In this document: positions 1 to 64,000 of the stretch, in pieces | How positions within the stretch are numbered: position 1 is the first letter of the stretch | Layout of the letters: every line of letters starts with the position of its first letter | From: Gemmatales bacterium | Lineage (GTDB): Bacteria; Planctomycetota; Planctomycetia; Gemmatales; HRBIN36 | NCBI GenBank assembly: GCA_041640595.1 | Contig: JBEPZY010000007.1 | Coordinates: forward strand, 178,346 to 242,345 | DNA: 64,000 bases | Direction: 5' to 3' | Notes under the pieces: generated by a model | Seen by the model: only the letters and a program-made list of their open reading frames with translations | What the model was told of the DNA's origin: nothing | Databases searched by the model: none | Made by a program: the position numbers and the translations under genes

Positions 1-254
1 TGGGGATCGTACGTAGTCGCTCTCCCGATCGCTACGAACTGCACACATTCACTATTGACCGGCGTCTTCCCAAGATTCGCCTGCCACTATTGCCTGACGA
101 TAACGATTTGATGGTGGACTTGCAGGAGATTTTCGATCGCACCTATGATCGCCTGGATTTTCACCTGGACTATGGCAAGCCACCTCCCGTACTCGTGCCG
201 GAAAGTACCGCCCGCTGGATTGACCAGATACTTCGCGAGTACCGCACTGACTGA
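1..254 (+). CDS. DUF4058-family protein, C-terminal part (5' end outside window)
   Basis: Frame from nt 3 reads GIVRSRSPDRYELHTFTIDRRLPKIRLPLLPDDNDLMVDLQEIFDRTYDRLDFHLDYGKPPP...EYRTD*, stop at 252-254. The 'LP.I.LPL.P.D....DLQ..FD..YD' pattern is typical of DUF4058. Confidence 0.7.
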   Translation, partial: GIVRSRSPDRYELHTFTIDRRLPKIRLPLLPDDNDLMVDLQEIFDRTYDRLDFHLDYGKPPPVLVPESTARWIDQILREYRTD

Positions 255-302
255 TGCGTGCGGAATAGCATGCCCGTCGAGTTTCCGTAAGAAGGTCGGT
301 CT

Positions 303-854
303 ATGGCCCAGCCTCGCGTTCATCCGCCGGTTGTGCTTATCGTCGCTGCATTCAGTCGCTATCCTGATGCACTGCAATGGGCAACAGAACAATTACAAGA
401 GAAATTCGGCCCCATTCTGGCGGTTTCTGATCCTTTCGACTTTGACCATACCGATTATTACACGGCCACTATGGGAAAAAACCTCCGCAAGCAACTGCTG
501 GCCTTTGAAAATCTCATCCTGCCCGAAAGCCTGCCCGAGATCAAACTGCTCACCAACGACCTGGAAAACACCCTGGCGCAATCTGGCCGCTATCCGGAAC
601 CACGTCCTGTCAATCTTGACCCTGGCTATCTCGACGCCGGTAAGTTCATTTTGGCTACCACCAAAGACCATGCCCACCGCATCTACCTTCGCCAGGGTAT
701 TTTTGCCGAGGTTACTCTTTACTACGAGGGAAAACAATTTCGCCCCTGGCCGTGGACTTATCGCGATTACCGCCAACCCTTAGTTTTGGATTTTCTGGAA
801 CAGGTGCGCACCTGGTATCGCCGACGGCTGCACGAATCTGCGGCAAATAGTTAG
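303..854 (+). CDS. DUF4416-family protein
   Basis: 183 aa with FDHTDYY, RPVNLDPGYL, LATTKDHAHRIYL and PWPWTYRDY motifs. Confidence 0.85.
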   Translation: MAQPRVHPPVVLIVAAFSRYPDALQWATEQLQEKFGPILAVSDPFDFDHTDYYTATMGKNLRKQLLAFENLILPESLPEIKLLTNDLENTLAQSGRYPEPRPVNLDPGYLDAGKFILATTKDHAHRIYLRQGIFAEVTLYYEGKQFRPWPWTYRDYRQPLVLDFLEQVRTWYRRRLHESAANS

Positions 855-1096
855 CCCTGCAAATCCAGCCATTGCTGGAGCGATTGAATTTCCGGATGCC
901 CGGCTAATCCATCCGGATGGTTTTCCTCCAGAGTCGGTGCAGCCAGAACAGGGTTGTGTTGCTGGTCGTCGTCGCCATCTTCCAGGGCCGGAGGAATTTC
1001 GACCACCACACGCTTACCAAAATAGGCCGGCATAGTTTCGTCCCCTGGATCGGTATGCCAACTAATGAGAATTGCACCACCATCCGACCCTTGCAT
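851..1096 (-). CDS. possible small acidic hypothetical protein
   Basis: 81-aa ORF filling the gap and converging on DUF4416 with a 4-nt overlap; no recognisable motif. Confidence 0.25.
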   Translation of the reverse strand: MQGSDGGAILISWHTDPGDETMPAYFGKRVVVEIPPALEDGDDDQQHNPVLAAPTLEENHPDGLAGHPEIQSLQQWLDLQG

Positions 1097-1272
1097 GGCC
1101 GGCTGGGGTTATCCATTTTGGTACCGGGAGCTACGCGACTATGCCCGGTTCCCATACTATTCTAAAACACAAACCCCTAATATACCGTGGCCGGGCCAGC
1201 CAATTTTGCTTCCTTGCTCGACCTTGCACCGGTATAAACGGACTGGGGCGGAAATTCAGTCGGGAGACCATC

Positions 1273-1683
1273 ATGCCCGAGTGGCTTTTCAAAGAGGAAC
1301 CGACTCATTATTCTTTTGACGACCTTGTACGCGAAGGTCGGACTACCTGGCATGGCGTAACTAATGCCCTGGCCCTCAAATATCTCTCTCAGGTTCACCG
1401 CGGCGACCTAATTTTTTATTACCACACCGGCAGCGAAAAGGCTGTTGTGGGCATTATGCGGGCTGTCACCGACGCATATCTGCCAGGGAAGGAAACGAAA
1501 CTCTACGTTGTAGATGTAGAGCCAGTCGAAAAACTGCCACGCCCGGTCTCGCTGGCGGAAATCAAGGCGCAGCCCCAGTGCACTGACTGGGAGCTTGTAC
1601 GCTTGCCCAGATTGTCCGTTATGCCGGTGCCCAGAGCCATTTGGAATCTAATATTGAAACTGGCAAGAAAACGCTGTCAATAG
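1273..1683 (+). CDS. EVE domain protein
   Basis: WLFKEEP..YSFDDL...W.GV.N..A...L...GD..F.YH.G and C-terminal LVRLPRLSVMPV; ATG at 1273 preceded by GGGAG. Confidence 0.9.
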   Translation: MPEWLFKEEPTHYSFDDLVREGRTTWHGVTNALALKYLSQVHRGDLIFYYHTGSEKAVVGIMRAVTDAYLPGKETKLYVVDVEPVEKLPRPVSLAEIKAQPQCTDWELVRLPRLSVMPVPRAIWNLILKLARKRCQ

Positions 1684-1731
1684 CGAATTTCCCTGCCGAC
1701 ATTGTTTCTGTTCTTATTACGGGATGCCTGA

Positions 1732-2433
1732 ATGACAGCAGCCGATCGACAGCCTGGCCTTGTGGTACGCGAACTTACCAAAAACTATATAATGCCCGGA
1801 GGAGTGTTGGAGGTTCTCAAAGGTATAGACCTTGATGTCTTTCCTGGTGAAGCCGTCGTTATCATGGGGCCTAGCGGGTCCGGCAAAAGTACGCTGCTCT
1901 ATATACTCGGAACCCTGGACTGGCCAACCAGCGGTACGGTATTGCTGCAGGGCGAAAATCCTTTTTTGCGTCCTCCGCCTGAATTGGCTCGCTTTCGCAA
2001 TGAACGGATCGGGTTTGTATTTCAAGAACATTATCTAATGCCGCAATGCACGGTTTGGGAGAATGTCTTAGTTCCCAGTCTGGTCAACGAACGACAACGA
2101 TCTGCAGCACCGCAGCGCGCACGCGAGCTCCTTGAACAGGTCGGACTAAGTCACCGATTGCATCATTCACCAGCGGAATTATCGGGAGGAGAACGGCAGC
2201 GCGTCGCTATAGCCCGCGCTCTAATAAACAACCCACTCCTCGTGCTTGCTGATGAACCGACGGGCAACCTTGACCGCCATTCCGCACAGATAGTTACTTC
2301 CTTGCTGCTGGAAATAGCCCAACTGCACCGCGTTATACTTATCGTGGTCACTCACAGTATAGAAGTGGCGCGTCGGTTCCCACGTCGCTACGAATTACTT
2401 GATGGCCGATTGTCTCCCCTGACAATTAGCTAG
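1732..2433 (+). CDS. ABC transporter ATP-binding protein (LolD/MacB-like)
   Basis: Walker [10 protein letters not shown], signature [15 protein letters not shown], Walker [11 protein letters not shown]. Confidence 0.95.
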
Positions 2434-2442
2434 ACACCGAGC

Positions 2443-5400
2443 TTGATGACCCACGAAATCGCTCCTGTGAGGATGACGCTGCTAACTCTCTGGTGGAGAA
2501 ATCTTCGCTTCCATGCCCGAGCCCATCTGGTTATCTTTCTCGGCAGCATGATTACTTGTGCTACGCTCACCGGAGCCCTGTTAGTGGGTGCGTCATTACA
2601 GGAAAGTTTGCTACGCCTCAACCAGCAACGCCTGGGCCTGATTCAGCAAGCGATTGTGAGCAGCCAATTCTTCGAATCAGCATTGGCAGAACGGCTGGCC
2701 CAGCAGGAAATCATTCGGTCTCATGGAGTTTGCGTCGTACCCGTCTTGCAATTAGCCGGGACGGTTATTGTTCGGCACGCAGATGGGCGGCTAGCTAGTT
2801 ATGTCAGGCAGGTACAGGTGCTCGGGGTTCCAGATGAATTCTGGCGTCTGTTCGGAACCCAAGTCCCTGACTTGACCGCGGCTATAGCAGTAAATGACGT
2901 GCTTGCAAATCGGCTCAACATAACACCGGGAGCACTCTTGGAATTGCGATTGCAGCGACCCAGTACGATCCCGGCCGAAACATTAGTGGGCCGTGCAACC
3001 GACGAATCGGGCAGCGCCTGGCAATCCACGGTCAATATACAGAGTCGGCCGGTCAATTATATCGTCTCCCCTCGTGAGGGTGGGCGATTTACTCTCTATC
3101 CACAAGCACACGCTCCACTAACTGTGTACCTGCCACTTACCGACTTGCAACGCCGATTGCGCGAACCGCTCAATCTGCAAAGTCCGGCTAATGTACTGCT
3201 GATAGGCAATTCTAATATGGGGCGACCAGTCTCTCTTTCCGATGTGGCACGTGCTTTACGCCAGGCTTTACGACTGGAAGATTATGGATTGCGTTTGCGA
3301 CTTGCTGCCGGGCCTGCAAGATATGTAGCTGTGGAGTCGAACCGCTTGCTACTGGAAGACCGCGTGGCACAGGCCGCAATCGAGGCTGCTGAGAAGCTCG
3401 GCTATACTGCCAGACCGACATTGACGTATCTGGTAAATCTAACCTGGTGCCCGGAGGAGTGGTTTCCAGGATTATGCTTCGCTATAGGAAGCCAGTGTAT
3501 AGGTGACAATGTTATACAACGGGTGCTGGCCTGGCACTGGTGTTATCATTATGTGCCATATATGACGGTAACGGTATTAGACCCCAGCGAAGATGAGCCA
3601 TGGGGCCCTTTTTTGTGCCTCGATGGCAGCCGCTGGACGCGCAAACTTCGCCCAGGAGAAATCTTGCTCACGGAACCGGTTGCTTATGATCTATTGCCAT
3701 TTAGCTGGGGTGTTGCTAGGGGCGACGTTCCAGGCGACGAGCGGGTTATTCGAGTTCGCTATTTCCTCGAATCTGGAGGTTGGCTGCTCAAGGAACGAGA
3801 AGCGTCTTTGAAACTGGCTGGCATACTTGCCTGGAAAGGAGCGACCGTTGATCCGGTGTTAACTCCCGAATTTCCCGGGTTACGTGGGAGCAGCCCCAGG
3901 GATTGGAAGCCTCCGTTTCCCCGCACGCAGTGGCATCCGGAATGGATCCGCGGTGCCGACGACCGGCACTGGCAAAAACACAGGGCAGCGCCAAGAGCGT
4001 TTGTATCTGCCGAGACTGCCGAAAAGTTGGGTTGGTTTAGCCGACACGGTAAATGGACCTCTGTGCGAATAGCGTCGGCCGATCCGCGTATTTCCCTCGA
4101 CGAATTGATGAAAAACGTGGAACGCACATTGTTAGAAGCGTTATCACCGGAGCAATACGGATTTACATTACTGGCATCCCGGAGCGAAGCGGAAGCTGCT
4201 ACCCAGCAAGGACCAGCAAGCATGTTTGGAATGATCTTTCTAAGCTTCAGTGCGGTTCTATCGGTTTCTGCTCTCATCTTGATTGTTTTATTAGTGCGGC
4301 TACATTTGCTGGAGCGATCTAAGGAGTTTGGGCTATTAGCCGCCTTGGGCTTTCGTCCAAGCGTAATACGGCTCATGCTAATACTGGAATTAGCGCCCGC
4401 TATCATCCTAGGTTGTTTGGCAGCCACGCCGCTATCCGTGGGTTACGCAGCGATGTTGTTACAATGGATTAGGTGGCGCTGGCCTGGCGAGGCCCTGCCT
4501 GAGGTTTTCCAATCGTACTTTGCTACCGACTGGCATGCCTGGAGTATCTTGATAAACCGCGCCATGTTACCTGGTGTGGTCATAAGTGGCCTGGCGGGTA
4601 TCGTTGCAGCGCTCCTGGCGATTAGAGAAATTAGACAGTGGTCGCCACGTGCTCTTTTGACAGGGCAGGTTTCGGAAGAAGTGGCAAGGTCGTACTCAGC
4701 TTTCCGACCGTGGTTAGATTACACTGTTGGCGGTGGTTTTCTCATAACTGCTCTGGCGTGTATGCTGGCAGGATTTCTCCGTGAGACTTATGAGGCACCC
4801 ATCTGGTTTTTCGCTGGTGGTGGAGCCCTCTTATTGTTTGGATTGTTGCTGCTCAAGTCTGGGCTTCGACGGCTAGGCCCCGACTTAGTTAATCGGCCCA
4901 ACTGGGTATGGTTGGGCTTACGGTTTGTTTCGCGACAACCTCGGCGAAATATGCTTACCGCTGCCCTGCTGGCGGTTGCCGTTTTCCTGATTAGTGCCGT
5001 GCAGGCCTTTTATAAGATGCCGCCGACGGATCCTTACATGGTGTCCTCTGGGACAGGGGGTTTTGCATTACTCGCGGAAAGCGATATACCTTTGCCATTT
5101 GTTCCGGAAACTGAGTCGGATTGGCAAGCACTGCTGCCGGACTGGGCACCTGAACAAATCAAGCAGCTTCTCAGAACTTTGGAAACTTGGGATGTGCGGA
5201 TTTATGGTTGCCGGGTACAGCCTGGGGAGGATGTTAGTTGTCTCAATCTTTACCGACCGCATCGTCCACGTATTCTTGGTTTACCGGACTCACTAATTCG
5301 ACGCGACGGTTTCTGGCTAAGCGACATACTTATCTCGAATCCCGACGAGCGGAAGAATCCGTGGCTTGCTTTGTATAAAGAGGAAATTTGCACACCAGCA

Positions 5401-6114
5401 TTTGCGGATGCACAAACCGCTGAATGGGTGCTTCACGCCAGGGTGGGAGACGTTTTAACATACCCTGTGGGAGCAGGTGAACCGGTGAATCTTCGGCTGG
5501 TCGGCTTGCTGCGCGACAGTATTTTTCAGGGTGTGCTGCTGGTTAGTGAAAGGCAGTTCACGCGGCTTTTTCCAGGCCGATATGGTTATAGTTTCTTTCT
5601 CATCGAAACCAGGCAGGATGTTCCGGTACAGCTTGTCCGCGAATGTCTCGAATCTGCCTTAGGAGAACGCTATGGTTTTGGCGTTAGGCCTGCACTTGAT
5701 GTGCTGGCTGAATTTGCCGGCATCGAAAATCTATATCTGCTAAGTTTCCAGTTGTTAGGCGGTATAGGACTAATGTTAGGGGCCTGTGGACTTGGAGTGG
5801 TGTTGTTGCGCAACGTCTGGGAAAGAAGCGGCGAACTGGCACTATTACAGGCGCTGGGCTATCCGAGGCGGGTGCTCGCAATCTTACTGCTTATCGAAAA
5901 CGGAACCGTGACCCTGATGGGCGTGGGGATCGGTCTAATGGCGGCGTTGCTGGGCCTGGTTCCTCATTTGTCGTCAGGTGTTGACGTATTAGCATTCGTT
6001 ATGCGGCTGGCGATCTTGATGGTAACCGTGTTGGCAACCGGCATTGTATCGGGCATACTAGCAGTTCGTAAGGCGCTACGACTACCTATTTTGGCTATCT
6101 TGCGTCGCGAGTAA
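2443..6114 (+). CDS. large FtsX/MacB-type ABC permease
   Basis: 1223 aa with two 'ER..E...L.ALG' FtsX permease modules, TM clusters and large periplasmic loops; follows the ATPase gene. Confidence 0.85.
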   Translation: MMTHEIAPVRMTLLTLWWRNLRFHARAHLVIFLGSMITCATLTGALLVGASLQESLLRLNQQRLGLIQQAIVSSQFFESALAERLAQQEIIRSHGVCVVPVLQLAGTVIVRHADGRLASYVRQVQVLGVPDEFWRLFGTQVPDLTAAIAVNDVLANRLNITPGALLELRLQRPSTIPAETLVGRATDESGSAWQSTVNIQSRPVNYIVSPREGGRFTLYPQAHAPLTVYLPLTDLQRRLREPLNLQSPANVLLIGNSNMGRPVSLSDVARALRQALRLEDYGLRLRLAAGPARYVAVESNRLLLEDRVAQAAIEAAEKLGYTARPTLTYLVNLTWCPEEWFPGLCFAIGSQCIGDNVIQRVLAWHWCYHYVPYMTVTVLDPSEDEPWGPFLCLDGSRWTRKLRPGEILLTEPVAYDLLPFSWGVARGDVPGDERVIRVRYFLESGGWLLKEREASLKLAGILAWKGATVDPVLTPEFPGLRGSSPRDWKPPFPRTQWHPEWIRGADDRHWQKHRAAPRAFVSAETAEKLGWFSRHGKWTSVRIASADPRISLDELMKNVERTLLEALSPEQYGFTLLASRSEAEAATQQGPASMFGMIFLSFSAVLSVSALILIVLLVRLHLLERSKEFGLLAALGFRPSVIRLMLILELAPAIILGCLAATPLSVGYAAMLLQWIRWRWPGEALPEVFQSYFATDWHAWSILINRAMLPGVVISGLAGIVAALLAIREIRQWSPRALLTGQVSEEVARSYSAFRPWLDYTVGGGFLITALACMLAGFLRETYEAPIWFFAGGGALLLFGLLLLKSGLRRLGPDLVNRPNWVWLGLRFVSRQPRRNMLTAALLAVAVFLISAVQAFYKMPPTDPYMVSSGTGGFALLAESDIPLPFVPETESDWQALLPDWAPEQIKQLLRTLETWDVRIYGCRVQPGEDVSCLNLYRPHRPRILGLPDSLIRRDGFWLSDILISNPDERKNPWLALYKEEICTPAFADAQTAEWVLHARVGDVLTYPVGAGEPVNLRLVGLLRDSIFQGVLLVSERQFTRLFPGRYGYSFFLIETRQDVPVQLVRECLESALGERYGFGVRPALDVLAEFAGIENLYLLSFQLLGGIGLMLGACGLGVVLLRNVWERSGELALLQALGYPRRVLAILLLIENGTVTLMGVGIGLMAALLGLVPHLSSGVDVLAFVMRLAILMVTVLATGIVSGILAVRKALRLPILAILRRE

Positions 6115-6215
6115 CCTAAGTTGGATGGTTCGGAATAGCTTAGCCCGTGCGCCTTTGTCAAGAAAATGAAAAATCTGGCTGGGAGGAACGCATAAGTTAG
6201 GTGGCTCTAAATAGC

Positions 6216-7496
6216 TTAGTCCATGTTTCTGGCCGAAGGCGGAGGTTCCCAGCGGAGCGACCAGCAGATGACCAGAACACTAATCATGGATATGGCAACT
6301 GATAAACCCAGAGGCAAAGCAATCGCCCCCAGAGCCAGCCATTTGCCGAGCCAGGGCATGAGCAGTCCACGCAGGCCGTTCAGGATGAAATGAATCCCGT
6401 TATAGGTCGGGATATCATCGGGCGCGGGTGCGAACTGTACTGAAGCCAAAGCCCAGGTTACTTGACCGCCACCTTCTGAGACACCGCGCAGGATACTGCC
6501 TAGGTACATCAATGCCGGCACCAGCCAGATGAGACCGCCCAGGTAACAGGCCAGATAGGCGGTCATCACGATGGCGATGATCAGGCGGGTTCGGACGATG
6601 CCGATGCGATCCAGTATCCAGCCCCATAGCGGAGAGGTGAGGGCAAGCACAAGCTGCGGCACGACCGTCATCCAGAGAGTGATTGCTCCGGTGTCCCAGC
6701 CCAGTCGGTCATGGGCCAAAACGATGCTGACTCCCCAGCTGATAAAGAAAGCGGAACCGGACAGGAAGAACGCTACCTCGAAATAACGGAAGCGGCGATC
6801 CTGGAGCATGACCCTGCGTGCGCGGTTCCACGCCGAGCGCCACGATGCCTGTTGAGAACGGGGCGAGCGATACCGTAAACGCAATTGCGAGTAAAACACG
6901 CAACCGACCAGGCCGGATAGGCCCGCCAATGGATAGAGCCACTGGTAACTGCGTGGGTCGTAGTCGGACACCTGTCCAGCAAGCAAGGCGGCAATTACCA
7001 TGCCCAGGTAGTTCCAAAAAATGAGCAGACCAAGGACGCGCCCGAAGAGACTGCGGGGATAGGTGCAGTGGTAAGTGCTGGACTGTCCCATACGCATGCC
7101 GGAATGGAAGAGCTGTGCGATAGCGATGATGGCGGTAAAAATAGCCCCGTTGTCCACCCAGTAGAGCGCGAAGAGCGGCAAGTTGGCTAATAGTGCAGTC
7201 TGCAGTACCAGCTGGTGCATGCCGACACGCCGACCCCAGGCAGCCCACAACGGACCCAGGAACGCACCACAGGGGAAGGCACAGGTGATTACGGTGACGT
7301 AAGCCATCCGCGTCGGCAGGTCTGCGTCGAAACAGGTGGTGGCGATGGCAGGGGCGGCGAAAAGGATCATGCCCATGAAAAAGCCGTTGAAGATCGAAAA
7401 GAGGCTTTCCATGAGCAGGTTATGGCGAAGTAATCGGTCGGGGAAGTCAAGGGCCAGGCTCTCGTCTGGCGTAGCAGCGTGTGTGACGGTACTCAT
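6216..7496 (-). CDS. MFS transporter
   Basis: About 12 hydrophobic segments and an MFS-like WGWILDRIG loop; start chosen at ATG 7496. Confidence 0.8.
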   Translation of the reverse strand: MSTVTHAATPDESLALDFPDRLLRHNLLMESLFSIFNGFFMGMILFAAPAIATTCFDADLPTRMAYVTVITCAFPCGAFLGPLWAAWGRRVGMHQLVLQTALLANLPLFALYWVDNGAIFTAIIAIAQLFHSGMRMGQSSTYHCTYPRSLFGRVLGLLIFWNYLGMVIAALLAGQVSDYDPRSYQWLYPLAGLSGLVGCVFYSQLRLRYRSPRSQQASWRSAWNRARRVMLQDRRFRYFEVAFFLSGSAFFISWGVSIVLAHDRLGWDTGAITLWMTVVPQLVLALTSPLWGWILDRIGIVRTRLIIAIVMTAYLACYLGGLIWLVPALMYLGSILRGVSEGGGQVTWALASVQFAPAPDDIPTYNGIHFILNGLRGLLMPWLGKWLALGAIALPLGLSVAISMISVLVICWSLRWEPPPSARNMD

Positions 7497-7634
7497 GGTT
7501 GAGCGGGAGTGCTGAAAAGGGAACATTCGTCGGCAGGCATCCGCTTTACTATACCATCAGTGAGGCAGATTGTCCCGAAGGAATCGGTACGGGGACTGGC
7601 AAGTATTAGCAAAACTTTAGCGACGACAAGGGAA

Positions 7635-8099
7635 ATGGCGATGAAACTGACAAGCCCGGCTTTTGCAAATGGAGCGGTTATTCCGAAGGAATACACGGCT
7701 GACGGTCGGGATATTTCGCCCCCTTTAAGCTGGTCGGAGGTCCCTGCGGGGACGAAAACGTTTGCCCTGTTGTGCGAGGACCCTGATGCTCCACGTGGTT
7801 TGTGGGTGCACTGGGTTATTTTCAACATACCGGCCAGCACGCAGTCGCTACCTCCAGGTGTCCCACCGCACGACACTTTGCCGGACGGCTCACGGCAGGG
7901 CCGCAACGATTTTGGGCGGATCGGTTATGGCGGGCCTTCACCGCCGCGTGGCAAACCGCACCGGTATTTTTTCCGGCTGTACGCTCTGGATACGGCTGTC
8001 GGCTTGCCACCCGGTGCCACCCGCGATATGCTGTTGAAAGCCATGCACGGACACATCCTTGACCAAGCCGAGTTAATGGGCACCTACGGCCGACCGTGA
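7635..8099 (+). CDS. YbhB/YbcL family (PEBP, Raf-kinase-inhibitor-like) protein
   Basis: SPPLSW, EDPDAP, WVHWV, GYGGPSPP and HRYFFRLYALD motifs. Confidence 0.92.
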   Translation: MAMKLTSPAFANGAVIPKEYTADGRDISPPLSWSEVPAGTKTFALLCEDPDAPRGLWVHWVIFNIPASTQSLPPGVPPHDTLPDGSRQGRNDFGRIGYGGPSPPRGKPHRYFFRLYALDTAVGLPPGATRDMLLKAMHGHILDQAELMGTYGRP

Positions 8100-8590
8100 A
8101 CGGACTTGCGAGAATGAAGCGACTCTGGGAAGGACTCAGTGCGGGACTTGGTCTATCGGTTTTTGGAGTGGCGTTATCGTGCCTCGTGGGTGTGGTGCTC
8201 GGTGCTGGTTCGTTTACCGCGTATTTTGCGGAGGTTACTTCGTACTTGCGGGATGATCCCAGGGCTTGCGTGAATTGCCACGTCATGCGTGAGCATTACG
8301 ATGCCTGGCAGAAGTCGGGGCATCATACCGCAGCAGTGTGTAACGATTGCCATCTCCCTCACAATATTGTGGGCAGGTGGCAGGCAAAAATTCGCAATGG
8401 GCTATTTCACTCGACCGCCTTCACGCTGCAAAATTTTCATGAGCCCATCCGGATTCATGGCTGGAACGAACGCATCGTGCAAAGCAATTGTGTTGAGTGT
8501 CATCGCGAGTTTGTAAGCCATGTGGTTGCCAACAGCCAGCTTGACTGTGTTCACTGCCACAGAGGAGTAGGGCATTCGCTGAATAAATAG
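8096..8590 (+). CDS. nrfH: cytochrome c nitrite reductase small subunit (tetrahaem, NapC/NirT family)
   Basis: N-terminal TM helix; SYLRDDPRACVNCHVM; four haem motifs (CVNCH, CNDCH, CVECH, CVHCH); directly upstream of nrfA. Confidence 0.93.
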   Translation: MNGLARMKRLWEGLSAGLGLSVFGVALSCLVGVVLGAGSFTAYFAEVTSYLRDDPRACVNCHVMREHYDAWQKSGHHTAAVCNDCHLPHNIVGRWQAKIRNGLFHSTAFTLQNFHEPIRIHGWNERIVQSNCVECHREFVSHVVANSQLDCVHCHRGVGHSLNK

Positions 8591-8671
8591 CCGCCAAAGC
8601 AGGCTTGAGTAACCTGTCGGATTCCACGAAAGGAATTGCTCCTATCAGCCGGCAGGCAGGAGGTCACTACC

Positions 8672-10141
8672 GTGTCGGAACAGGGACAGCAAGCGAGACG
8701 GGGATGGAGATGGTTGACTTATGGCTTGACCGTCGTACTGACGGCATGTGCGACTTTCGCTATTTTTTGGCTGTATCAGAACATAGCCGAGCGCAAATGG
8801 GAGGCGCGGGAGACCGTATTTCGCGTCGTGGAAATCACCGAGGATACGATTGACCCGTCGGTTTGGGGTAAGAACTTCCCTCGCCAGTACGACACCTACC
8901 GCCGAACCGTTGATATCGAACGGACGAAGCACGGCGGTTCGGAAGCATACCAGAAACTCGAAAAAGACCCACGCCTGAAGACGCTGTTTCTCGGTTATCC
9001 TTTCGGCGTGGATCACCGGGAAGAACGCGGCCACGCCTACATGCTCAGCGACCAGGACATGTCCGAACGGGTGAAACGATTTCCCCAACCGGGGGCATGT
9101 TTGCATTGCCATTCGGCCAGTCTGGGGGCATTTCGTCAGGCTGGCCTCAAAGCCGGTGTTCCAGCGGATGAATCCCATCGCTGGGAATCCATCATGAAAG
9201 GGTTCGAGGAAGTTTGCGCCATGCCCTATCAGGAAGCTCGCAAGCTGGTGGAACATCCGGTAAGTTGCGTGGATTGCCACGATCCGCGAACGATGGGATT
9301 ACGAGTCACCCGGCCCGGATTTGTCAAGGGAATCCAGGCGCTGGCGCGTTCGGAAGATCCGGTGCCCCATTTACCCAGTATCGAGCGATGGCGCCGCGGT
9401 AACCGCAAGAAAGAATACGACCCCAATGTAGAAGCGTCGCGGCAGGAAATGCGCACGTTTGTTTGTGCCCAATGCCATGTGGAGTACTATTTTGCTCCGC
9501 CGAGAAAACTCTTGACCTATCCCTGGCACCGCGGGTTGAAGGTGGAACAAATCGAGGCCTACTATGATGACGTCCAGTGGAAGGACTGGACGCATCCGGA
9601 AACGCAGGCGGATTTACTCAAAGCCCAGCATCCGGAGTTTGAGCTTTGGTCGCAGGGAACCCACGCTCGGGCTGGTGTAGCCTGTGCCGATTGTCACATG
9701 CCCTATCGTCGCGATGGTGCGGTAAAAATCAGCGACCATCATGTTCGCAGTCCTTTGTTGAACATTGCCCGCTCCTGTCAGGTCTGCCATCCGGTGCCGG
9801 AAAGCGAATTGCTGGCTCGCGCTACGCTCATCCAGGATCGCACAGCCGCGCTGATTGACCGAACCGAAAATGTGGTGATGGAATTGATTGACACCATCCG
9901 CAACGTGCGGGCCAGCGGTGTGGCGGACAGCGCCCTGACGGAAGCCCGTCGTCGGCATCGCCAGGCGCAGTGGAGACTGGATTTCGTGATGGCGGAAAAC
10001 TCAACGGGATTTCATGCTCCTCAGGAAGCTGCTCGTATCCTCGCGGAGGCTATCGATCTGGCTCGGCAGGGACAAATCCTGGCAATTCAAGCCCGGCAAC
10101 AACAACAACTCAAAACGGGTAACGCTTCGCCAGAAAAGTAA
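8672..10141 (+). CDS. nrfA: ammonia-forming pentahaem cytochrome c552 nitrite reductase
   Basis: WGKNFPRQY, ERGHAY, five haem motifs (CLHCH, CVDCH, CAQCHVEYYF, CADCHMPY, CQVCH), diagnostic KAQHPEFE, AENSTGFHAP; GTG start after AGGAGG. Confidence 0.93.
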   Translation: MSEQGQQARRGWRWLTYGLTVVLTACATFAIFWLYQNIAERKWEARETVFRVVEITEDTIDPSVWGKNFPRQYDTYRRTVDIERTKHGGSEAYQKLEKDPRLKTLFLGYPFGVDHREERGHAYMLSDQDMSERVKRFPQPGACLHCHSASLGAFRQAGLKAGVPADESHRWESIMKGFEEVCAMPYQEARKLVEHPVSCVDCHDPRTMGLRVTRPGFVKGIQALARSEDPVPHLPSIERWRRGNRKKEYDPNVEASRQEMRTFVCAQCHVEYYFAPPRKLLTYPWHRGLKVEQIEAYYDDVQWKDWTHPETQADLLKAQHPEFELWSQGTHARAGVACADCHMPYRRDGAVKISDHHVRSPLLNIARSCQVCHPVPESELLARATLIQDRTAALIDRTENVVMELIDTIRNVRASGVADSALTEARRRHRQAQWRLDFVMAENSTGFHAPQEAARILAEAIDLARQGQILAIQARQQQQLKTGNASPEK

Positions 10142-10447
10142 CCCGAGCAACACGCCAGCACTTGTCAGCAGGTCTTGCTTTTCGCAATTTTCCCCGGGGC
10201 GACTGGAAAAAGGCACGGCTCGGGTATGAAGCCGGGGTGCTGGCTGCCTTTGAGCGATGCAGTTGTAAGCTTCCCAGGCACCAGCGGTAGTTGCAGCCAG
10301 CGCGGCACCTTTGGAGCGATGGCGGTAAGAACGCGGAAGCTGTCAGCGGAGCTGTCCCTTTGCTAGCCTTTTTGTGGCAGCCAAGGCCGGGAAGCTGGGA
10401 ATCAATGCTCCGGGCTTTGGGTTTAGTTCGGTCAACGGGCAGTGCTG

Positions 10448-12868
10448 CTAGTTAACTCTGGCTTCCTCGACTTTCAAACCGAGGCTGGTGGCGCGTTCGC
10501 GTTCGGCCAGGAATTCCCAGGGTGTTCCGGGATGCTCTTTCAGAATGCGCTCCAATACTTTGTCCCGTTCGCGGGCCAGGTCGCGCGTTTCTTTCTGCTG
10601 CATCTTGTCGGAAGGGACGATTTTCCAGCCGTTATTCTTTTCGGGATTCTGGAGTGTGGGGTCTTTTCGAAGTTTGTTGCCGAGGACAAAATTGTACTCG
10701 CGGTACAAAGCTAGACGGCCCAGGTAGCGGGCATATACGAGGTCGAAATTGGCCTGCCAGCGTGGCGTTTCCTTTTCGTAAAACTCCGCGCGTACCTTGT
10801 CCAGCTTTTCCTTGAACTCAAACAATTCCTGATCCGCGGTCGCCAGGTTTTCCTGCTCGCGCAGAATCTCCTTGCGGAAAGCATCCACGTTAGGGTTGGC
10901 GACGAAACTCATTCGCAGACTGCGCTCGTGCTTGTCGAGAAGTGCCAGGGCGTCGAAGACCGCTTTCCGTAACGGTTTGTCGGCGAGGGTGGCCTTCAAA
11001 GAATCCAAATCCTGGTAGTCCGGCTTATATTTTGCGACGTCTTTTGCCCAGAACGGTGGCAGCATGGTGGCACGTAACGGCTTGCCTTTGGCCAGAGTGG
11101 CACCAACTTCCTGAAGGACCAAGTCCACGAACGCGGCTTCAACAGGTTTTTCCGGTAACGGAGCGAATTTGAGGGTAACTGCTGCTGGTAACGGATCATT
11201 AGGTGCCGGAGCAGGTCCAACACCTAACTTGCCAATCAATTTCGGTTCCTGTTCAGGGTAGCCGAGGCTTTTAATGTAGTGAGCTACATCACCGTTGATT
11301 CGCTTGGTAAGCCGCAACAGAGGCAAGTCCCATTCCGGAAACGGCTCAGCTTTTTCGAGGGCCTGGCGGTTACGCCGTCCTTGCAGATCAGGACCGGTAT
11401 AAGTGGCCTCAGTAAGCATGTGGAAGAAAACGCTTCCGACCAGTCCATAGCCGCCAAAGCTGTAGGAAAATTGTTTAGCTGAACAGCTGAGCCAGACGAG
11501 CACTCCTTCCGGTGGCTGAGCAATGGCTTTTTCGGCAGCAGGGTCGAGTGGCATTTCCTTTCCGCGTAACACTCCTTCTTGCGGGTCGAGATGTGCCACG
11601 TCGAGAATCAGAAGTTTGTGCCGGGCCTTACACTGGCCCAATTGCTGATACACCCAGTCCAGCGGAATGAGTTTTTCCGGTGGGCCATTGAGTTTTGCGT
11701 CAATCGGAGCGAGAAACACTTTGTCGTCAAGCACCAGCACATGCCCGACATAAGCAATCACAATGCTGTCCTGGGGTCGCGATTCTTCGAGGAAAAGTTT
11801 GAGCGTCTCTTCGATGCTGGCTTTGAGCGGAGGATTGGGATTCTTTTCCGCAACGTCGCTTAACTCGCCAATGCATTCATCGCGGAATCCCATATTGATG
11901 AGTCGCCGGCGGAAGGTGCGAAAGCCGAGCGGGTCGTATTCTGCTCGATCGGTTTTTTCATTCTCCTTTTGCATCAAAGCACCGGTGTTGACAGGGTTGA
12001 GGTAGAAGTAATTCTGGATGCCAATGAGCAGTGCCCGGCCATCGAAATCGCGTTTTCCAGGTTTGCCCGGTTTGGGACGGCGTTCACCGCCTCCGGAACC
12101 ATTAGCTGGAGCAGAGGTGGTCGCGGTGTTTTCGATTGGGCCACCTGGTGCTTGCCCATCGTCGCGCTCGTCATCGGCAGGCCTTTTCTCCGCCAGGGCC
12201 TGTTCGAACCGTGCCCGCCAGGTCGAAACCCAGGGTTGCAAGTAGGGCCAGCATGCCAGCAAAACGAGGCCCATCAGCAGGATAGTCATACAGACTACGC
12301 CGAACTTGATCCAGAACACGCGACGACGGTGCAATAAAAGTTCTTCATAGGTCGAAAGAGGCGGCGGAGCAGGCCGCGACTGCGCTTGGTATGGTGAGGG
12401 TGAGTTTGCAGGCTGGGCATATTGCGTCCCGGTCGCCGGAAATGGTGCCGGAGGCCACGCGCCACCCAGAAATGCTCCTGGGAAAGACGGGGCTGGCGTC
12501 GAAACTACCGGAGGCCGATCGGCTACCGGCACAGTGGCCGCACCGGTTACCACTGGGCCTTGCATACCCGCTGCGCTGGTACTTGCCTGGTCGGCAGCGG
12601 GAATGGGCGATGATAGCGGGCCGGGGACTCCGCCGTTGGGCGGTGAACAGTTCGTCAGGTTATTTCTTCCTTCAACCGGACCCCCAGGGACAGTTCCGCC
12701 GTTCGTCGGGGAACCGGCGGCAGGGGTGACTTGGCCAGTGGGAATCGGCACATTGGTTTCCCTGAACACCTGGAGACAGGTTTTGCACCGCAGTAGCAAT
12801 CCACGCCATTCCTGCGGAAACAGCAGCAAAGTTCGGCAATGCGGACAGGTCGCCTGGCATAGGCCCAT
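10448..12868 (-). CDS. membrane-anchored protein with zinc ribbon, Pro-rich linker and caspase-like (C14) domain
   Basis: CPHC...CKTC, Pro/Gly/Ala linker, TM helix, then RALLIGIQNY...AYVGH...LLILD; ATG 12868 preceded by GGAGG. Confidence 0.75.
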   Translation of the reverse strand: MGLCQATCPHCRTLLLFPQEWRGLLLRCKTCLQVFRETNVPIPTGQVTPAAGSPTNGGTVPGGPVEGRNNLTNCSPPNGGVPGPLSSPIPAADQASTSAAGMQGPVVTGAATVPVADRPPVVSTPAPSFPGAFLGGAWPPAPFPATGTQYAQPANSPSPYQAQSRPAPPPLSTYEELLLHRRRVFWIKFGVVCMTILLMGLVLLACWPYLQPWVSTWRARFEQALAEKRPADDERDDGQAPGGPIENTATTSAPANGSGGGERRPKPGKPGKRDFDGRALLIGIQNYFYLNPVNTGALMQKENEKTDRAEYDPLGFRTFRRRLINMGFRDECIGELSDVAEKNPNPPLKASIEETLKLFLEESRPQDSIVIAYVGHVLVLDDKVFLAPIDAKLNGPPEKLIPLDWVYQQLGQCKARHKLLILDVAHLDPQEGVLRGKEMPLDPAAEKAIAQPPEGVLVWLSCSAKQFSYSFGGYGLVGSVFFHMLTEATYTGPDLQGRRNRQALEKAEPFPEWDLPLLRLTKRINGDVAHYIKSLGYPEQEPKLIGKLGVGPAPAPNDPLPAAVTLKFAPLPEKPVEAAFVDLVLQEVGATLAKGKPLRATMLPPFWAKDVAKYKPDYQDLDSLKATLADKPLRKAVFDALALLDKHERSLRMSFVANPNVDAFRKEILREQENLATADQELFEFKEKLDKVRAEFYEKETPRWQANFDLVYARYLGRLALYREYNFVLGNKLRKDPTLQNPEKNNGWKIVPSDKMQQKETRDLARERDKVLERILKEHPGTPWEFLAERERATSLGLKVEEARVN

Positions 12869-13208
12869 GAGTGTTCCTCCGGTCTCCTTCCTATAGTTTA
12901 CGACGAAGGGTCTCACCAAACAGTTCCCAGGGGCGCCATCCAGTTCGTGTTTGCAATGGGCGGCATCGAAGCGTTTTTGAGGCCCGCTGTACATCCTTCC
13001 GGTTACTTTATCCGCCGGACTGGCAAGTTGCCGAGTGGGTCGGATTGAGAAATGGGCTGTTCGGGAGCGGGCCAATGTGGCGAAATCGCACTCTGCTCAT
13101 ACAATCACCGAAAAAGGTGCGGTGATCCGCGCCCTGACCGACCGCATTTTCTCATTGGAGACGTGTAGCCGGTTACGTGTGGAGAATCGACACGAGGAGG
13201 ACAGCACA

Positions 13209-14063
13209 GTGCGCACCGGTATGAATTTGCTGCTGTGGACGACTCATGTAACCGAGGAACACTTTCCTACGCTGGAACGCCTCAAGGCGGCAGGATTCGA
13301 TGGAGTAGAAATCCCGATCTTTGAGGGAGACGAAAAGCATTATCGTCGCCTCGGTCAGGAGTTGCAGCATTTGGGTTTAGGATGCACTGCGGTAACCGTA
13401 GTGGGTCCGGAAGCCAGCCCTGTCAGTGCTGATGCCTCTGTGCGAAAAGCTGCTGTCGAGAGGTTGCGCTGGGCAATCAGCATGGCTAAGGCCTGTGGCG
13501 CCGAGATCCTTTGCGGCCCGTTTCATTCGCCACTCGGTATATTCACAGGTACCGGGCCTACCGAAGACGAAAAACAGCGTGCTGCCGATGTTCTGCGTCA
13601 GGCTGCCGAGATAGCGGCGCAGGCGGGAATCAGACTGGCCATCGAATATCTGAACCGTTTCGAGTGTTACTTTCTAACGACGGCAGCAGATGCTCGCCAG
13701 CTGGTACAGCGTGTCAATCATTCTGCCTTTCGCATGATGTACGACACATTCCACGCCAACATCGAGGAAAAGAACATTCCCCAAACTATTCGCTCCATAT
13801 CCGACGTCATGATTCACGTTCACATCAGCGAAAATGACCGTGGCGTGCCCGGTAGTGGTCACGTTCACTGGGACGACACGTTCCGCACGTTACGGCAAAT
13901 CGGTTACGATGGCTGGCTTACCATTGAAGCCTTCGGTCGAGCACTACCGGCTCTGGCCGCGGCAACGAAAATCTGGCGGGATTTGTTCCGTTCGCCGGAA
14001 GAAGTCTATCAACAAGGACTGGCCTTTATCAAATCCATGTGGGCCAAATACGCTCCCGCATAA
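13209..14063 (+). CDS. sugar phosphate isomerase/epimerase (D-tagatose/D-psicose 3-epimerase-like TIM barrel)
   Basis: GFDGVEI, EYLNRFE, DTFHANIEE, HVHISENDRGVPGSGH, WLTIEAF; GTG start after GAGGAGG. Confidence 0.9.
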   Translation: MRTGMNLLLWTTHVTEEHFPTLERLKAAGFDGVEIPIFEGDEKHYRRLGQELQHLGLGCTAVTVVGPEASPVSADASVRKAAVERLRWAISMAKACGAEILCGPFHSPLGIFTGTGPTEDEKQRAADVLRQAAEIAAQAGIRLAIEYLNRFECYFLTTAADARQLVQRVNHSAFRMMYDTFHANIEEKNIPQTIRSISDVMIHVHISENDRGVPGSGHVHWDDTFRTLRQIGYDGWLTIEAFGRALPALAAATKIWRDLFRSPEEVYQQGLAFIKSMWAKYAPA

Positions 14064-14415
14064 GCTGGTCTGCTCAGCCTTTGCTCAGAACAAACCGCCA
14101 ACAGCCAGTCTCGATGGACGATACCCTGCCTGGATTGGCTTTCCGCCCAGTAGTTTGACGGCCAACGACACAGAATCGGCTTTACAGACATGAACCGCTG
14201 TCGAGAGGTGCAACCGACTTCGGTATAACTCATTAACACCGCGACTTTCAGCGTGCCAACGATCCAAAAGTTTCGGTATTACGTTGTATTACCACATCAG
14301 GGCGAACTATGATACGCCAAGGCTGACGTGAACAGCCAAACCCGCTTACAAAACGGTCAGGAAAGCCGGCTATTGGCCCTTCTGGACGATTATTTTCACG
14401 ATACTGGGCAGAACT

Positions 14416-15114
14416 TTAGCCAGGGGGTTTCTGGCTTGCGTCTTGGTTTTTGTGTAAAACCAAGTAGGTTAGTTGCTCTAGCTGAACTGTCAAATCTACG
14501 GAAACCAGGCTGACATGGTGGGGAACGTGGAGTACGGCAGGGGCGAAATTCAGAATACCACATATCCCGCTAGCCACAAGCTGATCGGCGACTTTCTGGG
14601 CCGCGTCAGCAGGCACGGAAATGATGGCCAGCTGTGCGTGGGTTTTTTGTATTGTTTCGGCTAGTTGATCCATGGGTAGCACGCGTAGGTTCTCGATAGT
14701 TTGCCCTACTTTGGACGGGTCATTGTCGAAAATGGCGACAAAGTGAAACCCTTGCTGGCGAAACCCGGCATAGCGAAGCAAGGCCCGCGCCAGGTTGCCC
14801 ACACCAACCAGCACGACTGGCCAGGTTCGATCCAGTCCAAGCACGCTGCGAATAACTTTAGCCAGATCGTCGGGACGGTAGCCAATGCCCGGCTGGCCAA
14901 GACTGCCGATGGCCACCAGGTCTTTCCGAACCTGAGCAGCACTCACGCCCAATGCGTTCGCCAGCTCCTGACTGCTCACCCGTTCTGTCTGACTTTTATC
15001 CAGTCCCTGGAGATAGCGCAGGTACCAGCTCAGCCGCAACACGGTCGCTCGCGGTAAGCGGGCGAGGCTCCGTATGCCGTCTTCCTTACGCTGGGAACCC
15101 TTTTGCTGGCTCAT
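14416..15114 (-). CDS. rex: redox-sensing transcriptional repressor Rex
   Basis: RLSWYLRYL, VSSQELA..AAQVRKDL, G.GY, LVGVGNLARAL, GILNFAP. Confidence 0.95.
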   Translation of the reverse strand: MSQQKGSQRKEDGIRSLARLPRATVLRLSWYLRYLQGLDKSQTERVSSQELANALGVSAAQVRKDLVAIGSLGQPGIGYRPDDLAKVIRSVLGLDRTWPVVLVGVGNLARALLRYAGFRQQGFHFVAIFDNDPSKVGQTIENLRVLPMDQLAETIQKTHAQLAIISVPADAAQKVADQLVASGICGILNFAPAVLHVPHHVSLVSVDLTVQLEQLTYLVLHKNQDASQKPPG

Positions 15115-15290
15115 GAGAGCAAGTTCGCCCTGGTTAGCTCCAAAGATTCACGTGTCTGCGCTGGTGCTACTGAGCAATGGTGAGCCACCTAATTTCTCGA
15201 TCAGTATCATGGTGCCTCAAGCGGTCAAAAGGTTCGGTTCAGAGGGCCATTGGTAAACAGGGCTGCAAAACAATTCGGAGGAATGCTTCT

Positions 15291-16454
15291 TCATCGCTCC
15301 AGAATTCCGGGTAGCTGAAATTCCATGCCCGAGACACGAACAACGATCACCGGCCAAGCCTCGACGCGCGTCAGAAGCTGTGGACCTTGGGAAGTAATGG
15401 TTACCGTCTCACCGGTCAAGGCGGGACCGACGCTCGGCATCCATACCAGCGTCCAGCCCACTTGCATTGCCGCTTCACTGTCAGGATAGATAGCCGTTTC
15501 TGCCGGTTCTCGGCCTGTAACGTATCCGATTGGAGCCGCGTGCCATTCGTGTTCCGCTCCAACCAGCGTGTAAATACGTCGTGCTGCTTGGAATACTTCG
15601 CGGACAATGGCATCCGGCCAAGTGGCTGCCGTGAGTGCCGCCAGGATTTTACTGGCACTGTGATGTGCCTGGCGCAGCACCTGGTCGGCAGCACCGAAGC
15701 ATACGGTACGGGTAGCAGTCACGTGCAGGCCATATTTCTTAGCAGTCGCGCTTACCACGCACCACTTCTCGATGGGGAGGGCCGTAAAGCCATGCCGCCG
15801 GTACTGCGAGGAACGTCCATCGGCACTGACCGAAATTTGCACCGGCCAGGCACCTCGCCGCAGTAAACGATGCGCCACCTGACCCGCTAGTTCACGCTCC
15901 GATTCCCGCGGTTGGAAGTTACGGCAGGAAGCCTCCACCGCGTGCACTACTACTTCCGCCAGTTGTCGGCAGCACGCTTGCTCGTAAGGGGTAAGACAAC
16001 GTCGGCGTTCCGCTAACCAGTCCGCAGCACTGGGCAGCTCTCCCCAGGGGCGATCACACGCCAGCCGCTTCGCCTGCGCCAAGGACCGCAACAAGTAATC
16101 CCGACGCCAGTCCCACGGCCATTCCTTCAACAAAAACCCCATTTCGTCCAGTTCTTCGTCGAACAAGCGTTGCGAGTCAGCGTTGCTGGCCAGCAACCAG
16201 CGCTGCGAGGGCGTGACGAACACCGCAGGGAGTTCCTCTGCCGAACATAATCCCCGGGTCGTAGCGCCACTGGTGAACCAGGCAACGTTCGCAGGTTCCA
16301 GAAGTAGCAGCCCTTCCCAGCCCTGTTCCTCCAGGTATTTCGCTATACGCTCGTGCTTGGCGTCTATATCGGCTCGACGGTCTTGATTCACGTTACGGCC
16401 TACTTCGTTCAACCCGACTTGGGTCTGGGATTCGATAACTGCCGCCGTGTCCAA
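15291..16454 (-). CDS. M24 (pita-bread fold, creatinase/Xaa-Pro peptidase-like) family protein
   Basis: N-terminal creatinase-like NVAWFTSG, then RELAGQV...YRRH...YGLHVTATRTVCFG. Confidence 0.75.
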   Translation of the reverse strand: MDTAAVIESQTQVGLNEVGRNVNQDRRADIDAKHERIAKYLEEQGWEGLLLLEPANVAWFTSGATTRGLCSAEELPAVFVTPSQRWLLASNADSQRLFDEELDEMGFLLKEWPWDWRRDYLLRSLAQAKRLACDRPWGELPSAADWLAERRRCLTPYEQACCRQLAEVVVHAVEASCRNFQPRESERELAGQVAHRLLRRGAWPVQISVSADGRSSQYRRHGFTALPIEKWCVVSATAKKYGLHVTATRTVCFGAADQVLRQAHHSASKILAALTAATWPDAIVREVFQAARRIYTLVGAEHEWHAAPIGYVTGREPAETAIYPDSEAAMQVGWTLVWMPSVGPALTGETVTITSQGPQLLTRVEAWPVIVVRVSGMEFQLPGILER

Positions 16455-16723
16455 GGCACCGCTCCTATGCTTACTTTACGCAGCAGTTCTGCGGAAGGCA
16501 TTGGCTCGACGCTGTCACGACCGTTAATCAATTAGCATACCGCCCTTGTGCATCCATGACCACAGATATTCACTTGTTACAGTAACTACTGTTGTCGGAC
16601 CTGTACTGCCGTGCGTTTTGTGCGCTGACCGGACGCAGCGAACAATGCAGCAGAATGGCAATCGGGATAAGACAAAACATTCAAAGACGCTTGGTTCATC
16701 CATTTTGATAGTGAAGCCGCAGT

Positions 16724-17086
16724 TCAGCCTTCTGCAGATTCCGTACTTTTATTTTGTTCCCATTGCACGGCGGCACTGTAGCGCTCCAGGGCGGTGTCCG
16801 GTTCCTGCGCTTGGCTAGCTGACTGCGAAAGCCTGGCGACGTATTTCCCGGACTCATCAAGTTCTGTTTCCTGGTCAACGGAGGAATTCAGTTCCAGAGT
16901 GTCGCTGACAGTGGCTCGATTTTCCATAACCCTGGGCAACCGGTGTGTGTGCCATACCGCTTCCCGGCTAGCTTCCGTCGGTAACGGACGCCAGACGGGC
17001 GGCCAGAGAGGAGGCCATATCGGTGGCCAAAGTGGCGGCAGGTACTTCTCCCACAACCTGTCGTTTTCGCTTCGTTTTACCTCCAT
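16724..17086 (-). CDS. hypothetical protein with (PPxW)4 repeat
   Basis: 120 aa; ATG preceded by GGAGGG; contains PPLWPPIWPPLWPPVW. Confidence 0.55.
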   Translation of the reverse strand: MEVKRSENDRLWEKYLPPLWPPIWPPLWPPVWRPLPTEASREAVWHTHRLPRVMENRATVSDTLELNSSVDQETELDESGKYVARLSQSASQAQEPDTALERYSAAVQWEQNKSTESAEG

Positions 17087-17303
17087 TGCTGTTCCCTCCC
17101 TGCCAGGGAGGCAGATTGGCGTTGAGCAACATGGTCTCCCACTAGCAGTATAGCTCGCACTCCGCTGCCAGGCAAATGAAATTTATCGAATGTATCGGTC
17201 GTGCGGTTTGGGGGAGTGGTTAGGTTCGCCCACTTGTTTCGTCCTATATACAATGACGCCCACACAATCGAAGCTGGCCTCACAGGCAAACAGGAGAAGA
17301 AAC

Positions 17304-17588
17304 ATGCGCCGATTCACCATGCTTAGTATCGCCTTCGCATCATTTTTGAGCGGCTGGCTTATAGCTCACTGCGTCTCTCCCGAGCTTTTCGGTCTCCAGA
17401 CCCGCCAGCCCAAGGACGCGCGTTTTTCTCACGGCCTGGTGCTCAAGGTTCGCAACGAGAAAGAAGCCGACTTCGGACCCGGCACCAAACGTTATGGCTT
17501 GGAAGTTTATTATGACGAGAACACCAACTGCTACATTTATATCTCCGAAACCGGTAGCATTTCAGTGGTTTCCGCGCAGTCACGTTGA
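17304..17588 (+). CDS. small exported hypothetical protein
   Basis: ATG after AGGAG; signal-peptide-like MRRFTMLSIAFASFLSGWLIA; beta-rich HGLVLKVR...YGLEVYYDENTNCYIYISETGSI module. Confidence 0.7.
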   Translation: MRRFTMLSIAFASFLSGWLIAHCVSPELFGLQTRQPKDARFSHGLVLKVRNEKEADFGPGTKRYGLEVYYDENTNCYIYISETGSISVVSAQSR

Positions 17589-17601
17589 AAATTCCATTTC
17601 T

Positions 17602-18513
17602 TCACGAAGTCAGCGTAAACCGTGGCAGGAGATCGCGTCGGCTGTCCAAGGCCTTCGCGGCTTCGTGTGCCGTAACAAATTTATAATTCCGTAAAAGCCG
17701 CTCCAATTTCTGTGGCATGCCTCCAATTCCAGTATAGGTACGCCAGCTCTTCCACCAACCCAGGGGTAACCTTGGCTGCTCGGTGTCAAATTCCCAAGGA
17801 TGAAAATAGAGCATGACGTAACTCCCTTGATTCAACAACTGCCGGATCCCGCTCTCACAAACCGTTTCCGGCCAAAACCGAAAATGGCCGCCTCCTCCGA
17901 TAGCTAAGCGTATAGGTCCTAACTGCAAAGTCGCTGGGGGTAACTCCAGCAGCTCCGCGTTCCCTGAAACAGCCACAAACGGAGTTCGCGGCGCCCGCGC
18001 CACCCCGTATCGGTCATGGATCACTGGATAAACCGAAGAATCGTAAGAAAATCCCAGGTCTCTCAAAAGGGCGATAACCCAGTTCGTCTCTTGTAAGATA
18101 CTGAAACTCGGGGCTCGGAATCCCCATACCGGTTCTCCGAGAACATCTTCTAAGACCCTCTTGTTTTGTTCAACATCTTGATAAGCTTCCTCCGGGCTCA
18201 TCTCGGTAAACAAACGATGGGACCAACTGTGGCAGGCTATTTCATGTCCATCGCGTCTTAGTGCCCGTACTAAATAAGGAAACCGCCAGGCTAGTTCACC
18301 AACCCAGAAAAAGGTAGCCTGTACATCGTATAGACCTAAAAGCCTTCTCAGCCATTTGACTTGGCAAAGCAAACGTTTCGCTAACTCCAGGCAATCGGAA
18401 GCAGTGAGCCGTACATGCCTCGCGGCCTGGATGTGATAGATAGCTTCTACGTCGAAACTAAGGATCACCCTTCCAGGTGGTGCGCTTCGTGAATCTGATA
18501 ATCGAGCGGTCAT
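17602..18513 (-). CDS. polysaccharide deacetylase (exosortase-A-system type, DUF3473 C-terminus)
   Basis: LSFDVE, ATFFWVG, HEIACHSWSH, GFRAPSFS, YDSSVYP, GGGGHFR, YFHPWEFD; ATGA overlap with the FemAB gene. Confidence 0.88.
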   Translation of the reverse strand: MTARLSDSRSAPPGRVILSFDVEAIYHIQAARHVRLTASDCLELAKRLLCQVKWLRRLLGLYDVQATFFWVGELAWRFPYLVRALRRDGHEIACHSWSHRLFTEMSPEEAYQDVEQNKRVLEDVLGEPVWGFRAPSFSILQETNWVIALLRDLGFSYDSSVYPVIHDRYGVARAPRTPFVAVSGNAELLELPPATLQLGPIRLAIGGGGHFRFWPETVCESGIRQLLNQGSYVMLYFHPWEFDTEQPRLPLGWWKSWRTYTGIGGMPQKLERLLRNYKFVTAHEAAKALDSRRDLLPRFTLTS

Positions 18514-19571
18514 ACAGGTATTCCTCGTACTAACCATGGCCCTAGCCACTTGGTCAGCGGTAAGGGAAGCCTCTGCCACCATTTAATCAAGCTTTGAAAG
18601 CGTGGGTGCTCTTTTGCCCACTGAGAAGGCTCCTTGCGTCGGGCATAATAGTACCACGTCAGGGGTTGCTCGTATGTGCCCCATTGCTTCTTGAAACGAT
18701 AAGAGCCACTCCCCGGAGTGCAACGTCCAAAATCGCAGATGTGGCTACCATGCTTGATGCTGTTCACCATGAGATGCCAGTACAGAAGCATGTTAGCACA
18801 AGTATCACGCGCATCAGGTAGGCTCGCGGCCAACGGAATCTCACTAATCCCATTTCCATGTAAAAGGACCCCTCCAGCTAGCACTTGTCGCTCCCGCAAG
18901 ACTAAGACAATCTCCATTCGCTCGCGAAAGTAGTGCCACATAGCCTCGAGGAAACTGAGCGGATAAACCGGCGTTCCTAAGTGTCGCATATTGACAGCGT
19001 ATACATTGTAAAATGGGCGAATCAACTCTTCCCCTCCTGTGCGAACAAACAATTGCATCTTATGTGCTTTCCGGACCTGGTTCCTCACTTTGGAATTAAG
19101 CTGCTTCCATAGCTGTTCTTCACTACGCGGCAACTCACGTATCATGAGCACCTTATGGCCTATCCGCTTAGCAAAGCCGCTATCTTCTCCTACCCCACCG
19201 CCGCGTAGCTCCAGATAGTCAACATCTAGCTCTTCGGATAGCTGTAGAGTTACTTGGATTAAACAACGCGATGCACTAACATCGCAAGCGTAAATGCCAC
19301 CCCAGTTTACGTATGGCATGCTTATTAGGAAGTTGCCCATAAAACTCCGGATATTCACCAGCGGCAAAACACCTACCAGGTTTTCATGTTCCCAGACCGT
19401 GATGTAATAAGACCTATGCCCAAGACAATGCGCTATAATATCACACCAATAGCGCGATTGTGTGACCCGCCAACCGCTTTTGCTTTTTTCATACTTTTCA
19501 AGTGCCACTAAACTCTCGCATTGATCAATGTACCGATATAAGCGCACAGCGCACATACAAAATCCCCGCAA
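18510..19571 (-). CDS. FemAB-like protein (XrtA/PEP-CTERM-system-associated type)
   Basis: GVLPLV...LISMPYVNWGG, KVRNQVRKA, NMRHLGTP, NMLLYW, DFGRC...FKKQWG, WQRLPLPL; exact start uncertain. Confidence 0.85.
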   Translation of the reverse strand: MRGFCMCAVRLYRYIDQCESLVALEKYEKSKSGWRVTQSRYWCDIIAHCLGHRSYYITVWEHENLVGVLPLVNIRSFMGNFLISMPYVNWGGIYACDVSASRCLIQVTLQLSEELDVDYLELRGGGVGEDSGFAKRIGHKVLMIRELPRSEEQLWKQLNSKVRNQVRKAHKMQLFVRTGGEELIRPFYNVYAVNMRHLGTPVYPLSFLEAMWHYFRERMEIVLVLRERQVLAGGVLLHGNGISEIPLAASLPDARDTCANMLLYWHLMVNSIKHGSHICDFGRCTPGSGSYRFKKQWGTYEQPLTWYYYARRKEPSQWAKEHPRFQSLIKWWQRLPLPLTKWLGPWLVRGIPV

Positions 19572-19577
19572 GGCAGG

Positions 19578-20711
19578 CTAACCGCGGGCTTTGGCGATGA
19601 GCCTGTCGTAATCGGCCGCAAGTAGTTGCATCCTTCTGTCAAAGCTAAACTCCCGTGCCACTCTTGCTCTTGCCGACTTAACCATTTTGTCTCGGATTGT
19701 TCGGTCGTCAAGAATCTGACGTACAGCCTGAACAATAGCTGAAACGTCATTACATGGTACTAACATTCCATCTTCACAATGTCTTATCATGTTAGGAATC
19801 GCTCCTACCTTAGTGGCTATTACGGGTACCTCCATAGCCATTGCCTCTAGAATGCTATTGGGCATGCCCTCCCGTAGGCTGGTACATAGATAAACATCCA
19901 TGCATTCGAGCCACGGACGTACATCATGTTGGTATCCGGCAAAATAGACTCGTTGTGTTAAGCCATGATGGCGGGCCTCACTTTCCAGGGAAGCCCTCAA
20001 GGGTCCTTCGCCTACAAATAAACAATAAATTGGATAGCCCTGCAACAATAATTGTGCCGCTGTTTTAAGTACAACATCCAGATTCTTTTCTTTAGCCAGT
20101 CGAGCTACGGTACCAATCCATATTCCACGAGCTTCGAGTCCTAATTCTTTTCGCGCATCGAAAGGTTCGCGCGATCGCTTATAGATGCCAACATCAATGC
20201 CGTTAGGTAGATAGCGCAGTGCTTGCGGTGAGACTCTGCATCGCTTGGCTTCGTGATATAGTTGCGGTGATACACAATAAATGCGATCATACACACTGAG
20301 AGAAGCTTTTTCCAAACAATAGTAAATGTCGAGTTTCTTGTTTCTGTCAACCCAGCCGTGCAGGGTGCCGGCCCTAACCATAGTAGAAAGGCGTCCTAAT
20401 AATGCTCCAAGGACGTGGCTCTTATAGTCGTGGGCGTGGTAAATGTGGGGGCGAATATGCCTGATGATTTTTTTCAACTGCGCGACGACGCGAAGGTCAA
20501 ACGGTCCGCAGTCCGGAATCACTGCCACCTCGACCCCTCGCTCCCGCATTTCTTGAAGGCGACGATAGGCATCGGTATCAGCAGGATCGCAGAGATAGGC
20601 GCACACCATGTGGTAGTCGTAGCGTTTGAGGTGATGATAGGAGAGGGTTAATGTTTTCTCAGGCCCTCCCCCAGTTCCGCGTAGCACCCTTACATCCAAG
20701 ACCACACGCAT
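19578..20711 (-). CDS. glycosyltransferase family 4
   Basis: GGGPEK, HAHDYKS, PNGID, ARLAKEK, SLREGMPNSILEAMA. Confidence 0.92.
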   Translation of the reverse strand: MRVVLDVRVLRGTGGGPEKTLTLSYHHLKRYDYHMVCAYLCDPADTDAYRRLQEMRERGVEVAVIPDCGPFDLRVVAQLKKIIRHIRPHIYHAHDYKSHVLGALLGRLSTMVRAGTLHGWVDRNKKLDIYYCLEKASLSVYDRIYCVSPQLYHEAKRCRVSPQALRYLPNGIDVGIYKRSREPFDARKELGLEARGIWIGTVARLAKEKNLDVVLKTAAQLLLQGYPIYCLFVGEGPLRASLESEARHHGLTQRVYFAGYQHDVRPWLECMDVYLCTSLREGMPNSILEAMAMEVPVIATKVGAIPNMIRHCEDGMLVPCNDVSAIVQAVRQILDDRTIRDKMVKSARARVAREFSFDRRMQLLAADYDRLIAKARG

Positions 20712-20725
20712 GGGCAGGAGATCTT

Positions 20726-21883
20726 TCAGTTGGATGTTGCGAGTAATCCCAAATCATCGAGCCATTCGAGGAACAATTTAGCTTTCGCTTGCCAACTTTC
20801 CTGCCTTAGCAGGTGCTGCCGCGCCTTCAATTGGTCATGCGACGGCGGCTGGTGAATCGCTGATGCTAAGCAGGATCTAAATTCCTCGACAGTGTCGCAT
20901 AAATGAAGGAAACAATCCCATCGCTCCAGTGCTGGCAAACGGCGTGCCACTATAGGTTTCCCAGTAGCTAAATATTCAAGCAACTTGAGTGGCTGCATGG
21001 CTCGTGTTACCTCGTTGTCAGCGTACGGCATCATCAAAACGTCAGCGTACTTGGCAATTGTTGGCAGGCAATGCACCTGAACGGGACCGTGAACAACTAT
21101 ATTCCTGTACCGGCTTAAGGAATCTGGCTTATATTGAATCGGACCGACTAACACAAATGTGACATCGGGCAATTGCGAAGCGGCTGAGAGGATCCAACTC
21201 CAGTCCAGCCGTTTGTCAAGTAGTCCCCACCACATCACCGCTGGTTTTTTTATAGGCACGGGACAAGGAGGATATTCATCGCGCGCGCTTCTCATCCAGG
21301 TGTCAAGGTCTATACCGTGGGTAAGCAGCCTGGCCGTTCTACCATAGGTGTGAATGTGGCATTGTAATGTGGAGCTGGCTGCAAGTAGCAGTCGGGCGCG
21401 GGTAATGGTTGCTGACTCGCAATTGCGAAGCGTGTGCCCGTCAAGACCCGGCCAGTCGGTGAAATTATCCACGCAGTAATAAACCCAAGCGTTCACAGGG
21501 ATAGTGTCCAGCCAGTACGCAGGAAGCGGTATTGCGGTTACCCCGATTAGTGGAGACGTTGTAGATTGCATGTAGCGCTTTATTGATAGACTTATGGACC
21601 TGCTGTTTAATCGTTGGATGACCGGCGAACGCCAGTTCGGAATCAGGAATGGGTTGAGAACACGTATTTTCGAATGCGAGGGAGTAGCTTTATGGGATTG
21701 GATAAACCAGTCTCTAAGTTTTTCAACAGCCCGTCTGCATGTATAAAGGTCGAATGCTGGCTTGCGCATGCCTATGGTGTTTATCCAGAGAACCTGATAA
21801 CTGCGGACGAGCTCGCGGGCTAGATATTGCGCGCTCGAGGGATGCCGTCCCCAATCATCAGCAAAAAACAGGAAGGTAGTCAT
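20726..21883 (-). CDS. glycosyltransferase (GT-B, TuaH-like)
   Basis: FADDWGRHPSSAQ, YYCVD, LLTHGID, PLKLLEYLATGKP. Confidence 0.85.
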   Translation of the reverse strand: MTTFLFFADDWGRHPSSAQYLARELVRSYQVLWINTIGMRKPAFDLYTCRRAVEKLRDWFIQSHKATPSHSKIRVLNPFLIPNWRSPVIQRLNSRSISLSIKRYMQSTTSPLIGVTAIPLPAYWLDTIPVNAWVYYCVDNFTDWPGLDGHTLRNCESATITRARLLLAASSTLQCHIHTYGRTARLLTHGIDLDTWMRSARDEYPPCPVPIKKPAVMWWGLLDKRLDWSWILSAASQLPDVTFVLVGPIQYKPDSLSRYRNIVVHGPVQVHCLPTIAKYADVLMMPYADNEVTRAMQPLKLLEYLATGKPIVARRLPALERWDCFLHLCDTVEEFRSCLASAIHQPPSHDQLKARQHLLRQESWQAKAKLFLEWLDDLGLLATSN

Positions 21884-23021
21884 ATCTTTCTGTTCTTAGT
21901 GAGGTACCTAGCATTCGGTCGTATATGTCCGCGTATGCGTTTACTACTTTAGACCAGTTATGCCGGCTCAGGCAAACGAGTCTTCCCATACTACCCATAA
22001 TAGTGCGTTGTTCAGGATGCTGTGCCAGGTGGATTAGATACTTACCTAATGCAACATTGTCACGAATCGGCGCCACAAAACCTGTCTTGCCATGCTCCAC
22101 TATCTCGGGAACAGCTCCGCACGCTGTGCTGACAACCGGCAAAGCACAACTCATTGCCTCCAGTACGGTTAACGGCATGCCTTCACTGAGACTGGTTAGT
22201 AGGAAACAGTCAGCGGCATGATAGTAAGGTAGCGTATTAACCTGTTGACCTAATGGAATCACGACCGATTGCAGGCCACGTTCATGAATAAATGCAAGTA
22301 TACGGGAGCGCTCTGGACCATCTCCAACTAACAAAAGACGTGAATTAGAATGTGTTTTATACAAATGCCCGAAGGCGGAGATGGCTGTGAAGTGGTCCTT
22401 GACTGGATCGAGTCGGGCTACGTGTACCACTACAAAGCAATCTGGCGGCAGACCTAATCGGGTGCGGACGCTAAGTTTCTCGGAGTTATGGGCAGGCGAG
22501 TAGAAAGCGGTGTCCACGCCATTAGGAACCACAGCTATACGCTGCCGAGGGAGTCCCTCATATCTGATAAGCGCATCCCTAACGGAATTGCTAACTGCTG
22601 TGATCCTGTCTTCGCTGCTAAGTAGCAGGCGGTTTGTCAAAACCCGGCGCATCTGGCGTTGGTCGGGAACAAACCGGCCGTGTTCAGTAAAGAGAATGGG
22701 AATGGAATTATACTGCAAGCGGGCTAGCAAAGCATAGGCAAACGGGGTGTATTGATGGGCGTGGATTAGATTGCACTTGTGTTGCCGTAATAATCTAACA
22801 AGCTGCATGACGAGAACCGGGTCTATCCCAGGCTGACGACTCAAAGAATATACTGGAACACCCAGCCTGGTCAAGGTGTCTTGAAGAGGCCCGGTTCCGT
22901 CAAGGGATGCGATGATAAAATCGTAGGAGCTGCATAATGCTCTTATCAGCTTGCAAGCTAAGATTTCGGCTCCACCGAGCTGGAACGTATGCAGCAATAC
23001 TAAAATTTTCTTGCGAGGCAT
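21858..23021 (-). CDS. glycosyltransferase family 4
   Basis: LGGAE, HAHQYTP, FTEHG, PNGVD, ARLDPVKD, SEGMPLTVLEAM. Confidence 0.92.
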   Translation of the reverse strand: MPRKKILVLLHTFQLGGAEILACKLIRALCSSYDFIIASLDGTGPLQDTLTRLGVPVYSLSRQPGIDPVLVMQLVRLLRQHKCNLIHAHQYTPFAYALLARLQYNSIPILFTEHGRFVPDQRQMRRVLTNRLLLSSEDRITAVSNSVRDALIRYEGLPRQRIAVVPNGVDTAFYSPAHNSEKLSVRTRLGLPPDCFVVVHVARLDPVKDHFTAISAFGHLYKTHSNSRLLLVGDGPERSRILAFIHERGLQSVVIPLGQQVNTLPYYHAADCFLLTSLSEGMPLTVLEAMSCALPVVSTACGAVPEIVEHGKTGFVAPIRDNVALGKYLIHLAQHPEQRTIMGSMGRLVCLSRHNWSKVVNAYADIYDRMLGTSLRTERYDYLPVFC

Positions 23022-23123
23022 GAGATAGATGGCTCAGGCTGCTTTGTAAGTACGTAGGAGTTAGAGATAGGTTAGCATGCAGCGTGCCATAAGCGGGCAT
23101 GATATCCGTGAAGCTGACCCGCC

Positions 23124-25124
23124 TTATCCCCACACAGGCCAGTGATCACCAATCTGTGTGTTAAGGGAGTGGACCGAGACAAAAGCGTTGAGATGAGAGT
23201 GAGCCCTGGAACTACTCAAAGCTCCGTATGGTTCATAAAGAGTGATGCCGCGCATCCAGTAATCATGCCACCGGAACAAACAGTAAAGATTCCAGAGAGA
23301 TTGCGCAAATTCTTTGTAGTCACAATCAAAGTGCCCCACAGTTTCTCTTATGGCAGCAGTGTTCAAGATGTGCTTCCATGGTGCTGAGTGAACGTAATCT
23401 AACAACGAGGGTAGGACGGCTCTCACCTGGTGAAACAATCCACGCAACTCGAAACCTTGTTTAGGAGCATCAATTACACTGGCGGGCAAGACGTCTCTAT
23501 ATGCCCGGCGCAATAATCGTTTCGTGGTAGCGTAATGAAGCTTTTGATCCGGAGGAAGAACCCAGGCCCATTCAACGAGTTTATGGTCTAACAACGGCGG
23601 TCTGATTTCCAGGCCGATTGCCATACTGGCCCGGTCAGCTTTGACAAGGAATGCTTCCGGTAAAAGGAATTGTAAATCTACGTGAGCCATTCGGGAAACT
23701 GGGTGTTTCAGTGGGCTATCATTCCATAGCTGTGATAACCGTTTTAAGTCCTCGTGTAATACCTGGTTCAACTCAGGAGTAAGCCAGGTGTGTAAGAGGT
23801 CAGGTGAAGTCTGCCCGAGTGATATTGCATAAGCCAGACCATCATCTAAGTCGAGGCGATTGATTGCCCGGGCTGCCTTGCGCAGGTATCTAAGTCCATC
23901 GTACGATGTTAACCGAGATAGCTGGAATTGCTTTAGCAACTTTATGGCTCTCCTAAAACTTCTGCTCAACAAGTGTTCAATGCGATTGATGGTATATCTG
24001 CGATAACCCCAGAAGACCTCGTCACCACCATCGCCCGTAAGAAGAACCTTGACGTAGTCACGTGCATTGGCCGTCAGAACATGCAACGGTAAAATGGAGC
24101 TATCACCCAATGGCTCGTCTAAGGCAGAAATAACGTTATCGAGCGGATTGGTTTTTGGCCTCGGTGGATCTAGGGAGATGTGTTCTATCTTCAAATGGCG
24201 TGTGGTCAATTGTGCCCGAGTAAATTCTCCATCCTGGCCATAGTCGCGGTCCCAGTTGATAGTAAATACTACAAGGGGCGTTTTTTGTACAAATGAAGCG
24301 TGGTACGCAATTATGGAAGAGTCGAGTCCACCGCTCAGGGCGACGCCGATGGGCACGTCTGACAGTAAGTGTGCCTCAACTGCCTCTCCTATTCTCTCGC
24401 GAACATGTTTAGCAGCATCTTTCAGGGCATAATTTAGCGTATTTGTAGGAGGTTTCCAATACCGTTTTATTTCCCAGGTCCGTGAGGTTACACAAAAAGA
24501 CAGGCAATGCGCGGGTTGCAGCTTTCGGATATGCATGTACGGAGAACGCCATGGCGGAAAACAGCCGTAGTAGAGAAAACTAGGAACGCTATCCATATCC
24601 ATCATAACCGGAAGCAATCCGGTGGCAAATATAGCCGATGGCTGTGATGCGAACAGTAACTTGTCATGTGTAATGGCGTAATAGAGGGGCTTGATCCCTA
24701 ACCGATCGCGGGCTAAGAATAGGCATTTGCGACGGCTGTCCCAGATCGCAAATGCAAACATGCCACGCAATTCAGACACCAGTTCTGGGCCAAGTTCCTC
24801 GTATAGGTGAACAAGTACCTCCGTGTCGGTTTTAGTCTTGAATATATGTCCTTTGCTCTGTAAGTAGTGTCGCAATTGAGGGCTGTTGTATATTTCACCG
24901 TTGAAGGAGACTACGATAGTTCCATCTTCATTGACGAGAGGTTGATGGCCATTTTCTGGGTCCAATATTGCAAGGCGAGTGTGCACTAATAAAGCAGATT
25001 CATCCGACCAGACCCCCCAACCATCCGGGCCGCGGTGGCTAAGCGCACGGATACATGCCTTAGCAATGCGCGTCTTCGGAAGGTGGCCGAGATGGTGAGA
25101 TACGATGCCGGCAATACCACACAT
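23124..25124 (-). CDS. asnB: asparagine synthase (glutamine-hydrolysing)-like amidotransferase, probably glycan-modifying
   Basis: MCGIAG, HRGPD, FNGEIYN, RDRLGIKPLYY, LSGGLDSS, GDGGDE, KADRASMA. Confidence 0.9.
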   Translation of the reverse strand: MCGIAGIVSHHLGHLPKTRIAKACIRALSHRGPDGWGVWSDESALLVHTRLAILDPENGHQPLVNEDGTIVVSFNGEIYNSPQLRHYLQSKGHIFKTKTDTEVLVHLYEELGPELVSELRGMFAFAIWDSRRKCLFLARDRLGIKPLYYAITHDKLLFASQPSAIFATGLLPVMMDMDSVPSFLYYGCFPPWRSPYMHIRKLQPAHCLSFCVTSRTWEIKRYWKPPTNTLNYALKDAAKHVRERIGEAVEAHLLSDVPIGVALSGGLDSSIIAYHASFVQKTPLVVFTINWDRDYGQDGEFTRAQLTTRHLKIEHISLDPPRPKTNPLDNVISALDEPLGDSSILPLHVLTANARDYVKVLLTGDGGDEVFWGYRRYTINRIEHLLSRSFRRAIKLLKQFQLSRLTSYDGLRYLRKAARAINRLDLDDGLAYAISLGQTSPDLLHTWLTPELNQVLHEDLKRLSQLWNDSPLKHPVSRMAHVDLQFLLPEAFLVKADRASMAIGLEIRPPLLDHKLVEWAWVLPPDQKLHYATTKRLLRRAYRDVLPASVIDAPKQGFELRGLFHQVRAVLPSLLDYVHSAPWKHILNTAAIRETVGHFDCDYKEFAQSLWNLYCLFRWHDYWMRGITLYEPYGALSSSRAHSHLNAFVSVHSLNTQIGDHWPVWG

Positions 25125-25151
25125 ACAATGATCGCAAAATTGCGGCGTCTT

Positions 25152-28100
25152 CTATGCCGGGTTCCATTCGATGCTTATAGCGTCCACCACGGGAGTAGTA
25201 TTGGGGACTGTCGAAAGCAGAGTCAGTGTATATTGCAAATAACGTGCCGGCGGATTCAGAATTGTACCGTCTGGAGCTACGTTGGCCCAGGCAGACCAGG
25301 ATTCATCTGGCGTGGGTGAATTACCAGTGCGTGTTTCAATAACGACGGAAGTACCGACGGGTTTATTTCCTGACCAGGCTAATTTCTGCCATGCTGCTAA
25401 TTGTCCTGCGTCAAAGATCCGAGAGAGATAACTGCCACTGGCCGGGTAGTCCATCGTCTCAACCCAGTCGGCAATCAGAGGATTGGTTCCATAGAAGTCT
25501 GAGAGGGCAAGTTTATATGCGACATTTGGTGGTAACTGGGCGGCCAGCGAGGCGACTAAACTTCCGTCAATGTAAAAATCTATGCGCCCAGTCGAAGGAA
25601 TTATGCGGTATTGGTGCGTGCCAGTCGGTACGCTACCCAGGTCTTGTTCTAGGATGTTTCCGAATATGTTGAGTCGAGCAAGTAAGCGGGCACCATCCGG
25701 GCTTGTTCCGAACAAAATCCACACATTTTGGCGCGGGTCACCTAACCCTGTTGCCAACCCGAAATGCTGGTATCCAATCGGCGAGAAAGTCAGTGCAGCT
25801 TGAGTGCCCACCAGATTGACAGGCTGAGTGGAGAGAATGCCGCTGCCGCCAAGGATGAGCTTCCCGTTATTCAAGTTCAAGGTAACCGGGCCGCCGCCAA
25901 CAGTCGTCCAGGAATGATGTGTCCATCGGGTGCTAAGTATAGGTTCCTCGAAGTCATCATTTATGGTGCCAGCTAACTGAAGTTCGCCATCAGCGCGTTT
26001 CGTAGCGGTAACAAGTGTTGCTTGGCCTGATAGAAAGTCAGTATAGGAGGTATCAAGAAATCTTTGTGTTTCTCTAGTGCGGTACCGTAAACTAATATCG
26101 TGAAGAATAGGCGAACGCACTGGGTTAGTTGTGTTGAAGGCGATGCGGTATTGTGCATATCGGCCAAACAAACCGGGATTGGCCCCAACCGTGTTTATAG
26201 CAACAAAGTCGGACCAGGAAGAATCTACATGAGGTGTCGGACCCGCACGGATGGATATCTCTAAGCTAGTGTTTTGCGGAAGATTAGCCAACCAGCTAAC
26301 CGCCGTCCAATAAGCATCCGTGCCGGCATCTAAAATTGCCGAAAAATATCTTCCGCTATTTGCGTATGTGCCAGCGCGAATCCAATCCACCATTATTGGA
26401 CTATTTTCAGTAGTATAATCACTGGCAGTCACACGGAGAGGCTCACTAATGCTGATGTTGTGGGCTGCTACAAGAGTACCATCAATATAATAGAGCACCT
26501 GGTTGCTCAGCCACTCTATTCGATAGACGTGATACTGGCCGAACCAATTGCCGGGGATTGTGGTATTGATAGCTCGGTTGGAAATCGCGGTTCTTGCTAA
26601 TAACGATTCACCATTGCCAGTGCTAAAAATTGCCCACCCGGAAGTGACAAGGTCCTGGGCAACACCGAAGTGTTGATAAGGTCCACCTGTGAAAAGAACT
26701 TTGCCTTCAATAAACTGCCCGCTTGATACACTTTGCGAACTGAAAATAGCTGAGCCGTCTAAAATCAACGATCCCTGCTGAATCGCAAGCTGGCCGTTTG
26801 GCTGCCAGCTTCTAGTGTTCCACGTTGATGTTAGATTACCTGTATCGAATTCATCGGAAATTGATGGCCGTAAACTAAGAGCACCGTCACCGTCTCCAAC
26901 GGTCACAACGTTGTCAAATGTTCCATTGGCAAAGTCGGTTACCGTTGTATGAGTTAGCTCATTTTCGTTTCCAGACGAAGACAATGAAAACGCCCAACTC
27001 TCAGCCGCTGACATTTGGTTACCTTGAAGATCGGCAACACTACGAACAGTGACTAAATAGGTGGCGCCTGGGCGAAGGTCTTCCTGAGGAGTTAATGTAA
27101 CCACATTTGCCCTTACGGCTAAAACGGCATTCACACGAACACCTGAGCCGGAGTCTATCAGTGCTATATTTGTAGGACTAACAGAAGCAGCATCCAGCAG
27201 TTCATTGAATGCAACGCGAATCTGAGGACGAGTGGTGGTCACGGTTTCATCTGGTCCTGGCTCTCGGGACACTATAAATGGACCATAACGATCGTTGCTG
27301 GCGGGGCCCACATCAAAGGCAACGACTCGAATAATCGGTACCTCTTGCAATGATTGCGGATTAGACGCCGTGACGACCAATTTATACTGCAGGTAGCGTG
27401 AGGTCGCTTGTGTGTTAAATCCGGAATAGGGAACAGGGATGAAATCTGTCCAAGTGTCATCAGGGATGGGAGTGTTGCCCATTCGAACATAAACCGCTAT
27501 GGAAGTATTACCAGGAGTCTCCGCATCCCAAGCAAGACGCTCCCAAAGCACTCGCTGCCCCGCGTCAAATATACGGGAAAGAAACTCACCCCTCTCAGCA
27601 TAAGGGCCAAGCTGTAACCAGTCAATTTCCAGGGCTGTATTGTCGCTGGTATAGTCACTGGCGACTATCGCAAGTCGTGTGGTACCTGGTGAAGAATGTT
27701 CAGCAACTAATATGCCGTCTATGTAGTACTTTATGCGGCTAGAACGTATTTCAATGCGAAAAGTATGGTAAGAACCAAGCCATTGAGGGCCTAAAAATGT
27801 TTCCTGGCTGGTGCCGGAGTAAGACCGTGCATATAGGCCATCGCCTGCTCGGGTGCTAAATATGAACCAGGGTCCGAAGTTGAGGTCAGTTGCAAGTCCT
27901 ATGTGCTGATAGGGACTGGCGGTGAACCGAGCACGAAATTGTAAAGTTAGATTACCGGAAAATATCGTATCTGTGCTGAGCATAACGGCATCTAATCGAA
28001 CAACGCCGTCGCGGATGATAGTGCTGCCGCTGGGCGACCAGGTAGTAACCCTAAGTCCGGAAGGCAGTAGATCGCGGGAAAAGTCAGCTGAGAATGTTGG

Positions 28101-30410
28101 TCTAGGGATAACTTCACCATTTTCTAGAGCAACTACCATTATACCAGAATCGGGAGAACCTTGTTGGAAATCCAAAGCATTATCATCAGCGAAACTAGCG
28201 GTCCGGAAGGTTGCTACTCCAGCAGAAGGATACCAACTGCGGTTGCCCCTCTGATCAGAGGAAGCCAGACGATAATAGTAGGTGGTGTTCGGGATCAGGT
28301 TCTGTAGGTAGATTGCATGGTCGGTTGCAAAATCGTTTAGTGTTACAGATTGCTGTAGATTTTGCGGATCCGGCCCATAGAAGACTACTGCATCGCTAGT
28401 TTCATCTGTCCGCCAGAAAATTGTGGCTGAGCGAGCTCCAACATTTGTGCGAACATCGCTGATAACGGGAGGACGAGTATCTTCGGCACTTATGGTGATA
28501 ATGACAGGAGTACTGGCTGGCCCGATGTTGACACTGTCGTCTATAGCACGGGCCATCAGGCGATAAGTTCCTGGGCCTGGAGGCATCCACACATAAGTCC
28601 AGTTGTTAGTTCCTTGAGCGGGATGCCAGGTATTACCGCCGTCCCAGGAGACTTCGACACCTGCCACAACCCCTCCACCGGAATCACTTGCTGTGCCAGA
28701 AAGAGTAACCGGGATGTTTGGTGGGAAACTGCTGTTTGTATCCATAACTATATTAGCAACGGGTGCCTGTTGGTCCGTGCTAGGAAGAGCGAACACTAAA
28801 TCGGGCTGCAAAGTAGCAGGTTGGACGCCCATGTCAGCGAGTAAGTTAACCGTTGCCTGTTGAATACGTCGGTCCGGTGGACTATAGGGGCCATCGTGCT
28901 GATCATCTAATCCCCACACCCATTGGACTGTGCCCGCACTGAAGACCAGGGCACCACTTGTGGCGCGATATAGGGTCAGGCTATGTGTTGCCGTCCCAGG
29001 TGCCACAGTTCTTCCGTAGTCAATGAGTTTTTGAGGAACCTGTTGAGTAGTTGAAGACAATCGAATTTGACCTGGAGGTCGAAATCCATTGTCCAGGTCT
29101 TCGTTCCATTCGTAACCGAGTGTATATTGGCCCAGGTAAGCTATTTGTCCTGGCCCAAGATTCTGAATATCAGTATTGCGCCAGACGCGCAGTTGGCGAA
29201 ACTCATAGGGCACTTCGATGGGCGTGCCAACTTCGTTAGGCCCACGGTTAACCGTAAAGATTGTTCCGCCCAACATATTTTCGGGCTTACCACCGTCCGC
29301 TGGAGGACTAAAGCGTGGGTCTCTCCACAGACCGGTCCAGACGTTAGGTAAAGGATCGATTTTAGCATCAGCCAGGGATTCTTTATAACAAACGAGCGTC
29401 CTGTAAGGAGTGCCCGAACCATCAATGGAAGCCTCCCAGCGAGTCTTCCAGTAAATGTTGTTACCAGCTAAAAACATAATATGGACACCGGCATCGCGAG
29501 CAGCTTGCACGTTTTGCCACATTTCTGCCGACCAGTACTCATCGTGGCCAACGGAGATGAATACCTTGTGCTCCTTGATTTCATTACCCAACCGGGCGGT
29601 GTCAACGTTAGTGAAGTAGCTAACATTATAACCATTCTTTTCCAACCATCGCACCATAGGATATTCAGCCCAGAACACGAAATTAGCTTCGCCATCGCCA
29701 ACTCGGCGCGAGCGAGTGTCGAATGGACGATTATAGCTCACTTTATAAGCGCGACGCCCTCCGCTTGAAAGGTAGTCATAGAGGCTCTTACCGCCCCAGG
29801 AATTATATGCCTGCCAGGTGGCATCAGAGGTTTGCATGAGAATGTCCGAACGACCATCGTCATCTCTTACGACAAAATAAATGTGGCTGGCTCCTCTACT
29901 CCCGTCCAAACGTGTGAGTTTTGCGAAGTAAATACCGGAGACCGCGTTGCTGGGAACCTGCCACGTAACGGTCGTTCGCCAGTTTCCTGCATCTACCAGC
30001 CCTGTGGTCGTATCAACAAGAGGATTAGGTTGGGTTTGTGGCCGCCTTAGACGCATCGTAATAGAATCAATTTTTCTGGCCCCGAGACCCCCATAATAGC
30101 CAAGACGATAAATGTCAATGGTATAGTTTGTGGAATCGGTGTTTATTTTGAAACCTATCGTCTGTCCTTTGTTTACACTTATATCCGTCGCATATCCCTG
30201 GATACTTGGATCCCCGGACCCGACGATGCCCCATTCGGACATAGGACTTCCTAGTTTCTGGTTTTCCAACACTATAGGGTTCACAGCTAGGAGTGTGCGT
30301 TCTTCTAGGAATTCCACCAATAGCCTTGCAAGATGCACGTCTTTCTGTTTAGGACTATTAGCTAGAAGCGCTATTAGGCGGCGTAGCACACCTTTTAAGG
30401 GGATCATCAT
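25152..30410 (-). CDS. large exported multidomain protein: LEPR-XLL motif, DUF6605 (DMF-amidase-beta-like) domain, Ig/FN3 domains and three LamG-like repeats
   Basis: LLVEFLEERTLLA; IYRLGYYGG, TWQAYNSWGG, VSYNRPF, GHDEYWS; GVEVSWDGG.TW Ig domain; three copies of 'S.I.DAG....W....W....P..TS.....R.G..P..D..W'. Confidence 0.8.
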   Translation of the reverse strand: MMIPLKGVLRRLIALLANSPKQKDVHLARLLVEFLEERTLLAVNPIVLENQKLGSPMSEWGIVGSGDPSIQGYATDISVNKGQTIGFKINTDSTNYTIDIYRLGYYGGLGARKIDSITMRLRRPQTQPNPLVDTTTGLVDAGNWRTTVTWQVPSNAVSGIYFAKLTRLDGSRGASHIYFVVRDDDGRSDILMQTSDATWQAYNSWGGKSLYDYLSSGGRRAYKVSYNRPFDTRSRRVGDGEANFVFWAEYPMVRWLEKNGYNVSYFTNVDTARLGNEIKEHKVFISVGHDEYWSAEMWQNVQAARDAGVHIMFLAGNNIYWKTRWEASIDGSGTPYRTLVCYKESLADAKIDPLPNVWTGLWRDPRFSPPADGGKPENMLGGTIFTVNRGPNEVGTPIEVPYEFRQLRVWRNTDIQNLGPGQIAYLGQYTLGYEWNEDLDNGFRPPGQIRLSSTTQQVPQKLIDYGRTVAPGTATHSLTLYRATSGALVFSAGTVQWVWGLDDQHDGPYSPPDRRIQQATVNLLADMGVQPATLQPDLVFALPSTDQQAPVANIVMDTNSSFPPNIPVTLSGTASDSGGGVVAGVEVSWDGGNTWHPAQGTNNWTYVWMPPGPGTYRLMARAIDDSVNIGPASTPVIITISAEDTRPPVISDVRTNVGARSATIFWRTDETSDAVVFYGPDPQNLQQSVTLNDFATDHAIYLQNLIPNTTYYYRLASSDQRGNRSWYPSAGVATFRTASFADDNALDFQQGSPDSGIMVVALENGEVIPRPTFSADFSRDLLPSGLRVTTWSPSGSTIIRDGVVRLDAVMLSTDTIFSGNLTLQFRARFTASPYQHIGLATDLNFGPWFIFSTRAGDGLYARSYSGTSQETFLGPQWLGSYHTFRIEIRSSRIKYYIDGILVAEHSSPGTTRLAIVASDYTSDNTALEIDWLQLGPYAERGEFLSRIFDAGQRVLWERLAWDAETPGNTSIAVYVRMGNTPIPDDTWTDFIPVPYSGFNTQATSRYLQYKLVVTASNPQSLQEVPIIRVVAFDVGPASNDRYGPFIVSREPGPDETVTTTRPQIRVAFNELLDAASVSPTNIALIDSGSGVRVNAVLAVRANVVTLTPQEDLRPGATYLVTVRSVADLQGNQMSAAESWAFSLSSSGNENELTHTTVTDFANGTFDNVVTVGDGDGALSLRPSISDEFDTGNLTSTWNTRSWQPNGQLAIQQGSLILDGSAIFSSQSVSSGQFIEGKVLFTGGPYQHFGVAQDLVTSGWAIFSTGNGESLLARTAISNRAINTTIPGNWFGQYHVYRIEWLSNQVLYYIDGTLVAAHNISISEPLRVTASDYTTENSPIMVDWIRAGTYANSGRYFSAILDAGTDAYWTAVSWLANLPQNTSLEISIRAGPTPHVDSSWSDFVAINTVGANPGLFGRYAQYRIAFNTTNPVRSPILHDISLRYRTRETQRFLDTSYTDFLSGQATLVTATKRADGELQLAGTINDDFEEPILSTRWTHHSWTTVGGGPVTLNLNNGKLILGGSGILSTQPVNLVGTQAALTFSPIGYQHFGLATGLGDPRQNVWILFGTSPDGARLLARLNIFGNILEQDLGSVPTGTHQYRIIPSTGRIDFYIDGSLVASLAAQLPPNVAYKLALSDFYGTNPLIADWVETMDYPASGSYLSRIFDAGQLAAWQKLAWSGNKPVGTSVVIETRTGNSPTPDESWSAWANVAPDGTILNPPARYLQYTLTLLSTVPNTTPVVDAISIEWNPA

Positions 30411-30446
30411 CGTCTCCTCAGCTGTAATCCTGCTGGACGACTAAGA

Positions 30447-31067
30447 CTATGATGCCGGCTGTGAAGTCTGCGAGCAAGTGTTTTTGCGATGTCGTATGAT
30501 TCTGGCAGGATTGCCAGCCACTATGCAATAAGGAGGCACTGGCTTAGTCACGACGGCCCCGGCACCCACGATGCTATGTTCTCCGACATCGGCCATAACG
30601 ATGGCCCTTTCACCTATCCACGCACCATGTCCGATGTGGATAGTAGGCCAGATTCCCGGCTGCTCGCAAATCCTTCGGCTGGTATCATCAAAACCGTGTT
30701 GCCTACCGCCATTAATGATGGATGCGTGGCTGGCTATGAGAACGTCATTTCCAATATGTACCTTACCAATACTGCATCCAGGCCCGATATACACGTTGTC
30801 TCCTATAACATTACTGACGTGCGAAAAAAGTGTCCCCACTCCTATATAGAGGTTCTCTCCGGTGTAGTCAAAGCTCCATGAACAAAGTACGTAGCGAGCC
30901 ACAGCGCCAAGAATACCTGGCCAGAATGCAACTACCTCATAGGTTTCTCTGAATGCTCGGTCTTTGTCAAAGAAGATTAAGAGGACCCGGCTCCAACACC
31001 AGAGGGGCAGAAGCAGAGAGGCAATTATGGCTTTGAAAAGCCGTTTCAGGATCAGCTTAGTGGTCAT
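30447..31067 (-). CDS. hexapeptide-repeat (left-handed beta-helix) acyltransferase
   Basis: [39 protein letters not shown]. Confidence 0.9.
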
Positions 31068-32244
31068 AGTCTTTAAAAAGACTCCTTAAAATAACCCGAG
31101 CTTTAGGGATGAGAACGTTCCAGTCGAAATAACGCTCGACCCAGCGACGTGCGAAAGTAGCCATGCCCGCTAGGCGGGTTTTATCCTTGTAAAATCGAAT
31201 AATCGCTTTGGCTATATTCACCGGATCGGTACAATCTACGACCAATCCGCTCCTCCCGGGTACTAATGTTTCCTTCGTTCCTCCAGAATTTCCGCACAGT
31301 ATAGGCTTGCTGCAGGCCTGAGCTTCGAGAAGCACGATGCCGAACCCCTCACAGTCGCCATCTATCTCGCGATTAGGCAATGCTACTAAATCAGATTCTC
31401 GATACAGTTGAAGCAACTGGTCGTCAGTGGGATTGGAAATCCATCGTATCGAACCATCCAGTGCCAGTTCGTTGGCTAACTTGCGAAGGTAATGAGCATC
31501 GTCACCGTTACCAGCCAGAATACACCTTATGTTAGGAATGTCTTTACGCACAAGGGCAATAGCTCGAAGCAACATGTCTTGCCCCTTGCGGCGTTGAAAC
31601 CGACCTGGGCATGCTATGGTCAACATTAGTCTTTCACATCTATGATGCGACGGGCAAAAGTAATGGGTATCGACTCCGGGATGTAAAATCCGGACACGAC
31701 GCGATGGCACTTGCCATTTGTTCACCAGCAGGTCACGGGTAAAGCGGCTGTTGGCTACTAATAACGCAGCTTGCCGTAGGGTTGGTCTGACCAGATGATA
31801 ATATTCCCGGCATCTCCAGGCTATTTCGATATCCTCACCGTGAACATAACATAGGTAGGGAATGCCAAAAATACGGTTAAGCGTCCAACAGACGAATCCT
31901 TCAGGAATACAGCGACCGGCGTGAATAACCGAAGAGTGTGTGTGGTAATAGACTTGTGAAGTGAAATAGAGTAAGCGAGAATAAGCAAGCCAATTCCGGT
32001 AGCTCAAGAGAGTCCAGGAACGCAACGGCCAGTGTATCGAAATAACTTCGAGATGTGGGCAGCGGATAACATTATCCGCACCTGTCAAGATGGTGACAAA
32101 GTAATCCTCTAGCCGACTATATACGTTATACAGCCACCTAGGCACACCTCCGACGTGAGGGGGGAAATGCTCAGTCAGCAGAAGTATTCTAGAATGCATG
32201 GTCGAGTGCAAGTGGACAATTTCTGAGGTGTACTTATGCGCCAT
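31057..32244 (-). CDS. glycosyltransferase family 4 (PimB-like)
   Basis: [35 protein letters not shown]. Confidence 0.9.
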
Positions 32245-33490
32245 GCTTCTTATGTGTTTCCAAAACGTAAGCATAAAACCGCATTAGCTTGACGGTGTAA
32301 TAAGAGCCCGAATAGTGATAGTGGGCATATTCACAAACGGCTTGTCTTATACGGTCAAGGGGATATTCGCAAGCTTCAATAATTGCATGGGCCAGAGCGA
32401 AAGGATCGCCGGGACGGACACGCCACCCTGTGATTCCCGGAATTATTGTCTCACTAAGCCCATCTATATCAGAGACGATCGCCGGGACCCCGTAGCTTGC
32501 TGCCTCAAGAGGAATCCGACCCAGTGGTTCTTCTAAAGATGGAACAATGACGACATCGAAACCTCGGTATAGCCAGCTCATGTCGGTTTGTTGAGGTAAA
32601 AAAGTTACCTTGCCCACGCTCAGCAGCTCACGCAATAGCTTATATGTCTTGTAGTCCGAGGTCGAATGCATACCATTGCGGATACCAACGATGCATACGT
32701 GAATCGGATGTTTCTTGACCATGGTTACAGCGCTTAGAAGCGTAGCTATACCTTTCTGGGGTGTAAATTGTCCAGCAAACAAAAACAATCTATCGCCAGG
32801 AGACACACTCAATGTGCGACACAGATCGCGCCGGTAAGCGTCTCTTCCATTCATGGTCTCATGCGACGGTATTCGTACCGGGTTATAGAGGGTAATTGAC
32901 AGGACATTCTGAGCGGCTGTGTGAGAGAGAAGGCATGCTCGCAGGTAGTTACTTACACAAATAATGCCTGTTGGCATTGGCCGCAGGTACCATTCAATGG
33001 TCTTTCGGGTAAAGCAATCGCGAAGATGGCATACGGAAGGGATGCCCGCCTTGTAAGCAGCAGCGGCAGTAATGGGGTTGACCCAGATCTGATTCGCGTG
33101 AATCAGCTGGATGTCATATTTCTCAACGATCCGGACTAGTTGTCGGGAGTTGAGTTTAACACTTAGTGTGCCATAACGATTAGTTGGCAGCAAATCACAT
33201 GGTAGCCAGCGTATCCCACTCTCCTTACACCAGGACGCCATGGGTGAGTATCGAGGGGTAGCGACAATGACATCAATTCCGAATCGTTGTAAGGATGACA
33301 CCGTGATTTGTAGTGACTTTTCGGCACCACTAATAAAGGGCGCTTCAGTCACGAATAAGATGCGTGTTGAGGGCGACAGCGACATGGGATCCCGAAGAGC
33401 GCACGTCTCATACCAAGGGAAAAACTCTTCATGGTCCGCAGGTGGGACAGTTATAGGGATAAGTGAGGTCGGTAAAGTCATGTGTATCAT
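32234..33490 (-). CDS. glycosyltransferase family 4
   Basis: ISGAEKS, HLRD, PQKG, PSLEEPLGRIPLEA. Confidence 0.88.
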   Translation of the reverse strand: MIHMTLPTSLIPITVPPADHEEFFPWYETCALRDPMSLSPSTRILFVTEAPFISGAEKSLQITVSSLQRFGIDVIVATPRYSPMASWCKESGIRWLPCDLLPTNRYGTLSVKLNSRQLVRIVEKYDIQLIHANQIWVNPITAAAAYKAGIPSVCHLRDCFTRKTIEWYLRPMPTGIICVSNYLRACLLSHTAAQNVLSITLYNPVRIPSHETMNGRDAYRRDLCRTLSVSPGDRLFLFAGQFTPQKGIATLLSAVTMVKKHPIHVCIVGIRNGMHSTSDYKTYKLLRELLSVGKVTFLPQQTDMSWLYRGFDVVIVPSLEEPLGRIPLEAASYGVPAIVSDIDGLSETIIPGITGWRVRPGDPFALAHAIIEACEYPLDRIRQAVCEYAHYHYSGSYYTVKLMRFYAYVLETHKKHGA

Positions 33491-33642
33491 GCGCTGAGAT
33501 GCAAAAATATAAACCGGAATGTGCTGGTCTTGATGTAATAATGCGTGGGTTCCTTGCGTGCTCTGGCGGTCCTAAGATAGCAGTAGGAAGATCGGTAGAC
33601 TTAGCATTGACTGAGGACTAATCTTCTAAGCGACTTTAGGAC

Positions 33643-34551
33643 TTAAGCAGCGGATTTTATGAGCCGGACAAGTTTATCTGGAATTAGGCAGCGTAGGAGG
33701 AGCTGCCAATTACGAAACTCCGAGGGATTACGTATTACCGCCTTGAGCAGATGCGGCAGCGCTCGTGATCTGGGTTCATGGTACGTAATGTAATCATAGA
33801 ATCCATTTGCGAATTGCCGCATAGAGGAGGCAATGGACCGGGCACTCAATCCGACGCGTTCCAGCAGTAACCTAGCTCTTTTTGCCACGAGAAGTTTTGC
33901 ACGACAGATATCCAGGCACATCTTGGAGATGTTTTTTGTCATCTGATCAGGGTGTCGTCGGTAATAGGTTAACCGCTGTGGAATATAGACAAATGGTCCC
34001 AATGCTGCTAGTCGCCACCACAATTCCCAGTCATCGGCACCCCAGAGATGGCTCTCTTCTCCTCGAACACGAAACCAGGCCTGGCGGCGGATCATCACGG
34101 TAGATGGAAAAATATAGTTACGTTGCCACAGTTCCCGCAACAAATCCACTCTCGTTCCTACCGGGTAGTGATAGGCCCGTTGCTGTGGAGGGATATAGGT
34201 GATTTGTGTGAAACAGAGAGGAGCGTGAGGGTATTTATCAAGGGCATCCTCTTGAATAGCAATCTTCTCAGAATGCCAAACATCGTCAGAATCTAACAAC
34301 GCAAAAAATTCACCACGGCATAGTTCTGCGGCAAGGTTACGTGCCGAAGGAAGGCCACGGTTTACTGTCCTATATATGCGTATTTCTAAATCTTTATAGC
34401 TTCTCGTCAGTGTAACCGGAACCCGTGAACCGTCATCAATGATGATTACTTCCCTTACCGGGCGAGTCTGAGCTGCTACGGATTCCAGTGCCTCATGTAG
34501 ATAAGCTTGGGTATTATACACAGGAATAATCACGCTTGTCCTAGGTGTCAT
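33643..34551 (-). CDS. glycosyltransferase family 2
   Basis: SVIIPVYN, IIDDGS, ARN, LDSDD. Confidence 0.92.
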   Translation of the reverse strand: MTPRTSVIIPVYNTQAYLHEALESVAAQTRPVREVIIIDDGSRVPVTLTRSYKDLEIRIYRTVNRGLPSARNLAAELCRGEFFALLDSDDVWHSEKIAIQEDALDKYPHAPLCFTQITYIPPQQRAYHYPVGTRVDLLRELWQRNYIFPSTVMIRRQAWFRVRGEESHLWGADDWELWWRLAALGPFVYIPQRLTYYRRHPDQMTKNISKMCLDICRAKLLVAKRARLLLERVGLSARSIASSMRQFANGFYDYITYHEPRSRALPHLLKAVIRNPSEFRNWQLLLRCLIPDKLVRLIKSAA

Positions 34552-34572
34552 GCTCTAATCTACTCATGTATT

Positions 34573-35829
34573 TTATCCAGAGAAAGCTGGCGAGCCTGCT
34601 TTCGAGGAAATGCACTGCCAGTGTGCAGATTCGTGGAAGACCCCAAATTCACGACTGAGCAGGGGATGTGATACTAAGATGTGCGGGCCCTTAACCGCGG
34701 TATAGAGTTTGTTGAAATCGTGATCCCAAATCAGCACATCCAGACGGTAACTATCAGCCACCCATCGCACTTGGGGAATGGTCAGGCTGACGTGGATATC
34801 GTCACCTTCCGTGGGAAGATAAAAATTGTCAAGGCGGGAACTATAAGCACAACATGGCAAACCGTCCTGGCGAATCACACTAATGACGACATTGGCTAGG
34901 GAAGGGGTTTCTCTGCAACGCAAGTGCACATTTATTGTGAGAGAGTTTCCGTAAGTGAAATAAGTCGTAGGTTTACCTGTCGCATCCTCTACTTGTATGT
35001 CCACGACGCGGAATGCTTCCAGGTGTTCACGGCTCGTAACTGGTAAGGCCCATTCCGGCGTACATAAATACGAGTGTTTTTCGTAGAGAGCCATACCAGT
35101 CGTTGGATCGCCATCGTAATAAAGGCGACCATGTCGAAAATACAAGACCCGACTGCATAATGCTTTGATGAAGAAAAGGTTATGGGAAACCAGAAGAATT
35201 GTCGCATTCCGTCGGCGTAGTGCGTCGAGGATGCGACTGCATTTCTGTTGAAAGCGAAGGTCTCCTACTGCTAATACTTCGTCGAGGACAACTATATCAC
35301 TGCTCAAATGGGCTGCTACTGAAAAACCTAAACGCATGTACATTCCGCTGGAATAAGTGCGGACTGGCCGATCAAAAGCTTCTCCTAACTCAGAAAATTC
35401 CCAAATGTCGTTGATACGGCGCTGGATTTCTCGTTTTCGCATGTGCAATAGGCTACCTGCTAAGTAAACATTCTCCCTTCCTGTTAGATCAGGATGAAAG
35501 CCTACACCTAACTCCAGTAAACTGGCTACCGATCCACCCAAGCGAATTACACCCTCACTAGGAGCTGTAACACGACTGATCAGCTTGAGCAGCGTGGACT
35601 TGCCTGCTCCATTGTGGCCTATTATGCCCACACACTCGCCGGAGCGAATAGACGCATTGACATTCCGCAGTGCCCATAATTTTTCTCTGCTCGGTGAGTC
35701 TTTCCTTCTAAATACCGGAAATGCTATTAACGATTTCAGCCAATGCCCGATCCGGTCGCGGAGAGAATCGTGTGATGTGTACTGGGGAATATAATACTTC
35801 CCTACATTCTCCAGGGTGATCATAGTCAT
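34573..35829 (-). CDS. wzt: polysaccharide ABC transporter ATP-binding protein with C-terminal Wzt_C domain
   Basis: GHNGAGKST, LELGVGFHPDLTGREN, YSSGMYMRLGFS, DEVLAVGD, plus a C-terminal extension. Confidence 0.9.
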   Translation of the reverse strand: MTMITLENVGKYYIPQYTSHDSLRDRIGHWLKSLIAFPVFRRKDSPSREKLWALRNVNASIRSGECVGIIGHNGAGKSTLLKLISRVTAPSEGVIRLGGSVASLLELGVGFHPDLTGRENVYLAGSLLHMRKREIQRRINDIWEFSELGEAFDRPVRTYSSGMYMRLGFSVAAHLSSDIVVLDEVLAVGDLRFQQKCSRILDALRRRNATILLVSHNLFFIKALCSRVLYFRHGRLYYDGDPTTGMALYEKHSYLCTPEWALPVTSREHLEAFRVVDIQVEDATGKPTTYFTYGNSLTINVHLRCRETPSLANVVISVIRQDGLPCCAYSSRLDNFYLPTEGDDIHVSLTIPQVRWVADSYRLDVLIWDHDFNKLYTAVKGPHILVSHPLLSREFGVFHESAHWQCISSKAGSPAFSG

Positions 35830-35880
35830 AGAAGCCTCACATCAGCTGTAAAAGGCACGGTTATTCATTGACCTAGCTCA

Positions 35881-36939
35881 CTAACGCAAAGCCAAGAAAG
35901 TTAGCCTACGTATGACCCGTTTAAGGAAAATCTTCCAACCAGCCCATCCGGTATGTGATAAAAGGCGCCGGAGCGAAGGGGAAATCCCCCCTAATCCATG
36001 CTGTAGCATGGGATAGCGACCAGTTGCGAGGAGTAGGTGCTGATGTTGCCATTCTTCGGGTTTGTGTTTGTTGCGCCGGAATGAAAAGAAGCGGTCAACG
36101 GTCAACGTACTACCATTACCTTGTATTCGGGGCAATTGGGAAGGTAGGGAGAAGGCAACCTGCACAAGGGTACTGGCAATAGTGTGGGCTCCGGCTGGTA
36201 TATCAGATTCTAAATAAACTTTAGCTAAGTGCACTGGCTCCCGATAGCGCACTTTTAAATAGCTGGTTTGCATGTTAGAGCCATGCAGGCGGTAGAAGGC
36301 GGTTGGCCAGGGGACGTAAACCACCGGTCCGTACCGGCTAAGTCGCAACCACATTTCAAGATCGCCAGCGCTGGGATGATTGTAGCGGTATCCACCTGCT
36401 CGGCGTTGGATGTTAGTGCGTATCAGTGTCGCAGGAGTTGGAACTGGATTAAACCAAAGGGAACTAAGACGACGGCGAAAGTCAGGACCGGGAACTAGCA
36501 CAGGACGATCTTGCAGGAAAGGTTCCATTCCGATCATACCTATAGTTTTAGAAGCCGAATATGGATCACTTCCAGCCAGTGCAGGGCTAAATGAGAAAGC
36601 AGCATCCTTATAGGACTCTAAGGCCTGCAATAAACTCTCCAATCCACCGGGCAGAAGTTGATCGTCCGGTGACAGAAGCATATAGTATGGTGCTTGAACC
36701 CAGCGAATGCCTTCGTTGTATGTGAAGATGTGTCCACGATTGAATCTATAAGCTCGCGTTTCAAGGGTTACATGAGGCGGTAAAGTTATGGTGCTATTGA
36801 GCGAGCGTTTTACTAACGAACCGTCATCCAGCACAAGTACACGGATAGCGACGTCCTGCTGCACGATGCTAGCAAGGCAAGCATCTAAGAAATGACCATA
36901 ATTATAGTTGGGAACAATTATATCTACTTGTGGAGGCAT
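35881..36939 (-). CDS. glycosyltransferase family 2
   Basis: IIVPNYNYG, LDDGS, LSPDD, GDLEMWLR. Confidence 0.88.
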   Translation of the reverse strand: MPPQVDIIVPNYNYGHFLDACLASIVQQDVAIRVLVLDDGSLVKRSLNSTITLPPHVTLETRAYRFNRGHIFTYNEGIRWVQAPYYMLLSPDDQLLPGGLESLLQALESYKDAAFSFSPALAGSDPYSASKTIGMIGMEPFLQDRPVLVPGPDFRRRLSSLWFNPVPTPATLIRTNIQRRAGGYRYNHPSAGDLEMWLRLSRYGPVVYVPWPTAFYRLHGSNMQTSYLKVRYREPVHLAKVYLESDIPAGAHTIASTLVQVAFSLPSQLPRIQGNGSTLTVDRFFSFRRNKHKPEEWQHQHLLLATGRYPMLQHGLGGISPSLRRLLSHTGWAGWKIFLKRVIRRLTFLALR

Positions 36940-37616
36940 ATGGGTGTTAATGCGATGTTAGAGGAGTGTGATTCCACGTACCTGATGATGCGAGCGGGAT
37001 TGCCTGCGACCACGGCTCCTGGCGGCACATCTTTAGTCACTACGGCGCCCATGCCAATGAGGGCGCGTGGTCCAATCTTAATGCCTGGCCGAATGCGACT
37101 ACCAGCTCCCACATAAACATGAGAGCCGATCTCGACATGCCCGCAGATGATTGCCCCAGGAGCAATCACTGACCAGGAACCGATGCTACTATCATGGCCT
37201 ATATGGGATAATGGGCTTGTATATACTCCGATCCCTATTCTTACATTGTCGCCGATGAAGCAGCCATACTGAATGACAACACCATCTGAGATATGGGCAT
37301 GATTCGAGACTTGAGCTAAGGGGTGTACAAGTGTAGCAAGGTCAGGTAAGGTGAGGCCTGTTGTGCAAAATAATTCCTCGCGAATTAGATAAGTTCTTTC
37401 GCTTCCAATCGCCATAACGAATCTGCAACCTTGCCATCGAGTCGCATCGCTCAGTGTACCGAGCCACGGCAAATGTCGCAAACAGCCACGTTGTGGCCCT
37501 GAATCATCGAGGTAGCCGAGAATCTGCCAGTACTCAGCTCTAGACTTTAGTGCCTCAACAAGGGAGATCACGTCGCTAGCGTTACCGCAATTACCTATCA
37601 GAATCAGTTCGTGCAT
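36924..37616 (-). CDS. NeuD/PglD-family sugar N/O-acetyltransferase
   Basis: Rossmann-like N-terminus (LILIG...GYLDD...AIG), TLVHP, IGHD, hexapeptide repeats. Confidence 0.88.
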   Translation of the reverse strand: MHELILIGNCGNASDVISLVEALKSRAEYWQILGYLDDSGPQRGCLRHLPWLGTLSDATRWQGCRFVMAIGSERTYLIREELFCTTGLTLPDLATLVHPLAQVSNHAHISDGVVIQYGCFIGDNVRIGIGVYTSPLSHIGHDSSIGSWSVIAPGAIICGHVEIGSHVYVGAGSRIRPGIKIGPRALIGMGAVVTKDVPPGAVVAGNPARIIRYVESHSSNIALTPICLHK

Positions 37617-38773
37617 GGTAGCTCCGCTCCGCAGAGACTGGATTGAATAACCCTTATTACTCTCGCTTGTTGGCTGGGTCTCATAGCTGGGTAAAGGGGC
37701 AGCAATATGGTATTTCGGTTAGCGCGCTCTGATCTGGTCAAGTCGGTTGTTGCACCTGTGATATACCGCGCTACCTTGTGTACGTTCATAATGCCGGGTC
37801 TTGCTTCTATGCCATGCTTTGCAAGAGTGCTCAGGAGTTCATCTCGACTGACTCTTGCGTCGGGTTCAATACGCAGAGGATAACTTTGATAGTTAGGCCG
37901 GCAGTTAGGGTGGGGTTCTAATATGCGGCAACCTGGCAGGGTTTTGAATGCGTGATCGTAAATGCTAGCCAGGAGTCGTCGTTTTCTCACCAGTGCAGGT
38001 AGCCTTTGTAACTGGCAACGCAGGATCGCGGCTGCGACGTCGCTGAGACGGTAGTTGTATCCTAATTCTTCAACCATTGGAATGTAATGATTGCTGAACC
38101 GGTTGTGAGAACTGACAACCTGTGTAATTCCATGCTGGCGAAGCCGACGGATGCGCTCTAATAATTGCACATCGTGACTAGTAACCATGCCACCCTCTCC
38201 GCTGGTGATGACTTTTCTAGGATGAAAGGAGAAGCAGGCTATTAGTCCGTGAGGTTTACCAATCTTCGTCCAGGTACCTCTCCAGAAATACTCGGTGCCC
38301 AGAGCACATGCTGCATCTTCGACGACGGGCAACTTATACTTTTCTGCTGTTGCCAGGACTTTTTCTAGATTAGGAGTGAAACCCATTTGATGGACAAGCA
38401 AGATACACGACGTGCGCGGGGTGATTAAGCTTTCTAACAAGGCAGGGTCAAGGCAGTAAGTTGCCTCATCAATGTCTATAAACCGTGGTGTTGCCCCGCA
38501 ATAGAGTATAGCATGAACCGTAGCGATAAAAGTATGGCTGGGTACAATTACTTCCTGACCTGGTCCAATTTCCAGTGCTCGCAAGGCCAAGTGAAGAGCT
38601 GTGGTGGCACTCGAAACTGCACACGCACCGGGTGCGCCAACGAACTGCGCAAATTCATGTTCTAAAGCTTCAACTTCCGGGCCCTGGGTAAGCCAGCCGG
38701 ATTTCAAGACACGACGGACAGCGTGGTACTCTGAAAGCCCCAGGGTTGGCCGAGTGAGAGGAATGCTATCCAT
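37604..38773 (-). CDS. DegT/DnrJ/EryC1/StrS PLP-dependent sugar aminotransferase
   Basis: SGWLTQGP, SSATTALHL, EDAACA, FSFHPRKVITSGEGG, GYNYR. Confidence 0.92.
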   Translation of the reverse strand: MDSIPLTRPTLGLSEYHAVRRVLKSGWLTQGPEVEALEHEFAQFVGAPGACAVSSATTALHLALRALEIGPGQEVIVPSHTFIATVHAILYCGATPRFIDIDEATYCLDPALLESLITPRTSCILLVHQMGFTPNLEKVLATAEKYKLPVVEDAACALGTEYFWRGTWTKIGKPHGLIACFSFHPRKVITSGEGGMVTSHDVQLLERIRRLRQHGITQVVSSHNRFSNHYIPMVEELGYNYRLSDVAAAILRCQLQRLPALVRKRRLLASIYDHAFKTLPGCRILEPHPNCRPNYQSYPLRIEPDARVSRDELLSTLAKHGIEARPGIMNVHKVARYITGATTDLTRSERANRNTILLPLYPAMRPSQQARVIRVIQSSLCGAELPCTN

Positions 38774-38787
38774 GGTGTATTCTACCT

Positions 38788-39786
38788 CTAATTGCATGGT
38801 TGTAATTGGATTGTCATAGGCTGCTGTTTGCAGGAACGGTACCATTCAACTAATTGCTTCAGTCCAGTTTCGAGATTCACGGTAGGCTGATAACCAAGTT
38901 CATTCCGGATTTTCCGGAGGCACGCCCATCGCCTGTGCACCGATGGCAACGATGACGGCTGATGGCGTGGGGATATGCTGTTCTTGCCAGCAGCCTTTAT
39001 TAGTAACGACGCCAGCTCGTTTAAACTTGTTTCCCTGCCGGAAGCCACGTTATAAATACCCCATGATATATCGCTGGCAGCCGCGAGAATGTTAGCCTGG
39101 ATTACATCATTAACGTGCACGAAGTCATAACTGGCTGAGCCATCTCCGTAGATAACAGGTGACCTCTCTTCGGAAAGAGCTTCCAGCCAGCGAATCATTA
39201 CTTCTGTGTATTTTCCTTCACGGTCCATTCTGGGGCCGTAAACATTGAAAAACCGCAGACAGATGGCTGAAAACTGCCCCTTCTCATAGAACCAGCGCGC
39301 AAGTCCTTCCCCATATAATTTCGCCCAGCCATAAAGTGTGCTGTTATTGTAAGGCGGACATGATTCCGATGTGGGGAACTCGGTAGCTTGACCATATACC
39401 GATGCGGATGACGCGAATATAACTTTCTTTACTTTCGCAATTGAGGCCGCTTCAAACACGTTGTAGGTCCCGTTAATCATAACCTCGATAGCCTGGCAAG
39501 GCTCGGACTCACACCGATGAATCCGCCAGGCCGCAAAGTGGAAGACGAAGTCGCATTTATTCGTAAGTGTGCGGACTAATTCACGGTCGCGAACATCACC
39601 GCGGACTAGTTGTACATTTGGGTGGGATAGAATAGCATGTATATTATCCAATCGGCCTCTGGAGAAATCGTCCAGGATGCGAATCTCCTTTGCCTTTTCA
39701 AGTAGCAGACGTTCAGCTAAGTGCGAACCGATAAATCCGGCCCCACCGGTGATCAATACAGTGCTACCCGCTATCGGCTCAGTCAT
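38788..39786 (-). CDS. NAD-dependent epimerase/dehydratase
   Basis: GGAGFIG, ASSASVYG, YGWAK (YxxxK), RFFNVYGP. Confidence 0.93.
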   Translation of the reverse strand: MTEPIAGSTVLITGGAGFIGSHLAERLLLEKAKEIRILDDFSRGRLDNIHAILSHPNVQLVRGDVRDRELVRTLTNKCDFVFHFAAWRIHRCESEPCQAIEVMINGTYNVFEAASIAKVKKVIFASSASVYGQATEFPTSESCPPYNNSTLYGWAKLYGEGLARWFYEKGQFSAICLRFFNVYGPRMDREGKYTEVMIRWLEALSEERSPVIYGDGSASYDFVHVNDVIQANILAAASDISWGIYNVASGRETSLNELASLLIKAAGKNSISPRHQPSSLPSVHRRWACLRKIRNELGYQPTVNLETGLKQLVEWYRSCKQQPMTIQLQPCN

Positions 39787-40916
39787 AAATCCCCCCCAAA
39801 AAACCCGTGCACAGCTTTTATCACTTCCAATTGCTGTCGTTCGGTCATCTCCGGGAACAGTGGAAGGGATAGTGTCTCTCGGGCGATGCGTTCGGCAATC
39901 GGGAAATCCCCAGGTTTATAGCCAAGATGTCGGAAGGCAGGTTGCAGATGAAGGGGTAAGGGGTAATGCTGTCCGGCAGCAATTCCTCGATGATTTAGCC
40001 ATAGTGCCAGCTCAGCTCGGCGTGGGGTTCTGACTGTGTAAAGGTGCCAGACGTGGCTTTCATCGCAAACTAAGGGCGGAAGCCACAGGGGAAGATTGCG
40101 CAATGCCTGGTGATAACGGTGAACCAGTTGCTTGCGGCAGAGGTTCCAATAATCAAGGTACCTTAATTTTGTGCAAAGAACCGCGGCCATTAGCGTTGGT
40201 AGGCGATAGTTGTAACCAAGCTGATAGTGATAATAGCGTCGGGTTTGCCCATGATCACGGATGCGCCGGCATCGCGCCGCTATCTCTGCATCGTTAGTAA
40301 TAACAGCGCCGCCTTCCCCACAAGTTCCCAAATTTTTGCCAGGATAGAAACTAAAGCAGCCGACATGACCAAATGTCCCAACATGCTTGCCACGGAAGCG
40401 AGCCCCGTGAGCCTGACAACAATCTTCAATAAGCAGGAGGTTATGTTTTTTAGCCACATCTATTATTGCATCAATGGCAGCCACCCGGCCATACAAGTGA
40501 ACGAGGACAATAGCTTTTGTTCTCGGTGTAATGAGTGGCTCAATTTTCTCCGGGTCTATACATGCGGAATTCCATTCAACTTCCGCGAAGATTGGCGTCG
40601 CACCCACATAGGTAATGGGCCAGGCACTAGCTATAAACGACATTGCAGGGACGATCACTTCGTCGCCTAGGCCGACGCCACATGCTAGCAGTGCCAGATG
40701 TAATGCTGAGGTGCCCGAAGACGAAGTTATACAGTAGCGCGCACCTGTGTATTGAGAAAAAGCCTCCTCGAATTCTTCCATCTCTTGTCCAAAAACATAC
40801 CTTCCTTTTGCAAGGACCCCAAGCACGATGCGGTCTAAATCATCGTTGAGTGATTGATATTGGGCTACAACATCTACGAGAGGCAAAAGTGCCAGTGGGT
40901 GAGATACTAGGTTCAT
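39783..40916 (-). CDS. DegT-family aminotransferase (WbpE/FdtB-like)
   Basis: SGTSALHL, VHLYG, EDCCQAHGA, FSFYPGKNLG..GEGG, LSLPLFP. Confidence 0.92.
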   Translation of the reverse strand: MNLVSHPLALLPLVDVVAQYQSLNDDLDRIVLGVLAKGRYVFGQEMEEFEEAFSQYTGARYCITSSSGTSALHLALLACGVGLGDEVIVPAMSFIASAWPITYVGATPIFAEVEWNSACIDPEKIEPLITPRTKAIVLVHLYGRVAAIDAIIDVAKKHNLLLIEDCCQAHGARFRGKHVGTFGHVGCFSFYPGKNLGTCGEGGAVITNDAEIAARCRRIRDHGQTRRYYHYQLGYNYRLPTLMAAVLCTKLRYLDYWNLCRKQLVHRYHQALRNLPLWLPPLVCDESHVWHLYTVRTPRRAELALWLNHRGIAAGQHYPLPLHLQPAFRHLGYKPGDFPIAERIARETLSLPLFPEMTERQQLEVIKAVHGFFGGDL

Positions 40917-41482
40917 GCGTGGTTACCTTCTACCTCACTCTGTAGTTCATGGCTGGAAATAAGACCGTGGAATCTGGCCGGAACACCTGTTACGACGGTA
41001 TAGGGAGGAACATCCTTAGTAACCACGGCACCCGCTCCAATCATGGCTTTTTCGCCTATTTTTATGCCAGCAAGAATAATGGCGCCGCTGCCAATAGTGG
41101 CGCCTCGGCCAACATAGGTTTTTAGAAGTTGCCAGTCACCAGGTCCCTGTAGTCGCCCATCTATAGTGGCCCTCGGCCAGCGATCGTTGATGAACATGAC
41201 GCCGTGCCCAATGAAAACCTCATCGTCTATAGTCACACCTTCGCAAATGAAAGAATGACTCTGAATTTTACACAATCTGCCGATCCGCACATTCTTCTGT
41301 ATCTCCACGAAGGGACCGATGCGAGTGCCATCGCCTATAATGCAACCGTAAAGGTTAGCAAATCCATAGATGACCACGTCCTTACCTATTACAACATCGT
41401 CAGCGATGCATACCGGTTTGTGTGGCACGGTGAGTTCAGAAAGTGTTGACCGGCTGGAGATAATTGGGTGATTGTTGTCCAT
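40913..41482 (-). CDS. sugar N-acetyltransferase (WbpD/WlbB-like)
   Basis: [39 protein letters not shown]. Confidence 0.88.
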   Translation of the reverse strand: MDNNHPIISSRSTLSELTVPHKPVCIADDVVIGKDVVIYGFANLYGCIIGDGTRIGPFVEIQKNVRIGRLCKIQSHSFICEGVTIDDEVFIGHGVMFINDRWPRATIDGRLQGPGDWQLLKTYVGRGATIGSGAIILAGIKIGEKAMIGAGAVVTKDVPPYTVVTGVPARFHGLISSHELQSEVEGNHA

Positions 41483-42476
41483 GGCGCTGTCCGATAGCGA
41501 GCAAGGCTGCACGTTCGGCTTCCTCTAATATGCGAATGACTTCGAGCGCGAACCAGGCATCGCTAATAGGCTTGGCTCGCCCTTGAATACATTCGAAATA
41601 ATGTTTCACAAGGTTCCGAAGAGGTTCCGAGGTCGGCAGGGATGGAGTTATAACAGTGTAGTCGCATGGTGGGATTTCCGGTATCACTGAAGATGATTCT
41701 GATAATGGTTTCCAAACGTATAAGCGAACAGGAGACTGAGCGTTTAGGTCATTGTAGTGAGCAGCTGCGAGCGAGCCAATCAAGGTTAGAGACCGCACTT
41801 TTTCTGGCCAGAACCAGCTTACTTGGATAGCCGCGGAAACGCCCTGTTCAAAATCCAATCGAACAATGGCATAATCTGCCTGACCACCTGGGTGGCGGCT
41901 TGCTTGGTGTGCCGCGATGAAAGTCGGCCGGTCCTCGAGCAAGTAGAGTAATATGGCCACGTCGTGTACTGCTAGATCCCATAGTACACTGCAATCATGA
42001 CGAACTGCTCCCAGATTAAGCCGCCAGCTATTTATGTAATGAAGTTGACCTATGCTGCCTTGCTGAATGCATCGCCGTAGAAAGCGTATCGGCTCAGCGA
42101 AAAGATAGGTATGCCCGACAAGTAGAGGCAGTCCCCGTTGTTCGGCGAGAATTGCTAGCTCTTCTGCTTGCTGACTGGTAGAAGTGAACGGCTTTTCCAC
42201 CAACACGGGCAGGCCTATTTCCAGGGCACTTTTTACCAGCGAGTAGTGACTAGAAGCCGGTGTTGCAATAATGACTCCGTCTAGTGAGCAGGACAAAAAC
42301 TCCTTGGCTTCTGTATAGACCCTGGCCTCAGGACACTGACGATGCCAGTAAGCTAAGCGGTGACTATCTATGTCATATATCGCTACAAGTGATGACTCGT
42401 CCGACTCATTGACCAAGCGAAAATAGTGTTTACCCCAGTAGCCTAAGCCAGCTAAACCAATTCTAAGCGTGGACAT
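41436..42476 (-). CDS. Gfo/Idh/MocA oxidoreductase (WbpB-like)
   Basis: GLGYWG, IATP..SH, LVEKP, GHTYLF, DLAVHD; start chosen at ATG 42476. Confidence 0.9.
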   Translation of the reverse strand: MSTLRIGLAGLGYWGKHYFRLVNESDESSLVAIYDIDSHRLAYWHRQCPEARVYTEAKEFLSCSLDGVIIATPASSHYSLVKSALEIGLPVLVEKPFTSTSQQAEELAILAEQRGLPLLVGHTYLFAEPIRFLRRCIQQGSIGQLHYINSWRLNLGAVRHDCSVLWDLAVHDVAILLYLLEDRPTFIAAHQASRHPGGQADYAIVRLDFEQGVSAAIQVSWFWPEKVRSLTLIGSLAAAHYNDLNAQSPVRLYVWKPLSESSSVIPEIPPCDYTVITPSLPTSEPLRNLVKHYFECIQGRAKPISDAWFALEVIRILEEAERAALLAIGQRHGQQSPNYLQPVNTF

Positions 42477-43764
42477 GTGCATGCTCCAGGTGAAAATAAT
42501 TTTCCCGTGCAAATCGTAAAGCACCAACACCGCACAACGCAAAATAATAGGGTGTTTCCAACAGTTCGATACTAACAAACTGGGCAGCAAGCATGAATCC
42601 CGCTAGTCCGGGCAACAGGCCGTCACGTATGGTCATTAGAAGCGAATCGCTGAAACGGTGCCGATAAAGCCGCCAGCCTGTGCTAATATAATAGCCAAGA
42701 AGAAGAATAAGACCAGGAACACCCGTTTCTGCTCCGACCTGCAACCAGAGACTGTGAGCTTCCTTACCTTCGGGCCAACCATAAGCGGGAGCGACAAAAG
42801 GCCAATTTTCGGGTCCGATTCCGAACAACGGCATCTTCGAGATTACATCTAAGCAGTCCTTCCAAAGTTCGAGTCTGCTTTTTGCAGAAGCGTCTAGGTT
42901 TTCAGATTCCTCGAAGATCGTCATAAAGCGTTCTCGTAACTCTGGTCCAGCTAATCGCAACGCAAGAGCAATAAATAGTAGGAGAGCTAAATATTTTTTC
43001 CATCCTCCCTGAACGACCAAAAAAGCAACGCAGAGCGAAAATACCAGGGCTATCATACCACCGCGAGAGAAACTCAGCAATAAGGTGTGCAGGTTGAGCA
43101 ATCCTAGAATAAGCGCCAAGGCCTTTAACCACAGGTTCTGTGAGCGAAATGCTAATAACCACGTTGGGACTGTCAGGCTCACAAATGATACCGCTATGCA
43201 ATTATTATCGAAGCCCCCGAATCCCTCTTCGTATATGCGATTGTATCCATCCAGCAAATAGGCTAAATTCATTTCCAAGCATAAATAGCCCGCCGATAAC
43301 ACCATCGTCCATAGAAGACCGTAAACCTTTGCAGGCGTGTCTAGCAAGGTGGCACCTATGAAACAAGGAAAGATTATCTTGCCTAAAGCAATAATCAGGC
43401 TCAGCCCAAGATCCTCTCGAGGAATCGAGTAAGTGTGCCGTAACTCATCTACAACACTCGGGTAATAAGTCGCAGTAGCATTGCACCATGACATTACAGT
43501 CCAAATCCAAAAGCCGAGTAAGCATAGTAGTGGCAAAGTTCCGGCACCCAGTTTCCAATTGCCTAGAAGCCTAAAAATCCAACCAATGAACATACCGATG
43601 AAGGCTATTGCGCTTAGATTGGCGTTAGATAGGGACCAGAACCACATTTCAGACGGCTTTATAATGGCAAAGGCCACATATACTAGGAAAGCAATGTATG
43701 GGTATATGCACCCGACGGTCATAGCGATCGCACAGGCGAGGTAACTCACAATAAGTCCAAGCAT
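42463..43764 (-). CDS. O-antigen ligase/polymerase-like membrane protein (resembles exosortase-A-associated O-glycosylation ligases)
   Basis: Multi-TM; DNN, SFSRGG, SAKSRLELW, PLFGIGP, AHSLWLQVGAETG. Confidence 0.85.
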   Translation of the reverse strand: MLGLIVSYLACAIAMTVGCIYPYIAFLVYVAFAIIKPSEMWFWSLSNANLSAIAFIGMFIGWIFRLLGNWKLGAGTLPLLCLLGFWIWTVMSWCNATATYYPSVVDELRHTYSIPREDLGLSLIIALGKIIFPCFIGATLLDTPAKVYGLLWTMVLSAGYLCLEMNLAYLLDGYNRIYEEGFGGFDNNCIAVSFVSLTVPTWLLAFRSQNLWLKALALILGLLNLHTLLLSFSRGGMIALVFSLCVAFLVVQGGWKKYLALLLFIALALRLAGPELRERFMTIFEESENLDASAKSRLELWKDCLDVISKMPLFGIGPENWPFVAPAYGWPEGKEAHSLWLQVGAETGVPGLILLLGYYISTGWRLYRHRFSDSLLMTIRDGLLPGLAGFMLAAQFVSIELLETPYYFALCGVGALRFARENYFHLEHAHVHA

Positions 43765-43778
43765 GGTGGTTGCTGCTA

Positions 43779-44687
43779 TTACAAATGATCCGAAAGGGTG
43801 CGTTCCATGCGCACCAGGAAAAATAAGCCCATCAGGATGTACATAACGCTGGATAATGCAGCTAGAAGCCAGAGTTGCAGAGAAGGTATAGAGCCCCTAA
43901 TAATACTAGCAGTACACAGCACCCACGCGTGCAATGGATTTATAGCGCCGATTAACCAGTCTGTGTTTCCAATTACCCTGGTATGGGGCATGTAAATGGC
44001 CGGTGTTGCGAATACCCACAGTTGGACGAAATATGGGGCTAAGTGTTTAACGTCGCGGTACCGGGCAGCAACTATGCCAATTAGCATAGCTGGACCCATT
44101 GTGAAAATTACCATACCCAGGTAGCATAGGGGAAGCCAGATCAGGTTCCAGTTCATGGCGTGATGGTAGGTGAGGCCAATAAGAAGTAGGAACGAGCATA
44201 AGCCCAAATCAAGAATGTGCACCAAGCAGGGGGTAATAGCCAGTATCGCTCGAGGAAAATATACCTTAGTAATTAGGTTGCCGCTACCGCTAAGCCGATG
44301 GATCGAGCCCATGATACTGTTGGCAGCATAAATCCAAAGGGCGGTTCCAGCAAAAACGTGCACCGGATATAGAGAATCTTGTTGTTCAGGAAATAGACGT
44401 CTGCCAATCAGCCACCATAGCACGGTTGCTTGAGTAAGAGGTTGAAATAGGACCCATGCGATGCCCAACACTGTCTGCCGGTACCGGATCAGAAGGTCGC
44501 GCCAGAGAAGGAAGCCAAGTAGCTCTCGAAAGGCAATAATTTCACGAACGTAGTGCGAAACGCTGGAGCGAGTGGTTGGTGTGATCAGTAAATAAGATTT
44601 CTCGGTTAAATTCCTCGTGTTTACCGGAGCCACGTTTTTTTCTTGCTCAGTGTGTGAGTGAACGTTACACTCTGTCAATTGAGACAT
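43779..44687 (-). CDS. wzm: polysaccharide ABC-2 permease
   Basis: RELL..L.WRD..IRYRQTVLG..W..QPL, LITKVYFPR, RYRDV, ATP.IY. Confidence 0.9.
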   Translation of the reverse strand: MSQLTECNVHSHTEQEKNVAPVNTRNLTEKSYLLITPTTRSSVSHYVREIIAFRELLGFLLWRDLLIRYRQTVLGIAWVLFQPLTQATVLWWLIGRRLFPEQQDSLYPVHVFAGTALWIYAANSIMGSIHRLSGSGNLITKVYFPRAILAITPCLVHILDLGLCSFLLLIGLTYHHAMNWNLIWLPLCYLGMVIFTMGPAMLIGIVAARYRDVKHLAPYFVQLWVFATPAIYMPHTRVIGNTDWLIGAINPLHAWVLCTASIIRGSIPSLQLWLLAALSSVMYILMGLFFLVRMERTLSDHL

Positions 44688-45916
44688 GGGTGTGCCTGTT
44701 CAAGATGAGCTATAGTGGAAGTAATGTGTGACATGCTGCGCCTAAGAACATTAACTAACGGACTTAACTGAACATCCCAACTGAACTTTGTCCTGGCCAA
44801 CATACGTGCGTTTCTACCTATTGCGACGAGTGCGGCTGGGTTGTTAGCAAGCCACACGATTTTGTCAAGCCAATCGTTCGCATCGTTGGCAATTAGATAG
44901 TGCACTCCGTCATCTCCTGAGATAATATCGTGTACTTGCGGTGACACAATACACGCGCGCCCTAACGCTAATCCCTCGAGCACCTTGTTAGGTATGCCCA
45001 TAACTACGCGGAGAGGAAAAATTGCAACGCTTGCCTGGCACACGAGTGGCCTGATATCCGGAACGTCACCGTGAACCACGATTCCCGGCACTCGTTCGAG
45101 TATACGTATTTTTCTCACCGGCCGGCGACCGATAACATGAAATTGCATGGTTGGCATAACCTTGTGAAGTTTCGGCCAAACGGAGTGCGCAAACCAGTTG
45201 ACGGCATCAATATTGGGCCAGTAGTCGAGGGCTCCGAAATACACTATGCTAGGAGAAACTTTATCAGCAGTGAGTTCCCCAGAGCCATAATACTCGGGAT
45301 CTACGCCGTTGCCAACAACAATGACCTTCTGAGGGTGAAAGGAGCCGAGTAGGTAAGAGGCCTCGGCTTGTGTGGTTAAGAGCACAGCTGATGCCCGATG
45401 AAGAATGCGTTTTTCTACTTGGGCAATCAATTTACTCTCGCGCCGATAGAGATAGCTTAATCCATGTCTCATATCGGAGTATATCCGCCATTTCCTGCTG
45501 TCCACATCCATCATATCAACGATTAGTTCAATGTTTCCACGTGTTTCCGGAAGTAAATATAGAAGCGCGCTATTCGAAATAAGTACAAATCTGTAATCGT
45601 GGGAGCTGAGGAGCCGATGGGTCAGGCGACGGGCCTCACGAGAGCAAAAAGCTCCGACAGTTAAGGCCTGACCAATAAACAACCTTGCTAACATTCTTGC
45701 GTACCGACGCAGTCCCCCTGTGTTGACAAAATAGCAATTGCGAACATAGTGCCTAAGTGCTGCTGAGGCCTCTGGATGCACTGGTTCATCGGCGAGGGCT
45801 AATAAATCTACCTGAGCGTACCGACTCAGCATACGTAGAATGTGCCAGCAACGTATGCGGTCACCTTTGTCCAAGGGATACGGCACTCGGTGGGTGATGT
45901 ATAGTATTTTATGCAT
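44675..45916 (-). CDS. glycosyltransferase (PEP-CTERM/XrtA-system type)
   Basis: HRVPYPLDKGDRIR, DVDSRKW, NGVD, DYWPNIDA, NKVLE. Confidence 0.85.
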   Translation of the reverse strand: MHKILYITHRVPYPLDKGDRIRCWHILRMLSRYAQVDLLALADEPVHPEASAALRHYVRNCYFVNTGGLRRYARMLARLFIGQALTVGAFCSREARRLTHRLLSSHDYRFVLISNSALLYLLPETRGNIELIVDMMDVDSRKWRIYSDMRHGLSYLYRRESKLIAQVEKRILHRASAVLLTTQAEASYLLGSFHPQKVIVVGNGVDPEYYGSGELTADKVSPSIVYFGALDYWPNIDAVNWFAHSVWPKLHKVMPTMQFHVIGRRPVRKIRILERVPGIVVHGDVPDIRPLVCQASVAIFPLRVVMGIPNKVLEGLALGRACIVSPQVHDIISGDDGVHYLIANDANDWLDKIVWLANNPAALVAIGRNARMLARTKFSWDVQLSPLVNVLRRSMSHITSTIAHLEQAHPCLN

Positions 45917-46081
45917 CGTTGTTGACGAGTTCAGTATCAGAAGAGGTGTGAGCTAGATTAGGAGACAGTGCAGGGCATGACGTTTCTAAGTCATCTTCGT
46001 AAACAGCGCCCCCGAAAAAGATAGCTCTTCTAGCTGCAGCGCATAACTGTGTGTCGTTCTGAATTGTTGTAACAGGGATGG

Positions 46082-46840
46082 TCATTTCGATCGCTCCCGT
46101 ACGCGGTTGAGGATAATACTATCTGGACTGTGAGCACCTCTCTGTTCGAGCTTCTTGTACACCTTATGCCATTCGGGGAGAGCCAAAAATTTCAGCGTCC
46201 ACTTGACTGGAAGCCCCAGAAACCGGAATAAGGTAGCCAGAATGATACGCAAATCGAGCCATAGATTACGATGGTGGACATAGTATAAGTCACATGCGAG
46301 TTTTTTTTCGACCGAAACAAGGTCCGTATCCGGGGGGAGTTGAATTTGCGCTAGTCCTGTAATCCCTGGCTTTACGGCTAATCGTTCCAAGTACCGTGGA
46401 AACGCTCGAGCTAGCATCGGTATAAGCTCAGGCCTTTCAGGACGTGGCCCCACCAGAGACATCTCACCACGAATAACATTAACTAGTTGCAGGAGTTCGT
46501 CGAGGTGCGACCACCGCAGAAACCTTCCCAAGGTAGTTACGCGAGGGTCACCTGGTCGGCACCAGGTCGGCCCAGTGTATTTCTCGCAGTCGTTATACAT
46601 GGTGCGCAATTTGAGCAGCGTGAATGTTTTTCCGTGCTTGCCAACTCTTAGTTGCCGATAGATTGCGGGACCTTGTGAAGTTATTTTGACGAGGATCATA
46701 CATACGATAATTATGGGGCTAAGGATCAAGAGCATGAATAGGGCAAGGAATCTTTCAAGATACTCGCCAGTTGAGCTATGATTATCTGCTTCTTCAAATG
46801 AGAACTGGCGTAAGTGCGTACTATTTGGGGTTGCACTCAT
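46082..46840 (-). CDS. priming sugar (phospho)transferase
   Basis: KLRTM, DPRVT.LGRFLR..HLDEL.QL.NV..GEMSLVGPRPE, KPGITGLAQ, DLYY; ATGA overlap with wzc. Confidence 0.92.
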   Translation of the reverse strand: MSATPNSTHLRQFSFEEADNHSSTGEYLERFLALFMLLILSPIIIVCMILVKITSQGPAIYRQLRVGKHGKTFTLLKLRTMYNDCEKYTGPTWCRPGDPRVTTLGRFLRWSHLDELLQLVNVIRGEMSLVGPRPERPELIPMLARAFPRYLERLAVKPGITGLAQIQLPPDTDLVSVEKKLACDLYYVHHRNLWLDLRIILATLFRFLGLPVKWTLKFLALPEWHKVYKKLEQRGAHSPDSIILNRVRERSK

Positions 46841-49284
46841 GTGACCGTCACTCCTTGTTTGTCGCAACAAGAAGTTGCTGAGTATTGTTCATGAGCGAGA
46901 TAAGAGGCAGTCCAAGCAGCACCGCTATACTTAGAATATAGGCGGACCGGTAGGCGGTTCATTACCGTTCCTAGGACACGAGCTCCGGATGTGGTTAGCC
47001 GTTGATAAGCGAGACGCACATTGACGAGACTGCTTCTTCGGTAGCTGACCGTAAGTAGTACGCCATGCGAGAAGCTAGCCAGGCCAAGAACATCTGCAAC
47101 TGACAGGACAGGCGAGGTATCTATAATGATGAAGTCGTATGCGAGGCGGATGTCGTCGAGAAAAATTCTAGTGAAGGCCTGGCCTAATTTATAGCAAGTC
47201 AAGTGGTCGTATTTCCCAGCTGCTAGAAAGTCAAGGTTAGGAATGTCCAGACGTTGTATCGCATCGCGCCATAAATGCTGACCACAAAGGATTTCAGCCA
47301 ATCCTGGAATGCTCTTAGCGCTGATCAGGCGGTGAGTATTGCTCCGGGAAAAGTCCGCGTCCATTAGCAAGACACGATTTCCACAGCGTGCTAGCGAAGC
47401 AGCTAAGTGGAAGCTAAGCATGGTTTTACCTTCACCATGAAGAGCGCTCGTAACCATAAGTACGGAATGACTTGCGCTACCCAGATGGTGTGTAAGAAGC
47501 ACTCGAAGAGTGTCAATTGCTTCAGCAAAACATTGCGGAGTATTGATATCGAGCATAGTTGGGTGTTCGCCGTGTGCATTCTTCTTAGAACCAACTGGAC
47601 CGATGTCTGGTAGTAATCCAATCACTGGAACGGGAAGTCCTGCGAGTAGTTCCTGGGGCCGGTAAACATGCTGGGTACGCCATTCCCAAGCCAGTAAGCC
47701 GCAAATCCATAGAAATGCGCTAAGTGACATTGCGATAAAAAGATATAACCAGCGTTTTTTACTTTCATAAGCCGGCACAGCGTGGGCCGATTCTAATACA
47801 GTGACGCGCGGAGGAGTACGACATACCATATCCAATTGCTCTTTACGAGCAAGTAGCTTTTTGTAGGTCTGCAAGTCAGTTTCTATTTCGTCCTTGAGGG
47901 ACTGCACGGCGGTGCGGTTCAAATGGAGGTTAGTTAGGGCTTTCTCCAGGGTCTGAATTTCCTCGCTTATATGGTTTCTGTAGCTGCTGATGTGGGATAA
48001 CTTGTCCTGAAGTTCTGTGAGTCGTTGCTCGCTTTCGGAAGCGATTTTCTCAAGCAAGCGGCGCTGAACAACAGGACGAAGATTAGCGATCGTGCTATCA
48101 AGTTCGGCCTGAGCTGCCATGAGGGAGTCACGCTTCGATTTGAGAAGAAGCTCTTTCATTGCTGGTGCTATATTCGGAGCCAGGAGTTTTTCAGCAGCCT
48201 CGAGTTCGGCTTGGACTTTATGAAGTTCTGCAAGCCTTTCCTGTAGCAGGGGTTCCTGTTGCAAGGCTGAGGTGACTTGAGAATCCGGGATAATTGTGCT
48301 CAACAATTGATAATAGCTGAGACGCAGATACCAAGGAAAATGATTGGCTTTATCGAGCAACATTCTTATAAGGCTTAGTCGTTGTACTAAAGAATTACAC
48401 TCCACGCTTAGCTGCTGTTGCTGGAGCATTTGAGAAGCTAGTTCCTTGCGATATTTTTCAAGTTGGTCAAGGTAATTTTGTGTCAAGCTATCGAGGGAGT
48501 GAGAATTGCCGGAAGTAAGTTTTTCTTCTAGCTGGCGTAGCCGTGCTTGCTTCTCGCTTATTCTTTGGGCATAACGCGATGTTAGCTCCTCCGTGCGGGA
48601 GAGTTCGTTAAGTAGTTGCTTATGTTCCTTGTCAATGAACTCTTCGAGGTAGCAGCGGACTACAGCGTTCACTATGGTTTCCAGAGCCTGAGCATCCTGC
48701 CCGGTCATGGATATTCGCATTATCTCAGGGGATAGTGCAAAATCAGCAGTGATTTCCCGTTCGAGATAAGCTAAGGGATCGCTTTTTGACCTGATCAGGG
48801 CGAGGTCGCGGACTTGATGAGCGCGAAGAGTAGCCGATAGGACAGGTTGGCTGCGAATCAATGCCTGCTGGGTCTTTTGAAACGTGGCCCAATTGGACGT
48901 GTAAAACTGGTCACGTGGAGAATCGAGAAATCCTGAAGGGACTAAGTCATAGCGAAGAAGCGCTCGGGCAACGAATAATGAAGGTGGCAGCAGATACCAC
49001 ACTGTACAGAAGGCCAGGAAACTAAGCAAGACAGCTCCTGTAATCGCGACTAGAGGCCGCTTACGAATAGCGCGATAGATTGCTGCGAGGATGACGAAAC
49101 CGGGGTGTTCGGAGAGCAACCGTATCAGGCGACCCCAGGCTGTTTCACTAAGGGGCGGACTTAGTTCCTGTGTGAGCGCTGGAATGCCCTTGGTTTGGCT
49201 TATGGCCGTACCAGGATGCTGATGCTGGTGGCCATTATATCCGTTTGGGGGCTGAGAACGGTGTATATGTTCAGAAGGAGCCAT
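46837..49284 (-). CDS. wzc: polysaccharide co-polymerase / BY-kinase (Wzc-like)
   Basis: Two TM helices flanking a coiled coil; Walker A TSALHGEGKT; DAD; IIDTSP; Tyr residues in the C-terminal tail. Confidence 0.85.
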   Translation of the reverse strand: MAPSEHIHRSQPPNGYNGHQHQHPGTAISQTKGIPALTQELSPPLSETAWGRLIRLLSEHPGFVILAAIYRAIRKRPLVAITGAVLLSFLAFCTVWYLLPPSLFVARALLRYDLVPSGFLDSPRDQFYTSNWATFQKTQQALIRSQPVLSATLRAHQVRDLALIRSKSDPLAYLEREITADFALSPEIMRISMTGQDAQALETIVNAVVRCYLEEFIDKEHKQLLNELSRTEELTSRYAQRISEKQARLRQLEEKLTSGNSHSLDSLTQNYLDQLEKYRKELASQMLQQQQLSVECNSLVQRLSLIRMLLDKANHFPWYLRLSYYQLLSTIIPDSQVTSALQQEPLLQERLAELHKVQAELEAAEKLLAPNIAPAMKELLLKSKRDSLMAAQAELDSTIANLRPVVQRRLLEKIASESEQRLTELQDKLSHISSYRNHISEEIQTLEKALTNLHLNRTAVQSLKDEIETDLQTYKKLLARKEQLDMVCRTPPRVTVLESAHAVPAYESKKRWLYLFIAMSLSAFLWICGLLAWEWRTQHVYRPQELLAGLPVPVIGLLPDIGPVGSKKNAHGEHPTMLDINTPQCFAEAIDTLRVLLTHHLGSASHSVLMVTSALHGEGKTMLSFHLAASLARCGNRVLLMDADFSRSNTHRLISAKSIPGLAEILCGQHLWRDAIQRLDIPNLDFLAAGKYDHLTCYKLGQAFTRIFLDDIRLAYDFIIIDTSPVLSVADVLGLASFSHGVLLTVSYRRSSLVNVRLAYQRLTTSGARVLGTVMNRLPVRLYSKYSGAAWTASYLAHEQYSATSCCDKQGVTVT

Positions 49285-49417
49285 TGTTAAACGAAACCTA
49301 AATGTTTGTGATTATATCTGGGCAGACTCCGTCCCTGTGGGTTGCAATCCCTCTATTGCTCACAAATACAGTAAGTCTGCCGGGGAGCTTCCTGCCTAAG
49401 AGGGGGAGATTAGTGAC

Positions 49418-49969
49418 TTATAGTGTCGCCACCATCCATGGCTCTAATTCGACAGCAACGGCCCGCTGCAGTAGCCGCACTTCGACTATGAGTCGTACGC
49501 GTGATGCCCAGGTAATCACCTTTCCCCGTAAGCCCATTAGGGGACCAGCTATGACCTCAACCGGAGTACCAGGCTGGAGATGGGATTCAGGTTGTGGATT
49601 AGCGCCCGATTGGATGATACGAAAGATGTTTGCGAGGTCGTCGGTGAGTTGCAGCTGGTCTGGGACAGAGAGCTCATGTACGATTTGATTCGTCTTCAAA
49701 GCCTCCAGGCGAGCTGCTCGGTCGCCGTGAACGAATATATAGTTTGGAAACAGTACGTGCCAGGAAGTCACGGTCTGACGACGCACACGCACGTATTTCT
49801 TATAAACTGGGAGGAAATAGGCAACCTTCTTAGCTCGAAGCGAACGCGCGATTGCTTTCTCACAGCGTGGACGGGTGTAGAAAACCCACCAGCGCCCCTG
49901 TGTTGATGCCAGGTGTTCCTCGAACAAATTGTCTGGATAGCAAACAGGTTCAGCCGTGAGGATTGGCAT
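49418..49969 (-). CDS. NusG-paralogue antiterminator (UpxY/RfaH-like)
   Basis: WWVFYTRPRCEK, LFPNYIF NGN domain, KOW VEVIAGPLMGLRG; first gene of the glycan locus. Confidence 0.88.
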   Translation of the reverse strand: MPILTAEPVCYPDNLFEEHLASTQGRWWVFYTRPRCEKAIARSLRAKKVAYFLPVYKKYVRVRRQTVTSWHVLFPNYIFVHGDRAARLEALKTNQIVHELSVPDQLQLTDDLANIFRIIQSGANPQPESHLQPGTPVEVIAGPLMGLRGKVITWASRVRLIVEVRLLQRAVAVELEPWMVATL

Positions 49970-50015
49970 GTTCGACTTCCCAGCCAGTAGGAGCATTGGG
50001 TTGTGTTGTGCATGT

Positions 50016-50032
50016 TGCAACGAGTGTGCCGA
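50016..50032 (-). promoter_or_regulatory. sigma54 (-24/-12) promoter of the glycan locus
   Basis: Minus strand TCGGCACACTCGTTGCA fits GG-N10-GC with GGCAC-N5-TTGCA, 46 nt upstream of the NusG-paralogue ATG (49969). Confidence 0.65.
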
Positions 50033-50533
50033 ATAACCAAACATTGCTGTGCCGGTGAACAAATTCTGGATAGCCAGAAAAAATTTCCGATGCTTGGTTA
50101 GAACATCTGATTAGCTTCGGACAGGACGTTCTTTTGCTGGAACACTGGAATGGCCTGTGTGTAAAATTTTTGCTAGTGGTGAAAGGTAGCGTAAGACGTT
50201 GTCAACAATTGCTAACGTAAGGTGATTATCTATGTGTGCTTGATTTATCACGAAAATTTTTGCTATAGGCGTAATGATTATTGCCGTAGTGATTGGCTGT
50301 CGAGAATCAAATTGTTCTTGCCAAGTCTGCGTTCAGGGACGAGAACCGGTGGGCTTATGAAAACTGACGGCAGTAATTCTAGCCGACAGGCTAGCATTGA
50401 CTATAACAGCAAAAGGGCGAGGTGAGTGAGGAAAAATCGAACTTTCGGTTCAAGTTTGCAGGCGATTTGGCAGACGATAACGGAGAGTAGAATACAGGCG
50501 GCTTATAGATTATCGCTCCGCGGAGGTATAACC

Positions 50534-52645
50534 GTGGTCAAGAGCATCGGCCAACTAATTACTGGTCTGCAGCCGAGCCGGAAGTGGAAGAGAAATTCGA
50601 CTGGGCTAATTCTGGAGCAACTGGAAGAAAGGAGCGTGCCCAGTGCCGTTCGCATTACCGACATTAATGCCCTTGGTTCTTCCTTGCCGCAAGGGCTGGT
50701 AACTTTTAACGGCCATGTATATTTTTTTGCTGATGACGGAATTCACGGTCGAGAGTTGTGGCGGACAGATGGGACTAGCACCGGCACGGTTATGATTTCG
50801 GACATATCCCCCGGGAGCAGCGGTTCGAACCCAGGCTGGCTAACACCTGTAGGTTCCTGGCTATACTTCGCCGCTTTCCGTAGCGATGTCGGCATGGAAT
50901 TGTGGCGAACTGATGGGACGACGGTGCAACTGGTCGGGGATCTTTATCCTGGCACAGCGAGTTCAAATCCGCATTTTCTTACTGCCGTCGGCGATACTCT
51001 ATTTTTCGCTGCCACGGATGGGGTAGCTGGAACAGAGTTGTGGATGGCCACCTCTTCCGGCGCAGTTCGTGTCAAGGATATAGCCCTTGGAAGCACATCA
51101 TCTGCACCCAATCAGCTAACCAATGTCAGCGGCACATTGTTCTTTTCGGCGTGGACTCCGGATAGCGGCAGAGAGTTGTGGAAGAGTGACGGGACTGAAG
51201 CTGGCACTGTCCAGGTTGCCGACATTAATCAGGTCGTGCCAGTGCCGCCACTTAGCTCGGCTAATCTTGACTCAGATCCGCAGTACCTGGTCAACGTGGG
51301 TGGAGTCCTATATTTTTCAGCCAATGATGGTATTCATGGTCGGGAACTCTGGAAGAGCGATGGGACAAGCAGTGGCACCCAGCTTGTGCTGGATATTGTT
51401 CCGGGCGCCGCCAGTTCTTATCCGACGAACCTTGTCAATGCTAACGGTACGTTGTTTTTCGCGGCCAGCCGACCTGAAGAGGGCCGAGAACTCTGGCGCA
51501 GCGACGGAACAACATCCGGCACGTTTCTGGTTCGAGACATTAATCCCGGGACTTATAGCTCCTATCCTCAGCAAATGGTTAATGTGGGGGGAATGTTATT
51601 CTTTGTCGCTAATGACGGCAGCAATGGATTCGAGGTGTGGCGATCGGATGGGACATCCAGCGGCACTATTTTGCTAAGGGATATCCGACCTGGTAGTCTA
51701 AGCTCGTATCCATCTGGAATGCGCGAGTTTAACGGTGGGGTGGTGTTTGCTGCAAATGATGGTAACACGGGAACTGAGATCTGGCGAAGCCTGGGTAGCC
51801 CTGCAAACACGGAATTGCTCGACGATGTCCTAGTCGGTTCCATTAGCAGTAGCCCTTCCGAATTCACAAATCTCAACGGGCAACTTGTTTTCCGTGCACA
51901 GGATGTTTCTGGTGATATTGAACCGTACATTCTTGATACCAGGCCTACGAATATAACAGGTTTTATTCGACCGAGCGCTGCTTTGTATAAGCGTGGCTTG
52001 GCTTTAGATTTTCGAGTGATATTCAACAACGTTGTAACCGTGGACACTGTGGGAGGCATACCTGCAATTGCTCTGGAAATCGGTGGGAGAGTACGCCTGG
52101 CAACTTATCTGAACGGCAGTGGCACTAATGTACTGACCTTCCGCTACGTGGTGCGATCGGATGATTTAGATCTGGATGGCATAGAGATTCGCAGTCCGAT
52201 TTTATTGCGTGGCGGCAGCATACTGGGCCCCGCAAACACGCCTGCATCATTGACGTTCACGCCACCTGTAGCCAGTAGTGTTCGAGTGGATGGAGTCGCT
52301 CCGCGAATTGTGTCCGTTCAGGGGCCGAGGCCTGGCTTTTACCGTCCGGGGCAGCGGTTGCGGTTTTTTGTGTTTACCAGTGAGCCGGTTTATTGGAGTG
52401 GTGGCGGTCAGGAACCGTATCTAGAGATCATCATCGGAGGGCAAGCGAGGAGAGCCAATCTGATTACGGGTAGTGGGACTTCACGATTGGTGTTTGATTA
52501 CACAATCAGCCGGGAAGACCGTGCGCCTCAAGGTATCTGGATACGGCAGCGGATTTTTGTGACCAGCGGCAGCTTAGCAGATGCGGCTGGCAATTCTCTT
52601 TATTTGAGTTTCATGCCTCCGGATCTAAGGAAGGTGCGAATCTAA
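50534..52645 (+). CDS. exported ELWxxDGT-repeat protein with C-terminal Ig-like modules
   Basis: LILEQLEERSVPSA export motif; repeated ELWRTDGT/ELWKSDGT; two C-terminal 'GSGT..L.F.Y' modules; GTG after GGAGGT. Confidence 0.88.
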   Translation: MVKSIGQLITGLQPSRKWKRNSTGLILEQLEERSVPSAVRITDINALGSSLPQGLVTFNGHVYFFADDGIHGRELWRTDGTSTGTVMISDISPGSSGSNPGWLTPVGSWLYFAAFRSDVGMELWRTDGTTVQLVGDLYPGTASSNPHFLTAVGDTLFFAATDGVAGTELWMATSSGAVRVKDIALGSTSSAPNQLTNVSGTLFFSAWTPDSGRELWKSDGTEAGTVQVADINQVVPVPPLSSANLDSDPQYLVNVGGVLYFSANDGIHGRELWKSDGTSSGTQLVLDIVPGAASSYPTNLVNANGTLFFAASRPEEGRELWRSDGTTSGTFLVRDINPGTYSSYPQQMVNVGGMLFFVANDGSNGFEVWRSDGTSSGTILLRDIRPGSLSSYPSGMREFNGGVVFAANDGNTGTEIWRSLGSPANTELLDDVLVGSISSSPSEFTNLNGQLVFRAQDVSGDIEPYILDTRPTNITGFIRPSAALYKRGLALDFRVIFNNVVTVDTVGGIPAIALEIGGRVRLATYLNGSGTNVLTFRYVVRSDDLDLDGIEIRSPILLRGGSILGPANTPASLTFTPPVASSVRVDGVAPRIVSVQGPRPGFYRPGQRLRFFVFTSEPVYWSGGGQEPYLEIIIGGQARRANLITGSGTSRLVFDYTISREDRAPQGIWIRQRIFVTSGSLADAAGNSLYLSFMPPDLRKVRI

Positions 52646-52762
52646 AAATTCTTAGCGGTTACAGCACTAACTGGACTAACTGTGTCGGACGAAATTCCTG
52701 CGGTTGGGCTATTAGGTTGCGTACTATAGGAAGGCCAGTGGTTAGGAGAGCGTCAGCGACGG

Positions 52763-53590
52763 TTACTGGTTACGGCTTTGGGGTAGAGGTTGGCGGAGTA
52801 ACGAATCGGGGAAACGGTTATCGAAAAGATAAGGGCCGGCTGGTAATTCTAGAGATTTCCAGTGATGAACATACTCCAGAAGTCGCCGCAGTTTGATTTC
52901 ATCGGCTGGTGTATGAGTATTCGGAGAATCCAGTTGTTCCCAAAGCACTATACTTCCGCCATTAGTTTGCAGGCGAAGATCGAGGGTTACCGGGTCGTGT
53001 CCGATCAGTATAGCTTCGAGACCTAGCTGAGTTCGGTAAGGATCGAGGAATAGGGCCACTAAGCATGCTCGTGTCCACGGTGCCGGGATAGGCTTTCCGG
53101 CATGAAAAGCGGGCGGTTCGGTATTATAAACATAGATGGGTAACACGCTTTTTGGCGGCACTGAGGTGGTTTCAGCTAATGCAATAGTGTTTTCGTTCAC
53201 CCACCAGCGTGACTGGACTTTCTTATCTGGCGAGTGAAAGGTGATCGGCACGATTCGGGTCCATTGAACTTCTAAGTGGGGCGATGGCTGCGATTGATAA
53301 CGAATCGCCTTGACCCAGGGCGTGGTTTGTAGTGCCTGCAACAATTGGTGCAAATAAGCGGCGTGTTGTTGCGGGTCGGCCGGGATAGATTGCGGCAGGC
53401 CGGTACGCTGCAATAGTTCTGCTAAGACATGGTCCGGGATATTGTCAGGTGGTGGCGATAGGAGATTGGTGATCGGCAGAGTTGGAGTCGTATGCTGGGA
53501 TAACTGGTGGGGGTGGTAGTGCCACAAGGCGTAGGATGCGGCGAGAACCAGGCAAGCCAGCAGAGTCGTCGCGGTAAGCCAGCGAATCAT
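52763..53590 (-). CDS. membrane-anchored hypothetical protein, possibly a divergent FtsQ/DivIB
   Basis: N-terminal TM helix; 'LQTTPWVKAI...LEVQW' resembles an FtsQ POTRA segment; directly downstream of murB. Confidence 0.5.
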   Translation of the reverse strand: MIRWLTATTLLACLVLAASYALWHYHPHQLSQHTTPTLPITNLLSPPPDNIPDHVLAELLQRTGLPQSIPADPQQHAAYLHQLLQALQTTPWVKAIRYQSQPSPHLEVQWTRIVPITFHSPDKKVQSRWWVNENTIALAETTSVPPKSVLPIYVYNTEPPAFHAGKPIPAPWTRACLVALFLDPYRTQLGLEAILIGHDPVTLDLRLQTNGGSIVLWEQLDSPNTHTPADEIKLRRLLEYVHHWKSLELPAGPYLFDNRFPDSLLRQPLPQSRNQ

Positions 53591-53610
53591 TAGTTCGAGC
53601 GGATTGGCGT

Positions 53611-54483
53611 TTACCAGATGTCCAGCTCCAGCTGGAGCTGATGACCGGTATGGTCGAAAACGCGCTGGCGGATATGCTCGACCAAGCGTAGGACATCGCG
53701 CGCTGTAGCACCCGGATGAGTAACGACAAAGTTGGGGGAGCGTTCACTGAGTTCTGCGCCGCCGAAGCGGACATGGCGAATTCCGGCCTGCTCGAAGAGT
53801 TGCTCAAGCGAGAGTCCGCGAGGCTCCTGGAAAATGCGAGCCGTATGTTGCAGCGAAAACGGTTGCTGTGCCAGGCGGGTGATCCAGGCACGCCGCAAGC
53901 GACGCAAAATGCTGTCCGGGTCGTCGCGTTCCAGATGCAGTTCGACGGACAAAACCACAAGCTGCGAAGGTTGCGGCCCGAGGGCATGCCATTCTTCGGC
54001 CGAGACAGTGCGGTGATGACCCAGCGAATCGAGAAATTCGACAGTGTGTAGCAGGGAAGTAAGCGGCCCACTCCGCGAACCCAGGCTGCAGAATAAGCTC
54101 CCGCCGATGGTTCCGGGGATGCCGATAAGGTTTTCCAGGCCGGCCAACGATTGGCGAGCGGCGGCGGTAATGAGCTGCGATAAGGGAGTAGCAGCGCTGG
54201 CTTGCAAGCGGCAACCGTCCAGGTTGATCTCGCGGAAGTCGGCTGCGCTAAGTCGGCAAACCAGGCCGGGGACGCCTTCGTCACGCACCAGTACGTTCGT
54301 TCCACCGGCCAGAATCCGCCAGGGAATGTTTTGCTCACGACACGCTTGCAACAACTCGGCTAGCTGTTGTTTGGAACGTGGCTCGGCGAACCACTGAGCT
54401 CGTCCGCCCACCCGGAGCGAGGTGTACTCCGCGAGCGGTTCCTGTGCGGACAGAATGTCTGCAAAGCGTTCTGCCAGGCTCAT
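53611..54483 (-). CDS. murB: UDP-N-acetylenolpyruvoylglucosamine reductase-like FAD protein (divergent)
   Basis: PLAEYTSLRVGGRA, GGTNVLVRDEG, GLE...GIPGTIGG, GGAELS...NF, C-terminal LQLELDIW; start uncertain. Confidence 0.8.
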   Translation of the reverse strand: MSLAERFADILSAQEPLAEYTSLRVGGRAQWFAEPRSKQQLAELLQACREQNIPWRILAGGTNVLVRDEGVPGLVCRLSAADFREINLDGCRLQASAATPLSQLITAAARQSLAGLENLIGIPGTIGGSLFCSLGSRSGPLTSLLHTVEFLDSLGHHRTVSAEEWHALGPQPSQLVVLSVELHLERDDPDSILRRLRRAWITRLAQQPFSLQHTARIFQEPRGLSLEQLFEQAGIRHVRFGGAELSERSPNFVVTHPGATARDVLRLVEHIRQRVFDHTGHQLQLELDIW

Positions 54484-54600
54484 GCCAATTTGTGTCATCG
54501 TGGTCGGAAACGAATCCTTGCGGATCATACGATAACCAAGCTCGCGCGTCAATCGAATCAAAGTGAGTCTGGGCCAGCACGACCGTGTGTTTATCCCAGA

Positions 54601-55491
54601 TTACCGCTGCCAGACCAGCCATCCCAGGCAACGTCGTGAACAGGCGGAAAGAGCCTGTTCCAGTGAGTCGCCGGAGCCGCGTGTAACATTCCGCTGGGTT
54701 AGGAAGCAGGTTGCATCGGCGAGCATGGCCAGCGGGAATACCCAGGCAGAGGTCGCGCTGGTCCACCAAACAATGAGGGAGTAACCGCCTCTCAATTCGG
54801 TCATTCGTGCCTGCCAATCCCAGGTCCAGAACCGGCGTTGAGCGATGGCGAGGTGATGACCGGGCCCCAGGTAATGCAAGCCAGCTAACTCGGTACTTTG
54901 AACGACGGCGTCGAGTGGCAAACCGGCCAGCCAGTCAGTCCAACCAGGTGCTTTTGTTCGCCGAAGGTAGTCCGATAAACCAGAGGTATGATCGACTTCT
55001 ACCAGTAACAGCGGGGATGTACATTCCTTCAAAATGTTCACAAGGCAGAGGGGAGCAAGCGGGTCTGCCGCGTCTGGCTCAAGCGAGACCAACAGTAAAG
55101 AAGCAGCGCGAACCTGTTGTAATGTTTGCCACAATGCGTGGACGGCCGGACGCCACTCGGCGATGTGTGCCGGGTCAACAATCAATCCGGCCGCGATGCT
55201 TTGCAAACCTGGCCTGGTTGCGAAACTGTCCGGATATGGCTCAAACCGAATCTCCGACTTGGCTGGCTTGTCATGATCAGGAATGGGGGCAGGCTTCTCG
55301 TTATCCGCAGGCTCGGGAATTTCAATAAACGGCACCGTGTCGGGATTCTGATCTTCCTGACAGAGGTCGTCCGATTCGGAAACCCGTACCGATGCAGCAG
55401 GCAAGTCTGACTCCAGCAAAACGGGATCGCTGTCCGGCGGAGTGCCGATTCGATTGCGGATTGGCTTGCGGGAATGTAGCAGTCGGCTCAT
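54601..55491 (-). CDS. hypothetical protein with degenerate CpsD/CapB (BY-kinase)/MinD-like fold
   Basis: LLLVEVD....LSDYL....APGWTDWLAG.PLD.VVQ.T...GLHYLGPG resembles the kinase core; no Walker A GKS/T. Confidence 0.55.
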   Translation of the reverse strand: MSRLLHSRKPIRNRIGTPPDSDPVLLESDLPAASVRVSESDDLCQEDQNPDTVPFIEIPEPADNEKPAPIPDHDKPAKSEIRFEPYPDSFATRPGLQSIAAGLIVDPAHIAEWRPAVHALWQTLQQVRAASLLLVSLEPDAADPLAPLCLVNILKECTSPLLLVEVDHTSGLSDYLRRTKAPGWTDWLAGLPLDAVVQSTELAGLHYLGPGHHLAIAQRRFWTWDWQARMTELRGGYSLIVWWTSATSAWVFPLAMLADATCFLTQRNVTRGSGDSLEQALSACSRRCLGWLVWQR

Positions 55492-55522
55492 GATTGCTTT
55501 GCTCCAAAAAAGCCCGGCAAGA

Positions 55523-56395
55523 TCAGGCGGCAGAAGTTTCACTCAGGTGTTGTTCCGCTAAAGCGGTTTCCGCGAGCCCGAGTTCTTCGAGAACAGCCAG
55601 CATGGTCTCGGCATCCACTCGCTTTTTCCCGGAAAGAAACGCCACGCTCAACGCGCGAGCGGCCGCCTGGTGCAGGCGACGAATAATGCCGCGGCAGCCT
55701 GCAAGGAGAAGCTGGGTAGATTCTTCGTCAAACAGACGCGACCAGGATAAACCTCCGCGACTAACGACCTGCTGCAGGTGCTGGCGACATTCCGCCTCGT
55801 CAAGAGGCTCGAGCCAGACGCAGTAACCAACGGTCTCTGCCCAGTCCTGCAGTGGCTCCCGTTCTAACCGTGATAACAACTCCGGACGACTCACCAGGAG
55901 TACCTGCAGAATGCCAGTTTGCCCCGGCGCTACCGCCAGGACTTGCTCCCATTCTTGGAGGATGGCGTCCGGCCAGTGCTGAACGGCATCGGCGATGATG
56001 AGAACTCGTTTACCCGCCTGTTGCTGACTGACCAGCCACTCCATCAGTCTCAGCCGCAACGTGTTGGTGACAAGTGAGGATTCGATTCCGCCGGGAACAT
56101 GCCAGGGCAGGTCGAGATCGAAGAGCAGGGATTGGTACAGGGCACCGATATCCTGAGGGACACCGGGAGGCATCCAGAGAACGCAACGCTCGTCCTTGAG
56201 GTGAGATGCCAGCTCCACCGCTAAACGGGTTTTTCCCGTACCCGCTTCGCCAACCAGAAGTACCAGGCCATGCCCGTCGGCCAAAGTATTCAGCAACTGT
56301 TGACGGGCGACCAACTGGGTCGGCAGCAATGGCAAAGACTGATCGAAGGCTGGCGTGAAAATGCGTTCGCGCAGACCGAAATGTTCTTCCCACAT
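55523..56395 (-). CDS. ExeA-like AAA ATPase
   Basis: MWEEHFGLRERIF, GEAGTGKT, LIIADA Walker-B-like segment, C-terminal GIIRRL. Confidence 0.85.
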   Translation of the reverse strand: MWEEHFGLRERIFTPAFDQSLPLLPTQLVARQQLLNTLADGHGLVLLVGEAGTGKTRLAVELASHLKDERCVLWMPPGVPQDIGALYQSLLFDLDLPWHVPGGIESSLVTNTLRLRLMEWLVSQQQAGKRVLIIADAVQHWPDAILQEWEQVLAVAPGQTGILQVLLVSRPELLSRLEREPLQDWAETVGYCVWLEPLDEAECRQHLQQVVSRGGLSWSRLFDEESTQLLLAGCRGIIRRLHQAAARALSVAFLSGKKRVDAETMLAVLEELGLAETALAEQHLSETSAA

Positions 56396-56681
56396 GAGCT
56401 GATTCTCGCTCAGGCACTCCGTCGCTTCGCGTGCCAGATGAAGGCCACGACGGTTTAAGGGGTGGTGCTTGGCCGGGCTTTGACAGATGATCTCTCACGT
56501 GCAGGGGATTGCGAATGCCCAGGCATTCACCTTCCCTGCATTGGCCATCGTGACAATCGAGACGATTCTTTATTCGCGGTGCTGGCGCCGTACAAAAATG
56601 ATGCACGGTCTGCGTAAGAAAAGCGGCTTTTGCTAAGAGCACTGGCAAAACTGCCGGTAGAGCCGATGAAAAGAGGCCAAA

Positions 56682-57569
56682 ATGACGGCACGGATTCTCG
56701 ACGGTAAGCAATTAGCCGAAAACATTCGCCGCGAGCTCCAGGCGGAGATCGAAACCTTTGTGCGACAAACGGGGAAGCGACCCGGTCTGGCGGCGGTGCT
56801 GGTAGGGGATAATCCTGCCAGTCAGGTTTACGTTCGTAACAAACGCCGGGCCTGTGAACAGGTCGGTATTGCCAGCTGGCTGTACCATCTGCCGCAGGAG
56901 ACCACCGAGTCTCAGTTGCTCGAGTTGATTGGGCAACTGAACGCCGACCCTAACGTGAGCGGAATTCTCGTGCAGTTACCTTTGCCGCCGCAAATCCGCC
57001 AGGAGAAAGTTCTTCGGACAGTGCTTCCGAGCAAAGACGTGGATGGATTTGGCCCGGAAAATCTGGGTTTACTGGCCGCGGGCCAGCCCCGCTACGTTCC
57101 CTGCACACCCCTGGGAGTGCAGCAATTGCTTCGGCGTTACGATATTCCCATAGCCGGCCGTCATGTGGTAATCCTGGGTCGCAGCACAATAGTCGGTAAA
57201 CCACTGGCTTTGCTCCTGCTCCAGAGATCGCCCGATGCCGACGCTACCGTGACCGTTTGCCATAGCCGCACCGAGAACCTCCCGGCCATCACGCGGCAGG
57301 CCGACATACTGATTGCCGCTATCGGTCAGCCACGTTTTGTGAAAGCTGATATGGTGAAAGCTGGAGCAGTCGTCGTGGACGTTGGTATAACCCGGCTTGC
57401 CGACGGGAGTTTGGTTGGGGACGTGGATTTTGAGACGGTGTCGCAGGTAGCTTCCGCCATCACTCCGGTTCCTGGGGGCGTCGGCCCAATGACCGTTGCT
57501 ATGTTGTTATACAACACTTTTCGTGCCGCACAGTTGCAGTGGGGTATGCAGCAGTCGCCGGGTTCGTAG
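56682..57569 (+). CDS. folD: methylenetetrahydrofolate dehydrogenase/cyclohydrolase
   Basis: PAS.VYV.NK, GILVQLPLP, KDVDG, PCTP, GRSTIVGKP, TPVPGGVGPMT. Confidence 0.97.
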   Translation: MTARILDGKQLAENIRRELQAEIETFVRQTGKRPGLAAVLVGDNPASQVYVRNKRRACEQVGIASWLYHLPQETTESQLLELIGQLNADPNVSGILVQLPLPPQIRQEKVLRTVLPSKDVDGFGPENLGLLAAGQPRYVPCTPLGVQQLLRRYDIPIAGRHVVILGRSTIVGKPLALLLLQRSPDADATVTVCHSRTENLPAITRQADILIAAIGQPRFVKADMVKAGAVVVDVGITRLADGSLVGDVDFETVSQVASAITPVPGGVGPMTVAMLLYNTFRAAQLQWGMQQSPGS

Positions 57570-57945
57570 GCAACGTCTGCCAACAGCCGGTCCAAATCAC
57601 TAAGCCGGGGCGAATTAGCGAACGTGGACAACAGCCCGCTGGATGTGCCAAACGGAACCGCAGCCAGCGTCGGCCAATGAGTCCAAGCGACGACTCGCTA
57701 GGCGTTTGCTTCTCGCCAGGTGCTTGCTTCTATCAGGCAACGACGTCAGTTACATGCTAAATTTCATCCGACCTTCGGTTGTGGACATCAACGCGATTGC
57801 TGTAAGTCAGGAGACAATGCAGGCCAGGGTCAACCAATTAGCTAAAGCCACGGCTAAGCAGGTTCACTTGTGACCGGCTTCTCGTGAGCAATGCAGGTCA
57901 ACCAGTTGGCTAGAGCGAAGGCCAAACGCATTTGAAGGCCATACA

Positions 57946-58056
57946 GTTTCAATCGCCGGGCTGTCGCGGTCGCTGGTCAATGGAGACGGCGGATAACGAC
58001 AGGGTGCGGTGTCAGATTTGTTTCAATCGCCGGGCTGTCGCGGTCGCTGGTCAATG
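57946..58056 (-). CRISPR. single-spacer CRISPR-like unit (37-bp repeat, 37-bp spacer, 37-bp repeat); no cas genes in window
   Basis: Identical copies of GTTTCAATCGCCGGGCTGTCGCGGTCGCTGGTCAATG at 57946-57982 and 58020-58056; reverse complement ends ATTGAAAC; spacer 57983-58019. Confidence 0.5.
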
Positions 58057-58994
58057 ATTTCGATGCGATAGTTATTGCCAATTCGGCGAACGGAGAAAAT
58101 CGTGACCAGTTGCCGTCGTTCCAGTTCATCTTCCGTCAAACCCCGATAACTCAGTTCGCGTTCCGCCAGGGCTTTTTCGAGTTCGACCGGGAAGAAAACG
58201 AAAATCCGATTGGGTTTGAAATCGAGCCGCAGAGCATCGGCCAGGGCAGCGACAGAGTTCGGATTATCGTCCGTCCAGTGAATCAGACGCCGACTCAGAG
58301 CCGCAAAAGCGTCCTGATTTTCCAGGGTGGGCTTGAGGTTTCGTTCGGGCAAATTGCGGTAGAACAGATATAAACCGTCCGGTCGCGGCACAACTACCAT
58401 GGCCTGCAATTCGATCAGGCGATTGAGATATTCACGGGAGGAATTGTAGGGCATGAGCACTTTCCAGCGGTGCATACGGCGAGCGCGAGCGGATTGCACT
58501 CCCGGGCCTACACCAGAACCGATACCCGGGCCGGTTCCCGAACCAAGACCGCCTCCGGTTCCCGGTCCACCACGTCCTGGATCTCCTGGTTTACCACGCG
58601 GCCGTTCCGGTTGAGCTTCGGGTGGTTTTTCCACAACCGTTGGCGGAGCCTTTTCCGGTTCCGGCTCAGCTTCAGGTTTGACTTCTTCCGGTTTGCTCGG
58701 CGGTGGCTGTTCGACAGCATCCGGTGGACTGCCATCACCTTCACCGCCTCCGCCGGCATCTATCACATCCATAAGCGGCGGTTCTGGGTTGTACGACCAG
58801 AATCCGCAGCCACCATACGACGTGATGACCGTGAATCCGAGTATCAGAAACAGATGCAGCAACACCGCCGAACCTAACGACAGCGGCAATTCGTGATGCG
58901 AGGAGTATTTTTGATAGAGTGGTTCCTCGTGGAAAATGGGGGAGCGGCTACTTGCGGGCGATCGGTTATCCAAGGCTGGAACCTGGCTGGCCAT
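58023..58994 (-). CDS. single-TM hypothetical protein with Pro/Glu- and Gly-rich linker (TonB-like architecture)
   Basis: SAVLLHLF TM helix, PPPSKPEEVKPE linker, GGPGTGGG.G.G repeat, globular C-terminus. Confidence 0.75.
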   Translation of the reverse strand: MASQVPALDNRSPASSRSPIFHEEPLYQKYSSHHELPLSLGSAVLLHLFLILGFTVITSYGGCGFWSYNPEPPLMDVIDAGGGGEGDGSPPDAVEQPPPSKPEEVKPEAEPEPEKAPPTVVEKPPEAQPERPRGKPGDPGRGGPGTGGGLGSGTGPGIGSGVGPGVQSARARRMHRWKVLMPYNSSREYLNRLIELQAMVVVPRPDGLYLFYRNLPERNLKPTLENQDAFAALSRRLIHWTDDNPNSVAALADALRLDFKPNRIFVFFPVELEKALAERELSYRGLTEDELERRQLVTIFSVRRIGNNYRIEIIDQRPRQPGD

Positions 58995-59394
58995 AGCATA
59001 CGCCCTGTAAGATGGTTACTCCGTTTGCCCTGGCTATCGAGCCGTTTTGCAACTAAGACACCCGGATCATCCTACCGTCCTTCCGAGCTATTGTACAGGC
59101 TTTCGCGGAGACTTTCGAGTCGGTGTAGTTGGCTGACGAAGACTCCGCGACCGTCGGGGCATCGGGGCAAGCGTAAGTTATATCTCCGGCAAAAATGCGA
59201 CTTTCTCGATGAGTGTAGGCGTCAACCGCCAGGTTTGGTAAACTGCAATCAACAGGACTGGAGTGATGGTGGCCGACTGCTCTGGTAAAATTCTGGACAA
59301 TAACACGCGGAGTGCGTGAGAGGACCAAACAGACAGAGCAGTACTCGCCGGGAAACTCCTATCACGGGGCCAACCGATAATCTCGGAGCAGGCT

Positions 59395-60117
59395 ATGGCA
59401 GAACTCAAGGGCCGGCCACGACGGCCATTGCTACGCCGCTTGAATCGGTGGTTGCAATCGAAGCTTCCTGAACGAGCCGACCCTGTACGCTACAATCAGC
59501 TCGTGCGCGAGACCTATGATGGACCTGCCGGGTGGTTCACGCTCATCACCGGCTACCTGACCGGACACGAGCCGCTGGCCCGGAGACTGATCCGGCCGGA
59601 AGCATTTGATGTTCGTGGCTGCAAACGTATCCTGGACGCTGGAACAGGAAACGGCCGATATCTGCGCATCCTCGAACAACGTGCAGATGCCGACGCGCTC
59701 ATTGTCGGATGCGATCTCTCTCTGGGCATGTTACGCCGAGCAGCCAAACGAGTGAAAACCGGTCGGCCCTTGCTGGTACAGGCTGACGTGACCCGCTTGC
59801 CCTATCCGGACGAATGCTTCGATGCCATTATTTTCGGCTGGGTACTGGAACATCTGCCCAATCCACTGGCCGGGTTACGGGAATTGGCGCGGGTTTTGCG
59901 CCCAAACGGCAAGATGCTCCTGATGACCACTGAGGACAACACCCTGGGAGCCATTTGCAGTCGCGTGTACCATTGCCGAGCCACCCGCCGGATCCAGCTG
60001 CGACGCTGGTGCACTCAGGCGGGGCTCGTCTGGCACCGGGAGTGGTGGTGGTCGCGATTGCATCAGGCGTTGCGGCTGGGCGGTATTGTTGTCGAGTTAC
60101 GACGCAGTGACCACTGA
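59395..60117 (+). CDS. class I SAM-dependent methyltransferase
   Basis: ILDAGTGNG, DLSLGML, ADVTRLPY...FD, RVLRPNG. Confidence 0.9.
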   Translation: MAELKGRPRRPLLRRLNRWLQSKLPERADPVRYNQLVRETYDGPAGWFTLITGYLTGHEPLARRLIRPEAFDVRGCKRILDAGTGNGRYLRILEQRADADALIVGCDLSLGMLRRAAKRVKTGRPLLVQADVTRLPYPDECFDAIIFGWVLEHLPNPLAGLRELARVLRPNGKMLLMTTEDNTLGAICSRVYHCRATRRIQLRRWCTQAGLVWHREWWWSRLHQALRLGGIVVELRRSDH

Positions 60118-60943
60118 CTTGAGCCTGGAGATTGCGGCGGTGACTTCCGACAGGAAAGACTTGCAGGCATTAGCAGAAGCCTGGAGCCGGGTTGCTGCGG
60201 ATTACGAGAGCCATTTCATTGATCCGTACGCAGCGCAGGTCAAAAATCCTTTGTGGCGCTGGCTGGATCGTATTCCCCGTCGTCAGGAAAAAACCGTAGC
60301 CGACCTCGGCTGTGGGACGGGGCCGATTCTGCCGCAACTGGCTTCCCGATTCACCCGCGTGATCGCCGTGGATTTCGCTCCCGCCATGCTGGAACGTGCC
60401 CGACAACGCTGCCGCCAGTTCGCCAACGTGGAGTTTCACCATCTCGCTTTGCAGAATCTCCAGCCACTCCACGGTAGCCTGGACGTAGCCATCGCCATCA
60501 ACAGTCTCGGCCTGCCCAATCCGGCTGAGATTGACCAGGCTCTCCGCGAAATCTGGCAGTGTTTGCGTCCGCGTGGCTGGTTTTTCGGGATTGTGCCCGC
60601 TATGGATGCCATTCATTATTTCACTATGCTGTTAGTGGATCGGGCGCTGGCTCGCGGTTTGCCACTCGACCTGGCTCGCAAAAATGCTGCCCACCACGCC
60701 ACACACGCCGAATACGATTTCGCCTTCAGTCGCTTTCTTTATCGCGGCACCGAACAGCATTTCTGGTTCGGCTTCGAGGTTCCCTACCGGCTGCGCCGTG
60801 CTGGTTTTGTCCGCATCCACGTGGAAAAGCTATACATCCCCTGGGATCAGATTTCCAAACTTAAAGACCTGGCGGAGCACCCACCTACCTGGGATTGGTT
60901 TTTCGTTGCCCGTCGGCCTGCGGATCACCGCGATCGTGTCTGA
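60086..60943 (+). CDS. class I SAM-dependent methyltransferase
   Basis: VADLGCGTG, AVDFAPAML, LRPRG; true start probably a later GTG (60107 or 60140). Confidence 0.88.
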   Translation: MLSSYDAVTTDLSLEIAAVTSDRKDLQALAEAWSRVAADYESHFIDPYAAQVKNPLWRWLDRIPRRQEKTVADLGCGTGPILPQLASRFTRVIAVDFAPAMLERARQRCRQFANVEFHHLALQNLQPLHGSLDVAIAINSLGLPNPAEIDQALREIWQCLRPRGWFFGIVPAMDAIHYFTMLLVDRALARGLPLDLARKNAAHHATHAEYDFAFSRFLYRGTEQHFWFGFEVPYRLRRAGFVRIHVEKLYIPWDQISKLKDLAEHPPTWDWFFVARRPADHRDRV

Positions 60944-61123
60944 CCCGACAACCCAGCCAGGATCGTGGACATATCCGGCAAATTCATTCGCTCTTGCCTG
61001 CCAGCAAAAAGCCTCGAAATTTTGCGTAACACCAAGACGGGGAGCTTGCATGTCGATCACTAGGACGACGGCACCGTCCCCCAGACTGGAAATTTTGCGC
61101 AACACAAGGACAGGGAGCTTGCC

Positions 61124-62257
61124 ATGACACAATCGGAATCGCTGGTCAATCGCCGTGCTTTCCTGCAAGCCGCTGTGGTTACCTTAATCGGTCTGTTCCC
61201 CACAGAAAATCGGGCCGAACCTTCAGACGGTAAACGTCGGCGATTCCTGTACGTGGCCTGTCCGGGAATTCGCAACTACCTGGAGTTCGGCGGGGCTGGC
61301 ATACTTGTTTTCGACATAGATGCCGGCTACCGGTTCGTTCGCCGCATTGCCACTCCGGCCAGTCGGGAACCGAAACCGGAAAACATCAAAGGCATCTGTG
61401 CCAGCGCGGTGACCGGCCGACTCTATTTCACCACGCTTACCAAACTCTATTGCCTCGACCTGCGTAGCGACGAAACGCTCTGGAGCAAAGCCTTGCCCGG
61501 AGGTTGCGACCGTCTGGCCATCCGTCCCGATGGTAAGGAGCTTTACGTTCCCAGTCTGGAGAAGGATCACTGGAATATCGTGAATGCGGAGAACGGCGAA
61601 CTGATTAGCCAGGTGGAAACGCGCAACGGTGCCCATAACACGATCTGCAGCCTCGACGGTCGCCGCGTTTATTTAGCCGGTCTGCGTGCCCCCTGGCTGT
61701 ACGTGCTGGACACGGCCAGCCGAAAACTGCTGGAGCCTGTCGGACCCTTCAGTTCGGCCATTCGACCGTTCACCATCAACGGTCGGCAAACACGCTGCTA
61801 CTGCTGTGTCAACGGCCTGCTCGGTTTTGAGGTTGGCGATCTCGTAAGTGGCAAAAAACTCCACCGCATCAGTGTCGAAGGTTACCAGCCGGGGCCGGTC
61901 AAACGGCATGGCTGTCCCAGTCATGGTGTCGGTTTAACTCCGGATGAGCGCGAGGTCTGGGTTTGCGATGCCGCCAACCACGCCATGCACATTTTCGACA
62001 ACACGGGCGAGAAACCCGTTCAAGTGGCGTCGGTAAAGCTGCGAGAACAACCGGGCTGGATCACTTTCAGCCTGGACGGATGCCACGCCTGGCCATCCAC
62101 CGGCGAGATTATTGACGTGAAGACTCGCAAGATCATCGCAGCCTTGCGGGACGAGCAGGGCCGTGAGGTGCATAGCGAAAAAATGGTGGAAATCCATTTC
62201 GAACAGGGCAAACCTGTTCAGGTCGGCGACCAGTTCGGTCTCGGCCGCGTTCGCTAA
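61124..62257 (+). CDS. Tat-exported YncE/YVTN-like beta-propeller protein
   Basis: VNRRAFL twin-arginine signal; repeated blades (PDGKELYV, LDGRRVYL, PDEREVWV). Confidence 0.85.
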   Translation: MTQSESLVNRRAFLQAAVVTLIGLFPTENRAEPSDGKRRRFLYVACPGIRNYLEFGGAGILVFDIDAGYRFVRRIATPASREPKPENIKGICASAVTGRLYFTTLTKLYCLDLRSDETLWSKALPGGCDRLAIRPDGKELYVPSLEKDHWNIVNAENGELISQVETRNGAHNTICSLDGRRVYLAGLRAPWLYVLDTASRKLLEPVGPFSSAIRPFTINGRQTRCYCCVNGLLGFEVGDLVSGKKLHRISVEGYQPGPVKRHGCPSHGVGLTPDEREVWVCDAANHAMHIFDNTGEKPVQVASVKLREQPGWITFSLDGCHAWPSTGEIIDVKTRKIIAALRDEQGREVHSEKMVEIHFEQGKPVQVGDQFGLGRVR

Positions 62258-62557
62258 TCACCAGGGCTTGGCGAGAATCGTCCGGCCAGCATGTCCAGCG
62301 TTCGGCTCCGCCAGCGCTGGTGTGCCGTTGTTGCCGGAACAAAGCGCCAGTCCGCTCACCGATGGCTCGCTACGTTGATTATCGGTTCGAGCATCGGGCG
62401 ATATGCTTGCCGCGCCACGGTACATCGTGTTTACGCTGTGCTGTTTCGACGCTGCGAAATCGAGCCGCTCGCTGCTGATAACGATCCCCGTTGCGGTCGC
62501 GCTTGTCTGTTTCCACGCTATGCCGGATTGCTCATTCGGCTCCCGATTGTGGGCCAT

Positions 62558-62713
62558 CTGTCCCCGTTAGTCGGAAGCAAGGATAGCTGAAGCTGCTGTC
62601 CCCATTTGCGTGGCCAATGCATGCTGTCCCCGTTAGTCGGAGGCAGAGCCAACCGTTCTCGTCGCCCGATTCACCTCGGCAGTACGGTGCCGCAAAAAAT
62701 TTTGTCCCCTTTT
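62558..62713. repeat. cluster of short (C/T)TGTCCCC repeats
   Basis: CTGTCCCCGTTAGTCGGA(A/G)GCA at 62558 and 62624, CTGTCCCCATTTG at 62596, TTGTCCCCTTTT at 62702. Confidence 0.6.
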
Positions 62714-62842
62714 GCGGGGAAGTTTCGCTTAAGCAGGTAGAGGCGGACGTGAGCCGGCCAGCGTTCGCAACGGTGCAAGCGAATCAACAACCCAACCGCC
62801 AAACCAATTCACAACCCAACCACCAACAAAGGAGGACGAACC

Positions 62843-63400
62843 ATGCTGCGGAAATTTGCCTGCCTGCTGACTGTCGCTATCGCTCTGAGCTGTGTCGCCC
62901 GCGCCCAGGCACAGCTTCCCAACAGTGCCGCCAACCGCGAAGCCACGCTCAACTACCTCAAGCAATTGGACACTATCGCACAGCGACTCGTGCGCGAGGC
63001 CGACAAAGCGAAAGCAGCCGACGACCCGGCTAAACTCGCAGAAGTGGCTCGCCAAGCGGCTACTAGTATTCTTCAGCTTCCGACTCGAGGGGTAGACCGG
63101 GAAGTGGTCGAATGTGCATGGAAGACAGCTATTCTCCTCAACCGCTTAGCACGCTTAGCGGACATGGCTGCTGAGTTAGCTCCCGGAAGGTCATTCGTGG
63201 AGGGACTGATAGGAGGCCTTCTGGACGGGCTTCTGGGACAACCTCTATTTGTCCCGATGTTGTTTGGCCGAAAACTGGAGATGTGGAACCAATTGCAGCA
63301 GGAACTTCCACGATGGCAGCGTGATGCCGAACAACTCGCCCAGCGCTGGGTCGAAGTCCGGACTAGGGTACAACGGCGCTATAACATCGGCCTAGATTAG
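62843..63400 (+). CDS. exported helical hypothetical protein
   Basis: AAAGGAGG RBS; signal peptide ending ARAQA; GLIGGLLDGLLG segment. Confidence 0.8.
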   Translation: MLRKFACLLTVAIALSCVARAQAQLPNSAANREATLNYLKQLDTIAQRLVREADKAKAADDPAKLAEVARQAATSILQLPTRGVDREVVECAWKTAILLNRLARLADMAAELAPGRSFVEGLIGGLLDGLLGQPLFVPMLFGRKLEMWNQLQQELPRWQRDAEQLAQRWVEVRTRVQRRYNIGLD

Positions 63401-63455
63401 TGCACTGGGCCAGCTCGCGTATGGCGAAAGTCGCTGAGTAGCAGGTCGCCCGCGC

Positions 63456-63487
63456 GGGAGGTCGCTCCGAAACGGGGCGGCCTTCCC
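63456..63487. terminator. GC-rich hairpin between convergent genes, probable terminator
   Basis: GGGAGGTCGCTCCG-AAA-CGGGGCGGCCTTCCC followed by TAGTTTCTGTT. Confidence 0.45.
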
Positions 63488-63532
63488 TAGTTTCTGTTGG
63501 TCTAGCTGTATTTTTTAGTGTGCTCTCGCTGG

Positions 63533-64000
63533 CTATTTCCCGCCAAGACCGCGATACAGCCCCTCTACGAACTTCAGAAGTCTTTGCGGTTCGGCCAAAT
63601 TGGGATGCTTATCCACGACCTCACGTAAAATTTTTCTCGCACGTGCTACATATTGCAGGGCTTCCTCGCTTTTTCCTTGAGTAGCGTAGAGGAGGCCCAA
63701 CGCCGCTAGCGTCCGGCCTAGGTCAACCTTGTACTCCACCACCTGGGGATGCTGGGCCGCCAGACGCTCATACAGTTGCAAGGCTTGGCGAAAGGCTTTT
63801 TCCGCGTCGGCCACTCGACCGGTGGCTCGCAGCAACAGGCCCAGGTTGTTGTGCGTCCCGGCCAAGTCCTGGCGGTATTTGGTCACCTGGGGATGCTCGG
63901 CCACCAGTTGCTCATAAAGTTGCAAGGCTTGGCGAACGGCTTTTTCCGCCTCGTCCGCTCGACCGGTGGCTTGCAGCAACACGCCCAGGTTGTTGTGCGT
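63533..64000 (-). CDS. TPR-repeat protein, C-terminal part (5' end outside window)
   Basis: 48-aa repeats 'LL.ATGR..AEKA.RQALQLYE.L...HPQV..Y..DL'. Confidence 0.85.
   Translation of the reverse strand, partial: THNNLGVLLQATGRADEAEKAVRQALQLYEQLVAEHPQVTKYRQDLAGTHNNLGLLLRATGRVADAEKAFRQALQLYERLAAQHPQVVEYKVDLGRTLAALGLLYATQGKSEEALQYVARARKILREVVDKHPNLAEPQRLLKFVEGLYRGLGGK

Follow-up and report, generated by a model that had tools for sequence, protein, structure and literature searches.

A Probable Natural Off-Target Cas1-Cas2 Integration at the 3' End of a Gene in a Gemmatales Bacterium

Introduction

Neo-CRISPR loci, which arise by noncanonical spacer integration, were reportedly defined in 2018 by Nivala, Shipman, and Church using the type I-E system of Escherichia coli. 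In the available portions of the published texts, off-target integration is described for E. coli cells overproducing Cas1-Cas2 (10.1101/148544, PMC7054753). The same portions mention circumstantial evidence of off-target integration in two other species and describe the occurrence and persistence of off-target spacer integration in nature as unclear (10.1101/148544). For Pyrococcus furiosus Cas1-Cas2 acting on plasmid DNA in vitro, the accessible part of the report states that off-target sites share features with the CRISPR repeat (PMC6698737). Regulatory mini-arrays and single repeat units of the CreA/CreR type are presented, in the excerpted text of 10.1101/2023.03.03.530964, as lying in or near cas loci, with an upstream repeat highly similar to that of the array and a partial promoter target.

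Here, we describe a site in a 64,000-nucleotide stretch of DNA (referred to as the window) from a Gemmatales bacterium, at which the last 37 bp of a gene are found on both sides of a 37 bp insert. As in the E. coli neo-CRISPR loci, a spacer-sized insert at a repeat-like chromosomal site outside the arrays gives a repeat-spacer-repeat unit. However, the E. coli loci, as presented in the portions cited above, are laboratory products of overproduced Cas1-Cas2, whereas the present site is wild and strain-polymorphic, has the geometry of a reverse transcriptase (RT)-associated module, and is one of hundreds left by two native integrases. The P. furiosus off-target sites are repeat-like in the accessible text, as are the scars described here on average and this site strongly; that work was performed in vitro on a plasmid, whereas the present scars are a fixed chromosomal record. 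Like the CreA/CreR mini-arrays, the site has a single spacer between two repeats and is separate from the main array. It differs from those mini-arrays, as far as the excerpted text describes them, in that its repeat is host coding sequence, its contig carries no cas1, the two copies are identical to each other and share 57% (21/37) of their positions with the native repeat, and the search for a seed target was negative. A literature search, with most subscription papers outside its coverage, returned no report of hundreds of fixed natural scars and none of scars of this kind left by an RT-linked module. In laboratory E. coli, the mechanism is already known. The present site contributes an empty allele and the strongest candidate for a neo-array that works.

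Results and Discussion

Structure of the Site and Its Host Gene

The original prediction of two exact 37 bp copies around a unique 37 bp segment was borne out in full: the copies are identical at 37/37 positions with a period of 74, and their flanking bases differ. The features of the site and its surroundings are as follows.

57946..57982, minus strand: distal copy of the 37 bp target, that is, the target-site duplication, now 3' non-coding (37/37 identical)
57983..58019, no strand given: the 37 bp insert, a candidate ectopic spacer, absent from the empty allele
58020..58056, minus strand: gene-proximal copy of the 37 bp target, comprising the last 10 codons, the TGA stop, and 3 further bases
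58023..58994, minus strand: host gene (ORF, 323 aa), reading frame intact after insertion
57828..57925, no strand given: probable older scar of the 30 bp class in the same intergenic region, with copies at 57828 and 57896
56682..57569, plus strand: folD, the convergent neighbor bounding the intergenic region

Translation of the 323-aa ORF confirmed that the gene-proximal copy encodes the last ten residues (IDQRPRQPGD) and the stop codon. No Pfam or NCBIfam family matched the host protein, and its nearest clusters, mostly from Planctomycetota, consisted of hypothetical proteins. By eye, its N-terminus includes a hydrophobic stretch, and a linker rich in Pro and Gly could be recognized. Neither the repeat nor the insert had a further copy in the 4.45 Mb genome at up to 11 mismatches, the best match of the insert in its own genome having 12. 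The hairpin of the repeat was weak, as had been noted from the sequence (−5.9 kcal/mol, z of −0.53 relative to shuffles).

In sequencing run X1, which possibly represents the source sample, the 37-nt repeat piece had a depth of 128, compared with 58–75 on its flanks, and a separate 97-nt piece crossed the insert at a depth of 66. The roughly doubled depth of the repeat piece, together with the piece spanning the insert, ruled out an assembly artefact.

The probable older scar next to the site has a period of 68 and copies that are 24/30 identical, and it was also found in contig L021 of a close strain. Two further scars were seen in the window, at 61010–61122 (period 73) and 62558–62645 (period 66); the former gave the second-best match to the native 37-nt repeat (19/37).

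Empty Alleles in Related Strains

An exact 22-mer search of metagenome contigs led to a single locus, contig L021, whose flanks match the window at 98.7% and 96.4% identity. L021 carries the 37-mer in a single copy, and exactly 74 bp are absent from it. The same 74-base skip, corresponding to an empty site, was detected in three of the four runs examined (X2, X4, and X5, from three studies), the short side of the joint being only 26 letters long in X5. It is on this skip that the distal copy is based in the reads, and the 37 letters fit on either side of it. Run X1 showed no skip, the filled allele was seen in X1 alone, and no empty allele was seen in X1, the one population carrying the filled allele. 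The runs holding this DNA were mostly hot-spring metagenomes. X2, an RNA library with the empty site, had flat depth over the region and was uninformative on transcription.

Orthologs of the host gene were present in the same-genus genomes G001–G003, and in all three (3/3) the gene end held one homologous copy of the stretch. This single copy and the empty allele together indicate that the repeat is duplicated host coding sequence and not an imported CRISPR repeat. The empty single-copy allele, whose existence the original prediction had proposed to look for in relatives and reads, was thus found in L021, X2, X4, and X5; none of these four other strains or samples held a large element at the site. 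The insertion at the gene end is recent.

CRISPR-Cas Systems of the Genome

The prediction had placed cas1 and cas2 elsewhere in the genome, and two of each were found there (genome G000). On contig C8, cas1b, cas4, cas3, cas5, cas7, and cmr1-6 adjoin an array with a 30-nt repeat, which comprises 341 spacers, mostly of 36-37 nt, on C8 and C10. On contig C1, cas2, a stand-alone RT gene, and cas1 are followed by an array with a 37-nt repeat and 246 spacers, of which 99 have the modal length of 37 nt. The 37+37 geometry of the site is therefore that of the commonest unit of the RT-linked C1 array, and the native repeat of this array also shares its 3' end with the site, in agreement with the prediction. 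The last 11 bases are common to both native repeats. Effector genes of types I-B and III-B are present, as are one full-length cas6, alone on C5, and a cas6 fragment at the edge of contig C23. Matches to cas1, cas2, and cas6 thus lie on C1, C8, C5, and C23, and the site itself lies on C7.

Several observations were made on these loci. On C8, the open frame of the I-B cas1 (L016:1441-2817) continues for about 155 aa ahead of the Cas1 domain; this part matched no family and may reflect an over-long start call or be real. The only full-length cas6 (L022, C5:156811-157386) is located downstream of a repeat run with a 75 bp period. A small contig carries a third array, which is short and has a 30-nt repeat of another sequence (L019, C20:1210-1581).

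A Genome-Wide Set of Integration Scars

Ungapped two-copy repeats with periods of 40–140 were listed throughout the genome, and arrays, tandem repeats, and a palindromic element family were removed, leaving 393 of 1756 two-copy pairs. Among these, 104 had periods of 65–68 and 130 had periods of 72–76, with 8–40 pairs at each peak period compared with a background of about one pair per period. The two peaks match the periods of the two native arrays, which places the site in a class of off-target integration scars. Additional peaks outside this background were seen at 126 and 131–135. A fixed-window caller returned 184 and 206 at a threshold of at least 24/30, and fitted duplication lengths peaked at 30-31 and, more broadly, at 36–38. 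From these data, we compiled strict sets of 116 and 84 scars (200 in total) and a loose set of 534 that contains some false calls. The site therefore belongs to a population of off-target integration scars that numbers 200 by the strict count and about 500 by the loose one. The copies of the scars are 75%–100% identical, the gene-end site being among the few perfect ones, and this range indicates that scars accumulated over a long time.

Scars were densest on C2–C4 and sparse on C1, C6, and C7, with 0–11 per 20 kb tile of G000. The palindromic element family, with pairs 83–100 bp apart, is abundant on C2–C5, C8, and C9. At C4:238250-238700, we observed a four-copy run with a 73 bp period in which two insert variants alternate and part of the unit has an end resembling that of the native repeats; it looks like a scar or array fragment that recombination has amplified.

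Two direct links between scar inserts and the spacer pool were found, both in the 30 bp class. In one, a scar insert was 30/31 identical to a native spacer. The other involves contig C15, which is the target of 33 native spacers (with the 5' flank CCN in 26) and matched three inserts of the 30 bp class but 0 of 1602 shuffles. Of these three inserts, two come from copies of a single scar, and the repeat of the third is near-native, so that one clear off-target event remains for C15. No insert of the 37 bp class could be tied to C15. This contig (L112, 9.6 kb) is a small element with about ten ORFs, and the two of its proteins that were tried revealed no relatives in viral contigs. An orphan mini-array far from the arrays (C3:328836-328932) consists of two near-native 30-nt repeats around a spacer that matches C15.

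The spectrum was compared with that of G002, a genome that is 93% complete and has one cas1 and a 37-type repeat, using a partial, non-random sample of 647 kb. This sample contained 18 pairs at periods 72–77; inspection by eye assigned 2 to array units and 6 to coding repeats, so that about 10 remained, including a cluster of three. At periods 65–68, it contained 1 pair, of the coding type, compared with about 28 expected at the G000 rate. The comparison fits each scar class following its own integrase. No period peak was seen in parts of G004 (382 kb), G014 (200 kb), and G027 (200 kb), samples so small that absence from these genomes is not implied. Two genes of the HU/IHF family are present, which gives no support to the idea that low fidelity results from a lost host factor.

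Similarity of the Site to the Native Repeat

In register with the native 37-nt repeat, the site is identical at 21/37 positions, including the last 9 bases. It ranked first of 84 scars by overall repeat match when first copies were scored; the second copy of the scar at C8:77217 also reached 21. On the 3' end common to the native repeats, it scored 10/11 and tied for first among 534 with a near-native repeat pair. Scars other than this site also matched the repeat of their own array, in register, better than nearby DNA did (11.59 versus 10.71 and 9.48 versus 8.34), and neither mean was reached in any of 500 resamplings; with this site included, the mean of the 37 bp class was 11.7 against a control of 10.7. 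Ends reading AAC occurred in 14/168 cases in the 37 bp class compared with 2.6 expected, and in 8/232 in the 30 bp class compared with 3.4 expected, the latter being within the null range.

At the same time, 257 genomic positions reach a match of at least 21/37, and 102 of the 107 ATTGAAAC sites outside arrays have no 37 bp duplication. These numbers imply that the preference for the repeat is weak and that likeness is insufficient for integration. The likeness of this site to the native repeat probably drew the integrase. Leader mimicry was rejected, as the upstream coding DNA was identical to the end of the native leader at only 14/60 positions.

Origin of the Insert and Position at the Gene End

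The search for an origin of the insert, which the original prediction had proposed, was negative. The insert had no match among the 592 native spacers or in the phage collection and 0 exact 18-mer hits in viral contigs, and its 8 exact 18-mer hits in genome contigs extended to 19–25 of 37 letters, the level expected by chance. Thus, no protospacer or self-target was found in its own genome, the native spacers, viral contigs, phages, or genome contigs, and its first 11–13 nt had an exact seed match nowhere else in the genome. The identity of the focal insert as a spacer accordingly rests on its geometry.

Genes were called with a crude caller (3004 genes, 77% coding). Of the 200 strict scars, 166 were intergenic, 16 had a stop codon within the copy that kept the gene whole, 9 were inside called genes, and 9 touched starts or stops otherwise. 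Random targets fell inside genes in 75% of cases, in intergenic DNA in 20-21%, and across a stop in 1.5–2.5%. Per target, stop-spanning and intergenic sequences were scarred at about the same rate, and selection for placement at gene ends was therefore rejected. These equal rates indicate that scars at gene ends are among those left after purifying selection, and no function has to be invoked for them; the position of this site looks tolerated, not selected.

Proposed Mechanism and Alternative Explanations

We infer that the site arose by recent natural off-target full-site integration by Cas1-Cas2 of the RT-associated adaptation module serving the C1 array, a reading to which we assign a probability of about 0.9. 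It is based on the observed geometry, the empty allele, the presence of a cognate integrase and array, the genome-wide class, and the likeness to the repeat. The last 37 bp of the gene would by chance have resembled the native repeat, above all its 3' end. Following the established chemistry of Cas1-Cas2, the integrase would then have joined a 37 bp prespacer to the two borders of this stretch on opposite strands, and gap repair would have duplicated the 37 bp. The event appears to have been tolerated because the gene-proximal copy kept the codons and the stop, leaving the protein unchanged. The repeat-insert-repeat unit is most likely a neutral passenger. The ectopic integration at a repeat-like site that had been proposed is thus strongly supported by the empty allele, the cognate genes, and the array geometry, whereas the guide or regulatory RNA proposed to follow from it is not: no protospacer, self seed match, or leader likeness was found, and gene ends were scarred at an approximately neutral rate.

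A working neo-array would require that transcription of the host mRNA read through the unit, that Cas6 cut the pseudo-repeats, and that the crRNA load into the III-B or I-B effector. Several features are compatible with this. An 8-nt handle lies 5' of the insert on the mRNA strand, in sense orientation behind the gene, with no terminator-like site between the stop codon and the unit; of the 11 terminal bases common to both native repeats, 10 occur at the site; both effector types are encoded in the genome; and the presence of one full-length cas6 and an edge fragment suggests that Cas6 may read mainly the end of the repeat. When folded in isolation, a copy also forms a stem arm that runs through G29, with A30 bulged out, as in the native repeat. 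However, the native four-pair C/G stem is not kept, the fold of the pseudo-repeat is no better than that of shuffles, and other pairings replace it in a 141-nt context. Moreover, no 11-nt seed match was found elsewhere in the genome, and only X1, the possible source run, showed the filled allele. A promoter-like site at 58081-58054 on the minus strand was weak and within chance (2 found, 1.0 expected). We consider a functioning unit unlikely on balance, and it is equally doubtful that a CRISPR array is being born here in the wild, with the host mRNA as its leader, the gene end as its Cas6 repeat, and a crRNA released from the 3' UTR.

Off-target integration also has to be weighed against explanations that do not involve it. 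Gene 3' ends are common integration targets, and an element that integrated here with a 37 bp duplication and was then lost almost entirely could leave an attL/attR or transposon scar, an alternative already named in the original prediction. The single-copy site without an element in four strains or samples contradicts this, the residue is exactly spacer-sized and unique in the genome, and hundreds of unrelated sites at two array periods would remain unexplained; we therefore regard such a scar as very improbable. Replication slippage, or repair with captured filler, occurs at low rates in general, but slippage yields head-to-tail copies without a unique insert, and a background of about one pair per period differs greatly from the 8–40 at each peak. 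The period spectrum thus speaks against the chance duplication that had also been considered, which is highly unlikely. Recombination of a detached mini-array fragment of foreign or phage origin into the site would account for the classic handle at its end, and the near-native two-repeat unit at C3:328836 shows that similar units exist in this genome. Here, however, other species conserve the repeat as the coding end of the host gene, the empty allele has a single copy of it, and it resembles the native repeat at only 21/37 positions, so that this origin is exceedingly improbable.

Conclusions

The site is an unusually clean natural case of off-target integration: its borders are exact, four other strains or samples carry the empty allele, and the same genome encodes a cognate integrase. 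The scar set records, in vivo, which sequences two native Cas1-Cas2 complexes recognize when no leader is present. It also shows the mutagenesis cost of such events, since 75% of random targets but only 9/200 scars are inside genes. As the closest mimic of the native repeat, in sense orientation behind a gene, this site is the one best suited to asking whether scars can turn into working arrays. If an array were indeed being born here, off-target adaptation would steadily supply new guide loci, and RT-recorded inserts outside arrays as well, to a lineage in which two integrases have scattered hundreds of spacers through the non-coding DNA.
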